Below are positions 1 to 64,000 of a stretch of DNA of 64,000 nt, piece by piece. A program made the translations under genes and the position numbers. The notes beneath the pieces were generated by a model. The model did not search any database, was not told the origin of the DNA, and saw nothing but the letters and a program-made list of their open reading frames with translations. The DNA is from Candidatus Latescibacterota bacterium. Its GTDB lineage: Bacteria; Latescibacterota; UBA2968. Positions within the stretch are counted from its first letter, which is position 1. Every line of letters begins with the position of its first letter. The stretch is from assembly GCA_965198115.1 (NCBI GenBank), contig OZ240241.1, positions 64,001 through 128,000 on the forward strand, read 5' to 3'.

Positions 1-1
1 C

Positions 2-613
2 AAGTTCTCGCTTCAGTTGCGTATAAAGAAGGTCATGGAAGATGCAGGATATGAAGTAGGTTGGCTATCCACCGAGCCGCAAGGTGAGCTTTTCGGCGCC
101 TCGTTTGCATTTCCGTATGGTTACAATGGAACGGTCGCTCTCAATCCGCACGACTGGCCCGTAGCCGTCTCGTGCGCGATTCGTGGGATAGAAATGGCCG
201 GTAGCCCAGACATCATTATCACGGGCCATCAATCAGGTCTACTGCCCTACACCAGAGGAAATTTGGCGGACATCTATCTGCAACACTTGACATTCCTGAG
301 TGGCTGTCGCGCTGATGCCGCTGCGTGCGTGATAAGTCCAGAAGATGACATCAGGACAGTCGAGGATGTTATTGGTGTCCTGCAACATCTCCTGCGAGTC
401 CCGGTGCTCTTTTTCGCACTGCATCGAAACGTGAGATCACTTGGGACTCTGGACAGTGGGAAGAATTATGTAAAAGTAAGGAGATTGAAGGAGGCAGAGT
501 GGCAGGAACGCGCGAGGGAACTTAGGTCTCGGTTCGGCATTCCTGTAATTGATTCTCACAGTGAACATTATGACAGTGACATACTTCGAGCAGTGGAGGA
601 CTGTTTTGCCTGA
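2..613 (+). CDS. C-terminal part of a DUF1611/TIGR04066-like peptide-maturation-system protein (5' partial)
   Basis: Frame is open from the window edge. KFSLQLRIKKVMEDAGYEVGWLSTEPQGELFG..FP resembles the conserved block of DUF1611/TIGR04066 proteins. The stop overlaps the next gene. Confidence 0.55.
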   Translation, partial: KFSLQLRIKKVMEDAGYEVGWLSTEPQGELFGASFAFPYGYNGTVALNPHDWPVAVSCAIRGIEMAGSPDIIITGHQSGLLPYTRGNLADIYLQHLTFLSGCRADAAACVISPEDDIRTVEDVIGVLQHLLRVPVLFFALHRNVRSLGTLDSGKNYVKVRRLKEAEWQERARELRSRFGIPVIDSHSEHYDSDILRAVEDCFA

Positions 614-866
614 TGGTACGGACAACATCAGGGGGAAGTTGGTCGAATTAAGCAAGGAGTTTATGCCTGACTCTTCGATTGTCGACGATACGGAGAGACT
701 CATCGTAATTGGATCAGAATCTGTTAGGGCGATCGAGTTTCTCATGGCAATCGAGGATGAGTTCGAGATTGAGATAGAAGATGACGCGCTTACTCCCGAT
801 TTTTTCTCCGACTACACATTTATCTGCAAGGCAGTGGAAGAAGCCCTCGAAGTCTCACCTGAGTGA
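606..866 (+). CDS. Acyl carrier protein (phosphopantetheine-binding)
   Basis: GGAGGA at 595-600 then TTG at 606. Small acidic protein with GSESVRAIEFLMAIEDEFEIEI, an ACP helix-II signature (ES in place of DS). Confidence 0.8.
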   Translation: MPDGTDNIRGKLVELSKEFMPDSSIVDDTERLIVIGSESVRAIEFLMAIEDEFEIEIEDDALTPDFFSDYTFICKAVEEALEVSPE

Positions 867-881
867 TAGGAAAGGCTGGTC

Positions 882-1760
882 ATGGTTCGGACATTTATTG
901 TCGAAGAGCACAATGAGGCGTTCTTGGTTTGGAGTCGAGCAATTTCTGCTGGTCTCATACCAGCCACCGGGAACGAGCTAGTTCACGTTGACCAACATTC
1001 AGATCTTGATGCGCCAAGGCTAAAGAGATCTGTGAAAGACACTATGGATGACGATGAGCTACTGGAGTTTGTCTTTCGTGATCTAAGGATCGGAACCTTC
1101 ATCATTCCAGCTGTCTACCTGGGGTTGTTTAACTCGATTCAATGGGTCAAGAAACGCCACAATTTGGAGACCCAGAAAACGTTATTTGTCCGATCTTACA
1201 ACACTTCTGGAAAGAAACTCATCATACAAGATGAACTTCCACTAGGGATCGATCTCACAGATGATGACGTGCAGTCTTTTCAGCTTATTCGTCAGAATGT
1301 CGAGAACCTTGAGTGCACAAACGATGCCGTTCTAGACATAGACTTGGATTACTTCTCAGCCGAGGAAAACCCGGCGGAACGCACGGACTGCGTTGCCGAG
1401 ATAACTCGAGAAGAGTACTGGTCATTCCACAACGACAGATATCACCAGATTAACTATCTCGGACCAATCGTGGAAGCGGTAGAGAAGAACGGGAGATACT
1501 TTTACACCTTCAACATGTTCGATGAGATCTACCCCTCGCGTCTGGCTGTTGATGATGGGATCATTCAGCAGAGAGTTGAAGAACTCATCGAAGTACTCTC
1601 AAGAATCGAGCTTGTTCCTAAATTGATAACCATATGTCGTTCTGTGAAGAGCGGCCACACACCCTCCAGCCAGGGCCAACTGATTGAAACTATGGTGCTC
1701 AAAGGGCTTAGAGCATTGTACGAGATCGACCCACAGATGGTCGACGACTCACTCGCATAG
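882..1760 (+). CDS. UPF0489 family (peptide-arginase-like) metallohydrolase
   Basis: Motifs EEHNEAF, HVDQHSD, LDIDLDYF, ITICRS. Confidence 0.8.
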   Translation: MVRTFIVEEHNEAFLVWSRAISAGLIPATGNELVHVDQHSDLDAPRLKRSVKDTMDDDELLEFVFRDLRIGTFIIPAVYLGLFNSIQWVKKRHNLETQKTLFVRSYNTSGKKLIIQDELPLGIDLTDDDVQSFQLIRQNVENLECTNDAVLDIDLDYFSAEENPAERTDCVAEITREEYWSFHNDRYHQINYLGPIVEAVEKNGRYFYTFNMFDEIYPSRLAVDDGIIQQRVEELIEVLSRIELVPKLITICRSVKSGHTPSSQGQLIETMVLKGLRALYEIDPQMVDDSLA

Positions 1761-1921
1761 CGTACTGAAGCTGGATCCCCGCATAGTCCATTTAGATGGT
1801 GCGCTTTGAGCGCATGTGCGAATCCGGTGACGATATTGACCTGCCCCCACTCCTCCGAAGATAGGGTTTAGCAAAAGGCACTACCGCTTGGATTAAGAGT
1901 TCAGCAGTCCTAACAGCTAAC

Positions 1922-4297
1922 GGTAAGCCCCCGGCTCTGCCGGGGAGACTCCCAGTGTTTGACAATTCCGGGAAATAGACAAGAGCCTTCCGATTCCGTG
2001 GACCGCTCAAAGCTCACGGAAGGAAGGCTCTCAATGAACGACCTTCAGAGTCTACGTCACACGGTATGGGAGTGCAAGTATCACGTTGTTTTGGGTTCCG
2101 AAGTATCGGAGAAAGTCTGTATGCGGAGCTTCGCCGGTATCTGGGAGAAGCTTTCCGCGATCTTGCCAAGGCAGAGGGAATCTCGTGTTGAAGAAGGTCA
2201 TCTGCGTCCGGATCACGTGCACATGTTGATTTCGATCCCGGCCGAAGCACTCAGTAGCTCAGACGGTAGGGTTCATCAAAGGAAAGAGTGCGATCCACAT
2301 TGCTCGGAACTACCTGGGACGTAGTTCGAACTTCACGGGGCAGCATTTCTGGGCAAGAGGCTACTGGGTCTCCACCGTTGGTAAGGATGAACAAATGGTT
2401 CGGGAGTTATATCCGGATGTCCGGCGTCAACCATTCTTCCCGCCGTGTTGCCTCACGTAGTAATGTTACCAGGTACAGAAGCTGCTGCATCAGACTCCGA
2501 TTTGCTGGTGTCGGAGAGAGTGTACTGGGGCGCCCCGGGTTCCAGATTGGCCCCACCGAAGATAAGTTTCCGGGCCATCGTACGGCGCCAGTCCCGTACC
2601 CGACGCTGTAGAGTGCGGAGTTGGCCGGGGGTGTACGTAGAGGGGTACTCCTGCTGAAGCCGCTCGAGGAGGGATTTGGCCGTTGCGTCGGGCTCCTCGA
2701 CTAACCACCCTTCCACCACGGGCCATACCGAGACGAAGGGATCCAGACGCGTACGCCAGTGACGGCCTGAGGCCGGGGGCAGTCGGTGTGTTGGCCGGGC
2801 TTCTCCCCCGCGCCACAGGGTGGGCAATTGTGATAGAAAGAGGGCAAGGTCGTCGTCGGTTGAGGACCCTTCAGTCGCTTCGTCCGGCGCAGAGAGCCGG
2901 GTTAGCGCGGACTGTGCTAAGCGGATCTCGTTAAGGAGCTGTAGGGGGTCCAACGAGGCCGAGAGTTCCTGAAGTCCTCGGATCTGGTCGTCCGCGATGT
3001 ATTCGGATGCCAACAATCGCTGGCAAGGGGTGGCCGGCGGATAGTAGTGCTTGATCACCTTGGCGCCCTGTCGGCTCTTCTCCTTGAGCTTGAAGGAGAG
3101 GGCTGGAAGCAGTTCACGCGTAGAGCCGGGAAACAGAGTAGAGACGGGACAGCGTCTGCGTGGCCTTGACCCCCTTCAAGCGCCCATACCCGACCAACCG
3201 CCGCACTACAGCCCCATTCTTCTGCTCGACCCAGGCCTGGTCATTCTTGCGATAGGGGCGCGAACGTGTCTGAGTGAGTCCTGCGTCTCTAGTGTACGTG
3301 AGCAGGCTATCGTTGATGAAGGCGCCGTCGTTGTCCGTATCCAGACCTATCAATGCGAAGGGAAGTTGGCCACGTACCATCTCCACGGCTTCTACGACCA
3401 AGCCCTGCTCTCGCACGAGCAGTGGCAGGCACTCCGTCCAGCCCGAAGCGATGTCGGTCAACACCAGAGTATGGACGCAACTGCCCTCGCTGTTGCCGCC
3501 GTTGTGGGCCACAAAGTCGGCTTCCATGAACCCAGGCCGTGGGTCGACCCAATCGCTGAAGGTGCGCACCGGAATCTGGCTACGCACAAGCCCATTGGAC
3601 TGACGGCGCCTGCGGCGGTCCGAGGTGGCAGCCCGCTGTGGCGCCAGGAGCCTATCGATCGTAGCCGCGCTGATGCTCAGCAGGAGCTCTCTCAGTTTGG
3701 CACCTAGAACCAGGTGACCATGCCGCTCCAAGGCCCCCACCAAGACCAGCATGAGGGCCTTGAGGCGCTTGCTGCAGATCCGGTCAGCTGACTCCCACAC
3801 GATGATGAGAGCCTCATGCACTGCCTCGTCGTAGATCCGAGAGCGAGGACGGCCCGAGCGGCGGTAGCACGTTTCACCACCGTTGAGAAGCCTCAGGGCG
3901 TGTTTGCGATGGTAGCCCGTCAGGGCCACGAACTCATCCAAAATCCTGCGCTTCTCGCCGCTTGAAGCCACCCGATATCGGCGTCCAACTTCCACCACGA
4001 GCTCCCGTTTGGTCGCCATGCTGATGCTCCTCGCCATTTCTGCTCCCGCGAAAGACAAAGGGGGTAGCAGAATATGTGAGGCAACGACCCCTCAGGGGTA
4101 GCAGAAACCCTGAGTCAATGCGGGTGGGAGTTCTAATTGTCGCTAATCAATCCAGAACCAGGAGCGGGAAGACCAGCGTCTCGACCAGTCTCAACATCTT
4201 CAGATAATCGCCCCCTTTAGGTGGCGCACACGGTCTTAAACCGCTTTGAGCGGTTCACAAGTTTTTCAAGCCTCCAGCTTTGCCGGAGGTCATGACT
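1922..4297 (+). mobile_element. tnpA: IS200-like element (frameshifted tnpA) interrupted by a nested element
   Basis: Left hairpin AAGCCCCCGGCTCTGCCGGGG at ~1925. tnpA from ATG 2034 (HTVWECKYHV, DHVHMLISIP, FWARGY) breaks at ~2412 and resumes at ~4150 (IQNQEREDQRLDQ). Right hairpin AAGCCTCCAGCTTTGCCGGAGGTCATGACT ends at 4297. Confidence 0.8.
2446..4120 (-). mobile_element. ISNCY-like rve/DDE transposase element (frameshift ~3115), nested in IS200
   Basis: ORFs 3114..4058 and 2453..3058 (EADFVAH, DTDNDGAF, RKNDQAWVEQKN). Inverted ends GGTAxCA..GTGAGGCAAC at 2446-2470 and 4063-4086, with a subterminal copy at 4097-4120. Confidence 0.8.
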
Positions 4298-4336
4298 ACA
4301 GTGAAAGTGGATGATGGGGGGGACATTTTGCAGGTG

Positions 4337-5389
4337 ATGGTCGACATCCATTTAGATCCACCGATACGCACCTGGACCTACCACGCGTTTCGAATGTCAG
4401 TTTTAGGGAAGGGTCGTTTCTTTCGACCGTGGATCCTAAGCAATTTCATCCAGATGTGCTGTCGAGATTTGAGTGACTTCTCTTGGGAATCCTTAGAGGT
4501 GTACGAAGCCTATCTTGATGTACCGTATGGGTATAACTTCTTTTGTCCTGAAAAGTTCTACAATGCAGCGGGCTTGGTACAGCATTCAGTTGATAGAAAC
4601 CTGTTTAGCGAATGGACCGATGGAAGGCTGGCAGAATTCGTTTGTAGATCCATTGACCGCGGCTTCTGTTTTTACACATACCTCAACTATCAGTCCGTGC
4701 TCAGAGAGGGGAACACACCGATTCATCCATCGAAAAGTAACCATGGGACAATGATATGTGGCTATGATAAAAGTAAACGTGCATTCGCGATTTTGGGCTA
4801 TGAATCCGGGAGCTATGGTCTTTCTTGGGTGGACATTAACCTCGTAGAAAGCGCGTACCAAGAGACCTACCTTGAATCGATGAGCAGAGCCCATCAGACC
4901 ATCTGGCTATTGGGCAGAGACGATACTCCTTATTGGTTTAGCTTGGAAAAGGTGGCAGGACAGCTTCGTGACTATCTCGACTCTCAGAACAGGCTTGGAT
5001 TCGGAAGCCTTCTTGTTCAGCAGCCATCGTCACTATGTTATGGGTTGGAGACCTATGAGACGGGTCTCATTGGGCACTTAGGTGTAGTTCAGGAGAGGCC
5101 CAAACTCCTCTACTATCATCTTTTCCACGCTCTTAAGGAGCACAAGGCGCTGATGCTCGAAAGAATTCAACACCTCAATCATATGCGGATTGTTGATCAT
5201 AGGATAGTGGAGGAATACTCCTCGATCTTCAGATGGGCTGAAAATGTCAGAATGGTAATGCTAAAGTTCAGGATGAGACCAAGGAAAAAGACGCCAGATC
5301 GAATGATCAATAGATTGCGGGAAATGGCTGAGAAGGAGGCGGAGGTATTGGAAAAGACTTACCAAGCGATAAGTCAAGTGGGGGAATAA
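4337..5389 (+). CDS. BtrH N-terminal/C39-peptidase-like (papain-fold) protein
   Basis: WILSNFIQ, FVCRSIDRG, HGTMICGYD followed by a helical C-terminus. Start moved downstream of the IS200 right end. Confidence 0.5.
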   Translation: MVDIHLDPPIRTWTYHAFRMSVLGKGRFFRPWILSNFIQMCCRDLSDFSWESLEVYEAYLDVPYGYNFFCPEKFYNAAGLVQHSVDRNLFSEWTDGRLAEFVCRSIDRGFCFYTYLNYQSVLREGNTPIHPSKSNHGTMICGYDKSKRAFAILGYESGSYGLSWVDINLVESAYQETYLESMSRAHQTIWLLGRDDTPYWFSLEKVAGQLRDYLDSQNRLGFGSLLVQQPSSLCYGLETYETGLIGHLGVVQERPKLLYYHLFHALKEHKALMLERIQHLNHMRIVDHRIVEEYSSIFRWAENVRMVMLKFRMRPRKKTPDRMINRLREMAEKEAEVLEKTYQAISQVGE

Positions 5390-5399
5390 GATTGATAGC

Positions 5400-5945
5400 A
5401 AAATTCGGCGGAATGAGAATCGGGTGAAGTTCCGAACGGATTTGATCTGTCCAAACACGGGTTCGATGATCTGTTTTCTTTTCCAGTAGGTGCAGCGACC
5501 CTTCTGTGTGAGAAGCTTTCTCGCCATTTTGTCTTTCGTCGTTGCGCCCTTGGGGATCCGTCCCCTGGGGCAGGTCGCGATGGGCGTTCCATGTTTCTGT
5601 TTTGTCGTCGCCACATAGAGGTCGACGCCATCTGATTGAACCTGATCGACCTGACTTTGGTTGAAGTATCCGGTGTCGGCAGTGAGGTGCTTGGGTGTCG
5701 TGCCGCCCATATTCGCTCTGATCTGGTTGACCATAGGTGTCATCTGGTTCTTGTCATCAGCTTCTTGGGTGACGTCGGCAGCAACGACAATCTGGGCCTT
5801 GTCATCCACAGCAGCTTGGCAGTTGTAGGCTTGAAGGAATTGGCCCCCTGAGACCATGATCCGTGAGTCGGGATCGGTGAAGTTCAGTTGTTCCTTGGAG
5901 TCGGGCTCTTTCGATGGAGGCTTGGGCTTACGTCCACGACACGGG
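5400..5945 (-). pseudogene. IS1182-family transposase C-terminal fragment
   Basis: NFTDPDSRIM, QAYNCQAAVD, ADTGY, KRKQIIEPVFGQIK. Confidence 0.8.
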
Positions 5946-6194
5946 CACAACCCAAACGCCAGAGCTACGAAGAAAAATAACTTTGGCGACAGGACGTTGA
6001 CGAAATAATTTTTCCCATTCGGATAACTCCGCGCTTTTTCGTGCCCCCGGTTTCCCACCCCAAAGAACATCACAATAAACGCCCTATGTAACTGTTTATA
6101 AATAGGTTAACCGTTCTTCGTAGTCCATGATTTTCCAGAAAATGGGGTCAATTAGTGAGGAGCTGACGCTGGCTTCTCAAAACTCCACGCGTGC

Positions 6195-6370
6195 TGTAAG
6201 ATGTGGATCATCTCGAGCGAAACACCTTCCGCCTCGGCTTCCTCACGCTGCTTGACGATCTGATCGAGATCGTCCGGATCGATCTGCGTATCCATATTGT
6301 TGACACCGTGACGCGTGAGGAATTGCAGCTCCTTCTTCGAGGTCCCGATGCCCTGACAACCCACATACAT
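6195..6370 (-). pseudogene. Mannonate dehydratase-like N-terminal fragment
   Basis: MYVGCQ..LQFLTRHGV...GVSLEMIH, truncated after ~57 aa. Confidence 0.45.
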
Positions 6371-6655
6371 AGCGCACTCCCTTTCTGTTGAGTTGCGAAA
6401 CCTGGAGAGCTTCGCTGGGAATCAAGTTAGAGCCGGGCGATAAGGTTGGAAAGTGTGTACGGCACAGGACACGATTGGTACGGGCAGGTCTTGACGACAA
6501 CGTCTACCCGTCTATATTAACCAACGGCGTGAAGGACGCCGCCTGTCCGCGGAAAGGGACCGAGTCCCACCTTCCCTCTTGCAGAACCTACATCACAGTC
6601 TTCTTTCGGCCTGACCTGCGGACATCGGGCAAACGGTTCACGAAAGGAGATTGTC

Positions 6656-6900
6656 GTGGCTACGCAATCCTTCCCGCAGTCGCTCCCTGCTTCTCCGTCG
6701 CTGTCCCAACTCAAACTTCAGGCAAAAGAACTCCGTTCGGGCTATCAGTCCGGTGATGAGGACGCGGTCGCACGGGCGAAAGCGTCGCATCCAAAACCGG
6801 ACCAACTGAATGGATCGGGTCTTTCTCAAGCTGACACTCGTTACGGCCCGTGAATACGGGTTTCCCAGCTGGCCGCGTCTCAAACGTCACGTCGAGGAAT
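6656..6900 (+). pseudogene. N-terminal module typical of ankyrin-repeat proteins (frameshifted, truncated)
   Basis: SLPASPSLSQLKLQAKEL...(shift)AREYGFPSWPRLKRHVE, with an AAAGGAGA RBS. Confidence 0.6.
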
Positions 6901-6929
6901 TTAGTCGCGCCAGCGGCTAACTAAACCTT

Positions 6930-7093
6930 GGTAAGCCCCCGGCTCTGCCGGGGAGACTCCCAGAGTTTGACAGTTCCAGAAATATGTAAGAGCCTCCCTT
7001 GCCGTGGACCGCTCAAAGCACACGGAAGGAAGGCTCTCTAATGAGCAACGTAAGGAGTCTACGTCACACGGTTTGGGAGTGCAAGTATCACGT
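6930..7093 (+). mobile_element. IS200-like left end plus tnpA start (fragment)
   Basis: Near copy of 1922-2085, including the hairpin and HTVWECKYHV. Confidence 0.8.
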
Positions 7094-7385
7094 ACAATGT
7101 GCTGCTGGCACTCCGGATTTGCTTTTAAAAATTCACCGAAGCTGAAATCCTCGGAGTAGAACGCGTAGACCAGTTTCCGAATCGTTTCCATGCCTTGAAG
7201 ATACTCGGTCAGGAATCGGCCGAGACGCTCGCCCGAAAGGTCCCCCTCCCGAAGACCATCGACGATCGCATCGGCCGCCATTTCGCCCGACTCGAGCGCC
7301 AGAAAGATGCCGGATGAATAAACGGGGTCGAGGAATCCGAACGCGTCGCCCACGAGCACCCAGCCGTCTCCCGCAATACGGGCTT
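7094..7385 (-). pseudogene. FAD-dependent halogenase/oxidoreductase C-terminal fragment
   Basis: GWVLVGDAFGFLDPVYSSGIFLAL. Confidence 0.65.
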
Positions 7386-7470
7386 ATTCTCCCATGTTCC
7401 CCAGACAAGACAGGTCGGTACCCTGCCACGGCCGTCTGGGCGCGGTCGGCTCAAAATGATCGGATTCCGT

Positions 7471-7850
7471 TCAAACGCCTTTAAACCAATCCGATCGGAT
7501 CCGCACCCTCTCGATCATCTCAGTCTCAGTCTCCACACCAAGGGCATTTTCCTTGAGCAGGTTGCAAAGACGATCCCCGTCGATTAGATCGATTGCGATC
7601 GCACCGTCACGGGTGGCCTCTTCCGCCGCCTGACTGGTGAAAGTGCCCGTGGTGACGAACAGGCCTTTGTCGGCACGGCCCTGTAATGCCCCACGAAAAT
7701 CCCTAATATCCTTGGCACCTACGCTTCCCTTCCAACGCTTGCACTGGAAGTAGATCTGAAACGATACAAGGTTCACGCGTAGCACACCCACTCCGTCGAT
7801 CCCTCCGTCGCCGGATTTCCCACGCACTTCGACTTTGGTGAACCCCGCTT
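7471..7850 (-). pseudogene. mrr: Mrr-family restriction endonuclease C-terminal fragment
   Basis: SGDGGIDG, FQCKRW, IRDFRGA, GLFVTTGTFT, IDLIDG. Confidence 0.8.
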
Positions 7851-7909
7851 GCCGAAGAACTCATCTCTTTCAGCCACAGCTAATCTCGCCCCCCAACAGG
7901 AGTATTCAA

Positions 7910-8016
7910 ATGAGCATTTTTCAGCGCGTCTTCAGACTCGGCAAGGCCGAGGTCCACTCGGCTATCGACAAGATCGAGGATCCGATCAGGATGACCGAGC
8001 AGGGTATTCGGGACCT
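7910..8016 (+). pseudogene. pspA: PspA/IM30 N-terminal fragment
   Basis: AGGAG RBS; MSIFQRVFRLGKAEVHSAIDKIEDPIRMTEQGIRDL, then unrelated sequence. Confidence 0.7.
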
Positions 8017-8302
8017 CCCGGTCGTCGCCCGCGCGATCGGAGAGACGGGTCTGCCGCGAAGAGCCTTGCGCGCATCGCGCATGCCTCCGTAAGGGCAACG
8101 GAATGGTGAGAACGAGTGCCAACCCAAAGAAAAGGAGACGCACATCGGGTCTGCCGATTGCCGTCCCAAAGGACGTGGCCTCGATCCGGCTGTTGATCGA
8201 TACCGTTGCCCGGACGAACGAGTTGCCCCTTCCCGGTGTCGACTCTGTGCACGTCAGGAAAGCCCTCTTCGAGCGAGAGGACACTGGCCACGAGGAAAGC
8301 GG

Positions 8303-9043
8303 GTGGAGGGCCTGGACCCGATCGACTGGGCCAGACGGTTGGTCGCCGCTGAGCTCTACGCGCGGGAAGAGGACGTGGTCGGCATCGCGAGGGGGTTGGG
8401 GGTTGATGGGCCCGTCGTAAGGGACGACCTGGAGGTGATCTCGGTCTACCAGGTGCTCGCAGAGGGTGTTGGGCAAGCGCAGGCAGCACTCTCCCGGATA
8501 AGGAGGCGGTTTGAACGTCTCCAGGTGGCGGCTTTCGCCGACCTGCGTGAGGCCGAGAGCTTCCAGCTTCGGCGAAGAATCAGGACCGAAATCGGCCGTC
8601 GGGAGATGAGGCTCTGTAAGATGCTCCAGAAGGTCGGTTTCTATGGCCGGGTCACCGCCGGCTTACGCGTGGGCGAGCCCGTTGCTGACGAACGCGCGAT
8701 GGATGCCGTGAAGCATCTGCCAGATGAGGGGGTGCCCTATGTGGACCGAGGCCACATCGCCGCGATCCACCAGTTGGTGAATGCGGTCGTCCACCCGAAT
8801 CAACTGTCTCTGTTCGGCGCGGGATCTGTGCAGGCCCTGAAGATCCTGCGTGAGGGGAGGGGCACGTGGTCCGCTGGGAGGAAGAAGGAAGGGTCGGGTG
8901 AGCACGCGGCCGTGTGGGCCAGGCGGCTGCTGGTCGGCACGCTCCTGGCCAAAGGAGGACGACCTCTCCAGGTCGCAGAAGCTCTGGGCGTTGACAGATC
9001 GGTCGTCTACAATGATGCCAGAGAGGGTATTCCTCGAGAGTAG
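8303..9043 (+). CDS. Hypothetical protein with N- and C-terminal HTH-like repeats
   Basis: WARRLV..IARGLGVDGPVVRDD and WARRLL..VAEALGVDRSVVYND. Confidence 0.45.
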   Translation: MEGLDPIDWARRLVAAELYAREEDVVGIARGLGVDGPVVRDDLEVISVYQVLAEGVGQAQAALSRIRRRFERLQVAAFADLREAESFQLRRRIRTEIGRREMRLCKMLQKVGFYGRVTAGLRVGEPVADERAMDAVKHLPDEGVPYVDRGHIAAIHQLVNAVVHPNQLSLFGAGSVQALKILREGRGTWSAGRKKEGSGEHAAVWARRLLVGTLLAKGGRPLQVAEALGVDRSVVYNDAREGIPRE

Positions 9044-9219
9044 TCGGGATCAATCGAGGTTATGAAGCAGGGCTTTCGGGGTTATTCGTTCCAGGTTGTT
9101 GTTCTTGTTGCTTCGGTGAGCTCAGGGCTGAGAGAAACGGTGCTGTTCTGAATGGTGATTTGGCCACTATTGACCATCTCTCTCAACAAGCGTGAGATGC
9201 GTAAATTCGGAGGAAGGAG

Positions 9220-10593
9220 GAGCTATAATCAAAAGGTGTGGAAAAAGAGAAAGGGCGACCCTACCCTTCCCGTGAGATAGTTGATTCACACAAAACCGGG
9301 TGAGAGGCCCGGTTGGGAAGGAGGATCGCCGTGAAGGAACATACGCATAGAGCCCCATTGAAGTCCATGCCGACGTGGGAGACGGTTGACGATTGGATCC
9401 GTGAAGAGATCCAGGGCCGGTTCCAGTCCATTCCGGAGGAGGAGGCGACCGCGTTCTTGGGCCGGTCGTGGTATGAGCGCCGAGCCGAGGTCGATAGCTC
9501 CAGGGGCTACAGGAACGGCTACGGCAAGCCCCGGCGTCTCTCGACGAGCTGCGGAACGATCAAGGTCCGGCGTCCCCGGGCTCGTGGTCTGGAAGAGCGG
9601 TTTGAAAGCCGCATCCTCCCCCTGTTCGCCCGGAGAACCAGGGCCATTGGAGATCTGCTTCCCGACCTTTATCTCCACGGTCTCTCCCAGGGCGACTTCG
9701 AGTTGTCTTTGCGTGCGCTGCTCGGTGATGGCGCGCCGCTTTCGCCGACCTCGATCGCTCGTCTTCGAGGGAAGTGGGAGGTCGACTTCCAGGACTGGAA
9801 AGAAAGGCGTCTGGATAATCGCGAACTGGTCTACGCCTGGGCTGATGGCATCTACGTCAAAGCCGGGCTCGAGCGCGAGAAGGCGTGTCTGCTGGTCGTG
9901 ATCGGCGCGATGAGCGACGGCAGCAAGGAGATCCTGGCGATAGAACCCGGTTATCGAGAGTCTACAGAATCCTGGCTCACGGTGCTCCGGAATCTCCGGG
10001 ATCGCGGGCTCGAACATCCTGTCCTGATCGCCGCGGACGGGAATATGGGCATCTGGGCGGCCGTTGATCAGGTCTGGCCAGAGAGCCGGCAACAACGGTG
10101 CTGGAACCACAAGATCCTCAACGTGCTCGACAAGGTCGCCAAGCGTGCACAGGCTGAAGCCCGCGCACTGCTCGTCCAGATCCCCTATGCCGGCACGAAA
10201 AAGGAGGCCGAGAAGCTCCGGAAACGCTTTGCCGCACGGTATCGCTCACAGTTCCCTGCCGCCGTGGAGACGCTCGAAAGAGACTGGGATCGGATGGTCA
10301 CGTTCTACGACTTCCCGAAGGAACACTGGAAACACCTGAGAACCACGAACGTCGTCGAGAGCCCCTTTGCTTCCGTTCGGCTTCGCACAAACGCCGCCAG
10401 GCGATTCAAGAAAGTCAGGAACGCCACGACTCTCATCTGGCGTACGCTCAAGGTCGCAGAGAGCCGATTCAGGAAACTCACCGCGCCACACTTGCTACAA
10501 CAAGTCTACGATCAGAAACACTCAACCGGACCGCAGGTCGAAGCCGGGAAGATGGCCGCCTGATTTCTTTTACACACCTATTGACCTGAGCTC
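9220..10593 (+). mobile_element. IS256-family element (type A), intact transposase 9313..10563
   Basis: GYRNGY, WADGIY, QQRCWNHK, TTNVVES. Imperfect TIRs GAGCTATAATCAAAAGGTGTG and GAGCTCAGGTCAATAGGTGTG. Confidence 0.92.
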
Positions 10594-10787
10594 AGGTAGA
10601 AGGCCTTCTATTAGTAAGGCATCAATTTCCCGACCAGATCCTCTAGGTAGATCCCTAGACTGAATAGACAAGGGCAGGATTCCTGCAATTCCCGATCTGA
10701 AGGACACCCTATCACCAACTTGCCAGCGACGCAAGATCGCGCTCATCTCCTTGGTGAGCTTCGCCGCTATGGGGGATAGGGCCGCCA

Positions 10788-10881
10788 CCGTGCAACAGCA
10801 GCACTTGGCGGTTCGGGCCTTGACGGCCCTCGACCCAACTTGCCTGCGGCAAATTCGCAAGTGCGCGAAATTGTTAGGCGG
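10788..10881 (+). other. attC-like integron recombination site
   Basis: CCGTGCAAC..GCACTTG...internal hairpins...CAAGTGC..GTTAGGCGG, with a GTTRRRY core at 10873. Confidence 0.5.
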
Positions 10882-10912
10882 CATTGAGACAAACCTTTGA
10901 AGGAGAGATAAG

Positions 10913-11836
10913 ATGGCCTACAAGTGGATGCCGATCATCGGTGGATTTGAGGAAGAAGACGGCGATCTGACTTTCAGGGGGGCAACCACAATTGTACAGA
11001 ACCAGGAGGCCGGCAAGGTAGGCCTCTTCGTGTGCGATCAGGTGTTCACTGGTGGTACCATCTCTGCGGAGATTGAGTTCAAGGGAGTCTCGGAAAGGTC
11101 CTCTTGTGACATTGTCATCTACTACGATCCTCAGAACCAATCGACCGTAAACGTCGGGTTGGCCGACGAATCGTTATTCGCCATTAGGCATTTTGCTGCA
11201 TCAAAGTGGACATTTCACGCGATAGCTGGTGGTCAGGGCAATCTACAAGCAGACAAGCCATACGCGGTGAGAGTGGAGCGGTATGGTTCTTTGGTGCGCC
11301 AATTAGTAGACGGAGTTGAAGTCCTTCGGACGACCCTCCCGTTCACACTTGGGCAGTCACAGGTTGGAGTGCAGTGCGTCGATCAGACGGACATTATGGT
11401 GAGAGACTTCAAAGTCGAGAACATCCGTCCAAAGGCTTTTGTGGTCATGCAATTCAGTGAACCCTACAACGACGTGTATTACGATGTAATCAAGAACGTC
11501 TGTGACGAACTGAACATCGAAGTTAACCGCATTGATGAGGCTGGCGGCCCAGGGATCATAATCTCAGACATAACGCGTGAAATCAATGAATCACACCTAG
11601 TCATTGCGGACATTACACCCAGAAACCCGAATGTGTTCTATGAAGTTGGTTACGCCCACGCGCTAAGCAAGCCGACGATCCTCATAGCAGAGAAGGGTAC
11701 TGATCTTCCTTTTGACGTTTCGCCTTTTCGAACTCTTTTCTATGAAAACTCCATCGGTGGCAAAGGTCGTCTTGAGGATGGGCTTCGAAAACACATTCAG
11801 GCCATCTTCTCTGAAAGAAGAGCTGCAGCCAGTTGA
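10913..11836 (+). CDS. ConA-like beta-sandwich fused to a nucleoside 2-deoxyribosyltransferase/TIR-like domain
   Basis: Beta-rich N-terminus of ~170 aa. C-terminus KAFVVMQF..VIADIT..NPNVFYEVGYAHALSKPTILI..LPFDV. Confidence 0.7.
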   Translation: MAYKWMPIIGGFEEEDGDLTFRGATTIVQNQEAGKVGLFVCDQVFTGGTISAEIEFKGVSERSSCDIVIYYDPQNQSTVNVGLADESLFAIRHFAASKWTFHAIAGGQGNLQADKPYAVRVERYGSLVRQLVDGVEVLRTTLPFTLGQSQVGVQCVDQTDIMVRDFKVENIRPKAFVVMQFSEPYNDVYYDVIKNVCDELNIEVNRIDEAGGPGIIISDITREINESHLVIADITPRNPNVFYEVGYAHALSKPTILIAEKGTDLPFDVSPFRTLFYENSIGGKGRLEDGLRKHIQAIFSERRAAAS

Positions 11837-11892
11837 GAGTCAATAGTGGCGTATCCGGCTTCGTGGGCGGACAAGTCGTGTGAAGGGCCGAA

Positions 11893-12382
11893 GACCTATC
11901 GCTGTAGCGACATCGCCTTGTTGTAAGCCATTCCCCTGCAACGACTTAACGCTCGCAGATTATATGTGGCGGCGGCCTGTTTCCGACGCGGATTGTATGT
12001 TGCGGCATACTTCTCCCGTCAGGCGCCGGGCCGCCGCTGCGGCATACTTCTTCCGTCAGATCGCATCACCGGCGCACAGGCCTCTCTGTCGGTGCTCCAG
12101 TCCGTCAGGCAGTGCGGCCCTTGCGGATTGTAGCCTGGACAGTGGTCCTGTGCGTCGGTGATGCAGTCTGACGGAAGAAGTATGCTCGCGGGGGGACATA
12201 GAATCCGCGTCAGGCGACCCCGCGGCCAGTCGCTGTGCCGGGGTGGTGCAGTCTGACGGAAGAAGTATGCCGCAGCATACAATCCGCGTCGGAAACAGGC
12301 CGCCGCCGCATATAATCCGCGTGGGATAAAGCGTTGCAGGGGAATGGCTTACAACAGGACGATGCCGCTACGGCGATAGGTC
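11893..12382. repeat. Foldback/MITE-like element with ~130-bp inverted arms and internal ~21-bp repeats
   Basis: Arm 11893-12022 is the near reverse complement of 12253-12382. GCGGCATACTTCTTCCGTCAG-like unit occurs twice forward and twice reverse. Confidence 0.8.
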
Positions 12383-12420
12383 CGCACGGATACAATCCGC
12401 TGACGCCGCTGCGCCATACT

Positions 12421-12878
12421 GACCTGAACAGACCTGAGAGGGCATCCAGATGCCGTTGACGAAAGGTCGATATCGTGTCGTGATCAGGATGCTGATCCAG
12501 GCTGAGCACACGGAAAGCAACGGAGTCATAGGTCGCACGCTCGATCTTGCGGGAACTCCTGATGCCTTCGCAGTAACCATACAGCAGTAGGCTCACCATC
12601 ATCCGGGGATCATACGGTGGCTGGCCACCTTGAGACCCATCGTAGGTCTCGTAGATCGCGGACAAATCAAGTTGTCCGACGATATCCAGAATGAAGTAGG
12701 TCGGATGACCCTTGGGAAGCCAACTCCAGAGATCCGGAGGTAGCAACATCAACTGAGCCGGATTATAGTCACGAAACCGAGTAGAAGTGCTCAACGGAAA
12801 CCTCCAATTCAGAGTCGGAACCTTGGTCGCACTTCTACAATACGAAATCTTCCTCCGGCTGGGTACTCCGACAGGCTC
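12421..12878 (-). mobile_element. IS1182-family 5' fragment
   Basis: LMLLPPDL..GQPPYDPRMM..SSRKIE..PDHDTISTFR. End sequence GAGCCTGTCGGA is shared with 63038. Confidence 0.8.
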
Positions 12879-12899
12879 CTAGGATAGGCACAACACCCG

Positions 12900-15100
12900 C
12901 GCTCGGGATGACCTGTTCTAGGATTCCAAGAGTTTTCTGTCTGAACTCCTTCGCCTCTGCTATAGTGATTGTTCGCGTACCGTGAGCTGAGAGGTTTCTC
13001 AGGAGCCCAAGTCTATTGAGGTCAGAGAAGACGAATGCGCTGAACGATCGACTGAAACAGTCTTTCGATAAGCTAAAGAAGAGATTGTGTTTCATTCCAT
13101 GCTTGAACGTTGTCAAGCTGAAGTTTTCGCGTTCTTTGCTATCCCTAAAGAGGTTCGTAAAAGGCTCTGCACACTCCTGTCTTGATTGCAGGAATTGCAC
13201 AAAGGGATCGTAGATATGCGTGCGCATTTCGCGAACAAGGACATTCCCGTAGGCAACGGGACACTCACCGAAGTCTTTGGAGTCGAGGCAGTTTGGGTAG
13301 GCCAATCTACGCTCACAATTGATCAGGTTTTCTCGCGAAGATGGGGCCAAGCAGGACCACACACTAAGCTCCTTGCTAAGTGCATGGTTTCATAAACATT
13401 ATTACGTATGTTCTGAACATTATTTGTAGCTTATGTTCTCCTTCAAAAGGAGGAGAACAATGCCAAGACGTTCGCCTTATGTGGTGCTACTGTCTGAGAA
13501 GGAACGGGTCGACCTCGAGCGAATGGCTGGACAATATACGTTACCGTATTATCAAGTGATCCGATCGAAAATCGTGCTTCTCGCCGCCGAGGGATTATCC
13601 AACAAGATTATCGCCCAACGGTTGGATGTCCCGCGTCCGATCGTAAGCAAATGGCGTAAGCGCTTTTTCGAAGAGCGTCTTTCGGGACTCGAAGATAGAT
13701 CTCGTCCCGGGCGCCCGCCCGGTTTTCCCCCCTCAGGTGGTCGTTCAGATCAAGGCGCTGGCGTGTGAACTACCGAGCGAGAGCGGGATACCGCTCTCGC
13801 GGTTCAGCTGTTCCGAGATTGCCGCCGAGGCAGTGCAAAGGGGCTTCGTTGCCAAGATCAGCGGCGCCACTGTCTGGCGCTGGTTGAACGAGGACGCGAT
13901 TCGTCCTTGGTATCATCGCTCCTGGATTTTCCCACGGGACCCGGACTTCCAAACCAAAGCAGGTAGAGTCCTTGATCTGTATCACCGCCAATGGCAAGGA
14001 AAGCCTTTAGGGCCGAGGGAATATGTACTTTCTGCCGACGAAAAGACCAGTATTCAAGCACGAGCTCGCAAGCACGTTACCCTACCGCCAGCCTCGAACA
14101 GAGCGGCACGCGTTGAACACGAATACGAGCGGAAAGGAGCCCTGGCCTATCTGGCTGCTCTCGACGTGCACAATGGTCGAATCTTCGGTCTCTGTGAGTC
14201 TTCTTCGGGTATCGAGCCCTTCAACCGGCTCCTGAGCCTGATCATGAGCCGGAAACCCTATTGCTCGGCAAAGAAAGTCTACCTCATCGTGGATAATGGC
14301 TCCTCGCACCGAGGGCAAACATGCATCGACCGTATCCGGGGGAAGTGGCCAAACATCCACCCCGTTCACCTTCCGATCCACGCAAGCTGGCTCAATCAGA
14401 TCGAGATCTACTTCTCGATCCTCAAACGCAAGGCTCTGACACCTATCGAATTTGCATCGCTCGAAGAGCTTGAGGCAAGAATCCTCGGTTTTCAGGAACG
14501 CTACGGACGTATCGCCACACCCTTCAAATGGAAGTTCACACGAACAGATCTCGCGGAGATGATCGACAAACTCAGGTTCTACGATACGCCCTTGGCAAAG
14601 TCTGCTTAGAATACGTCACCGTATTTGCGAACAGGAGTACTAAGTATGGCTACCGCAGCCTCCCTATCGATAGAAGACTGCGGCTGATTCTCCTTGATTC
14701 TCGTCTCGATCTCCTTTCGAGTAGTTTTATGCTCCTCTTGAATCGTCTGATTCTGCGCCGAGAAATGTTCAGCAAAGGACTCTGCCCACTTCTCGTCCAA
14801 AGGTTTGACTACATCGCGGCCGACAACCTCGGTCCGGTCTGACGAGGGCCCACTCTCCTCCGTTTCACCTCTCCATATACCATTAAATGCTTTGCCAACT
14901 CGTTCGATCGCGACCCGTATGACCTCAGACCCATACTGGTCTTCGAACTCTTGGACGCGGGCCTTCGCCTCACATCGAACAACATCCATATCTGGTCCTG
15001 TGCCAGTCGCCACTCGCTCCCAGTATTGCACTGCGTGGTAGTACCCGCCCGAGTCCTCATATCTATGTGCTAGTTCTGTCATCGCAGTTTGGTAGAACGG
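12900..15100 (-). pseudogene. Coiled-coil/HEPN-like protein split by IS630
   Basis: Removing IS630 joins ..AAVAILS|KELSVWSCL.. in frame. C-terminal RNLSAH matches the HEPN Rx4H motif. Confidence 0.55.
13376..14644 (+). mobile_element. IS630-family element (type A), two ORFs joined by a probable programmed frameshift
   Basis: HTH ORF plus DDE ORF (ADEKT, VDNGSSH, ASWLNQIE). Slippery TTTTCCCCCC at ~13723. Flanked by CTAAG on both sides. Confidence 0.92.
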
Positions 15101-15109
15101 ATCATCTTC

Positions 15110-15540
15110 GAGCTCAGGTCAATAGGTGTGTAAAAGAAATCAGGCGGCCATCTTCCCGGCTTCGACCTGCGGTCCGGTTGAGTGTTTCTGATCGTAGACT
15201 TGTTGTAGCAAGTGTGGCGCGGTGAGTTTCCTGAATCGGCTCTCTGCGACCTTGAGCGTACGCCAGATGAGAGCCGTGGCGTTCCTGACTTTCTTGAATC
15301 GCCTGGCGGCGTTTGTGCGAAGCCGAACGGAAGCAAAGGGGCTCTCGACGACGTTCGTGGTTCTCAGGTGTTTCCAGTGTTCCTTCGGGAAGTCGTAGAA
15401 CGTGACCATCCGATCCCAGTTTCTTTCGAGCGTCTCCACGGCGGCAGGGAACTGTGAGCGATACCGTGCGGCAAAGCGTTTCCGGAGCTTCTCGGCCTCC
15501 TTTTTCGTGCCGGCATAGGGGATCTGGACGAGCAGTGCGG
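15110..15540 (-). mobile_element. IS256 type A 3' fragment
   Basis: Matches the last ~430 bp of 9220-10593, including the TIR. Confidence 0.9.
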
Positions 15541-16403
15541 GAAGATAGGATTCGGCCTTGTCCAGTGCGGAGACGACCTCATCTCTCACTTCAGAGCCCC
15601 GGGCTTGGGTGAGCATCCCAAATGCTTTCTGTGAGCAATAGTAGCCCACGATGTCTGCAAGTCTGTTCCACAGGAGTTCCATTGGTTCAACCCCTGCCTC
15701 TTGTGCTTCATTCTCCGCTTCCTCAGTCCACCTGAATTTCCTTCCACTGAATACCCTTACGGTAGTTCCTCGCAATGATTGTATCTTAGCTATGCTGGTG
15801 TAAATCTTCTCGATCTTCTTAAGATCCTTCCCTATCTGGACCGCCTTGTCAGATCTACGTGTGAGGGCAGGGATTGTCTTCCGCATATCGTTGCCTCTTT
15901 CTGGATCGATTCTATTGTGCGAGGTCGTCCCTTGGGCGCTGGTAATGCTTTCTCCTTTCATTGACTGGGGAGAGGAATGGTGTATCGTTTTCCCGTAAGC
16001 CCGCTGCAGTGCCTCGGCGGGAATGCCTTCCTGCCGGGGCCTTTCTTCTGTTTCTCCTTTTCTCGATATAGTTCTCCGCGGGTTTCTGATGAAAGTAGTC
16101 CTCAGAATCCATGGTGTCCGCGAGAATCTTCTTTTTTTCACCATTTTCTTGAGAAGAGTCACGTATTCGACGCTAAGTCAGACTTATCCCTGGACATATC
16201 TGTTGAGCTAAGTGAAAACACGATCTGACGTGGCAGATTCGAAGATGTTGCCGGGTCGGTTGGCTATCGGCTGAAGGTGTGGTGGTTAAGCTTTGACAGC
16301 CCGATCACAAGGGAGGTAGGTTCTCCCAAGGGGCACTTCCATTGAGCGCAGCTCAGACTGGAGTGCCCTGTTTTCTTGCGACCTATAGCTTGGTGGTGTT
16401 CCT

Positions 16404-16583
16404 ATGCCCGAGACGATACCAGGCCTGCTCAGCGATGTTTTCCTTGAGCAGGACAAGGTCCTATTTGAGGAGGTCCTTACGTGCTTTGAATCGGGAGCGT
16501 TGAGGGCAGCCTACATACTCACGTGGATTTGTATTGCTGAATCCATCAAGGCCAAGTTTAGAGATAATTACGATTTATTTTAA
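16404..16583 (+). pseudogene. N-terminal fragment of a HEPN-like protein
   Basis: LFEEVLTCFESGALRAAYILTWICIAESIKAKF, then a stop. Confidence 0.4.
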
Positions 16584-16903
16584 AATTATGAGTACTCATG
16601 TACTCAATTTCTAGTGGCCAAGCGACGACTGCCCTGTATCTGCGGCTCGCGGTGGAAGAACCCGGTCGAGAATCTGAGCAGCAACACGTGATGCCGGCCA
16701 GCCTCGTGGCCGGGACACACGCGCTCGACGTCTGCAAGACATAGAATCAGACACGGGATACGACACACGGCGGCGCTCACCGGAAGGCGCCCTCGCCGTC
16801 GTATCGTAAACGGCCGTTTGCGATACATGCGGATCGGCTCCTTCGACTTGCTGAGGCGTGGAATGAATAGACACCACCGGTCTTTTCGATAGGAGAACAG
16901 GTT

Positions 16904-17878
16904 ATGACGCGGACAACCCTCGGTCGCCTTGAGCCGGTCGAGTTGCGAAACATCTGGACGAGTGAGGCCGCAGACTTCACCCCCTGGCTAGCCCGTCCAG
17001 AGAATCTCTCCGTGCTTGGCGAAACGCTGGGTATCGACCTGGAGGTGGAAGCCCAGGAGCGTTCGGTGGGTCCGTTTCGGGCGGATATCCTCTGCAAGGA
17101 CATCGCGACCGACAGCTGGGTCCTGGTTGAGAATCAGTTGGAACGCACGGATCACAGTCACCTCGGCCAGCTGTTGACCTACGCCTCTGGCCTTGAAGCC
17201 GTCACCATCGTCTGGGTCGCAGCCCAGTTCACGGATGAGCATCGGTCGACGCTGGACTGGCTCAACAGGATCACGGATGCCAGATTTCGCTTCTTCGGCC
17301 TTGAGGTCCAGTTGTGGCGGATCGAGGATTCGCCGCCAGCGCCACGATTCAATGTGATCTCCAAGCCGAACGACTGGTCACAATCCGTCGCACAGGCCGC
17401 TCGGGCGATTGACGACACCGAGTTGTCTGAAACGCGAGTGGCTCAACGGGCATATTGGGCTGCCCTACACACGGTGCTCGACGCAGCGGGCGGTCCCGTC
17501 TCAGGAAACCAGAAACCACAGCCACAGTCCTGGATGGTGTATCCGATTGGTCGCTCCGGCTTCCATCTGAGTGCAGTGATGATTCGTCCGAAGAACCGGG
17601 TCCGCGCCGAACTCTATATCAAGGGAGAGGAGGCCAAGGGGTTTCTCGCGTCTCTGAAGGAGCAGCGTGAGGCACTCGAAGGGGAGCTGGGGTACCACCT
17701 CGAATGGGAAGAGTTACCGACGCGACGTGACTGCCGGGTCGCGTGCTACTTGAATGACGTAGATCCCGAGAACGAGGCGGACTGGGCGCACCAGCACGAA
17801 TGGCTAGCGCGGCACCTGAATGACCTACATCGTGTACTGGCGCCACGAGTAAGAACCCTGGAGGCGACGCAGATCTGA
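16904..17878 (+). CDS. NucS-like endonuclease plus DUF4268 domain protein
   Basis: LRNIW..EAADFTPWLA, ADILC, VENQLERTDHSHLGQLLTYA. Confidence 0.85.
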   Translation: MTRTTLGRLEPVELRNIWTSEAADFTPWLARPENLSVLGETLGIDLEVEAQERSVGPFRADILCKDIATDSWVLVENQLERTDHSHLGQLLTYASGLEAVTIVWVAAQFTDEHRSTLDWLNRITDARFRFFGLEVQLWRIEDSPPAPRFNVISKPNDWSQSVAQAARAIDDTELSETRVAQRAYWAALHTVLDAAGGPVSGNQKPQPQSWMVYPIGRSGFHLSAVMIRPKNRVRAELYIKGEEAKGFLASLKEQREALEGELGYHLEWEELPTRRDCRVACYLNDVDPENEADWAHQHEWLARHLNDLHRVLAPRVRTLEATQI

Positions 17879-17923
17879 AATCATATACATGGCCAACTCA
17901 GAATCCGGCCATCAATGCACTTT

Positions 17924-18435
17924 GAATCGCCCCGGACTTGCCGGAGACTCTATTTCTTGAGAGGATAGAGTCATGACAATCAGAAAGAGGTATTCTCCAG
18001 AGGTCCGCGAACTGTGCGGTTCGGTTGGTGTTCGAACACGTGAGTGATTACGACTCCGAGTGGGAGACCATCTGTTCGATTGCGGCCAAGATCGGTTGTA
18101 CTGCCGAGACGCTCCGCAAATGGGTGCGTAGGACCGAAGTGGACACGGGTCGTCGGGACGGCGTGACTAGCGATGAGCGGGCACAACTCAAGGAGCTGCA
18201 GCGTGAGAACCGAGAGTTGCGTCGTGCCAACGAGATCCTTCGCAAGGCATCGGCCTATTTCGCTCAGGCGGAGCTCGACCGCCCACCGAAACGTTAGTGG
18301 CCTGCATCGACGATCAACGTGACAACTACGGGGTCGAGCCGATCTGCAAGGTTCTGCCGATCGCACCGTCCACTTACTACGAGCAGAAGGCCCGGCAGGC
18401 CGATCCTGACCGTCTGCCGCCCCGTGTCCGCCGGC
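17924..18435 (+). mobile_element. IS3-family 5' fragment (orfA and start of orfB)
   Basis: TGAATCGCCCCGG end; [23 protein letters not shown]; YGVEPICKVLPIAPSTYY. Confidence 0.85.
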
Positions 18436-18642
18436 GACAGGTGTACCGTCAGTTTGGCTTGCACCCCTCCAAAGACAGCGACAAGCGCACCGTCCAAAAC
18501 TTCCGCACCCAAGCTCTACGGGAGTTGAAGAAGATCAAGCTCGCTTGGCCGGAGTTGAACTACTCAACCGCTCCGGGCCTCCTGATCCTGCATCCCTCGA
18601 TCCCGGCCATCGCGCCGCTCAATCAAGGCCAGCTGACAAGTA
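18436..18642 (+). pseudogene. Plasmid RepA_C-like replication protein C-terminal fragment
   Basis: YRQFG..VQNFR..LRELKKIKLAWPELNY...LILHPS. Confidence 0.5.
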
Positions 18643-19179
18643 CTGTCTCCGACTCCAGAATCCGTTGCGCCCACCGCCCATCATTTTTCTGCCATCACTC
18701 ATCGGCTCCAGTCGATATCGGGGACGCGGCTGGGGCGGTTCCGGTCCCACGTCTGCCGTGCCCGCTCCGCGATCCGCTCGGTGAGCTCGCGAAATTTGCT
18801 GGTCCACGAACGCCAGCGCCCCCTCGATCCACCCTGCGCGGTTGCGATACGCGACCGCGCCCGCATCTGCGACCCGACCGAATCAGGTCTGTTCAACACA
18901 ATACCGGACCTTCTCGACTCGTTAGCGTCTTCACTGTCGTTGTTATCTTCGCTCTCTGTCGCGGAGACCGAGTGAATGGATGTGGCCATGGTTTTCGATC
19001 CCGGCAAGATCCCGAACGTATACGACGAAGGACGGGCTGGCGCACGACCACGTGCGAGCTGTGGGCCCTCGCGTCCTTATCCCCCACGCACCGCGCCTAA
19101 TCTCAGAGCAATTTTGCAGGTCTCTGCTGGACTAGGTTCATTGTGAATGAAGCTAAGGACTCGATTGACAAATGCTCTT

Positions 19180-19212
19180 GTTAGCAATTCTGTTAGCAAT
19201 TCTGTTAGCAAA
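19180..19212 (+). repeat. Three tandem 12-bp repeats (TGTTAGCAATTC), integrase arm-type-site-like
   Basis: tgttagcaattc tgttagcaattc tgttagcaa, ~70 bp from the tRNA-Val 3' end once ISL3 is removed. Confidence 0.65.
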
Positions 19213-19257
19213 ATTGCAAAAGGGGCAATCCCCTAATGGGGTGCCCCTTTTAAATAT

Positions 19258-20684
19258 GGCTATATCCGGATCTCTCAACGAGATGAAGTGGGTGAAGGTG
19301 CCGTGGTTCCTGGCATGGGGGCGCGGTTAGAGTGTGCGGAACCTCTTCGGAATCTGCTCAGGGATGTTTATGTCTCCGACGGTAAGGAAGATCATATCGT
19401 TGAATGCGTCGAGTGTGCGGAATCCGCTGGCTCGGTTCTTGACGATTTGGACGATTCGGTTGAGGCCTTCGGCGATGGCGTTGGTAAGACGCGTGTTCAC
19501 GAATGCGAGGACGCCGAAGAAGTGCTGTCGCAGGGTCCTGACGAACTTTCGCAGGGGTTCAAGTCGACTTCTGAGTGCGGACGTCGTCCAGCATTTCAGG
19601 AAGCGTTCGGCAGCCCAGGGCGCTTTGTATTCCCAGAACTGCTCGAACTCGTCCTTGAGTCTCCAGGCTCTATAGATTCGGTAGTTCGCCTTCTCCAGTG
19701 CTTCGAGTGTCCGAGTATCCCCTCTGGAGCGTGTCGCTGAGTGCCGGTAGAGGAGCCATCGGAGGCCCTTCATGGCTTTGCGCTCATCCGGGGCAGCTTT
19801 ACGCCACTGGTCCTTACGGACCTCGTCAACGGCGGCATTGAGAGCCTTGACGATGTGAAAGCGATCGAGGACCAGCTTGGCATTCGGACAGTGTTCCTGG
19901 ATGGCTCCGATGTAAGCTTCAAGCTTCGCTCATGTCGCAGCAGGCCCACCCGATCTTGGATCTCCGGTAGGGACTGAGAGCCTCTGTGAAGAACCGATCG
20001 ATCGTTTTACGCGCCCTGCCGCGGCCAACCCACACCACGCAGGAGCGGTCCAGATCGTAAACGAGCGTGGCGTACCTGTGACGCTTGGCGTAGGAGATCT
20101 CGTCGATCCCGATGGTTTTGAGCCCTCGGATACGATGACCTTCACGAAGCCGCGTGATGGATCGGTGAAGGAGATCCGACAGCGTCGAGGCAGAGATGCG
20201 CAGTAACTCGGACGCCGCCTTCTGCGTCATGGTCTGGCAGTAGCGCAGCATGGCATACTCGAAGCGATACGTCACCCGAGAGAACCGCTCCGCCCACGGA
20301 ATCTCCTCGACCACACGACCGTGGGTAGGACACCGAATCTCCCGAGGATGGTAGAGAAGCCAGACCCTCCACCCGCACACCGGAATGTCACGCCACCGAC
20401 GCGGATGGGGCATTGTGCGGACGATTTTACCTCGACGGCCGCACTCCGGACAACAACAACCATTCTTATGTGGCTTTACGGCGATGACGAAGCAGCTTCT
20501 CCCCTCAAACCACCAGCTGACAACACGGAACCCCTTGAATCTCAGCAGTTTCGATAGTAATCTGCTCCCGGTCATAGGTCGCACCCCCTTCGCTTTGATT
20601 GTCCTACACACACAACCAAGCGTAGGGAACGATCTATGACCTTGTCATTCTATAGTTTCACCGTTGAGAAACCCGGATAGAGCC
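19258..20684 (-). mobile_element. ISL3-family element; transposase frameshifted by a 7-bp duplication
   Basis: TIRs GGCTATATCCGG and CCGGATAGAGCC; 8-bp TSD TTAAATAT; GIDEISY, DRFH, NAIAEGLN; AAGCTTC duplicated at 19914-19927. Confidence 0.93.
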
Positions 20685-20712
20685 TTAAATATCTGTTTCT
20701 GAGTGAGTTAAG

Positions 20713-20789
20713 TGGTGGGCGATACTGGACTTGAACCAGTGACCTCCTGCATGTCAAGCAGGCACTCTAACCACCTGAGCTAATCGCCC
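20713..20789 (-). tRNA. tRNA-Val(GAC)
   Basis: GGGCGATTAGCTCAGGTGGTTAGAGTGCCTGCTTGACATGCAGGAGGTCACTGGTTCAAGTCCAGTATCGCCCACCA. Confidence 0.96.
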
Positions 20790-21195
20790 ACTTCACTCAA
20801 TTCGGCGAAATATACCAAGAAGAATCAGGTGGTGCAAGGACAATCCTGATCAGAAACCTTTGTAAAACCGATTGTTACGTCAGTTGTGTTCCAGATCACG
20901 CTCTTGGTGTGATCGCGCTTACGGCGGGGCTACCGGCTTGAGTCGATACTTGAATCATAGCGAAATCCCTTGGGAGGTATGGGGAGACGGCTTGACGTCC
21001 GGACGACAGTGTAACCAAGCCCTGCACGACCCGATTCTACGAAGGCCCATTGGCCACGTCGGGTGTCGTTCGAATGACGAGGGTCGTCTCCCCTTTTATA
21101 TTCGAAGCGGTCAACGCAGAGAGCGCGAGAGACGCAGGGGAAGACTGGAACGGGGAGCGTGAAACAACACACAGGGGGCGATGGAAGGTCGGGGC

Positions 21196-21669
21196 ATGAA
21201 AACGTCGGATATGCATACGCTGGTTCGGAAGATTCCGCTGTTCCACGGCGTGGAGCCCGGATACATACGGGAACTGCTCGCCGATGTGGAGATCCAAAAC
21301 TTCAAAACCGGCGAGACACTGTGCGAGGAGGGTAACGACAGCCGGTTTCTATTCGTCGTACTGAGGGGAAAGCTGACAATCAAACGACAGGGGGTCGACC
21401 TGGCTCACGTGTCGGCCGTTGACATCGTTGGCGAGATGGGTGTGATCACGGATTCACCGCGGTGCGCAACGGTGACGGCTGAGGAGGAGGCGACCGTCGT
21501 CGTCATTCCGAAAAGTCGGTTCAGCTACGTGATCGGGCTCGATCACGAACTGGCGGCGACCGTTTACCGAAACGTCCTGACCGCCACCTTCGCGAAACTC
21601 CAATCGATGAATGATCACATGCACGACCATCTGTCGGGCGACGGGTTTGGTCTCGCGACATCGGTCTGA
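21196..21669 (+). CDS. Cyclic nucleotide-binding domain protein
   Basis: IPLFHG..GETLCEEG..VGEMGVITDSPRCATV. Confidence 0.85.
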   Translation: MKTSDMHTLVRKIPLFHGVEPGYIRELLADVEIQNFKTGETLCEEGNDSRFLFVVLRGKLTIKRQGVDLAHVSAVDIVGEMGVITDSPRCATVTAEEEATVVVIPKSRFSYVIGLDHELAATVYRNVLTATFAKLQSMNDHMHDHLSGDGFGLATSV

Positions 21670-21910
21670 GAACAAGACTGCCTACCACGAAAAACACGAA
21701 ATAACGAACGGGGAGATTGGGCTACCACGGAGGCTCTATCGGGGGTCAGATCGAGGATGCCCGGAAAACCGAAGCTTGACATCGGCCGGATCAATCCGGC
21801 TATGCAGATATAGCTTGCGGCCCCAGCCCTACGTGAAGGTTGGGCTTGAGTTCGCGCGTGCGATGCCACATCTTGGTGTGTCCTTTCAACGAACAATGAG
21901 GAGACACGAG

Positions 21911-22591
21911 ATGGCAAGGTACACGGCATCCGTCGATAAACGATTCAAGAGTCCGGGCCCTCAGCCGAATGGCATTCAGGCCGCCGAAGACGCGCTCTGG
22001 ATCATCGATCAGGTCAATCTGAAGGTACACAAGGTGGATTGGGACAGCGGTGAGGTCCTGCACGAGTTCGATACGGAAACCGAACACTCGAGTGGCATTA
22101 CGCTCGGCGACGATGCCGTCTGGATTGCCTCGACTTACCAGCTCGAGATTGTCAAGATCGACCCGTCCGACGGAACGACCCTCGAGCGCTACCCGGACCC
22201 AGGGAGAGGGATCACTGCAGGTCGAGAGCTGATCGGCGATACGAAGGAGTCGGGCGCACACGGTCTCGAATTCCGAGACGGGAAAGTTTACGTCGCTTCG
22301 CCCCCCACCCAGGCGGTTCACGTGATGGATGTCAAGACTTGGGAGGAGGTTGCGACGTTTCCTTCAGGTGGCCTGCGGGCTCACGGAATAGGATGGAGTG
22401 ATTGTGGTCGACTGTGGGTGTCGGATACGTCGGCCGGAACAGTGATGCTGATGGATGCCGAGAACGGACGGGTCTACGACGTGTTCCGAGTCAACGAGCC
22501 GGAGGAGGTACACGGAATGACGGTTCGGGACAACGGTGAGATCTGGTATTGCGATGCGGGGCCAGGGGATATCGGGGTGCTCGTTCGGTAG
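21911..22591 (+). CDS. Beta-propeller protein (Vgb/glutaminyl-cyclase-like)
   Basis: GAGGAG RBS; blades PNGI..LWI, SSGITL..VWIAS, AHGLE..VYVAS, AHGIG..LWVSD, VHGMT..IWYCD. Confidence 0.7.
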   Translation: MARYTASVDKRFKSPGPQPNGIQAAEDALWIIDQVNLKVHKVDWDSGEVLHEFDTETEHSSGITLGDDAVWIASTYQLEIVKIDPSDGTTLERYPDPGRGITAGRELIGDTKESGAHGLEFRDGKVYVASPPTQAVHVMDVKTWEEVATFPSGGLRAHGIGWSDCGRLWVSDTSAGTVMLMDAENGRVYDVFRVNEPEEVHGMTVRDNGEIWYCDAGPGDIGVLVR

Positions 22592-22880
22592 GGTGGAGCC
22601 AGGAAGAAGGTCACGGCAGCGTCGGGGTGCGGAGGTTGAGGTAGGGTTGTGACGTGAACCGTTGTCCGTAATCTGTTGGCCGGGAAAACTCCCTCGGAGA
22701 GGTCTGGGAGTAGGACCTAGGACTGACATAGACCGGAATAGCTTGGGAACGAGAACGGCTCGAGTACCTCATGGTACTCAAGCCGTTTTGCATTTTGTCC
22801 ATACGTCGTAGGGACGGTTCGCGAACCGTATTTACCAGCGATTCGTGTTACGTCTTCTTGACCGTGCCGCCACGGACGTC

Positions 22881-23771
22881 CTAGCCGATGCGTTCGCCGG
22901 AGATCCAGGTTTTTACCCCGTTCGAGGCGAGATAGGGGAGCGGCTTGCCGGCGGTGTGGGTGCCTGGACCGTAGAGAACGGCTTGTTGTTCCGGGGTGAG
23001 CTCGTTGACCCAGTCGCCGTGACGTTCTTGAGGCGTGAAATAGCGGCCCACGTCCCTGCAGGCGGCTCTTTCGGTGTACTTGTAGAGGACGGATCGCCGG
23101 TCGTGATCGGCGATCCATTGCCAAGGTGCCGTGTGTGGCGTTCTCGGTAAAGAAGACGACGTCTCCGGCTTTCATTTCGGGCTGAACGACGAGGCCCATG
23201 TCGTCTTCCACCGTGTCGAGTCCGTCGGGTTTGGGTTCGTTGGACTTGTGGCTGCCAGGTACGATGCAGAAGCCGCAGCTCCCGCCGGCGCATCTGTGAA
23301 CTGCCAGGTCACAGTCACTGCGCGGGCGAAAATCTGTCCATTCTGGTGGTGATACCAGTCCCTTGGACTGAAGGGCTCGCCCGCACAGTGCAGCGTGCCC
23401 CCGTCGGTCCCTTTCTGTCCACTGATGAGCCAGGGACCGTGGTCGAGGCGGAAGCCCTTGCCACAGAATGCGGTCAGTCGGGCGACGACGACGGGATGGA
23501 CGAGTAGCTTCCGGAACGGTTTACGATACTCGTCGGGCCACTCGAGGATGCCCCACAGTTCGCTGCGTCCAGCCTTCCCGACGGTCAGCGCTTTCGACCC
23601 CCTGGTCTGGGATCCCTGTGGACGTACGGCGAGTTGGTTCGCGTGGTGGTCAATGGCGTCGTTGCATGCCTTGATTTTCTCGTCGGTCAGGACGTTGTGG
23701 ACGACGAGGTAGCCGCGAAGGTCGAAGTAATAGAGCTCTTCATCGGTGACGACATGTTTTGGCGTTGCCAC
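22881..23771 (-). CDS. PhyH-family Fe/2OG enzyme 6 (indels; HCA motif)
   Basis: YYFDLRGYLVV, FRLDHGP, TLHCAGEP, AGDVVFF..ATHGT; spread over several frames. Confidence 0.8.
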
Positions 23772-23774
23772 GGT

Positions 23775-24635
23775 TCAGTCCTCGATCTTGACGACACCGT
23801 CGTCGTCGATGGTGAGGATGGGAAGCTCGTCGCTGTAATTGGAATACGAACCCCACATGACGGCTTTTTCTTCGGGCGTCATCGTGCCGACGATGTGCTC
23901 ACCCCAGTAGGTTTCGGGCGGCGCAAACTCGAAGGCAGGACCTGTGCGCGATGAGTAGCGTCCGGCGAACTTGAACAGGATCGTGCGGCGGGGGTGGTCG
24001 GCGTGCCAGGGAAGCGTGCCGTGCGTCTGAGCGCCGTCCATGAAGAAGAGGACGTCGCCGGCCTTCATCGGAACCTGGGCGACGGCGCCCACGTGATCTT
24101 CGAGATCACGAACGCCTTGCGGCATGCGAAACTTGGATTTGTGGCTGCCGCGAACACAGCCGAATCCACCTTTGCCGGGATCCGCGTCAGTCAAGTTCCA
24201 GGTGACCGTCACGCCTCCCGTGTGAAAACTTCCGTTCTGGTGCTTGTATCCGACGCCGGGCTTGTGCGGGTCACCCGATCCGTGTTGGGTTCCACCCTGC
24301 GTGCCCTTGACCGCGCCGATGAACTGGGGGCCATGGTCGAGCCGGAACCCCTCCCCGCACATCACGTTGAGACGCGGCACAACCTGGGGGTGAGCCAGCA
24401 TGTTACGGAAGGGATCGCAGTGGGGCTTTTCGAACTGAAGGACGTTGATGCCTCTCAGGCCGAGCCTTCCCGTGCCTATGAGGGCGGGGTTGTTGTGCCG
24501 TCGTTTGCCGGCCACGATGTGGTCTTGGTAACGATCTAGTGCGTCGTTGGCTGCCTTCAGTTCCTTCTTGCTGAGCACATTTCGGACAACGAGAAACCCG
24601 GTCAGGTCCCAATAGTAACGTTCTTTCGCATCCAA
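23775..24635 (-). CDS. PhyH-family Fe/2OG enzyme 5 (HGS motif)
   Basis: RLDHGP, TQHGSGDP, GSHKS, QTHGTLPW, RRTILFKF. Confidence 0.88.
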   Translation of the reverse strand: MDAKERYYWDLTGFLVVRNVLSKKELKAANDALDRYQDHIVAGKRRHNNPALIGTGRLGLRGINVLQFEKPHCDPFRNMLAHPQVVPRLNVMCGEGFRLDHGPQFIGAVKGTQGGTQHGSGDPHKPGVGYKHQNGSFHTGGVTVTWNLTDADPGKGGFGCVRGSHKSKFRMPQGVRDLEDHVGAVAQVPMKAGDVLFFMDGAQTHGTLPWHADHPRRTILFKFAGRYSSRTGPAFEFAPPETYWGEHIVGTMTPEEKAVMWGSYSNYSDELPILTIDDDGVVKIED

Positions 24636-24655
24636 ATCGGTGGCCTCCTACGAAC

Positions 24656-25543
24656 TCAGGCTACACGCCTGTTCTGACGTCCGTCCCCGTTCGTGACTTC
24701 GACGCGACCGTCTTCGGTGACTTCAAGCATAGGGAGCTCGCTTCCAAAGTTGGAATAGGGTCCCCACATGACGGCCTTTTGCTCAGGGGACATGTTGTCG
24801 ACCTCGTCGCCCCAGTATGTGTCTGGTGGAGCGACCTGTCTTGCCGCTCCGGTTCTGGAGGAGCAGCGGCCAGCGAATTTGAAGAGGATCGTGCGTCGAG
24901 GATGGTTGGCGTGCCACGGGAGGGTCCCGTGCGTCTGCGCGCCGTCCATGAAAAAGAGCACGTCACCCGCCTTCATGGGGACCTGTGCAACGGCCCCCAG
25001 GTGATCCTCGAGGTTACGTACGCCGCGTGGCATTCGATACTTGGACTTGTGGCTCCCACGTACGCACCCGAAGCCGCCCTTGCCCGGATCGGCATCCGTC
25101 AGATTCCACGTGACGGTCACGCCACCAACGAATGAAGTCCCGCTTACGTGGTGATACCTTACACCGTCCTTGCTAGGCTCGCCCGATCCGTGTTGGTGGC
25201 CGCCCTGGGTACCCTGGACCGCCCCGATGAACTGTGGACCGTGATCGAGCCGAAACCCACGCCCGCACATCACCTTCAGACGGGACACGATCTGGGGGTG
25301 GGCCAGCATGCTTCGGAAAGGATCGCAGTAGGGTTTTTCGAATTGGAGGACGTTGGTGCCGCGTAGACCGAGTCGGCCGGTTCCCTTGAGGGCGGGATTG
25401 TCGGGTCCGGGTCTGCCGGGTTGGATCTGATCTTCGTAGTGATCGAGGGCGTCGTTGGCCGCCTCGAGCTCATCTTTGGTGAGCACGCTGCGGGCAACGA
25501 GAAATCCCGTCAGGTCCCAGAAGTAACGTTCTGTTTGATCCAT
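24656..25543 (-). CDS. PhyH-family Fe/2OG enzyme 4 (HGS motif)
   Basis: HQHGSGEP, GSHKS, QTHGTLPW, RRTILFKF. Confidence 0.88.
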   Translation of the reverse strand: MDQTERYFWDLTGFLVARSVLTKDELEAANDALDHYEDQIQPGRPGPDNPALKGTGRLGLRGTNVLQFEKPYCDPFRSMLAHPQIVSRLKVMCGRGFRLDHGPQFIGAVQGTQGGHQHGSGEPSKDGVRYHHVSGTSFVGGVTVTWNLTDADPGKGGFGCVRGSHKSKYRMPRGVRNLEDHLGAVAQVPMKAGDVLFFMDGAQTHGTLPWHANHPRRTILFKFAGRCSSRTGAARQVAPPDTYWGDEVDNMSPEQKAVMWGPYSNFGSELPMLEVTEDGRVEVTNGDGRQNRRVA

Positions 25544-26474
25544 CGCGTCGTCTCCTTTGGCAAATCGCTACCTTGCTTCGATGGGGCCGCGACCTGTCCC
25601 TGCGGTTTCTGACGGGAGTTCTTCCTTTCGATCCGGACCTCTCCCTGCTCGGTCACATTCAACAGCGGAAGTTCACCGCCGTGGTTCGAGTAGGGGCCCC
25701 ACATGACGGCTCGTTGTTCCTCCGACATCTCTTCAACGAGGTGCTCATCCCAATACGCCTCGGGGACCGCGGCTGCTCTGCCAACGCTGCGAGCACTCGT
25801 GCGTGACGCGTATTTCAAGAGGATGGAACGACGTCCCGAGTCGAGCTTCCACGGCCACGCGCCGTGGGCTGCGCGCTGTCCATGAAGAAGAGGACGTCAC
25901 CGGCTTCGACTGACGGCTGAACTTGGACGCCCATGTCCGCGTCACCCGTGCGAACACCGTTGGGCGTTCGGTAATTCGACTTATGGCTCGCGGGGACACA
26001 CGCGAAGCCGCCCGTCCCCGGTTTGCAGTCTGTGAGCTGCCAGGCGACGGTAACGCCGCCGACGTAGGGCGACCCGTTTTGATGATTGTATGCGACGTGT
26101 GGACGATGGGGTTCCCCATTCCCGTGGCATTGTGTGGCCGGCCGTGCCCTTGACGCTGACGATGAACATGGGGCCGTGGTCGAGTCGGAATCCCGGACCG
26201 CACATGACACGTAAGCGGGAGACCACGGCGGGGTGGGCGAGGAGTCTGCGGAAGGGATCGGAGTCAGGCTTGGGGAATTCGAGAATCCCGGGGAGTTCGG
26301 GCGCCCGGTGCCCGCAAAGGCTTGCGAGTTGCCGCCCGTATTGCTGCCGACCCGAATCCGGCTACTGTAGCGTTCGACGACGTCGTTCGCCCCGTCGATC
26401 TCTCGCTGGCTGAGAGCACCCTTGACGACGAGGTACCCATTCAGATCCCAGAAATATCGTTCTCGTGCATCCAT
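25510..26474 (-). CDS. PhyH-family Fe/2OG enzyme 3 (indels; HGN motif)
   Basis: MDARERYFWDLNGY; HGNGEPHRPH; ASHKS; pieces in three frames, 3' end uncertain. Confidence 0.78.
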
Positions 26475-26501
26475 CGATGAGGTTTCCTTCGCTTAGGAGG
26501 A

Positions 26502-27401
26502 TCAGGCGACGCGTCTCTTTTCCCGTCTCCCGTTCACGTAGTCCTTGTTTGTGACTTCGACATCGCCATCGTCGGTGACGTCAAGCATGGGGACTTCGCC
26601 CCGGTGATTCGAATAGGGCCCATACATCACGGCAAGCTGCTCTTCGGTCATCTCATCGACGATGTTTTCGTCCCAGTATGTCTGTGGCTGTGCGAGGGCG
26701 TGCGAAGAACGTACGGAAGTACGAGAGGCGTATTTGAAAAGGATGGATCGGCGTCCAGTGTCCAGTTTCCACGGCCATGCGCCGTGTGATTGTGCACTGT
26801 CCATGAAGAAGACGATGTCCCCGGCTTCGACGACGGGCTGGGTGGTGACGTCCATGTCATTGTCGCCGGTTCGGACGCCGTCGGGCATTCGATAGTTCGC
26901 CTTGTGGCTGGCAGAGACACAGGCGAACCCACCCATGTTGGGTTTACAATCGTGTAGCTGCCAGGCCACGGTGACGCCGCCTGTGTAGGTGACCCCGTTC
27001 TGATGGGTGTATGCGACGTGTGGTCTGTGTGGCTCGCCGTTCCCGTGCATGGTGTGCCCGGCCGTTCCTTTAACGCTGACGATAAACATTGGGCCGTGGT
27101 CGAGCCGGAAGCCAGGCCCGCACATGACCCTGAGTCTCGATACAACGGCGGCGTGGGCGAGCATGTTTCGGAAGGGGAGGCAGTCGGGTTGAGGATATTC
27201 CAGGACACCGGGCAGCATGGGACGTCCCGTGCCGGCGAATGTTTTTGAGTCTCTGGCGGTGGAACCGCCAACCCGGATGGTGTGACTGTATTTTTCGACA
27301 ATTTCGTTGGCTTCGGCGATTTCGTCTGCCGACATCACGCCCTTGGCGACGACGTAGCCGTTTAGGTCCCAGAAATAGCGTTCGCGCGCATCCATGGCCA
27401 T
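26502..27401 (-). CDS. PhyH-family Fe/2OG enzyme 2 (HGN motif)
   Basis: TMHGNGEP, ASHKA, QSHGAWPW, RRSILFKY. Confidence 0.88.
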   Translation of the reverse strand: MAMDARERYFWDLNGYVVAKGVMSADEIAEANEIVEKYSHTIRVGGSTARDSKTFAGTGRPMLPGVLEYPQPDCLPFRNMLAHAAVVSRLRVMCGPGFRLDHGPMFIVSVKGTAGHTMHGNGEPHRPHVAYTHQNGVTYTGGVTVAWQLHDCKPNMGGFACVSASHKANYRMPDGVRTGDNDMDVTTQPVVEAGDIVFFMDSAQSHGAWPWKLDTGRRSILFKYASRTSVRSSHALAQPQTYWDENIVDEMTEEQLAVMYGPYSNHRGEVPMLDVTDDGDVEVTNKDYVNGRREKRRVA

Positions 27402-27426
27402 CCTCCGGAAGTGGCGTGCAAAGCAG

Positions 27427-28292
27427 CTATTCGATGCCTACGATGCTGACATTGCCTGACTCGTCCACATCGAGGTAGGGCACTGTGCCCCCTGTGCCCG
27501 CTGTAAGGACCCCACATGACCGCGAGCTGTTCGTCGCTCATGTCGTCGACGGTTTCGGTATCCCAGAAAACATTCGGCGGAGAGACGATATTGCCAGATC
27601 TGACTGACCTTCGGTTGGCGAACTTGTAGAGGATCGAGCGGCGCTCGTGGTCGTTTCGCCACGGGAAGGTACCGTGCGTCTGGGCACCATCCATGAAAAA
27701 TAAAACATCGCCCGGCATGGCAGCGGGCTGGATCACCGTGCCCATGTGATCGTCGCAACTCGTGACCCCGTCGGGCGGATCGAAGTCCGACTTGGCTACC
27801 TGGCACGCACGCGAAACCGCCCTGACCTTCGATCACCTCAGCAAGCTGCCAGGAGACCGTCACGCCTCCAACGTAAGGTTCGCCCTGATGATGGTAACCG
27901 ACGTAGGGCTTGTGAGGTGCGCCAGAGCCGTGCAGCCGATGTCCCGATGTGCCTTTGACGCCGCCGATAAACTGAGGCCCGTGGTCAAGACGGAAACCGG
28001 GTCCACACATCACGCGAAGCCGGTCTACGACAGCGGGGTGAACAAGCATCCTCCTAAAGATGTCGCAGTGCGGCTTATCGAGGTTGAGCAGTTGCGTACC
28101 ACCCATGCTTGGGCGTCCTATGCCTTGCAAACTCTGAGAACCGCGTGAGAGCCGGTTGGGTTCACCGGGGTTGATACGGTCCGAATAGGCATCGATGGCG
28201 GTGTTGGCCGCGTCCAATTCGTCTTTCGTGAGAACGCCTCGCAGGATGAGATGCCCGCTCAGGTCCCAGAAGTAGCGTTCTTTCGATGTCAT
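27427..28292 (-). CDS. PhyH-family Fe/2OG enzyme 1 (indels; HGS motif)
   Basis: MTSKERYFWDLSG; RLHGSGAP; shift at ~27795; QTHGTFPW, RRSILYKF; shift in a G-run at ~27490. Confidence 0.8.
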
Positions 28293-28380
28293 GCCGTCGG
28301 TCCTATCCGGCTTTCGTTCTGTTGGCGTGAGTCGTCTGGTACCAAGCCAAAATGTAGGCCAGATCGGTCCCGTCTGGGTG

Positions 28381-29205
28381 TCAGTTTCCGAGTCCCTCGA
28401 TGATGCCCCTGAGGTAGCCAATGCTTCGAGCCGCGATGGTCTGGGGATCGGGTTTGAAGTCGAATACTTCGACCGACACGTAACCATCGTAATGGCGATC
28501 CTTCAGTGCACGTAGAATCGAGCCGAACTGCAGATCCCCGAAACCGGGTCCCTTCAAGTTGGGGTCGTTGACGTGAACGTGACGCATCGCTTTTCCGGCC
28601 TGGGCAATGACGTCGACGTGGGGTCTGTTCTCTGCTGTCGCGGCCTTGGTGTCGACCATCGTTTGAAAATTCGGATGGCCGACGGCGTCAACGAACTGAA
28701 GGGCCTCGCCGATTGAATTGAGGATGTTGGTCTCTTTCGTGGTCAAGGCTTCAATGCAGTAGGTGACATCATTCCTTTCGAGCTCTCTCGTCACGCCGGA
28801 AAACACGTCGACCGCATGGTTCCAGCAGGATTCTCGATCCCAGCCCTTTTGGATGTTTCGTTGAGCAGGTGACCCGTGGATCATCACTTTTCCGCCGAGG
28901 TCGCCGCAGAAGTTGATCAGGGCTTTGATATAATCTCGCGTTTTCTTTCTAATGGCGTTGTCTGGATGCGTCAGGTAAAGACCCTTGGGGCTCGCGAGCA
29001 GCCAGTGTAGTCCGACGATCTCGACGCCTGCCCTTTCAGCAGCACGCCGGATGTTCCGTCGACGGGTGGCGCTGATTCGGGTCACGCTCTGAGCGAGCGT
29101 GAAAGGGGCGATTTCGACCCCTTCGCAACCGATCTCAGCTGCATAGTTGAAGACTTTTTCGATCCGCCAACCCTCGAAGAATTCGTTACAGACAGCCAGT
29201 TTCAT
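28381..29205 (-). CDS. Sugar phosphate isomerase/epimerase (psicose/tagatose 3-epimerase-like TIM barrel)
   Basis: GVEIAP, IEAL..ETN, HVHVND, GPGFG, VSVEVF. Confidence 0.85.
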   Translation of the reverse strand: MKLAVCNEFFEGWRIEKVFNYAAEIGCEGVEIAPFTLAQSVTRISATRRRNIRRAAERAGVEIVGLHWLLASPKGLYLTHPDNAIRKKTRDYIKALINFCGDLGGKVMIHGSPAQRNIQKGWDRESCWNHAVDVFSGVTRELERNDVTYCIEALTTKETNILNSIGEALQFVDAVGHPNFQTMVDTKAATAENRPHVDVIAQAGKAMRHVHVNDPNLKGPGFGDLQFGSILRALKDRHYDGYVSVEVFDFKPDPQTIAARSIGYLRGIIEGLGN

Positions 29206-29531
29206 CAGAGTGCTTCCTTTCATTGACTCGGGCGTTCTGCCTTGTTCGGGCTCGCCGACCGCATCCTATCCGAGGGTGTTCAGATCTGACTCGCCGGTTT
29301 GGTTACCTCGATCAATACTCTGCCAGAGGGTTGGCCGACGATGAAGGACTTCGTAAGGGTGGGAGTTGGATCTGGGGGGAGCTGATCGTGTTCCCCGAGC
29401 CACACGAGCTCGTGGCTTCGCGCCCTGCGATTTCTAAACCGCTTGACAGCTCAATTTCGATTCGATAAGATAAGTTGCACATTTTGATAGGCTTGGCAAG
29501 TCTTACACGTGGTGCTGAAAGGCTGTAACCC

Positions 29532-30299
29532 ATGGCAGACGAAACACCGACGAGCAGTTCAGACCATATCATCGAGATTCGTGAGGTCTGGAAAACGTAC
29601 CGCATGGGGGATCAGGAGGTCCACGCGCTTCGAGGCGTTACGCTCGATGTGATTCGCGGTGAGTACCTCTCGATTATGGGTCCGTCGGGGAGTGGGAAGA
29701 CCACTCTCTTCAACATGATTGGCGCACTGGACAAGCCGACCAAGGGGCACGTTCTGGTAAACGGCGCAGACATGGGTTCGCTCAGCCAGGAGCAGGTGGC
29801 CTACTTGCGATGTCACAACGTGGGTTACATTTTCCAGTCGTTCAACCTCATCCCGGTCATGACGGCCCTCGAGAACGTGTCCCTCCCGATGGTTTTCTCG
29901 GGAATGGGAAGGAAGGAATACGAGGATAAGGCCGAGTCCAAGCTCGAACTCGTGGGCCTACAAGATCGGCTCAGCCACAAACCGTTCGAACTCTCAGGGG
30001 GTCAGCAACAGCGTGTCGCGATTGCTAGAGCGATGGCCAACGATCCGGGATTGATCCTCGCGGACGAGCCCACCGGTAACCTGGACCTGAAGACCGGTCA
30101 GGATATTATCGAACTGTGTGTTAGGCTTCGTGAAGAATCGGGCGTCACCATCGTGAGCAACACCCACGACCACAAGATGCTGACCGCATCCGATCGAGTG
30201 GTCGACCTGAGAGACGGCCAGGTGGAGAGGATCCGACTTCGCGATGAGATCGAGATCCAAGAAGGGACGATCGAAGGTATCGAGGGCGTGGAAGTGTAG
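29532..30299 (+). CDS. ABC transporter ATP-binding protein (LolD/MacB-like)
   Basis: [28 protein letters not shown]. Confidence 0.92.
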
Positions 30300-30346
30300 G
30301 GCTCGGTTGGCGCGGAGCAGTTGTCCTTCACCGAACTGGGTATAAT

Positions 30347-30377
30347 GAAGGCCGGTCAGTAATCTGACCGGCCTTTC
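30347..30377. terminator. Hairpin between convergent genes
   Basis: AAGGCCGGTCAG-TAAT-CTGACCGGCCTT. Confidence 0.6.
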
Positions 30378-30402
30378 TCGTGTTTGGCAAGGTTCGGAAT
30401 GG

Positions 30403-30588
30403 CTATTTCTGAGGGTGCAGAAGATCGTAATAGCCGTTTTGTTCAAGGCGGTGGATCATGTCTCGTATGATCGACCCATCAACCCTGAAGATCTCCGAGA
30501 TCTGTTCCGGCGTGTTGCCTTGACGCACGAGTTCGATCAAGCGATCCCTGTCGACAACCTTCTCTGGCACTGACATTTCTCTGTCCAT
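30403..30588 (-). CDS. Small HTH-like hypothetical protein
   Basis: LIELVRQGNTPEQISEIFRVDGSIIRDMI. Confidence 0.55.
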   Translation of the reverse strand: MDREMSVPEKVVDRDRLIELVRQGNTPEQISEIFRVDGSIIRDMIHRLEQNGYYDLLHPQK

Positions 30589-30662
30589 CCTGTTCGTTTA
30601 TCATTCGCTGCGAGTCCCAACTCCGCACAAGAAAGCCTCTTGGCGATTCTGCGTCAACCGTA

Positions 30663-30711
30663 CTCAAGCCAAAGGGCCACCGGCAATGCGCCGGTGGCCC
30701 TTTGGCTTGAG
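30663..30711 (-). terminator. 22-bp perfect hairpin downstream of the repeat-protein gene pair
   Basis: CTCAAGCCAAAGGGCCACCGGC-AATGC-GCCGGTGGCCCTTTGGCTTGAG. Confidence 0.6.
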
Positions 30712-30741
30712 GTTTCGCTTTCGGGTTGCCCCTGCGTGCGA

Positions 30742-31849
30742 TCAGTGAGCGGGGGGAGGACCCGGCGGCGTGTTGGTCGAAAGTGCGTGCTGTAGCCTCT
30801 CGATCTCCATTCTCGAATCTTCGATCCCCTTGTCGGCAAGCGCCATAGCATCCATGGTGCCTGGCTCGGGAGCGGGTGCAGCACCAGGGCCGTGTTCGGG
30901 AGCATCGAAGAAATGGAGGACTTCCGCGACCGTGCCGGAATGCTCGGGAGCCGTACCGAGGAAGGCCTTCGTCTGCTCGAGCGTCACGATCGCATTCTCG
31001 TGGGCTCGGATGCCGGCTTCGGCACCCTGTCGCCAGTCACCCGTGCCGAATGCGCCCTCGATTTGCTTCATCATCTCGAGAGTACCGCTGAACGCAGGCT
31101 GAAGCGCTTCGGGGAGTCTGCCGATCATCTCTTCCGCCATTGCCCACCACTCGGGACCCGGGGCGTTATCGGGTCCACCCTCGTGATGACCGGGTTCCCC
31201 ACCCATCATGCCGGGATCGTGCCCCGGAGGTGGCATGTGACCTGGGTCGCCGCCAGGAGGCGGCATATGACCTGGGTCGCCGCCAGGAGGCGGCATGTGT
31301 GCCGGATCGTGGCCGCCCGGAGGTGGCATATGACCTGGGTCGCCACCTGGAGGCGGCATGTGCGCTGGATCGTGGCCGCCTGGCATTTGGCCAGACCTGA
31401 CCATCTCGAGTTCTGCCTTCGCCTCGTCCAGCATCATCTGGCAGAGTCCGATTGGATCCGACGGAGCCGGCATCGGGGCCTCACCAGGCATGGGCTGGTT
31501 GAAGAAGCTCAGAACGCCGTGCACCTTCTGTGCATCGTCGGGCGTAGCCCCGTTGAGGAAAGCGAGGGTCTGTTCAAGCGTTCCAACGATCGACTCGTGC
31601 AGCTGAATGGCCATTGGTTGCATCGATGCGGGATCTGCGCCCGTGCCGTGCGTTTCCCTCAACTGTCGCCAGATAGGTGGGCTGCAAGGCAGCTGGCAAT
31701 GTCTGCGCCTGCTGCACGGCCTCCTCGATCGTCCACGGGGGCATGTGATCCCCCGGTGGCGGGCCCTCGTGATGAGCGGCCTGGCTAACGGCTACCGGCA
31801 GCGCGACCAGGGCCACGAGCAGTAGACCGATAAACGGCGAGCGGTTCAT
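30742..31849 (-). CDS. Exported protein: two copies of an unknown helical domain around His/Met/Pro repeats (1-nt shift ~31660)
   Basis: GGAGGA RBS; signal peptide MNRSPFIGLLLVALVALPVAVSQA; DP[AG]HMPPPG x5. Confidence 0.7.
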
Positions 31850-31919
31850 GGATTGATCTCCTCCGTTTGGAGTTGAGTGATGCCATCCCGGCGGAACATC
31901 ACGACGTGGGGTCGTGATA

Positions 31920-33182
31920 TCACCGCTCCTGTTCCAGATGGCGGATTTCTTCTTCCACCTCCTGGATCATTCTCCTCACCATCTGTTCGACATCCATATT
32001 GTCGGGGCCTCCGCCCATTCCTTCGTTTCCACGGCGTGGGCGGGGTCGATGCCCCGGACCTTCATCGCCTTGTTCGTGGAAGAACCGGAGGACCCTCCCA
32101 ATCCTGGTCTTTTCGTCGTCGCTTGCCCGGGACAGATACTCCTTCGTCGTTTCGAGTGTTCGACGTATGCTCCTGAGCATTGTCAGTTCGGCCTGTATGT
32201 GAGCTCGCTCGGATTTCTCCTCTGTTTGCAGCGTGCTCATGAAGGATTCTTGAAGTTCGGCCGGCAGTTCTTGGATGATCGTCGCGGGATCAGGACCGTC
32301 TTCGTGCGGGCGTCCGTGCGGCCGATCCGATCCTGGTGGAGGCTCGAATCCCTGGCCCGGATGGCCAGGCCCGGGTGGATTTCCGAATCCACGTCCCGGC
32401 TGTCCCTCGCCTGGCGGATTCTGGAATCCTTGTCCCGTTCCTCTGTCGCCCGGGGGATCCTGGAAACCACGCCCTGGTCGACCTTCTCCCTGGGGATTCT
32501 GGGGTCCACCTCCAGTACGTCCCCGTCCCGGGGGGTTCTGGAATCCGCCCCCAGGCTGGCCCTGATCCGGTGGGTTTTGAAATCCCTGCCCGTGGCCCTG
32601 CCCAGGTGGAGGTTGAAAGCCCTGGGGGGGAGGCTGGTGGTCGGGCGGGTTATGAAAGCCACTCTGGCCGTCGGACCCCGCTGGCGCTCCCTGAGCGTTG
32701 ACCAAGCGCACGCGGGCGTCTGCCTCGAACTGCCGCGTGCCCTGCTGGGAACCGAAGGATCCTCGTACGACGCTGATCTCCGCATCGCCACTCAGACTAC
32801 GCGCAGCTTCGAAGCGAAACTTGCCGAGCGACCCTGCGTCCTCCGTCAGGGTGCGGCCGCCCATGATGGCTGTGCTGACGACCACGCTTTCTGGAGTCGT
32901 CCTCGGCGGCATAGAGAGGGCGCCCGTCATCATTCCACCTGCCTGAAAGCCTTTGAAAATCACTTGCTTGGGATCGAATGCGACTTCGATTTCGAATCCG
33001 ATCATCCCGGTAGCCCCTCCCGTTGCCAGGAGCTCGACTTCGACCATTTCACCCGGTTCAACCGTGCGTTCCCGGACCCCCTGATCCCCGGGTGATGCGT
33101 CCAGGTCGAGCAGAACCTGTCCGGCCGCAGTCGAGGCGCACATAGCGACTACGAGACCGGCGATAACGATTAGGCGATTCAT
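31920..33182 (-). CDS. Exported cohesin-like protein with GFQNPPG repeats and a C-terminal helical domain
   Basis: GAGGAGG RBS; signal peptide; PGEMVEVEL..GFEIEVAFDP..GSLGKFRF beta-sandwich; about nine 12-13 aa repeats. Confidence 0.72.
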   Translation of the reverse strand: MNRLIVIAGLVVAMCASTAAGQVLLDLDASPGDQGVRERTVEPGEMVEVELLATGGATGMIGFEIEVAFDPKQVIFKGFQAGGMMTGALSMPPRTTPESVVVSTAIMGGRTLTEDAGSLGKFRFEAARSLSGDAEISVVRGSFGSQQGTRQFEADARVRLVNAQGAPAGSDGQSGFHNPPDHQPPPQGFQPPPGQGHGQGFQNPPDQGQPGGGFQNPPGRGRTGGGPQNPQGEGRPGRGFQDPPGDRGTGQGFQNPPGEGQPGRGFGNPPGPGHPGQGFEPPPGSDRPHGRPHEDGPDPATIIQELPAELQESFMSTLQTEEKSERAHIQAELTMLRSIRRTLETTKEYLSRASDDEKTRIGRVLRFFHEQGDEGPGHRPRPRRGNEGMGGGPDNMDVEQMVRRMIQEVEEEIRHLEQER

Positions 33183-33272
33183 TTTATACCTCCTCGGCCG
33201 ACAAAGACGACTGCCGGCACAGAGTGGATAGAGCACCAAACCCGTTGAACTGTGTGGGCTCTACTGAAGGTC

Positions 33273-34544
33273 CTAAGTGCATGGGTTCATAAACATTATT
33301 ACGTATGTCCTGAACATTATTTGTAGCTTATGTTCTCCTTCAAAAGGAGGAGAACAATGCCAAGACGTTCGCCTTATGTGGTGCTACTGTCTGAGAAGGA
33401 ACGGGTCGACCTCGAGCGAATGGCTGGACAATATACGTTATCGTATTATCAAGTGATCCGATCGAAAATCGTGCTTCTCGCCGCCGAGGGATTATCCAAC
33501 AAGATTATCGCCCAACGCGGTTGGATGTCCCGCGTCCGATCGTAAGCAAATGGCGTAAGCGCTTTTTCGAAGAGCGTCTTTCGGGACTCGAAGATAGATC
33601 TCGTCCCGGGCGCCCGCCCGGTTTTCCCCCCTCAGGTGGTCGTTCAGATCAAGGCGCTGGCGTGTGAACTACCGAGCGAGAGCGGGATACCGCTCTCGCG
33701 GTTCAGCTGTTCCGAGATTGCCGCCGAGGCAGTGCAAAGGGGCTTCGTTGCCAAGATCAGCGGCGCCACTGTCTGGCGCTGGTTGAACGAGGACGCGATT
33801 CGTCCTTGGTATCATCGTTCCTGGATTTTCCCACGGGACCCGGACTTCCAAACCAAAGCAGGTAGAGTCCTTGATCTGTATCACCGCCAATGGCAAGGAA
33901 AGCCTTTAGGGCCGAGGGAATATGTACTTTCTGCCGACGAAAAGACCAGTATTCAAGCACGAGCTCGCAAGCACGTTACCCTACCGCCAGCCTCGAACAG
34001 AGCGGCACGCGTTGAAACACGAATACGAGCGGAAAGGAGCCCTGGCCTATCTGGCTGCTCTCGACGTGCACAATGGTCGAATCTTCGGTCTCTGTGAGTC
34101 TTCTTCGGGTATCGAGCCCTTCAACCGGCTCCTGAGCCTGATCATGAGCCGGAAACCCTATTGCTCGGCAAAGAAAGTCTACCTCATCGTGGATAATGGC
34201 TCCTCGCACCGAGGGCAAACATGCATCGACCGTATCCGGGGGAAGTGGCCAAACATCCACCCCGTTCACCTTCCGATCCACGCAAGCTGGCTCAATCAGA
34301 TCGAGATCTACTTCTCGATCCTCAAACGCAAGGCTCTGACACCTATCGAATTTGCATCGCTCGAAGAGCTTGAGGCAAGAATCCTCGGTTTTCAGGAACG
34401 CTACGGACGTATCGCCACACCCTTCAAATGGAAGTTCACACGAACAGATCTCGCGGAGATGATCGACAAACTCAGGTTCTACGATACGCCCTTGGCAAAG
34501 TCTGCTTAGAATACGTCACCGTATTTGAGAACAGGAGTACTAAG
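33273..34544 (+). mobile_element. IS630 type A copy (extra indels)
   Basis: Near-identical to 13376-14644; CTAAG flanks. Confidence 0.92.
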
Positions 34545-34679
34545 TATACCGATGGATGTGGTCTCCGCACAGTGATAATCGTCACCGCGCCGCAGTGATG
34601 TCCGTCACCGAATGGGCGAAAAATCGTGAAAAAACAAAAAAAGGCACACGTGGCGAGCACGTGCACCCTTCGAAAGAGG

Positions 34680-34755
<76 letters not shown>

Positions 34756-35046
34756 CCCGTCTCCTTCGATCGCGTCGGCAGGACCTCCGCGACAAGGGCA
34801 GAAAATAAAGAAATCCAGTTCGAGGGTCAAGCTCACGGCACTGGAGGCAAAGGGTGTACCTCGCCCTATGGGCCTACCGAATCGCCAGCTCCAGCCGCTT
34901 CCGGTGGCTGAATCCTGTCACTACGTGGCTGATATTTTACCAGTCAGCGGGGAGTGGTGCTTGTGGTTTGACGGGCCGGGTGGAGTCCGGTATTTTCCCG
35001 CGCCTTTCCCTGCAAATCATACTCCCATTTACTGTTAGACGAATCG

Positions 35047-35995
35047 ATGAGTGCTCAGCCCGAGTTCGCCGGGGCCCAATCCGATCGAACGGTGGTCCCA
35101 TCTGAGGACGAGATCGGGTCTCTGTCCCTCCGGTTCGTACTCCTCGGATTGGCTCTGGTCCTCGTGCTGGATGCCGTGGCGATCCACGTGCGGTACGTGT
35201 ATCGCGGGTCTCTGATGACCTATAGCCACGTGCCCATGGCGATGCTCATGGTGTTGATCCGTCGGGTCAACAGGTGCGGCTGTTCGGGAAAATTCACCTG
35301 CTTCTCGATATCGACGCCCAGGTCCTCGTATCGATCGAGTGCGTTTCGATCGTGATGGTTCCGGGCGGGTATCGGGCCATTTCGCCCTACTACTACCTCA
35401 GCGACGTGTCGCCCAGAGAACTGTAGACACCGGGCAACGAGGAAGGACAATGAGGCGTGCCCAACTTGGGTGGAGAACGAGAACCAAACAGTTCGGCATC
35501 GCGAAGCTCTTTCCCTACGATCGGCGAGGTCACGCACCCTTCTCGTGATGCCGTGTGCGGTCCTCGTTCCGGCCGAGCGGCAACTGATCTACGAGTTCGA
35601 AGTGGACAAGGTGGCCTCGTTCGACGGATCGTTCTTGCAATCCTCCGATGACCGGCCCATACTATTCGACGCGCTGAAACCCAAGATCATAGGGGTGGGG
35701 TTCGTCGTGGGGATCACGATTTTCGTGGTTCCGTCGATCTTCGGACTGCCCATCCTTCTGGTCTTCGGCTACATTCAAAGTCTGACACAGATCCCGCACG
35801 TTCTGGTGACACAGATCGTCGGCGCGTTACTCGCTCGTTTCTACTTCTGGAAGAAGTACGGCCGCCAACAGTGGCGACTTTATGCGGCGGTCCTCGTGGT
35901 CGGCTCCTCCGTGGGAATGGCACTCGTGGGAATGGCCCCGGTGTCGGTCGCGATGATCCAGAAGTCCGTTTCCGTCCTGCTCTTCTATTCCTTCG
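35047..35995 (+). pseudogene. Fragments of OPT-like/DUF6785-like membrane transporters
   Basis: N-terminal TM segment 35047-35260 and a C-terminal multi-TM segment ~35650-35990 (GALLARFYFWKKYG..WRLYAAVLVVG), separated by unrelated sequence. Confidence 0.4.
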
Positions 35996-35999
35996 GCCC

Positions 36000-36689
36000 A
36001 TGTCCAACACTCCCGAATTCGAATTCCTTCGACAGGTGTCGCTGTTCGATTGTCTGACCGACGACGAGGTCGAGGGATTGGCCGACGTGGCTGGCAGTCA
36101 GAACTTCAGCAAGAACGCGCTGGTCATTCTGGCCGAAGACGAAGGAGACGCCTTCTTCCTGATTAAGAAGGGTCGTGTTAAAGTGAGTGTGACCGGCCGA
36201 GACGGACGGGAGATCATTCTGTCTCTTCTGGACGCCGGAGAATATTTCGGCGAGTTCTCTCTGTTGGACGGTCGTCCACGCTCCGCGGATGTGACGACCC
36301 TGGACCCCTCCGAACTACTCGTCGTTCGCCGGCAAGACTTCCTCACCGTCATCCAGCAGCATTCGGCCATTCCCATCAACCTGATGATCACGCTCGCAGG
36401 ACGTCTGAGGAACTCCGACAGACAGGTTGCCGGGCTCGCGCTGCTGGGCATTTCCGAACGTATCTGCTGTGTGTTGCTGTCGATCGCCGAAGAACAGGGC
36501 GTGGAAACGGACGAGGGGATCGTTATCAAACAGCGCCCGACACACCAGGTGCTGGCAGCCATGTCCGGTACGGCCCGCGAAACGATCACCCGCGTGATGC
36601 GTCGTTTGGCGGACGAAGGTTACATTCGGTCGAAGGGACGCGAATTGATCATCCTCAAACAGGCGGAGGACGATGCAGAATCTCTCTGA
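36000..36689 (+). CDS. Crp/Fnr-family transcriptional regulator
   Basis: YFGEFSLLDGRPRSAD; HTH THQVLAAMSGTARETITR. Confidence 0.92.
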   Translation: MSNTPEFEFLRQVSLFDCLTDDEVEGLADVAGSQNFSKNALVILAEDEGDAFFLIKKGRVKVSVTGRDGREIILSLLDAGEYFGEFSLLDGRPRSADVTTLDPSELLVVRRQDFLTVIQQHSAIPINLMITLAGRLRNSDRQVAGLALLGISERICCVLLSIAEEQGVETDEGIVIKQRPTHQVLAAMSGTARETITRVMRRLADEGYIRSKGRELIILKQAEDDAESL

Positions 36690-37128
36690 CGCATTGATCC
36701 GTATTCCGTTGTTCAAGGACATCACCCCGACCGAGTGCAAGCCTTTGCTGAGCCTGTGCAAGCCGGCGGCCTATGAGGCCGGGACGAAGATCTATGAAGC
36801 CGGCTCACCCGGTACGGAGATGCTCATTCTCCTCAAAGGGTCGGTTCAGGTGGTTCTGCCCGAAGGCACCCAGGTGGCGACCGTTTCGGCGATCGACACG
36901 GTGGGAGAGATGGAGATCGTTTCCGCCCTTCAGAGAACGGCCGACATCGTGGCGGCCGAAGACGTGTCGGGTATGACGATCGGCAAGGGCGTTTTGGAGG
37001 GGCTCTTTCAAAACGAGCCCTACCTGGGGATCAGTCTGCTGAGGAACATCGTCGAGAACATCGCCCATAAGTTGAGTGAGACGGATAAAGAGCTGGCCGC
37101 TCGGATCAGTCACGAGGGCAGAGGGTAG
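36673..37128 (+). CDS. Cyclic nucleotide-binding domain protein
   Basis: IPLFKD..IYEAG..VGEMEIV..RTADIVA. Confidence 0.85.
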   Translation: MQNLSDALIRIPLFKDITPTECKPLLSLCKPAAYEAGTKIYEAGSPGTEMLILLKGSVQVVLPEGTQVATVSAIDTVGEMEIVSALQRTADIVAAEDVSGMTIGKGVLEGLFQNEPYLGISLLRNIVENIAHKLSETDKELAARISHEGRG

Positions 37129-37130
37129 CG

Positions 37131-38129
37131 GTGACGGATGAACGTTTTCTGATTACGGGGGCACTCGGGTGCATCGGTGCCTGGGCGGTCCGAAATCTCG
37201 TGCGCGAGGGCGCGGGCGTGACGGTTTTCGACTTGGATTCCGAACCGCGTCGGTTAAGGCTACTTCTGACGGACGAGGAGTTGGCGCAAGTCGGGTTCGT
37301 GGCCGGCGATATCACCGACCTCGCCAGTTTTGAGCGTGCCCTTGATGATCACGAGATTACTCACGTCATCCACCTCGCGGGGTTGCAGGTCCCGTTCTGC
37401 AAGGCCGATCCTCCACTCGGGGCGCGTGTGAACGTCGTGGGCACTGCCAACGTGTTCGAGGCCGTGAAGCGACGTAAGGATCGCATTTCTCGCGTGACCT
37501 ACGCCAGTTCGATCGCCGTATTCGGCGCGCCCGAGGACTATGAGCCGGGCAAAGCGTTGACGGAGGACGACCGCCCGATTCCGCATACGCACTACGGCGT
37601 CTACAAACAGGCCAACGAGGGAACGGCTCACGTCTACTGGGCCGATGACGGTCTTCCCTCTGTGGGACTCCGGCCCTACGTCGTGTATGGAGTTGCCAGA
37701 GACCAGGGTCTGTCGTCGACACCGACGACGGCGATGCTGGCGGCGGCAGCCGAGTTGCCGTATCATATTTCCTATGGCGGCCGGACCGTGTTTCAATACG
37801 CTGAGGACACGGCGAATGCGTTCATTCAGAGTGCGCGCTCGTCGTATGAGGGTGCTGGAGCTTTCAATCTCAGCGGTCAGACGGTCCACATGCAGGAGCT
37901 CAAAGATGCCCTCGTTGAGGCCGTTCCCGATGCGGCCTCGTTGATTACGTTCGAGGACTTCCAGTTGCCCTTTCCGACAGAGATCGATGGGTCGGGCCTG
38001 GAGATCGCCGTGGGTCCGGTTACACACAAGCCGCTCGAAGAAGGTGTTGCGGAAACGGTTGAGATGTTCCGCGAGCTCCTCGAGTCTGGAAGGATCGATG
38101 CCCGTCAGTATGTGGAGGAACGATCTTAA
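37131..38129 (+). CDS. NAD-dependent epimerase/dehydratase (extended SDR)
   Basis: ITGALGCIG, YASS, YGVYK. Confidence 0.9.
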   Translation: MTDERFLITGALGCIGAWAVRNLVREGAGVTVFDLDSEPRRLRLLLTDEELAQVGFVAGDITDLASFERALDDHEITHVIHLAGLQVPFCKADPPLGARVNVVGTANVFEAVKRRKDRISRVTYASSIAVFGAPEDYEPGKALTEDDRPIPHTHYGVYKQANEGTAHVYWADDGLPSVGLRPYVVYGVARDQGLSSTPTTAMLAAAAELPYHISYGGRTVFQYAEDTANAFIQSARSSYEGAGAFNLSGQTVHMQELKDALVEAVPDAASLITFEDFQLPFPTEIDGSGLEIAVGPVTHKPLEEGVAETVEMFRELLESGRIDARQYVEERS

Positions 38130-38206
38130 GTCGGGACGAGCCGCGCCTTGTTCGAGCCGATCCTCCCGGATCGGCTTCGCTTTTTTATTGCCTGGGGAGG
38201 GTCTTT

Positions 38207-39389
38207 TTGCCGGACTATGATCTGATTGTTCGGGGTGGACACGTCATCGATTCTGCGAGCGGTCACGATGGTGTCGCGGACGTGGGTGTAAGAACCGGGC
38301 GAATCGGAGCCGTGGGAGAGATCGAGGGCACGGCTGCTCGGGAAATCGATGCCACCGGACGTTACGTGATCCCCGGGTTGATCGATCTCCACACGCATCT
38401 GTTCAAGGATTTTTCGATGTTCGGCATCGACGTCGACGAGCTCAGTCCGAGAACGGGTGTGACGACTTCGGTCGACACAGGCACAGCTGGATGGATCAAC
38501 TACGCGGGTTTTCGAAAAGTGATCATGGAGCCTGCGGAAACGCGTGTCCTGGCGTATGTGAATCTATCGGGCGTGGGATTGCCGTGGCGAAGCGGAGAGG
38601 GTGTTCGAGGGATACGTGCAGCCTGGAGCGTGCGCCCAGGCGATTCGCGACTTCCCCGAGAACACGGTCGGCGTGAAGGTGCGGCTCTACCGCGGAGTGG
38701 GTGGCGACGCAGACCTGAGGGATCTGTTGCAGATCGCGATCGATGCCGCGCACCGGTGCGAGAAACCACTCATGGTCCATATCAGCGGGTCGGATGTGCC
38801 GGTCAGCGATCTTCTGGCGCCCTTGAGACCCGGCGATGTGATCACGCATTGCTTTCACGGTGGAGAGATCGCTTCGATTCTGGATGGCTCAGGCAAGGTG
38901 CGTCCAGAGGTGAGAGAAGCACGTGCCCGCGGCATCGTGTTCGATATCGGTCACGGTTTCGGCAGCTTCAGTTTCGATGTGGGCAGAGCGGCGATGGAGG
39001 ATGGCTTTCCGCCGGATACGATCAGCAGCGACATTCACACTCTGAACATCGACGGTCCGGTCTACGACCTTCCGACGACGGTCTCCAAGTTCCTCCATCT
39101 GGGAATGCCGCTGGGAGAAGCCGTGCAGCGGGTGACGTTGGAGCCGGCGCGGGCCCTCGGCGTGGACGACGAATTGGGCACACTGGGGGTTGGAGCAGTC
39201 GCCGACATTGCGGTGCTCGACCTGGAGGAGGGCGAATTCGAACTCGTCGATTCGAGTGAGGTGGCGGTGACGGGGAGTCAGAAGCTGCGGTGCGCGGCGA
39301 CGGTGAAGGATGGGATGGTTGTCTACGAGAACCTGATATCAGAGATCAGATCAGAGATACACGACATCGGAGAGAAACGGATACGATAG
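38207..39389 (+). CDS. Amidohydrolase/deacetylase (dihydroorotase-like), frameshift ~38600
   Basis: PGLIDLHTH, VDTGTAG, VGVKVR, MVHI, THCFH, DIGHG, ISSDIH. Confidence 0.85.
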
Positions 39390-39399
39390 GAGGCGGTCG

Positions 39400-40353
39400 A
39401 TGGCAGTCGATACGGCGAACGGGACGCTGGTGAACCCATTTGGTCTGTTGGATAACGATGGATACGAGTGGCTGAAGGGAAACCTTCACTCGCACACGAC
39501 GAATTCTGATGGAACCGTGGACCCACAGACACGGTTGGACGGGTATGCGGAGGCGGGCTACGATTATCTATGCCTGTCGGATCACCGCAGAATCACGTGG
39601 GTCGACTCGGTGGAGGCGCCCGAAGGATTCGTGCTCGTTCAAGGGGCGGAGCTGCATCCCGAGAATCCGTTCGGCGGTCAGCGACACCATTTCGTCTGTC
39701 TTGGACTGGATGAGGACATGGACGCCGATGTGATGCCGCCTCAGCTTGTCATCGATCGGGTGCGATCGCAGGGTGGACAGGTCTGGCTGGCCCATCCCCA
39801 CTGGAGTTCGGTGAATATCGCACGCGATACCCTGCCCCTTGAAGGCTTTTCGGGCATCGAGGTTTTCAACACCGTCTGCCGGTGCATGGGGCGGGGTGAA
39901 TCCTCGGTCCATTGGGATGATTGGATGGAACAGGAGCAGAAGCTGTATCCTATGCTGGCCAACGACGACCTGCACGGAGACCCAGAGAATCCGAAGGGTG
40001 GTCGGTACGACTGGTATCAGGGGTGGACGATGGCGTGCGTCAAGGAGCGCACCCCGGAGGCCGTCCTCGAAGCACTCTCGAGCGGCGCGAGCTACGGATC
40101 GACGGGCCCCGTCATCAAGGACATCACTTTGACAAAGTCCGGCGATGACGTCGAGGCAACGGTCAGGTGCTCGGAGGCCCAGCGGATTTTCGCCGTGTGC
40201 AACACGACCGGCGGCGAGTACCAGGAGCGGGGACGGACGTTCGAGGAGGCGACGTTCCCGGTGAAGAAGGGGGCGAAGTGGGTACGGTTCGAAGTGGTGG
40301 GGCCGGATGGGACGAAGGCGTGGTCGAATCCGTTCGATCTGACGGAACTTTAA
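39400..40353 (+). CDS. PHP-domain (CehA/McbA-like) metallohydrolase
   Basis: KGNLHSHTTNSDG, LSDH, AHPHW, ANDDLH. Confidence 0.85.
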   Translation: MAVDTANGTLVNPFGLLDNDGYEWLKGNLHSHTTNSDGTVDPQTRLDGYAEAGYDYLCLSDHRRITWVDSVEAPEGFVLVQGAELHPENPFGGQRHHFVCLGLDEDMDADVMPPQLVIDRVRSQGGQVWLAHPHWSSVNIARDTLPLEGFSGIEVFNTVCRCMGRGESSVHWDDWMEQEQKLYPMLANDDLHGDPENPKGGRYDWYQGWTMACVKERTPEAVLEALSSGASYGSTGPVIKDITLTKSGDDVEATVRCSEAQRIFAVCNTTGGEYQERGRTFEEATFPVKKGAKWVRFEVVGPDGTKAWSNPFDLTEL

Positions 40354-40460
40354 CCACGGAGACACGAAGAAAAGCCTTAGAGGACATTCAGAGACCGTGC
40401 CGATGAGCGATCATGGAATCATGATGAGAAATCACCGAATTGCGAACCACGAGGTGTTGT

Positions 40461-41522
40461 ATGCTGATCGTTGATGCGCATCTGGATCTGGCGATGAACG
40501 CGCTCAACTTGGACCGCGATCTGGATCTTCCTGTGATGGAGATTCGGGAACGTGAGCGAGACATGACGCAAAAGGGGCGGGGTCGAGGGACGGTGTCTTT
40601 TCCCGAAATGCGCAAGGGAGAGGTCGGTCTGTCCGTAGCGACCGTCATCAAGCGGACGGCGTGGCAGGGGAGCCCGGCGAGCGGAGCGGCGAGTCAGGAA
40701 ATTTCTTACGCCGCAGCCCAGGGCCAGCTGGCCTACTATCGCGTGCTCGAGTCGCAGGGAAAAGTAAGACTGATCGATAACGTGGCGGCGCTGGACGCGC
40801 ATCTGACCTCGTGGAATCAGGATTCGGGCGCCGCACCGCTGGGGATGATCCTGAGTATGGAGGGTGCAGACCCGATCGCGTGGCCGGAGCAAGCCGCATC
40901 GTGGTGGGACGATGGCTTGAGAATCGTCAGCCTGTCCCATTACGGGTTCAGTGCCTACGCTTACGGGACCGATACGGAGGGCGGCGTCACCGAGAAGGGC
41001 GAAGCGCTGCTCGGAGAGATGTCCAGGCTGGGAATGGTGTTGGATACGACGCATCTGGCCGATCAGGCTTTTTGGGAGGCGATGGACCTGTTCGACGGCC
41101 GGGTCATGGCCAGCCACCAGAACAGCAGGACGCTCGTGCCGGGTGTTCGTCAGTTCACGGACGATCAGCTCAAGGCTGTGATTGAGCGGGATGGCGTGAT
41201 CGGCGCCGCGCTGGACGCGTGGATGCTGTATCCGGATTGGATCAAGGGTGAGACACGGCCCGAGGTCGTGGGTCTCGATGCCGTCGCGAACCACATCGAC
41301 CACGTCTGTCAGCTGGCCGGGAACCGAAGACACGCTGCGATCGGTAGCGATCTGGACGGGGGCTACGGGACGGAACAGACTCCGCACGATTGCAACACGA
41401 TCGCGGACCTTCAGCACATTGCTCCCCTCCTGGCCAAGAAGGGATACAGCGACGAGGATGTTGCAGCGGTGATGCACGGGAATTGGATTAGGTTTTTTCG
41501 AGAAGTGTTGCCGGCCAGCTGA
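40461..41522 (+). CDS. Membrane dipeptidase (peptidase M19)
   Basis: VDAHLD, MEGAD, LDTTHL, ASHQN, IGSDLDGG, GNW. Confidence 0.9.
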   Translation: MLIVDAHLDLAMNALNLDRDLDLPVMEIRERERDMTQKGRGRGTVSFPEMRKGEVGLSVATVIKRTAWQGSPASGAASQEISYAAAQGQLAYYRVLESQGKVRLIDNVAALDAHLTSWNQDSGAAPLGMILSMEGADPIAWPEQAASWWDDGLRIVSLSHYGFSAYAYGTDTEGGVTEKGEALLGEMSRLGMVLDTTHLADQAFWEAMDLFDGRVMASHQNSRTLVPGVRQFTDDQLKAVIERDGVIGAALDAWMLYPDWIKGETRPEVVGLDAVANHIDHVCQLAGNRRHAAIGSDLDGGYGTEQTPHDCNTIADLQHIAPLLAKKGYSDEDVAAVMHGNWIRFFREVLPAS

Positions 41523-41611
41523 ACCACCAAGACGCTAGTTAGAAGTTTAAAGGAGGTTGAAGCGGAGATAAGTGTTCGGGTAGACACCCGAACAATAACC
41601 TGAGGTTCTCA

Positions 41612-42098
41612 CTGGCGCTCGGCCAGTTCCAGCTTGTAGGCCACGGTGTCGACAGCGATGATCTTTCCGGCCGAAGCAAGGACGCCGCCCTGGATGACGT
41701 TCAGCCCGACGCCGCCGCACCCGAAGACCGCCATGGTTGCACCCTGCTCAACCCTCGCGCGATTGACCACGGCCCCGATCCCGGTGATGACCCCGCAGCT
41801 GATGAGACAGGCCTTCTCCAGCTGCGTGTCGTCCGGGACCTTGACGCACGCGTCTGCGAGGACGATGGACTGCTCGGCGAACGTGGGTCTTTGCGTGATA
41901 GACCGGCTCTCCGGCCTTCCTCATGCGGGACAGGGGATCCCGGGGATGGGTCTCGCACAGGGCCGGCTTCCCGCTGCTGCAGTTCCGACAACGACCGCAC
42001 ATGGCGTCGAGCGAGAGGATGATCTTGTCGCCTGCGGCGACGCCCCTGCCCCCCGGACCGGCCTCTCGGACCACGCCGGCCCCTTCGTGTCCCATGAC
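41612..42098 (-). pseudogene. Zn-dependent alcohol dehydrogenase internal fragment
   Basis: GHEGAG, CGRCRNC..C, SCGVITG, FGCGGVGLN across frames. Confidence 0.75.
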
Positions 42099-42153
42099 CC
42101 AAAGGATTTTCTTTCGCCTTAAGATCAATTTGTATACTATTCGTTTGAAAAAT

Positions 42154-43573
42154 GGCTATATCTGGATCTCTCAACGAGATGAAGTGGGTGAAGGTGCCGT
42201 GGTTCCTGGCATGGGGGCGCGGTTAGCGTGTGCGGAACCTCTTCGGAATCTGCTCAGGGATGTTTATGTCTCCGACGGTAAGGAAGATCATATCGTTGAA
42301 TGCGTCGAGTGTGCGGAATCCGCTGGCTCGGTTCTTGACGATTTGGACGATTCGGTTGAGGCCTTCGGCGATGGCGTTGGTAAGACGCGTGTTCACGAAT
42401 GCGAGGACGCCGAAGAAGTGCTGTCGCAGGGTCCTGACGAACTTTCGCAGGGGTTCACGTCGACTTCTGAGTGCGGACGTCGTCCAGCATTTCAGGAAGC
42501 GTTCGGCAGCCCAGGGCGCTTTGTATTCCCAGAACTGCTCGAACTCGTCCTTGAGTCTCCAGGCTCTATAGATTCGGTAGTTCGCCTTCTCCAGTGCTTT
42601 GAGTGTCCGAGTATCCCCTCTGGAGCGTGTCGCTGAGTGCCGGTAGAGGAGCCATCGGAGGCCCTTCATGGCTTTGCGCTCATCCGGGGCAGCTTTACGC
42701 CACTGGTCCTTACGGACCTCGTCAACGGCGGCATTGAGAGCCTTGACGATGTGAAAGCGATCGAGGACCAGCTTGGCATTCGGACAGTGTTCCTGGATGG
42801 CTCCGATGTAAGCTTCGCTCATGTCGCAGCAGGCCCACTCGATCTTGGATCTCTGGTAGGGACTGAGAGCCTCTGTGAAGAACCGATCGATCGTTTTACG
42901 CGCCCTGCCGCGGCCAACCCACACCACGCAGGAGCGGTCCAGATCGTAAACGAGCGTGGCGTACCTGTGACGCTTGGCGTAGGAGATCTCGTCGATCCCG
43001 ATGGTTTTGAGCCCTCGGATACGATGACCTTCACGAAGCCGCGTGATGGATCGGTGAAGGAGATCCGACAGCGTCGAGGCAGAGATGCGCAGCAACTCGG
43101 ACGCCGCCTTCTGCGTCATGGTCTGGCAGTAGCGCAGCATGGCATACTCGAAGCGATACGTCACCCGAGAGAACCGCTCCGCCCACGGAATCTCCTCGAC
43201 CACACGACCGTGGGTAGGACACCGAATCTCCCGAGGATGGTAGAGAAGCCAGACCCTCCACCCGCACACCGGAATGTCACGCCACCGACGCGGATGGGGC
43301 ATTGTGCGGACGATTTTACCTCGACGGCCGCACTCCGGACAACAACAACCATTCTTATGTGGCTTTACGGCGATGACGAAACAGCTTCTCCCCTCAAACC
43401 ACCAGCTGACAACACGGAACCCCTTGAATCTCAGCAGTTTCGATAGTAATCTGCTCCCGGTCATAGGTCGCACCCCCTTCGCTTTGATTGTCCTACACAC
43501 ACAACCAAGCGTAGGGAACGATCTATGACCTTGTCATTCTATAGTTTCACCGTTGAGAAACCCGGATAGAGCC
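42154..43573 (-). mobile_element. ISL3-family element, intact transposase 42223..43500
   Basis: Same TIRs as the 19258 copy; 8-bp TSD TGAAAAAT. Confidence 0.95.
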
Positions 43574-43693
43574 TGAAAAATAGACGACAGTTGTCAAGGC
43601 CATGCGGCGGCATTTGCTTGCGATGTCTTGAGGCGCCGGCACGTGGCTCAGCCCCAAACCGCCCTACCACCCGCCAACCAGGAGTGACTGACA

Positions 43694-46600
43694 ATGTTCG
43701 GCGACTTCACCCGTCGTATCCGGCCCGCACACCTCGCATGGCCGCTCTTTGCTCTGCTGCTTTTTTCCCATTCCCAAGGATCGGCCCAGGTGACATTGAC
43801 CGGCACCGTGGTGGATGCCGACGATGGCCTCGGATTGCCCGGAGCCAACATTGTCGTTGAGGATGCCGTGACGGGAGGCGCCATCACCGATGCGCAGGGC
43901 GCCTTCAGAGTCGACGTCGACCGCCTGCCCGCGACCTTGATCGTCAGTCATATCGGCTACGAGACGAACAGGGTGGTTGTCAGCGAAAACGTGGCCATCG
44001 AAATCATGCTGCGCGGGGTCGCTGTGGAAATGGAGGAGCTGGTTATCGTCGGCAGTCGCGCGGAGGGGCGCTCGGTCACCAAGTCGGCCGTACCGGTCGA
44101 CGTCATCCGGGCTGAGGACTTCGCCCGCCAGGGCAGTATCGACCTGGCAGATCAGTTGCGGACCGTCGTCCCCTCCTTCAACATCAACATTCAGCCGATC
44201 AGCGACGCGGCGACCATCGTCCGGCCGGCGAACCTGCGCAACTTGGCGCCCGATCACACGCTGATCCTGGTCAACGGCAAGCGCCGCCACCGCGCGGCGG
44301 TCATCGCTTGGCTCGGCAACGGTATCGCGGACGGCTCGCAGGGGCCGGATATTTCCGTCATCCCCTCGATTGCGATCCGGCAGGCCGAGGTACTGCGCGA
44401 CGGCGCTGCGGCACAGTACGGCTCGGACGCCATCGCCGGCGTCATGAACTTCCAACTCAAAAATGCCCGATCGGGCGGTAGCCTGGAGTTGCGTACAGGA
44501 GCCTACCGCGATGCGAGCCCGGGCGACACGTCAACCTGCGGGGAAGGAATCATCGGCGACATCAAGCATTCCTGTAACGGGATCGGCGGACATGGCCGCC
44601 GGTTCACGATCGCCGGCAATGTCGGGCTGCCGCTCGGTCCGAACGGGTTCGTGAACCTCAGTATGGAGTACGGCAACGCCAGTCCGACCAGCCGCAGCAT
44701 TCAGCGCAACGATGCGCAGGCCATCATCGCAGCCGGCAATACAAACCTGCGCAACACGGCGCAGGTCTGGGGATCGCCGGAAATCGAGGACGACCTGAAG
44801 CTGTTCGGCAACTTCGGCTACCTGTTCGACAACGGATTTCAGTTCTACGGCCACAGCAACTTCACGAGCCGCAGGGTGACCGGCGGATTCTACTTCCGCA
44901 ATCCGCATACGCGCGGCGGCGTGTTCCGCGGTCACAGACTTCACCCCATCTCTCGCCTCAACGTATACAACGCCGACGGCGTGTTCACGAATTTCCCCGA
45001 TCCCAAGGAGCTCGACCCCGAGGAGTCTGATCACCGCGACGCCATCGTTTACGATGCAAACGGCCAAGTCGCGAGCCTCCCCGGGCAGGCGGGCACCCCT
45101 TCGCTCCTCGTCGGCGACCGGCGCTGGGCCGAGACCGGCGCCTACGCCGCAGGCGGCTGCGCCACGATCCCGATCGTCGGCAACGTTCCGGATGCGGCCG
45201 CCCTCAGGGCGGTCGAGGACGACCCGAACTGCTTCACGCTCTACAGCCGGTTCCCCGGCGGGTTCACGCCGCAGTTCGGCGGCGACCTCATCGACTATTC
45301 ACTGGTCAGTGGCCTTCGCGGGTCCATGAGCAACGGCTTGATTTGGGATGCGAGCGTCAACATCGGCACCAGCGACGTTAAACAGTTCATCTTCGATACG
45401 GTCAACGCGTCGCTCGGCTACGACACGCCGACGTCGTTCAAGCCGGGAAGCTACCGGCAGGACGATATCAACTCCAACTTCGACGTCTCGTACCAGGTCA
45501 ACGATTTCGTGCACGCCGCGGGCGGCGCGGAGTGGCGCCAGGAAAAGTTCACGATCGGCGGGGGCGGGCGGCCGTCGTGGGAGATCGGTCCGTATGCCGC
45601 ACAGGGCTTCAGTTCCGGTTCGAACGGCTTCAACGGCTACCGGGAAGACACGACGGCGGGGGACTGGAGCCGCAGCAACATTGCGGCCTACGGGGACGTC
45701 GAGTTCACCGACCCGGGCGACCGGTGGATGATCGGTACAGCCGTCCGGTTTGAAAACTTCGAGGACTTCGGCACAACGACGAACGGCAAGGTCTCAGGGC
45801 GCGTCGGGTTGACCGACGCGGTCTCTCTTCGCGCCGCGGTCAGCAGCGGGTTCCGCGCGCCGACTCCGGGGCAACAGAACGCGTTCAACGTGACGACCGC
45901 GTTCATCGGAGGGCAGTTGACCAACAACGGCGTTGTCCCGTCCACGTCCGCGGTGGCCATCGAAAGGGGCGGCGAGCAGCTCCAGCCTGAGAAGTCGCTC
46001 AACTACAGCGCAGGCGCAGTGGTCGAGCAGGGGCCGCTCACCTTCACCGCCGACTTCTTCCGCATCGACATCGACGACCGCCTCGCCCTTTCCCAAGAAA
46101 TCAAACTGACGGAAAGCGAGATCCAGACGCTGCTCGCGGAAGGGATTGCCGAGGCGCAGAATTTCCCGGTGTTCCGGTTCTTCCTGAACGACTTTTCGAC
46201 GACGACCCAGGGCATCGACCTGATTTCGACCCTGGCGGTCGGGTCCACGACGTTCAGCGCGGTCTTCAACTACACGGACACGGCGATCAAAAACGTCGAA
46301 GCCGACACCGCCATCGATGAATTCCGCATCTATACGCTGGAACAGGGACTGCCGAAGACCCGGTGGAACTTGACCGTCAACCACACCGCCGCACGGTGGA
46401 GCCTGCTGGCCCGCCTGAGCTACTTCGGCGAGTTCTGGGACAGCGAGGATGCGCGGAACGCGAACGACCTGGGCGCCGTGAGCGAATCCGTTCTGTATCC
46501 GGCCTATTCCGGCAAGGCGCTGCTCGACGTCGAGCTCGGTATTCCGCTCGTCAGCGGCGCCACGCTGGCGCTCGGCGTCCAGAACGTGCTGAACACCTAC

Positions 46601-46720
46601 CCCGAGGTGAACAAGAACGGCGCGGACACGGTGGGCAACCAGTACGGCCAGTTCTCGCCGTTCGGCTTCAACGGCGCCTACTACTACACCCGTCTCGGTT
46701 ATTCCTTTGACAAGCCGTAG
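43694..46720 (+). CDS. TonB-dependent receptor with N-terminal carboxypeptidase-regulatory-like domain
   Basis: Signal peptide; GTVVDA..LPGANI; plug LVNGKRRH..VLRDGAAAQYGSDAIAGV; terminal beta-strand YYYTRLGYSF. Confidence 0.93.
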   Translation: MFGDFTRRIRPAHLAWPLFALLLFSHSQGSAQVTLTGTVVDADDGLGLPGANIVVEDAVTGGAITDAQGAFRVDVDRLPATLIVSHIGYETNRVVVSENVAIEIMLRGVAVEMEELVIVGSRAEGRSVTKSAVPVDVIRAEDFARQGSIDLADQLRTVVPSFNINIQPISDAATIVRPANLRNLAPDHTLILVNGKRRHRAAVIAWLGNGIADGSQGPDISVIPSIAIRQAEVLRDGAAAQYGSDAIAGVMNFQLKNARSGGSLELRTGAYRDASPGDTSTCGEGIIGDIKHSCNGIGGHGRRFTIAGNVGLPLGPNGFVNLSMEYGNASPTSRSIQRNDAQAIIAAGNTNLRNTAQVWGSPEIEDDLKLFGNFGYLFDNGFQFYGHSNFTSRRVTGGFYFRNPHTRGGVFRGHRLHPISRLNVYNADGVFTNFPDPKELDPEESDHRDAIVYDANGQVASLPGQAGTPSLLVGDRRWAETGAYAAGGCATIPIVGNVPDAAALRAVEDDPNCFTLYSRFPGGFTPQFGGDLIDYSLVSGLRGSMSNGLIWDASVNIGTSDVKQFIFDTVNASLGYDTPTSFKPGSYRQDDINSNFDVSYQVNDFVHAAGGAEWRQEKFTIGGGGRPSWEIGPYAAQGFSSGSNGFNGYREDTTAGDWSRSNIAAYGDVEFTDPGDRWMIGTAVRFENFEDFGTTTNGKVSGRVGLTDAVSLRAAVSSGFRAPTPGQQNAFNVTTAFIGGQLTNNGVVPSTSAVAIERGGEQLQPEKSLNYSAGAVVEQGPLTFTADFFRIDIDDRLALSQEIKLTESEIQTLLAEGIAEAQNFPVFRFFLNDFSTTTQGIDLISTLAVGSTTFSAVFNYTDTAIKNVEADTAIDEFRIYTLEQGLPKTRWNLTVNHTAARWSLLARLSYFGEFWDSEDARNANDLGAVSESVLYPAYSGKALLDVELGIPLVSGATLALGVQNVLNTYPEVNKNGADTVGNQYGQFSPFGFNGAYYYTRLGYSFDKP

Positions 46721-46794
46721 TCTCTAAACGCTACGTTGCGCTGGCGTTCGCTTGCCGAGCTGGTATCCGGCACCTGGAGGTCTCTCGGGCCGAG

Positions 46795-46890
46795 GTTGGC
46801 GCTCTCCACCGTGACCGCGCACGGACAGGTCGTACTCGATCTGGATGTCGCGACAGGCAACCAGGGCGTCCGTGAGCGGACTGTCAAACG
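46795..46890 (+). pseudogene. Fragment paralogous to the N-terminus of the cohesin-like gene
   Basis: AHGQVVLDLDVATGNQGVRERTV versus AAGQVLLDLDASPGDQGVRERTV. Confidence 0.6.
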
Positions 46891-46956
46891 ATTTCGTTTG
46901 CTTCGGCGATTTCCGACGTTGGGTGGGTGTAAAACGCACGAGTGCTCTCCCAGCCT

Positions 46957-47344
46957 GGACGACATAAACCTTCCCATCGCGGAACTCGAGCCCGTGTGAA
47001 CTCGACTTGCCATCGTCCCCATTCATTTGACGACCCGCGGTCACGCCAGTACCCGGATCCGGATACCGTGCAATCGTCTTTCCGTTGGCTGGGTCGATCT
47101 TTACGATCTCGAGATCATAGGTCGAAGCGATCCAGACAGCGTCATCGCCTAGGGTAATGCCGCTCGAATGCTCCGTTTCCGTGTCGAACTCGTGCAAGAC
47201 CTCGCCGCTGTCCCAGTCCAGCTTATGAACTTTCAGATTTACTTGATCGATACACCAAAGCGCATCATCGGCCGCCTGAAGTCCGTTCGGTTGGGGTCCG
47301 GGACTCTGGAATCTCTTGTCGACCGACGCAGTATACTTTGCCAT
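46957..47344 (-). pseudogene. Truncated paralog of the beta-propeller gene at 21911
   Basis: MAKYTASVDKRFQSPGPQPNG..HGLEFRDGKVYV; similar upstream sequence. Confidence 0.8.
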
Positions 47345-47406
47345 CTCGCGTCTCCTCATCATTCGTGGGAAAGGACACGCCAAAATGCGGCATCAATCAC
47401 CCGAAC

Positions 47407-50250
47407 TCAAGAAGAGGGAATCGTTGTCACAGAATCGGCCGTGCGCGCGAAAATGTGCTCAACCCCCGCTGCGTCTCTTCCGTCCCGGCCATCTTTTCCC
47501 TGAGCGCCCTGTCCACCATCCTCGCCGCGTAGATCACTAACGTCCGTCGATCCCAGCACCACCGGAGCCGTGAAGTCACTCCATTGTGAGGTGCCAGTGT
47601 TCCAGGATCTGGCAGTCCGCCAGATGACGACGGACCCTGAAGTTGGTTTTATCCTCGGAATCGAATCGAAGTCAGTCCAGCCGCTCGGCACAAAGTCGTC
47701 ATTTACGCGGTCGGCTTCCGACGGATATGTTGGGGCTTGAGGCGGACTGGCAAGCAGGCTCCATTTGTAGAATTCCTGCGGCGGTTTTCCCGATTCTCCC
47801 TGGGCACCGTCCTCGCCTTCGACTCGAATAGGTGTGTCGTGCACCCATTCCGTCGCAAGTATGGTGCGGACACAGGAGTAAAGGGGCGTCGCCCGTGGGC
47901 GGGTCTGTGGACCACCCGGTGTCGGGCGCGGGATAGTTTGCTGGATTCCTGTCGGCTGGCTGGTTGGCCGGTTTTGGGGTGTCGTGGTCTGCCGTTTGTA
48001 GATGACGTCGATGTTTGTTGCGGTGGCCACGAGGCGAGGCGTCGAGAAGGTCAGGGATGTGTCGGTCCCTCCGGCCGTCGCCGTGGCGCCGACGGTGGAG
48101 GCGAACACATATTCGAGTTTCGGATTGAGGTTGTCCGGCCACTCTAGTGTCACGTCCCGCGTATAAGCTTCAAAAGTTTATGGACTTTTCTCGAGGATTG
48201 AATCTGCCGTGGCGGTCCAGACGAAGGGTGTAGAATTCTCGTTGTAGTGATCAGTGAATTTCTTGATGCAGGCGATCAGGTCCTTGACGCTTCTGAAGGT
48301 GCCTCGTCGAATGGCTCTTTGGGTGATGATACCGAACCAGATCTCTACCTGGTTCAGCCAGGAGGCATATGTTGGTGTGTAGTGCACGTGATATCGTTTC
48401 CGTGAGGCGAGCCAACGCTTGACGTTCGGGTGCTTGTGCGTGCCGTAATTATCGACGACCAGATGGATGTCGAGATCCTTTGGGACGTTCTTGTCGATGT
48501 GCTTGAGGAACTGAAGGAACTCTTTGTTGCGGTGTCTGGGCTTGCACTGAGTCAGAACTTTGCCGGATGCGATGTTGAGCGCTGCAAAGAGGGTGGTCGT
48601 GCCGTTCCGGATATAGCTGTGAGTGACGCCCTCGACGTATCCGAGACCCAAAGGAAGAATCGGTTGTGTCCGTTCGAGTGCTTGAATCTGGCTCTTCTCG
48701 TCTACACAGAGCACCATCGCGTTGTCCGGTGGGTTCAGGTATAGACCGACGATATCCCTGACTTTCTCGACGAAGAAGGGATCGTTCGACAGTTTGAAGT
48801 GCTTCTGTCGATGCGGTTGCAGTCCAAAAGCTTTCCATACACGTTGAACCGAGGACTTGGAGAGCCCCGTCTCGTCGGCCATCGAACGACAGGTCCAGTG
48901 GGTGGCACCCTTCGGTTGCTTCTTGAGCGTCTTGTAGATGAGGGAGGAGATCTCTTCGTCGCTGACCGACCGTGGCCCTCCAGGACGCAATTCGTCATAC
49001 AGTCCCATCAAGCCTTGCTCGCAGAAGCGACGACGCCACTTGCCGACAGACGCTCCGGACAACCCGACTCGTTCCGCGATCTCCTGATTGGTCAGACCGC
49101 AATCGCTCATCAAGACGATCTTCGCGCGACGCACCAAAGCGTGAGACATGCTACGCGAACGAGACAATGACTCGAGTTGATCGTGGACCTCATCACTGAT
49201 GTTCAGTGGCTGTAACGGACGACCTCTAGCCATCGGTTCCTCCCAAGAATGAGTGCTTGAGGAACCATACGACAGAATCGAATATTTTTCTAGTTATTCC
49301 TGGGACGTGACACTAGAGACCATGGCGACGCAAGGCCGGTAAATGTGCTCGTGGCAAAGTCGTAGTTGGTGGCCGTGGGGAGGGGCAGGGCGACGCCGCC
49401 CCCGAGCGCTGACGCCGTTTCGGTGACTGTGGCTTTGCGAAACACGATGAGCTCTGCCACAGACAGGCCGGCTATTCCCTGTGCTTGTTCGCCGGGTGTG
49501 ACTGTGGCCTTGACTTCGCCCGAAGCGTTTCCCCATGTGTCGATGTGTCTTATCCAGACGTCGAGTGTGTCTGTGGCGAGGCCGGGACGGGAGTAGGACG
49601 AGCCGGCTCTGGTGGCGCGTAGTGTGGCGTCGGTGAACGCCGTTCCCGTCGCGGCGTCGTAGACTTCTGTGTGGTGGTAGTCGGTGTCGGGGGATGCCGT
49701 CCACGTTGCCTGGTATCCCGCGGGCAGGGAGGTGATGGTGAAGTTTTCGGGATCTGCCGGCGGGATCTGGTCGCCCTCTACAATGACGGCTGCGGCGGCG
49801 GTCCAGTTCGACGAGATGTTTTCTCGGGACACATGGCGGAGTTGGTATTCAAAGTCGCTTGGGGGCAGGGGTGCGACGCGTATGGGAGACTCGGGGCTGT
49901 TTAGAAAAATCCACTGTGTGTCTTCGGCTTTGCGGTATCGGAGGTCGGTGTTCGTGGTGACCGTGTCGCCCCACCCGATTGTGAATCCTGCAATGGACGT
50001 TCCGTCTTGGATTTTTTCGATAAAGGCCGTGGCCGTGACGCCCGTGGGGATCGCGACGTCGGTAGGGTCGGCGATGTCGACGGTGTCGGAAAAAATGCCC
50101 GGGGGTGCGGCTTGCGCCTCGATGCTGACGGACCAGTTGTCGTTGACGGTGACGGTTAACACCTCGGCAAAGAAATCCGAAAGTCCGTTTTCGGTGTCGT
50201 TGATTTTATGCGGTCCGTGGGCCTGACTTTCAACCAGCTGTAGTCCGATC
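47407..50250 (-). pseudogene. Phage tail/host-specificity protein fragment (Fn3-like, short collagen-like runs) split by IS630
   Basis: IS removal joins ..ASPWSL|EWPDNLNP..; GDQIPPADP, WIRHIDTWGN, GEDGGQGAQGKDGRDG. Confidence 0.6.
48145..49315 (-). mobile_element. IS630-family element (type B)
   Basis: TIR TAGTGTCACGTCCC at both ends in a CTAG target; VDEKSQIQ, VDNYGTH, ASWLNQVE. Confidence 0.93.
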
Positions 50251-50326
50251 CCGGAGCCACGGTGTAGGCAAAGCGCTTGTATGCGTGTGCCCTGCGCAGG
50301 GCAATGGCCATTAGACGGTCTGCCGC

Positions 50327-51700
50327 GAGCTCAGGTCAATAGGTGTGTAAAAGAAATCAGGCGGCCATCTTCCCGGCTTCGACCTGCGGTCCGGTTGAGT
50401 GTTTCTGATCGTAGACTTGTTGTAGCAAGTGTGGCGCGGTGAGTTTCCTGAATCGGCTCTCTGCGACCTTGAGCGTACGCCAGATGAGAGCCGTGGCGTT
50501 CCTGACTTTCTTGAATCGCCTGGCGGCGTTTGTGCGAAGCCGAACGGAAGCAAAGGGGCTCTCGACGACGTTCGTGGTTCTCAGGTGTTTCCAGTGTTCC
50601 TTCGGGAAGTCGTAGAACGTGACCATCCGATCCCAGTTTCTTTCGAGCGTCTCCACGGCGGCAGGGAACTGTGAGCGATACCGTGCGGCAAAGCGTTTCC
50701 GGAGCTTCTCGGCCTCCTTTTTCGTGCCGGCATAGGGGATCTGGACGAGCAGTGCGCGGGCTTCAGCCTGTGCACGCTTGGCGACCTTGTCGAGCACGTT
50801 GAGGATCTTGTGGTTCCAGCACCGTTGTTGCCGGCTCTCTGGCCAGACCTGATCAACGGCCGCCCAGATGCCCATATTCCCGTCCGCGGCGATCAGGACA
50901 GGATGTTCGAGCCCGCGATCCCGGAGATCCCGGAGCACCGTGAGCCAGGATTCTGTAGACTCTCGATAACCGGGTTCTATCGCCAGGATCTCCTTGCTGC
51001 CGTCGCTCATCGCGCCGATCACGACCAGCAGACACGCCTTCTCGCGCTCGAGCCCGGCTTTGACGTAGATGCCATCAGCCCAGGCGTAGACCAGTTCGCG
51101 ATTATCCAGACGCCTTTCTTTCCAGTCCTGGAAGTCGACCTCCCACTTCCCTCGAAGACGAGCGATCGAGGTCGGCGAAAGCGGCGCGCCATCACCGAGC
51201 AGCGCACGCAAAGACAACTCGAAGTCGCCCTGGGAGAGACCGTGGAGATAAAGGTCGGGAAGCAGATCTCCAATGGCCCTGGTTCTCCGGGCGAACAGGG
51301 GGAGGATGCGGCTTTCAAACCGCTCTTCCAGACCACGAGCCCGGGGACGCCGGACCTTGATCGTTCCGCAGCTCGTCGAGAGACGCCGGGGCTTGCCGTA
51401 GCCGTTCCTGTAGCCCGTGGAGCTATCGACCTCGGCTCGGCGCTCATACCACGACCGGCCCAAGAACGCGGTCGCCTCCTCCTCCAGAATGGACTGGAAC
51501 CGGCCCTGGATCTCTTCACGGATCCAATCGTCAACCGTCTCCCACGTCGGCATGGACTTCAATGGGGCTCTATGCGTATGTTCCTTCACGGCGATCCTCC
51601 TTCCCAACCGGGCCTCTCACCCGGTTTTGTGTGAATCAACTATCTCACGGGAAGGGTAGGGTCGCCCTTTCTCTTTTTCCACACCTTTTGATTATAGCTC
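50327..51700 (-). mobile_element. IS256 type A, intact copy
   Basis: Near-identical to 9220-10593. Confidence 0.93.
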
Positions 51701-51859
51701 TCGATGTCTTTGACCTCATAAATGCGCTACTTAACCAAGCTCGACTTCGTCGAATCAGAGCGGATGAATGTCTATATCCTGCAAGTCATGTCGATCTTAT
51801 GTCAGGGCTACTGCTCACCCAAATATCTCTACTACCTTCTCCCGGGACACTGCGAAGTG

Positions 51860-53080
51860 AGGTGCTTATACCGAATGTGGAAGACTTCAGAGACCGTTGG
51901 GATCGGGCTGTCGATGCGCTTGCGACAGCGGTAGAGACTCTTCGGCACCCCCAAATGTATGGTTCGATATCGTCAAAGTACCTTCCCTACGTTTCGATTC
52001 TTCCTGCCTTCGCTGCGTTACAAATTGCACGTTCCTCCAACCGGCAGCTTGGATGCGAACGAAAGATTCGACATTGGTACTGGGCAAGTGTATTTACCAA
52101 TCGCTACTCGGGATCGGTAGAATCAACAAGCGCCCGAGACTACCTTGATGTAAAGGCGTGGTTCGACAACGACGCGGCAGAGCCTGCTCTTATTGCCGAA
52201 TTCAAAGCGCGATTCAGGGGGCTTGAGTTACGTCGTGAGACCCGTCGAGGAACTTCCGTTTATAACGGGGTTTTCAACCTGCTCGTGCTTAGGGGGGCTC
52301 AAGATTGGATGACGGGTCACGCGCCGAAGTACGATGATCTGGATGATCATCACATAGTACCCAAGAGTTGGGGCAGTGATCGAAAGCTTGAAACTTCTAT
52401 CGATAGTATTCTTAACCGAACGCCTTTAACTGCTGACACGAATCGGAATGTCATTCGCGAACGCTTGCCGAATGCCTATCTGCCAGAATTAATCAAAAAT
52501 AATGGGGAGGGCACGGTCTGCGCTACGCTGGAGTCTCACTTCATCTCGCCAAAGGCATTCGATATACTGCTGCGTGATCCTTTCACCGAAACCGACTTCG
52601 AGGAGTTTCTCGTTGAACGTCAGAGAACGCTTCAGGAAGCCATTGAGGGCCTGCTCGTGAAGGAAAGGCTGGACCTGCCGCCACAACTTAGAGAGTTAGA
52701 CGCACAGGTGGAGGCAGTCGAGCTTTCTCTAAGACAGATCGTAAACGAAGAACTCAACGGCCAAAACGCCGACATTCCCTCTCACGTAGCACAGAAGATT
52801 ACCGATAGGTTGCAGACGGCATCGAGAAGGAATCCTGCTTTGGACGCCGATCACTACGAAAGTCTTGAGGGAAGACTTGAATATGCTGACTTACGTGATT
52901 TACAGGATACCGTCACGAACAAGGGGCTGTGGTCGAGGTTCGAGCCACGCTTGGGGAATAAGGAGGCCCTCGTGCACCGTTTCGGGCAACTCGCTGAGCT
53001 TCGCAATGGAATCCGACACAGCCGGACGGTGGACGAGATGACGCGCAAGGATTGGGAAGCAGCCCTCTTTTTTTCCAAAG
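51860..53080 (+). pseudogene. GmrSD (DUF262)-type nuclease C-terminal part with Swt1/HEPN-like tail
   Basis: WYWASVF..RYSGS, DDHHIVP..N..TN (HNH-like), C-terminal RNGIRH. Confidence 0.7.
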
Positions 53081-53422
53081 GTATTGACCTGCCCCCACCT
53101 TTGTGTCCACATCCAAAGTTAGGATGCGGCCGCGATGGGCGGTTTGATGACCGCCGGTGCGGGTGGCCGCCGCGATGCTTATCGCTTGGCTCACTGGGGA
53201 CTTTGCGAAGGCTTCGTCGGCTACGGGCACTGGAGTCGTCTTTCCGTTTCTACGTCGAGAATTCTTGAGCGCATCGGTGGATCGTCAGGTCGGGCGTCCC
53301 GATCCGCTTTCACGCCTCTCGCCGGCTGCCACCCGCCCAGCTTGAGGGGGGGACCGATCCAGGGGCCGTGGCCTTCACCTCTCCTTGGGGTTCCCGGTCC
53401 GATTGACCATCGCTCGTCGGAG

Positions 53423-53765
53423 CTTAGTACTCCTGTTCGCAAATACGGTGACGTATTCTAAGCAGACTTTGCCAAGGGCGTATCGTAGAACCTGAGTTTG
53501 TCGATCATCTCCGCGAGATCTGTTCGTGTGAACTTCCATTTGAAGGGTGTGGCGATACGTCCGTAGCGTTCCTGAAAACCGAGGATTCTTGCCTCAAGCT
53601 CTTCGAGCGATGCAAATTCGATAGGTGTCAGAGCCTTGCGTTTGAGGATCGAGAAGTAGATCTCGATCTGATTGAGCCAGCTTGCGTGGATCGGAAGGTG
53701 AACGGGGTGGATGTTTGGCCACTTCCCCTGGATACGGTCGATGCATGTTTGCCCTCGGTGCGAGG
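53423..53765 (-). mobile_element. IS630 type A 3' fragment
   Basis: Matches the last ~340 bp of type A. Confidence 0.88.
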
Positions 53766-54093
53766 GTCGCAAGAGATCGTCTTCGTCGAACGCCGCCCTG
53801 AACGACGGCGGGCATCAGCTTGTATCCGTCCTTCCGCCTCCGGCCTGAAAGTCGCCCAGGTCCTGATCGTAGAGGCGCTCGAGCAGGGCCTCCCTCCGGC
53901 TCTTCGGCAGGGCTTTGAAGTTCCGCGCGTCATCGGGGACCGGCGCTACCGCCGCGACGGTAGAGGCCCGGCCGTCGACCCACACCACGAGGTGCGACAG
54001 CTCCTCACTGCAGCCGCCTGAAACCATCACATGCCGCTGTCCAATTTCAACAGCGAAAAAGACATTGCCGATACATAGGTGGGGGCAGGTCAC

Positions 54094-56130
54094 GGTGTTG
54101 TGCCTATCCTAGTTGAAACTTAGTACTCCTGTTCTCAAATACGGTGACGTATTCTAAGCAGACTTTGCCAAGGGCGTATCGTAGAACCTGAGTTTGTCGA
54201 TCATCTCCGCGAGATCTGTTCGTGTGAACTTCCATTTGAAGGGTGTGGCGATACGTCCGTAGCGTTCCTGAAAACCGAGGATTCTTGCCTCAAGCTCTTC
54301 GAGCGATGCAAATTCGATAGGTGTCAGAGCCTTGCGTTTGAGGATCGAGAAGTAGATCTCGATCTGATTGAGCCAGCTTGCGTGGATCGGAAGGTGAACG
54401 GGGTGGATGTTTGGCCACTTCCCCTGGATACGGTCGATGCATGTTTGCCCTCGGTGCGAGGAGCCATTATCCACGATGAGGTAGACTTTCTTTGCCGAGC
54501 AATAGGGTTTCCGGCTCATGATCAGGCTCAGGAGCCGGTTGAAGGGCTCGATACCCGAAGAAGACTCACAGAGACCGAAGATTCGACCATTGTGCACGTC
54601 GAGAGCAGCCAGATAGGCCAGGGCTCCTTTCCGCTCGTATTCGTGTTTCAACGCGTGCCGCTCTGTTCGAGGCTGGCGGTAGGGTAACGTGCTTGCGAGC
54701 TCGTGCTTGAATACTGGTCTTTTCGTCGGCAGAAAGTACATATTCCCTCGGCCCTAAAGGCTTTCCTTGCCATTGGCGGTGATACAGATCAAGGACTCTA
54801 CCTGCTTTGGTTTGGAAGTCCGGGTCCCGTGGGAAAATCCAGGAGCGATGATACCAAGGACGAATCGCGTCCTCGTTCAACCAGCGCCAGACAGTGGCGC
54901 CGCTGATCTTGGCAACGAAGCCCCTTTGCACTGCCTCGGCGGCAATCTCGGAACAGCTGAACCGCGAGAGCGGTATCCCGCTCTCGCTCGGTAGTTCACA
55001 CGCCAGCGCCTTGATCTGAACGACCACCTGAGGGGGGAAAACCGGGCGGGCGCCCGGGACGAGATCTATCTTCGAGTCCCGAAAGACGCTCTTCGAAAAA
55101 GCGCTTACGCCATTTGCTTACGATCGGACGCGGGACATCCAACCGTTGGGCGATAATCTTGTTGGATAATCCCTCGGCGGCGAGAAGCACGATTTTCGAT
55201 CGGATCACTTGATAATACGGTAACGTATATTGTCCAGCCATTCGCTCGAGGTCGACCCGTTCCTTCTCAGACAGTAGCACCACATAAGGCGAACGTCTTG
55301 GCATTGTTCTCCTCCTTTTGAAGGAGAACATAAGCTACAAATAATGTTCAGGACATACGTAATAATATTTATGAAACTATGCACTTAGAGGGCTCCAAAC
55401 TTACGTTGGGTAGACGTGTAGGAGCGTATACCCGTAAGAAAGGAGCCCAGATGGAGAAGCTATTTGTAGGCGATGGTGAAGTCAAGGTTGAGGGCGATGT
55501 CATCGATTTGGAGACGCGTTTGTCGGTGATCCAGGCGTTGATCCCGTTGGGTCTGGAGGCAGTGGCAGACCTCCTCCAGCAGGAGGTCGAGCAGCTCGCA
55601 GGCGTTCGGTATGCGCGCAAAGGTTCGGAGCAGGCGCATCGTCGGTGGGGAAGCCAGAAGGGATCCGTGTATCTGATGGACCAGAAGCTCCCGTTAGACG
55701 TTCCCCGGGTGCGCGACGTCAAGGCCGACGCAGAGGTTTCCTGGCTGCATACCGGGCTCTACAGACGCCCAAGAAGACGGACGAGGGGCTGTTGCTTCGT
55801 GTTCTCAAGGGGATCTCGTGCCGCAACTACAAGGCCTGTGCCGAATCGGTTCCAGAAGCGTTTGGTATCTCAGCGTCCTCCGTCTCGCGGCGGTTCATCA
55901 AAGCCACCGCGAAGAAGCTGAAGCAGTTCCAGGAGCGTCCCCTCGACGACTACGGCTTCGTGACCCTGTTCATTGACGGAAAGAGCTTTGCCGACGAAGA
56001 GATCGTGATCGCTCTGGGGGTCACGATTGGACGGCCAGAAGATCCCCCTGGGCTTCGTCGAATCGGCGACGGAGAACGAACGGATCTGCCGCCAGCTGAT
56101 CCAGGACCTCATCCGGAGAGGCCTGTGCTA
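54094..56130 (+). mobile_element. IS256-family type B 5' part (frameshifted, truncated)
   Basis: End GGTGTTGTGCCTATCCTAGTTGAAA; ORF from 55451 with VPRVRD, GISCRNY, LFIDGKSF. Confidence 0.8.
54119..55388 (-). mobile_element. IS630 type A copy inserted in the left end of IS256 type B
   Basis: CTTAG flanks; near-identical to the other copies. Confidence 0.92.
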
Positions 56131-56355
56131 GCCGGGACCACGTCTTGCGATGCGTTTTTTTGGAACGCCAGGCTTGCCCAACACATCGAGGTTAGAATTT
56201 TTGGAAAACGCGTAACACATCTTGTCTTGGGGGGTTATTGACCACACTCCGATTGCTGTTACCAGTCGTCTTATTTATTCGTAACTAATTGTCGTGCAGT
56301 GAAGTATGCGATTCATGCAGCTGGCATCAGGACTGGATAAGCAAGGTGGAGCAGA

Positions 56356-56854
56356 TGGCAAAGTTATTTTGTCTCCTGCTGAGGGAAGAAACTCGTGAGA
56401 GAGATAGCTGCTTTGGGTGATCGGAATATCAGTATATTTATTATGTGAAGGGTCGACAATACAAGGACGCCGACTAGAGACGGCGCCGTAGCAAAGGGGC
56501 TCCCCGAATTCAGTAACAACCTTCAGAGATAAGTGCTCCGGAGGACGGTGCAGTAGATCTTCGAGTAGTAAGGCAGAACGGCAAGCCTCGCACAGCAGAT
56601 CATTCGGACGACACTGTGAGAGTCAGGAATTTCAATGGTAACGAGGTCCTTGATCTGATCAAAGCTCCGTCATTTGGCACCATGGATGCCAGGAGGCATT
56701 TCTCAGACTTCGAATGGGCACATCACCGTTAACATTAACAAAAGAGTAATTATAAATGTCGAAAATTTACGTAGTGTTTCGTGAAAACGATTTAAGTTGG
56801 CAAAGTTATTTTGTTTCCTGCCTGAGGGAAAAACTCGTGAGAGGATAGCTGCTT
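56356..56854 (+). repeat. Pair of ~58-bp imperfect direct repeats
   Basis: TGGCAAAGTTATTTTGT..CCTG..GAGGGAA..AACTCGTGAGAG..ATAGCTGCTTT at 56356-56414 and 56798-56854. Confidence 0.75.
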
Positions 56855-56985
56855 TTTAGACTTTTGTGATTCTTTCTACGTTGGAATCACCCATATTTTA
56901 GGGTCGGAAAGACCGGGACCACAACAAGGGTCACCGATAACTCGCTGTTTACCATTCATTTAGTAAACGTCGGGAAAAAATCGAA

Positions 56986-58275
56986 ATGCGCACCATCACC
57001 ATCGTTCTAGCCGGATGCCTGATTCTGAGTCTCTCTTCGACGGCGCAGGCTCAGACCCGGCCCGGCAACCCGATTCACGATTTCACGCTGCAGGATTTAA
57101 ACGGGAACAACCACCGCCCGAATCAATACAGCGGTCAGGTCCTTCTCCTCTTCCTCCTCGGCCACAACTGAGGCCTCTGTCGGGCGGCGGCGCCGCTCGT
57201 GCAGCGGGAGGTCGTAGATGTGCATCGGGGCAAGCCGGTACAGATGCTCGGCGTCGACCTGTGGAACGGTTCGCAGTCGCAGCTGTCCCTGTTCCGTTCA
57301 GTGACGGGGGTCGACTTCCCGTTGCTGCAGAGAGCGGGAACGGGCGGAATCCCCTGGGGTCTGGGCGTTGAGAACATCGTCGTGGTCAACCAGGAAGGAA
57401 CCATCCACGACATCTTTGACATCTCGGATCGTCGCCGGCTCAACGAGGCGGTCGACTTCCTGCTGACACCCGTGCCTGCGCCGGTATCCCGGCTTAACCG
57501 ATCCTCGCTCGACTTCGGCTCAACCGGACTCGTCGGAACCGACATCAGCCTCGTCCTCACGGTCGAAAACACCGGTGACGCACTCCTCGAAGTCTCGAGC
57601 ATCACGTCGGACCACTCCGACATACGGTTCGATCAGAGCACGTTTACGGTCAACCCCGGGGACCGCGAAGACGTCACCGTCACCCTCTCCCCGACGGATG
57701 CAGGCTCGATCTCCGGTCGCGTCACGGTCACCACGAACGACCGCACCTGGACGCTACTCGTCGACCGGATCACCATCGAACGGCCGCTGCCGATGATCGC
57801 CCTACCGGCATCTATGCTCGACTTCGGTACGATCGAGGTTGGACGCGCCGACTCCCTGGGGCTGGAGATTCGGAACGATGGACCGGGTCCGCTGAACGTG
57901 ACGGACGTGCGGACGGACATTCCGGGCATCACATTCTCCGCCCGGGCCTTCACCGTAGCTGCAGGTGAGGTTTCCACGATCACCATCCTCGTGGACGCCC
58001 AAACCGAAGGCCTGATCAGTGGCATCGTCGAGATCATCAGCAACGACCCCGATATGATGAGCTCGACCGTCACGATCTCCGCGACGGCAGAGATCGACGT
58101 CGCAGATGCACGCGCAGACTTCGATGGCAGCGGCACGATCGATTTTACCGACTTCCTGGGCTTCGCGGTCGCCTTCGGCACATCCGATTCGGCCTACGAC
58201 ATCAACGAGAATGGGCAGGTCGATTTCGCAGACTTCCTGATCTTTGCACAGAATTTCGGGAGAATCGTAAACTAG
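56986..58275 (+). CDS. Secreted selenoprotein: AhpC/TSA(TlpA)-like UxxC domain, two ASH/Ig-like domains, EF-hand dockerin-like domain
   Basis: 56986..57171 and 57199..58275 are in one frame separated by a single TGA (57169) in HN-U-GLC. Signal peptide; DFTLQDLNG; LDFG..VENTGDALL; DFDGSGTIDFTDF..DINENGQVDFADF. Confidence 0.85.
57177..57204 (+). promoter_or_regulatory. Bacterial SECIS-like hairpin
   Basis: CTGT-CGGGCGGC-GGC-GCCGCTCG-T-GCAG immediately 3' of the in-frame TGA, with a G-containing apical loop. Confidence 0.65.
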
Positions 58276-58349
58276 CCTGAATCATGCATGAATTTGAGTT
58301 TAGGTTGTTTTGGAGTGATGTGACCGTCTCGGGAAACCGAAAGGAAGCC

Positions 58350-60173
58350 ATGAGAACCTTTGCCCTGTTTTGCCTGTTCATCCTGGGACATCCCAACGCC
58401 ACACATAGCCAGTTCCAGGTTGACAAGGAGGAAGTCAACCCCTGGTCGCATCTCGACTTCAAGCACGACCCGGACGACTTCCAATTCGTGATCATCACGG
58501 ATCACACCGGAGGGCATCGTCCCGGGATCTGGGCGAAGGCGATGAAACGGATCAACCTGCTTCAGCCGGAGTTCGTCGTTTCGGTCGGTGATATTATCGA
58601 AGGCTACACGGAGAATGTGGCGACGCTGGACGCGGAGTGGGCCGAAATGGAAGGGATGATCAATACACTGAACATGCCGTTCTTCTACGTCCCCGGGAAC
58701 CACGACATCTCGAACTCCACGATGCTCGAGGTCTGGAAGAAGCGATTCGGCAGGCACTACTTCCACTTCGTCTACAAGGATGTCCTCTTCCTCCTGATGG
58801 ACAGCGAAGACCCACCTGGAACGAATGTAAGTGAGGCACAGATTGCGTATATGGTGAGGGCCCTCGCCGACAATCCAGACGTGCGGTGGACGCTGCTTTT
58901 CATCCACAAGCCGATGTGGGTCTATTCCAACAAGAAGGAAACCTGGGATCGGATGGATGCGCTGCTCAAGGACCGACCGCACACGGCCTTTGCCGGACAC
59001 CGACATCGCTACATACAAAACACGCGTCTCACACGTGAATACTACACGCTCGCAACGACCGGCGGTGGGAGCAATCTCTCGGGCCTGGAAGCCGGAAAAT
59101 TCGACCACGTCGCGTGGGTAACGATCACCGACAAGGGTCCGCTCATCGCAAACCTGATGCTGGACGGCATTCAGCCGGGCGACCTGCGCACCGAATACAC
59201 CGCTTCACTGACCACTCCCCTGATCGCCAGACGCGCGATGCTGACCGGCCCTCTACTCTCGACCCGATCTACCTACAACGGTGACAGGACGACGATCCGC
59301 GTGCACAACCCAGGCGATCGGCCGCTCCACGCAGAGGCCGCTTTCGAAGTGCACGAAGACTTGCGGCCAACGCCGCGCTCGTTCAAAATGATGGTCGCTC
59401 CGGGCGAAACTGAGGTGATTCCCATTCAGGTTGGGATCGAACGAAAATCGAAGATCACCGACCTGGATCCGCTCTTCCTGGGATGGACGCTCCGGTATGA
59501 CCTGCCGGATCACGAGCCTCTACGAGTGGAGGGGAAAAGCCGTCTGCTACCGGAACGGATGATCAGGATCGATCAACGCAAGAAGCCGCCTACCGTCGAT
59601 GGTCTGCTCGAAGACTGGAAGAAGCTGCCACTGGGAGACGATCAGCCTGTTCAGATAAGCCAGTGGAGACGGACCTGGGATGGACCCGAGGACGGTAGTT
59701 TCCGGTTCACGGCCCTGGCGGACGAGAAGTATCTCTACGTCGCTGTTCGTACCCGCGACGACGAGGTCGTCAAGGGCGAGGACAAGCCAGGACGCCGTAA
59801 AGACGGCATTGTCATACACGTCGACGGTCAGTCAGAACCCGATCGGTCTGTAAGCCACGGGGCGCCCGAGGAGGGGCTGATTGTGTCGCTGCGGCCGGAT
59901 GAGGCATTCACAGGAGCCGAGAACAGAGGCTACGAATTCCCTGAAGGATTCACTGCCGTGTGCGTTTCGGGAGACGGCGGGATCACCGCAGAGATCGCCA
60001 TACCCGCGGAATACCTAAACGCGAAACAAGGTCGGCGCTGGGACACGGTTCGCTTGAACGTGTCCTTCTACGACTACGACAGTGGACACGGTCGCGGGTC
60101 GCATCTGTGGTGGCGGCCAGAATGGCGATCAGCACAATCCTACGCAGGATCTGGGACCTTCGTTCGGAAATAG
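58350..60173 (+). CDS. Exported calcineurin-like metallophosphoesterase with C-terminal CBM9/DOMON-like domain
   Basis: ITDHTG, VGDIIEG, PGNHD, FIHKP, AGHRH; PTVDGLLEDW..YLYVAV..DD..AEIAIP. Confidence 0.85.
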   Translation: MRTFALFCLFILGHPNATHSQFQVDKEEVNPWSHLDFKHDPDDFQFVIITDHTGGHRPGIWAKAMKRINLLQPEFVVSVGDIIEGYTENVATLDAEWAEMEGMINTLNMPFFYVPGNHDISNSTMLEVWKKRFGRHYFHFVYKDVLFLLMDSEDPPGTNVSEAQIAYMVRALADNPDVRWTLLFIHKPMWVYSNKKETWDRMDALLKDRPHTAFAGHRHRYIQNTRLTREYYTLATTGGGSNLSGLEAGKFDHVAWVTITDKGPLIANLMLDGIQPGDLRTEYTASLTTPLIARRAMLTGPLLSTRSTYNGDRTTIRVHNPGDRPLHAEAAFEVHEDLRPTPRSFKMMVAPGETEVIPIQVGIERKSKITDLDPLFLGWTLRYDLPDHEPLRVEGKSRLLPERMIRIDQRKKPPTVDGLLEDWKKLPLGDDQPVQISQWRRTWDGPEDGSFRFTALADEKYLYVAVRTRDDEVVKGEDKPGRRKDGIVIHVDGQSEPDRSVSHGAPEEGLIVSLRPDEAFTGAENRGYEFPEGFTAVCVSGDGGITAEIAIPAEYLNAKQGRRWDTVRLNVSFYDYDSGHGRGSHLWWRPEWRSAQSYAGSGTFVRK

Positions 60174-60313
60174 GACGGGAGTCGACGCACCTGCCGGCAT
60201 CAGCAACGAAGAACGGGCTACGTCAGTTCCTGATGACTCGTCCGTTCTCTGTGGTGTAGGTGCTCCACGTACGTTAGCCGTATCGTTGGACGCCCTCGCC
60301 AGTCGCGAACCAG

Positions 60314-61150
60314 GGTCAAGTCCTGAGAGTCCTGCAAAAAGCCACGCCGTGAACGTGGTCTCCTGAGCGTTAGGCGACCGCCTCCCAGTTCGATGGGAGA
60401 GCGAGTTCGCGTTCTTCGTAGAGCATTGTGAGCTGAAGATATTCGGTGGAGGTGATGCTGATGGCCTGCCACCTTGCCGCAGCTCGGATGAGGACAGCGT
60501 AGACGAGTTTGAGGCAGCTCTTCTCAGAGAAGAATCGGGGCAGCGTTTTGGTCCTGCGGCGCTCCTCGACGAAGCTGTGTTCGATCAGGTTGGTCCTGAG
60601 CCGCCAGGGGAGCTGGAGGTGTGCCAGCAGCGCGTCCAGGTCCTCGGTGAGGCACTTACACAGGCCCGGGAACTCTTTGCTGAACTTGGCCAGAAACTCG
60701 CGCACGGCCTTCTGTCCGGCCTCCAGATCCGGGGCGTCGCGGATCATCAACAGATACGGTTTGATCTCGTGCCAGCGGGACTGGGGAACCTTGCTGGCGA
60801 AGTTCCGCATCCGGTGCACCCAGCAGCGACCGCGCAGGCTCTTGGACCACATCTGATCGACGGCCTGAATGAGTCCGCCGGCACCGTCGGTGGTGATGAA
60901 CAGAGGTGTGGGCAAGCCGCGACGATCGAGGTCGCGAAGGAACTCGAGCCAGGCCTCGCCGCTCTCTTTGTTGCCCAAGGCCAGAGAGATCATACCTTCC
61001 GGCCGTCCAGGGTGATGCCAGGCGCACAGGATGGCTTCGCGGGTGATGCCGTGGGTGCGCAACGGTTCGTAGAGCCCGTCCAGAAACAGGCACAGGAGCG
61101 GAAGGTCACTGAGGTCACGGTTCTGGAAAGCCTCGTATTGTTCCCCAGAG
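60314..61150 (-). mobile_element. IS256-family type C 3' fragment
   Basis: TTDGAGGL, RCWVHRMRN, RTNLIE..F.E.RRR. Confidence 0.8.
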
Positions 61151-61267
61151 AACCTCGGTCACCTCGCTTGTGCTCACAACGACGACATATAGCCTTACGC
61201 AATGAATCTTTCCACGTCATAAATCCTCCTTACCGCGTCTGAACGCCCATCTGAGAGAGGGTAGTTC

Positions 61268-61576
61268 CTAACCAGGGGCGGCAGTAAGGACCCTGTAGAG
61301 CAGGCCAAAGATAGGAACGGCCAGCAGAACGATGAGCGGCCAAATCACCCGCCAGACCACCTTCTCCAGCGTGTCGATCCGCGAGTTGACTTCGGAAAAC
61401 CCTGCCTTCATCTCGGTCTTCATTTCGGTGATCTGGGCTCCGAGGACAGCAATGACGTTCTGGCTGGCTATTTGGCGGACTTCCTCGATGGCGGCATGGA
61501 CCACCTGGGGGTCCGGTTCGGGGCTGCTCAGAGCTTGAAAGAGCGCATCGGTAACGGGTTCAGCCGGGGTTGCCAT
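61268..61576 (-). CDS. Small coiled-coil protein with C-terminal TM helix
   Basis: AGGAG RBS; ITEMKTEMKAGFSEVNSRIDTLEK followed by a hydrophobic tail. Confidence 0.6.
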   Translation of the reverse strand: MATPAEPVTDALFQALSSPEPDPQVVHAAIEEVRQIASQNVIAVLGAQITEMKTEMKAGFSEVNSRIDTLEKVVWRVIWPLIVLLAVPIFGLLYRVLTAAPG

Positions 61577-61672
61577 CAAAAATCTCCTTGTTCAGGCAAT
61601 CGACCCGGATTACCTAGCCAACGCCCCGCAGAGAAACCAATCATGAACTGAAACTTTGGTGACGCTCCCTGA

Positions 61673-62080
61673 TCAGCACGTTTGGTCCTGTAACAGCGCG
61701 ACACCCTCAAGCCGTGCTGCCTTCTGATCGAACGTATACAGGGGGTGGGCTCCGGATCGTTCAGTTGCGGCCAGTATCATCAGGTCGGAAAATCCTGCGC
61801 TGCCTGTGCGGTAGCGGAAGGCCGCACGGGCCACATCGTCGGCTGCCTCAATCACGAGACCCTCGGTCGCCACCAGTTCTTCCAATACCGTCGCAATCTG
61901 GTCACGGGAGTAGCCGTAGGCGCGGTTCAGTACCCAGGCAAGCTCAACTGTAACCTCGCGGCAGACGTAGCCGGGAAGGTCAGCTGTGAGCGACTCCAGT
62001 AATGACCGGGCGGCCTCCGCCTGTTCGGTGTTGTCGCGTACCAGATAGCGGGCGAGGACGTTGGTATCGAGTGCGATCAT
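61673..62080 (-). CDS. vapC: VapC-family PIN toxin
   Basis: IALDTNVLAR, ELAWVL, GFSD, YTFD. Confidence 0.9.
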   Translation of the reverse strand: MIALDTNVLARYLVRDNTEQAEAARSLLESLTADLPGYVCREVTVELAWVLNRAYGYSRDQIATVLEELVATEGLVIEAADDVARAAFRYRTGSAGFSDLMILAATERSGAHPLYTFDQKAARLEGVALLQDQTC

Positions 62081-62310
62081 CCCTTACACGCCCCGTCGGC
62101 TATGGCCTGCTCCATTTCCTCCAATGTGACAGCGGGACCTTTATGCTGTAGCATGCCGAACAGTCGACTGATCGGGCGAACGGCCAGAATTCGCACCTCT
62201 CCGTTGGAAATAACGTAGCGCACCCGGTCCCCAGCCTGTACACCAAGCGTCTCACGCACAGGTTTGGGTAGTGTCGTCTGTCCCTTCTTGGTAATAGAGG
62301 ACTCGATCAT
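62077..62310 (-). CDS. AbrB/PrlF-type antitoxin
   Basis: ITKKGQTTLPKPVRETLGVQAGDRV; ATGA overlap with the toxin gene. Confidence 0.88.
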   Translation of the reverse strand: MIESSITKKGQTTLPKPVRETLGVQAGDRVRYVISNGEVRILAVRPISRLFGMLQHKGPAVTLEEMEQAIADGACKG

Positions 62311-62742
62311 GGTGACCCTCCAGTCTCCTTCCAACATGCAATAAGTGCTTACTTAAATCAATAAGGTAAGGCACTGTCGTAGTTAGCCACCCTGGGCTCT
62401 GAGTTTCCACTTGCCCCTGTGAGAGGCTCTTCGGAACCCTCGCTTTACAGCGCGCGGGCTATAATGCATGTCGGTTGTGTGAATTCTATAAGAAGTCATA
62501 TAGACATCAGATAGCAATCTCGCTCTTAATTGCTGAGGGTAGGGTAGACCGGGGGACCCTCTCTGCTGCGGTGCGCTCGCCTCAGACGAAAAAGGGAGGG
62601 GTGCCAACTCAACCCAAGGTTGTAACTCTAGCTGCTGGGTATTCACGTGGACTCTTGGATGGGTGAATTCTCACCTTGATTTCTGTAAGATGTCTATGCA
62701 ATGTCTTAAAGACATCAGTAACTTTCAACACGGACGACTCTA

Positions 62743-63018
62743 ATGATAATCACCGTTGGCGGCATCAAGGGCGGCTCAGGCAAATCCACTGTCGCCACTA
62801 ATCTGGTGGTACTGCGCTCTCTCGAAGGCAGAGATGTGCTGCTGATTGACGCTGACACCCAAACCACCTCATCCGATTTCAGCCTACAGCGCAACAACAA
62901 GACCAATGGCAACGCTGGCTTCACTTGCATCAATCTCGCGGGTCAGGCCGTGCGTACCGAAACCTTGCGCTTAGCGGACAAGTATCAAGACATCATTATC
63001 GACACCGGTGGGCGGGAC
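62743..63018 (+). pseudogene. parA: ParA-family ATPase, truncated by IS
   Basis: KGGSGKST, LLIDADTQ, IIIDTGG. Confidence 0.85.
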
Positions 63019-64000
63019 GGTGAGGTCCCTATCCTAGGAGCCTGTCGGAGTACCCAGCCGGAGGAAGATTTCGTATTGTAGAAGTGCGATCAAGGTTCCG
63101 ACTCTGAATTGGAGGTTTCCGTTGAGCACTTCTACTCGGTTTCGTGTCTACAATCCGGCTCAGTTGATGTTGCTGCCTCCGGATCTCCGGAGTTGGCTTC
63201 CCAAGGGTCATCCGACCTACTTCATTCTGGATATCGTCGGACAACTTGATTTGTCCGCGATCTACGAGACCTACGATGGGTCTCAAGGTGGCCAGCCACC
63301 GTTTGTTCATCGACGGAAAGAGCTTTGCCGACGAAGAGATCGTGATCGCTCCGGGCGTCACGACGGACGGCCAGAAGATCCCCCTGGGCTTCGTCGAATC
63401 GGCGACGGAGAACGAACGGATCTGCCGTCAGCTGATCCAGGATCTCATCCGGAGAGGCCTGTGCTACGACCAGGGCCTTCTCGTTGTGCTGGACGGCTCA
63501 AAGGGACTCCGCAGTGCCGTCACCAAAGCCCTCAAAGGGGATGTGTGCGTGCATCGCTGTCAGTGGCACAAGCGCGAGAACGTCGTCAGCTACCTCCCGG
63601 AGGCAGAACGTCCAAGAGTTCGACGGAAACTTCAGAAAGCCTATGACTGCGACACCTACGAGGAGGCAAAGGCCGCACTCGAATCACTCAAACCCGAACT
63701 CAAGCTGATGAATCAGTCTGCCGTGGCAAGCCTCGAGGAAGGACTGGAGGAAACCCTGACCCTCCACCGGCTGGGGATGCTCCCGTTCTTGAAGCGAAGC
63801 TTCCGAACCACCAATTGCATCGAGGCGCTCAACAGCATGACCGGCAACCTGATACGGAAGGTCAACCGCTGGAACAACTCTCCTCAGCGACACAGATGGG
63901 TCGCGGCCGCACTCCTCGACATCGAACCACGCCTGCGACGCGTGAGCGGATACAAACACCTCCCGCTGCTCAGGCAAGCACTGAAAAACAACCTGAATCT
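63019..64000 (+). mobile_element. IS256 type B end, IS1182 5' fragment (63038-63301) and IS256 type B internal part
   Basis: GGTGAGGTCCCTATCCTAG|GAGCCTGTCGGA; then FIDGKSF.., HRCQWHKRENV, SFRTTNCIE. Confidence 0.8.

Follow-up and report, generated by a model that had tools for sequence, protein, structure and literature searches.

The window analysed here, a stretch of 64,000 nucleotides within an 8.43 Mb single-contig Latescibacterota genome (G000), carries a gene that is almost certainly a real, unannotated selenoprotein, in which an in-frame TGA would place selenocysteine (Sec) at the first position of a UxxC motif. The read-through product joins a likely signal peptide to a redoxin head of the ResA/TlpA fold, two Ig-like domains and a dockerin-like tail, and it probably belongs, with a canonical TlpA and a predicted DUF6029 barrel, to a thiol module of the outer membrane that has so far gone undescribed. 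Whether it forms the surface end of a thiol relay running from TlpA through the barrel to the selenoredoxin is, in our estimate, an even bet.

An in-frame TGA followed by a SECIS-type hairpin

ORF analysis of the window gives a single frame at 56986-58275 (+) of 429 codons plus TAG, with exactly one internal stop, and orthologues of the same length that also carry a TGA occur in four other genomes (G001, G002, G007 and G010). The internal stop is the TGA at 57169-57171 (+), residue 62, which opens the motif U-G-L-C in the context LFLLGHN-U-GLC (continuing RAAAP); the second residue of the pair, C65, lies at 57178-57180 (+). A preliminary description of this DNA had recognised a 429-residue read-through protein with the TGA at the first Cys of a TlpA/AhpC-type CxxC, and had expected gene callers to split it, all of which our analysis bears out: the database protein for the window gene (P0002, 343 aa) begins downstream of the TGA, and this gene and its four nearest relatives are represented only by post-TGA fragments (five matches among 289 candidates). 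The same description named TGC, TGT or TGG in the reads as an observation that would speak against Sec; contigs from five other runs, among which X1 may be the source sample, span the gene and show no letter other than TGA at the site. Two sponge metatranscriptome contigs also bridge the TGA without a difference, in libraries where DNA is possible; they reach no further than the 5' part of the gene and are uninformative on its expression level. Recoding of TGA as Trp was considered and ruled out, as the tRNA-Trp reads CCA and TGA ends 3268 long frames in G000.

Of the genes for Sec insertion that it had been suggested to look for, selA, selB, selC and selD, all are present in G000 (profile search: selA 565 bits, selB 347, selD 363 and tRNA-Sec 74.6, each over cut-off). 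The genes selA, selB and selC are grouped near C1:3.585-3.590 Mb; selD, at 4.009 Mb, itself carries a TGA with a hairpin C[GGUC]G at offset 17. Immediately after the TGA of the window gene, where a GC-rich hairpin with a G loop had already been noticed, we find a bacterial SECIS-type hairpin at 57181-57199 (+), CGGGCGGC[GGC]GCCGCUCG. Section 5 of PMC13188914 describes a bSECIS model with a loop of 3-9 nt carrying a G in its first two places, a stem of 4-16 bp, a spacing of 16-37 nt and an energy of at most -7.5 kcal/mol; the window hairpin agrees with that section on all four points (3 nt GGC loop, 8 bp, 17 nt after the UGA and -13.1 kcal/mol). Among the 3268 TGA stops of long frames in G000, such a hairpin occurs at 33 with an energy of -7.5 kcal/mol or lower and at three with -13.1 kcal/mol or lower. 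Within the family, a G-loop hairpin at offset 15-19 (-4 kcal/mol or lower) accompanies 33 of 38 TGA sites as against 4.8% of 6921 control codons, the apical stem alone reaches -7.5 kcal/mol or lower in 19 of 38 homologues as against 1.0% of the 6921 controls, and the two G's of the loop, one of them at a third codon position, are invariant. Covariation was examined in two registers picked by eye from the alignment, one significant and one not: pairing in the family register G[GGUC]C reaches 82.7%, a level attained by none of 500 shuffles, and the window's own best register shows no significant covariation (27 and 22 of 500 shuffles). RNAalifold gave no consensus hairpin. The whole region folds in a manner unremarkable for its GC content (z 0.32, -1.65, -0.49 and 0.55), so that the hairpin counts by position and conservation and not by energy alone.

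De novo genome-wide scans for read-through TGA codons were too noisy to yield a selenoproteome list, and only candidates with recognisable motifs were kept. These include two ResA-like candidates with the motif WASW-U-GCR, one at C1:3586006 (-) between selB and tRNA-Sec (L014; 143 of 300 bits on NCBIfam WAxxUGC_long) and one at C1:4086278 (-). Motifs also point to a formate dehydrogenase-like candidate at C1:1088597 (+) (U-HAP) and a Bcp-type peroxiredoxin at C1:3251421 (-) (PRASTGG-U). Two further candidates are a 560-codon frame at C1:4771267 (+) with GVGH-U-STC and a C[GGUC]G hairpin, and a likely lipoprotein at C1:7747667 (+) with LLSPT-U-GVC.

Architecture of the read-through protein

The proposal of an exported redoxin on a stalk fits the predicted structure. 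Residues 1-22 (56986-57051, +) form a likely Sec/SPI signal peptide by inspection and hydropathy, with a basic N-terminus, a hydrophobic core (sliding hydropathy mean up to 2.9), the sequence AQA-Q and a low-pLDDT helix at residues 6-14. The redoxin head follows (residues 23-163, 57052-57474, +), matched by the Pfam AhpC-TSA family (PF00578) at residues 27-114 with an E-value of 5e-6, over cut-off. Downstream lie two Ig-like domains, also as first described, at 57481-57783 (+) (ASH/HYDIN, choice-of-anchor D) and 57787-58095 (+), identified by domain profiles (HYDIN/ASH, E 9e-20 and 3e-18) and in the model, where this stalk superposes on ASH domains. Each domain of the AlphaFold model is confident (mean pLDDT 89.9), and the pTM of 0.47 indicates flexibility between them. 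The tail (58102-58272, +), first described as a double EF-hand, has two Ca-loop/helix repeats; Pfam places its EF-hand and Dockerin_1 matches (residues 377-421) below cut-off (Dockerin_1 18 of 22.9 bits), and a profile built from 38 tails finds its best PDB match, over the whole length, in the 71-residue cellulosomal module 2y3n_B (E 1.4e-12), ahead of partial matches to calmodulin.

The head shows a thioredoxin fold with TlpA-type insertions and the active-site motif at a helix N-terminus in the model, and superposes on the ResA/TlpA type with a Z of 19.6 to 2ls5 and about 19 to ResA (rmsd 2.0-2.5). It shares with ResA, TlpA and CcmG this fold (Z about 19, rmsd 2.0) and the N-terminal export signal, but it has GHN-U-xxC instead of WCxxC, Glu, Asp or His at the cis-proline position, Sec, a stalk and a tail, and its identity to them is 16-21%. 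In the sequence register against ResA, established via P0012, the cis-proline that precedes the third core strand is absent and E129 (57370-57372, +) takes its place; the 37 Sec forms have E in 17, H in 12 and D in 8, and D occupies the position in 113 of 140 other homologues. According to passages in PMC2757866 and PMC2665069, the cis-proline belongs to the substrate site and prevents metal binding, and in peroxiredoxins an Arg stands in its place. Neither that Arg nor the peroxiredoxin motif PxxxTxxC/U is found in the head. With Glu, Asp or His at this position, the head is less readily called a general disulfide reductase; the residue would fit a dedicated partner as well as a metal site. 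Three NCBIfam models match below cut-off, namely ResA (26.9 of 170 bits) and, far short of theirs, the selenoprotein families TUGYCR (25.4 of 100) and OS_HP2 (40.6 of 100, on the Ig domains).

A Sec/Cys redoxin family and the setting of the window copy

Matches to the head come from 39 of 41 close genomes and, across the phylum, from 84 of 151, every one of which belongs to the class of the host. Of 39 distinct sites in the fetched loci that correspond to U62, 38 read TGA; the only TGC comes from the Bacteroidetes record G151, in which a search for selA gave no match. CxxC is present in 130 of 148 distant representatives; the anticipated alternation of Cys and TGA is thus seen. At the position of C65, all 37 Sec forms and 136 of the 140 other homologues have Cys. 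The expectation that homologues keep Cys or Sec at the site applies to nearly all of them, but in 10 of the 140 distant representatives that cover the site (eight do not) one or both Cys are absent. Examples are P0019, P0044, P0076, P0116, P0121, P0138 and P0141 (NDTS, AxxC, AAAS, ASVA), of which P0019 retains the full Ig-Ig-dockerin architecture and the others mostly end in a TWGxIK tag. Members in genus g4 (L047, L048, L040 and G089:C1:862024) have very long Ig stalks, with read-through frames of about 800-1700 codons.

The window gene is the only intact family member found in G000. It lies among IS remnants, away from the TlpA-DUF6029 operon, which is intact in two duplicated copies at C1:1.133 and 3.201 Mb; the redoxins behind both copies have the same two frameshifts. 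Besides these there are a truncated third near-copy and two disrupted distant paralogues. Some of this duplication may be an assembly effect (the contamination figure for G000 is 5.1%), and the broken copies, about 94% identical, are not among the contigs from other runs, which show presence and not absence. Detached, and the sole intact member found, the window gene would have to act in trans.

On both sides the gene is flanked by densely packed transposase-like genes and pieces of such genes, at 48178-56241 and 60370-63998; one of these elements, at about 54118-55388, recurs in G000 in more than 60 near-identical copies. The stop codon of the gene is itself part of a 52-bp IS end that starts from CTAG (58272-58323), the same end occurring at about 45 other places in the genome. 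Elsewhere in G000, 20 tightly packed tRNA genes at C1:2870558-2872531 (-) suggest an integrated element. The next gene (58284-60173, +) encodes a calcineurin-like metallophosphoesterase, likely exported, with a CBM9-like C-terminal domain; it was not seen beside the homologues whose neighbours were scanned and is not counted as a partner.

Association with TlpA and a DUF6029 barrel

Directly upstream of homologues, in Latescibacterota loci and in the Bacteroidetes record, stand a canonical TlpA (WATWCKPC) and a DUF6029 protein of about 510 residues. Across the 151 genomes of the phylum the redoxin was found in 84 and DUF6029 in 89, with both in 80, neither in 58, the redoxin only in four and the barrel only in nine; the Sec redoxin proved to be present after all in three of three barrel-only genomes checked. 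Because the genomes are kin, this co-occurrence overstates the case. In 54 of the 80 genomes holding both, the two genes lie within 2.5 kb of each other (22 downstream on the same strand, 21 downstream on the opposite strand, 10 upstream opposite and one upstream on the same strand). One genus accounts for 20 of the 26 non-adjacent cases, and in that genus tilS follows the barrel in most loci seen. No DUF6029 match came from G003, G112 or G120, or from G001, the closest relative, whose genome is 95% complete. TlpA stands upstream of the barrel in 25 of 30 loci, as judged by the longest upstream frame per locus. In the distant family f3 all three genes occur together in 12 of 13 loci, where the redoxin tails are a CTD in ten, a dockerin in one and WGGIK in one. 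G000 also encodes a DsbD-type membrane domain. In two genomes of a single genus, the TlpA-DUF6029-redoxin operon is immediately preceded by a cysteine desulfurase/Sec-lyase-like gene (L042:2-1211 and L043:3-884), accompanied in L042 by a DsrC-like gene.

The barrel found here is a divergent subtype of DUF6029 (PF19494, E 3e-12). Its model (pLDDT 77.6, pTM 0.75) is all-beta, with about 24 long strands by our count, and the nearest solved folds are the PapC/FimD usher pores (TM about 0.5); we describe the protein as a predicted outer-membrane barrel of usher size. C473 and C478, invariant in 26 of 26 sequences as is the terminal Phe, are its only conserved Cys residues, and the model places them on a low-confidence, flexible hairpin (residues 470-481) just before the last strand. 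By barrel topology, the loop before the last strand is an outer loop. The pair it carries could also be a plain structural disulfide.

Canonical DUF6029 is found in 58 of 81 sampled genomes of the class to which the Bacteroidetes record belongs. All 30 canonical loci examined have the Cys pair; 20 have a TlpA upstream, recognised in 19 cases by the WAxWC motif and in one by Pfam, and 23 have a CxxC protein downstream, identified as Omp28 in six of six tested. The barrel is thus still framed by a TlpA and an exported CxxC protein, one at either side, even when the latter comes from another family. The Bacteroidetes barrel subtype itself was found in one of 151 genomes of its class at E-values up to 1e-15, so that the exact trio is rare there, and a metagenome scan with this barrel gave no match. 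In our literature search DUF6029 turned up in one paper, which treats it as uncharacterised and as a possible polysaccharide-export pore (PMC9603273).

Dockerin-like tails, cohesin-like adaptors and export

The tails of 148 head homologues are mutually exclusive: 79 have a CTD, nine WGxIK, eight a dockerin and 19 a possible lipoprotein signature, and 33 have none. The window protein lacks the C-terminal Por_Secre_tail domain that these 79 carry. As dockerin, CTD and WGxIK tags replace one another on the same head, a surface location is suggested for the window protein.

The genome encodes candidate partner modules. We counted 61 dockerin-like frames in G000 (44 C-terminal, eight N-terminal and nine internal) and 10 places where Pfam cohesin (PF00963) scores over cut-off. 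Profiles made from the Pfam matches then picked up 33 cohesin-like domains, spread over 23 frames, and a profile search gave 22 frames with T9SS-like CTDs; a dockerin-cohesin-CTD cassette recurs. SprA and PorV are present, and no GspD was over cut-off in G000. The cohesin-like domain of a minimal signal-cohesin-CTD adaptor, encoded at C1:1278187-1279050, is matched in 41 of 41 relatives, with the CTD in 29 of 30 fetched loci. Its PDB matches are weak (E 0.19-0.94), to what we take to be cohesin-bearing proteins, and it has no Pfam Cohesin match at 1e-3. Complex prediction for the tail and the adaptor's cohesin-like domain (alignments A5 and A4) together with two Ca gave a score of 0.17 against a mark of 0.32, which weighs neither way. 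On the strength of these modules and of the tail exchange we lean towards display of the redoxin at the surface by putative cohesin binding; co-export on a cohesin-CTD carrier is one possible way for a protein that has no CTD to cross the outer membrane. The genome also encodes large scaffoldin-like proteins that combine cohesin-like, dockerin and CTD modules (C1:1024346-1030082, 4277801-4281326, 5024476-5027295, 7645438-7651818 and 8209469-8219643), several of them seemingly split by frameshifts.

Discussion

The preliminary description had the architecture of the protein right and missed the Glu at the cis-proline position, the alternation of the tail with secretion tags, and the module formed with TlpA and DUF6029. 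Taken with these, our best explanation runs as follows. SelB and tRNA-Sec would with near certainty decode UGA62 at the SECIS, given the machinery and hairpin observed, and the signal peptide would carry the protein to the periplasm. The tail, in place of a T9SS tag, would rather likely hold it on cohesin-CTD adaptors at the surface. Electrons may pass from a DsbD to the canonical TlpA, from there to the barrel's last loop with its CxxxxC hairpin, and on to a U62-C65 selenenylsulfide, a putative flow for which the gene content, the genomic linkage and the invariance of the Cys residues speak. The resulting selenolate could reduce oxidised surface proteins or small disulfides and peroxides. Sec stays reactive and resists over-oxidation in oxic seawater, and for that reason it would suit a surface reductant. 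More tentatively, we picture the protein as the selenium-tipped outer terminal of a thiol electron conduit across the outer membrane, displayed by its dockerin on type IX-exported cohesin adaptors; conduit and display route together would then, with the same reserve, amount to cellulosome-style tethering in a diderm phylum.

Parts of this arrangement have known counterparts. DsbD, CcdA and ScsB are helical inner-membrane relays in which a membrane Cys pair sits between two thioredoxin-fold partners; the logic proposed here is alike, but would operate across the outer membrane through a beta-barrel. The uncharacterised Bacteroidota trio of TlpA, DUF6029 and Omp28 likewise pairs a TlpA and a barrel with a last-loop Cys pair with a third exported CxxC protein, whereas the third gene here belongs to another thioredoxin-fold family, contains Sec, and carries a dockerin or CTD where the Bacteroidota protein has a lipoprotein anchor. 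Cellulosomal cohesin-dockerin systems resemble ours in the tail, which matches a dockerin chain over its length, and in the cohesin domains of the same genome, but here the host is diderm, the cohesin-like domains are fused to T9SS-like CTDs, the cargo consists of redoxins and miscellaneous exported proteins, and the binding is putative. Predicted UxxC selenoproteins listed in Table 1 of PMC13188914 (PF00578 Prx-like, PF08534 redoxin and cd02966 isomerase-like) share the fold class, the UxxC motif and a UGA with a SECIS; none of the 119 families of that table is entered with a signal peptide, Ig stalk and dockerin, or with a link to an outer-membrane barrel. Our literature search, for which subscription journals were mostly outside the scope and supplementary selenoprotein lists may hold members, returned no description of the redoxin family or the trio, no account in print of the conduit or the dockerin/cohesin-CTD display route, and no selenoprotein study of Latescibacterota; the main text of Youssef et al. 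2015 (PMC4454575) has no mention of dockerin, cohesin, scaffoldin, cellulosom or seleno.

Among other readings, the one we take most seriously, though we think it unlikely, is that the protein works alone, as an exported antioxidant or thiol-disulfide oxidoreductase of the periplasm or surface recycled by small thiols or periplasmic reductases; in that event, and just as improbably, the barrel Cys pair would be structural or serve another job. The window copy, the G001 copy and those of genus g4 do lie apart from DUF6029, the fold is ResA/Bcp/AhpE-like, and UxxC Prx-like or redoxin selenoproteins are a class listed in Table 1 of PMC13188914. Against this, redoxin and barrel stay adjacent in four gene arrangements and in two phyla, canonical DUF6029 too has a TlpA and a CxxC protein of another kind as neighbours, and the head is without the PxxxTxxC motif and Arg of peroxiredoxins. 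The acidic or His residue at position 129 raises a distinctly less probable option, metal handling, in which U62, C65 and E129 would form a surface site for a soft metal (Cu, Zn, Hg or Ni) that, with equally low odds, would go on to the Cys pair of the barrel and to TlpA, to be taken up or detoxified; all 37 Sec forms have E, H or D there and 113 of the 140 others have D, yet the residue varies among three types and no metal transporter or regulator stands among the neighbours scanned.

It is highly improbable that DUF6029 is an export pore for the redoxin or for a polymer, with TlpA keeping the cargo reduced and the dockerin capturing it outside. The barrel is indeed usher-sized, the window protein has no CTD, and a possible role of DUF6029 in polysaccharide export has been suggested (PMC9603273); however, the redoxin has its own CTD in 10 of the 12 f3 loci with the trio and so needs no private pore there, and in G000 sixty other dockerin-bearing frames would have only two barrel genes to share. 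Least credible of all, to the point of being nearly negligible, is a TGA that is a genuine stop, arises from a sequencing error or is recoded in another way, which would make the gene a pseudogene or two genes. G000 is full of IS elements, the other five copies and paralogues are broken, and the contamination figure of 5.1% leaves room for assembly artefacts, but the TGA is conserved across a bacterial class at a Cys position with a SECIS and the full machinery, is present in the contigs of five other runs, and occurs in a genome whose tRNA-Trp reads CCA and where thousands of frames end in TGA.

The window gene belongs to a class-wide, multi-copy selenoprotein family that is present in databases only as truncated fragments. 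The swapping of CTD, WGxIK and dockerin on one domain is a pointer to how Latescibacterota display exported proteins. If the thiol relay were shown, it would be a categorically new module and would answer how diderm bacteria could keep surface proteins reduced; were it true, it would also give a function to the widespread DUF6029 barrel.
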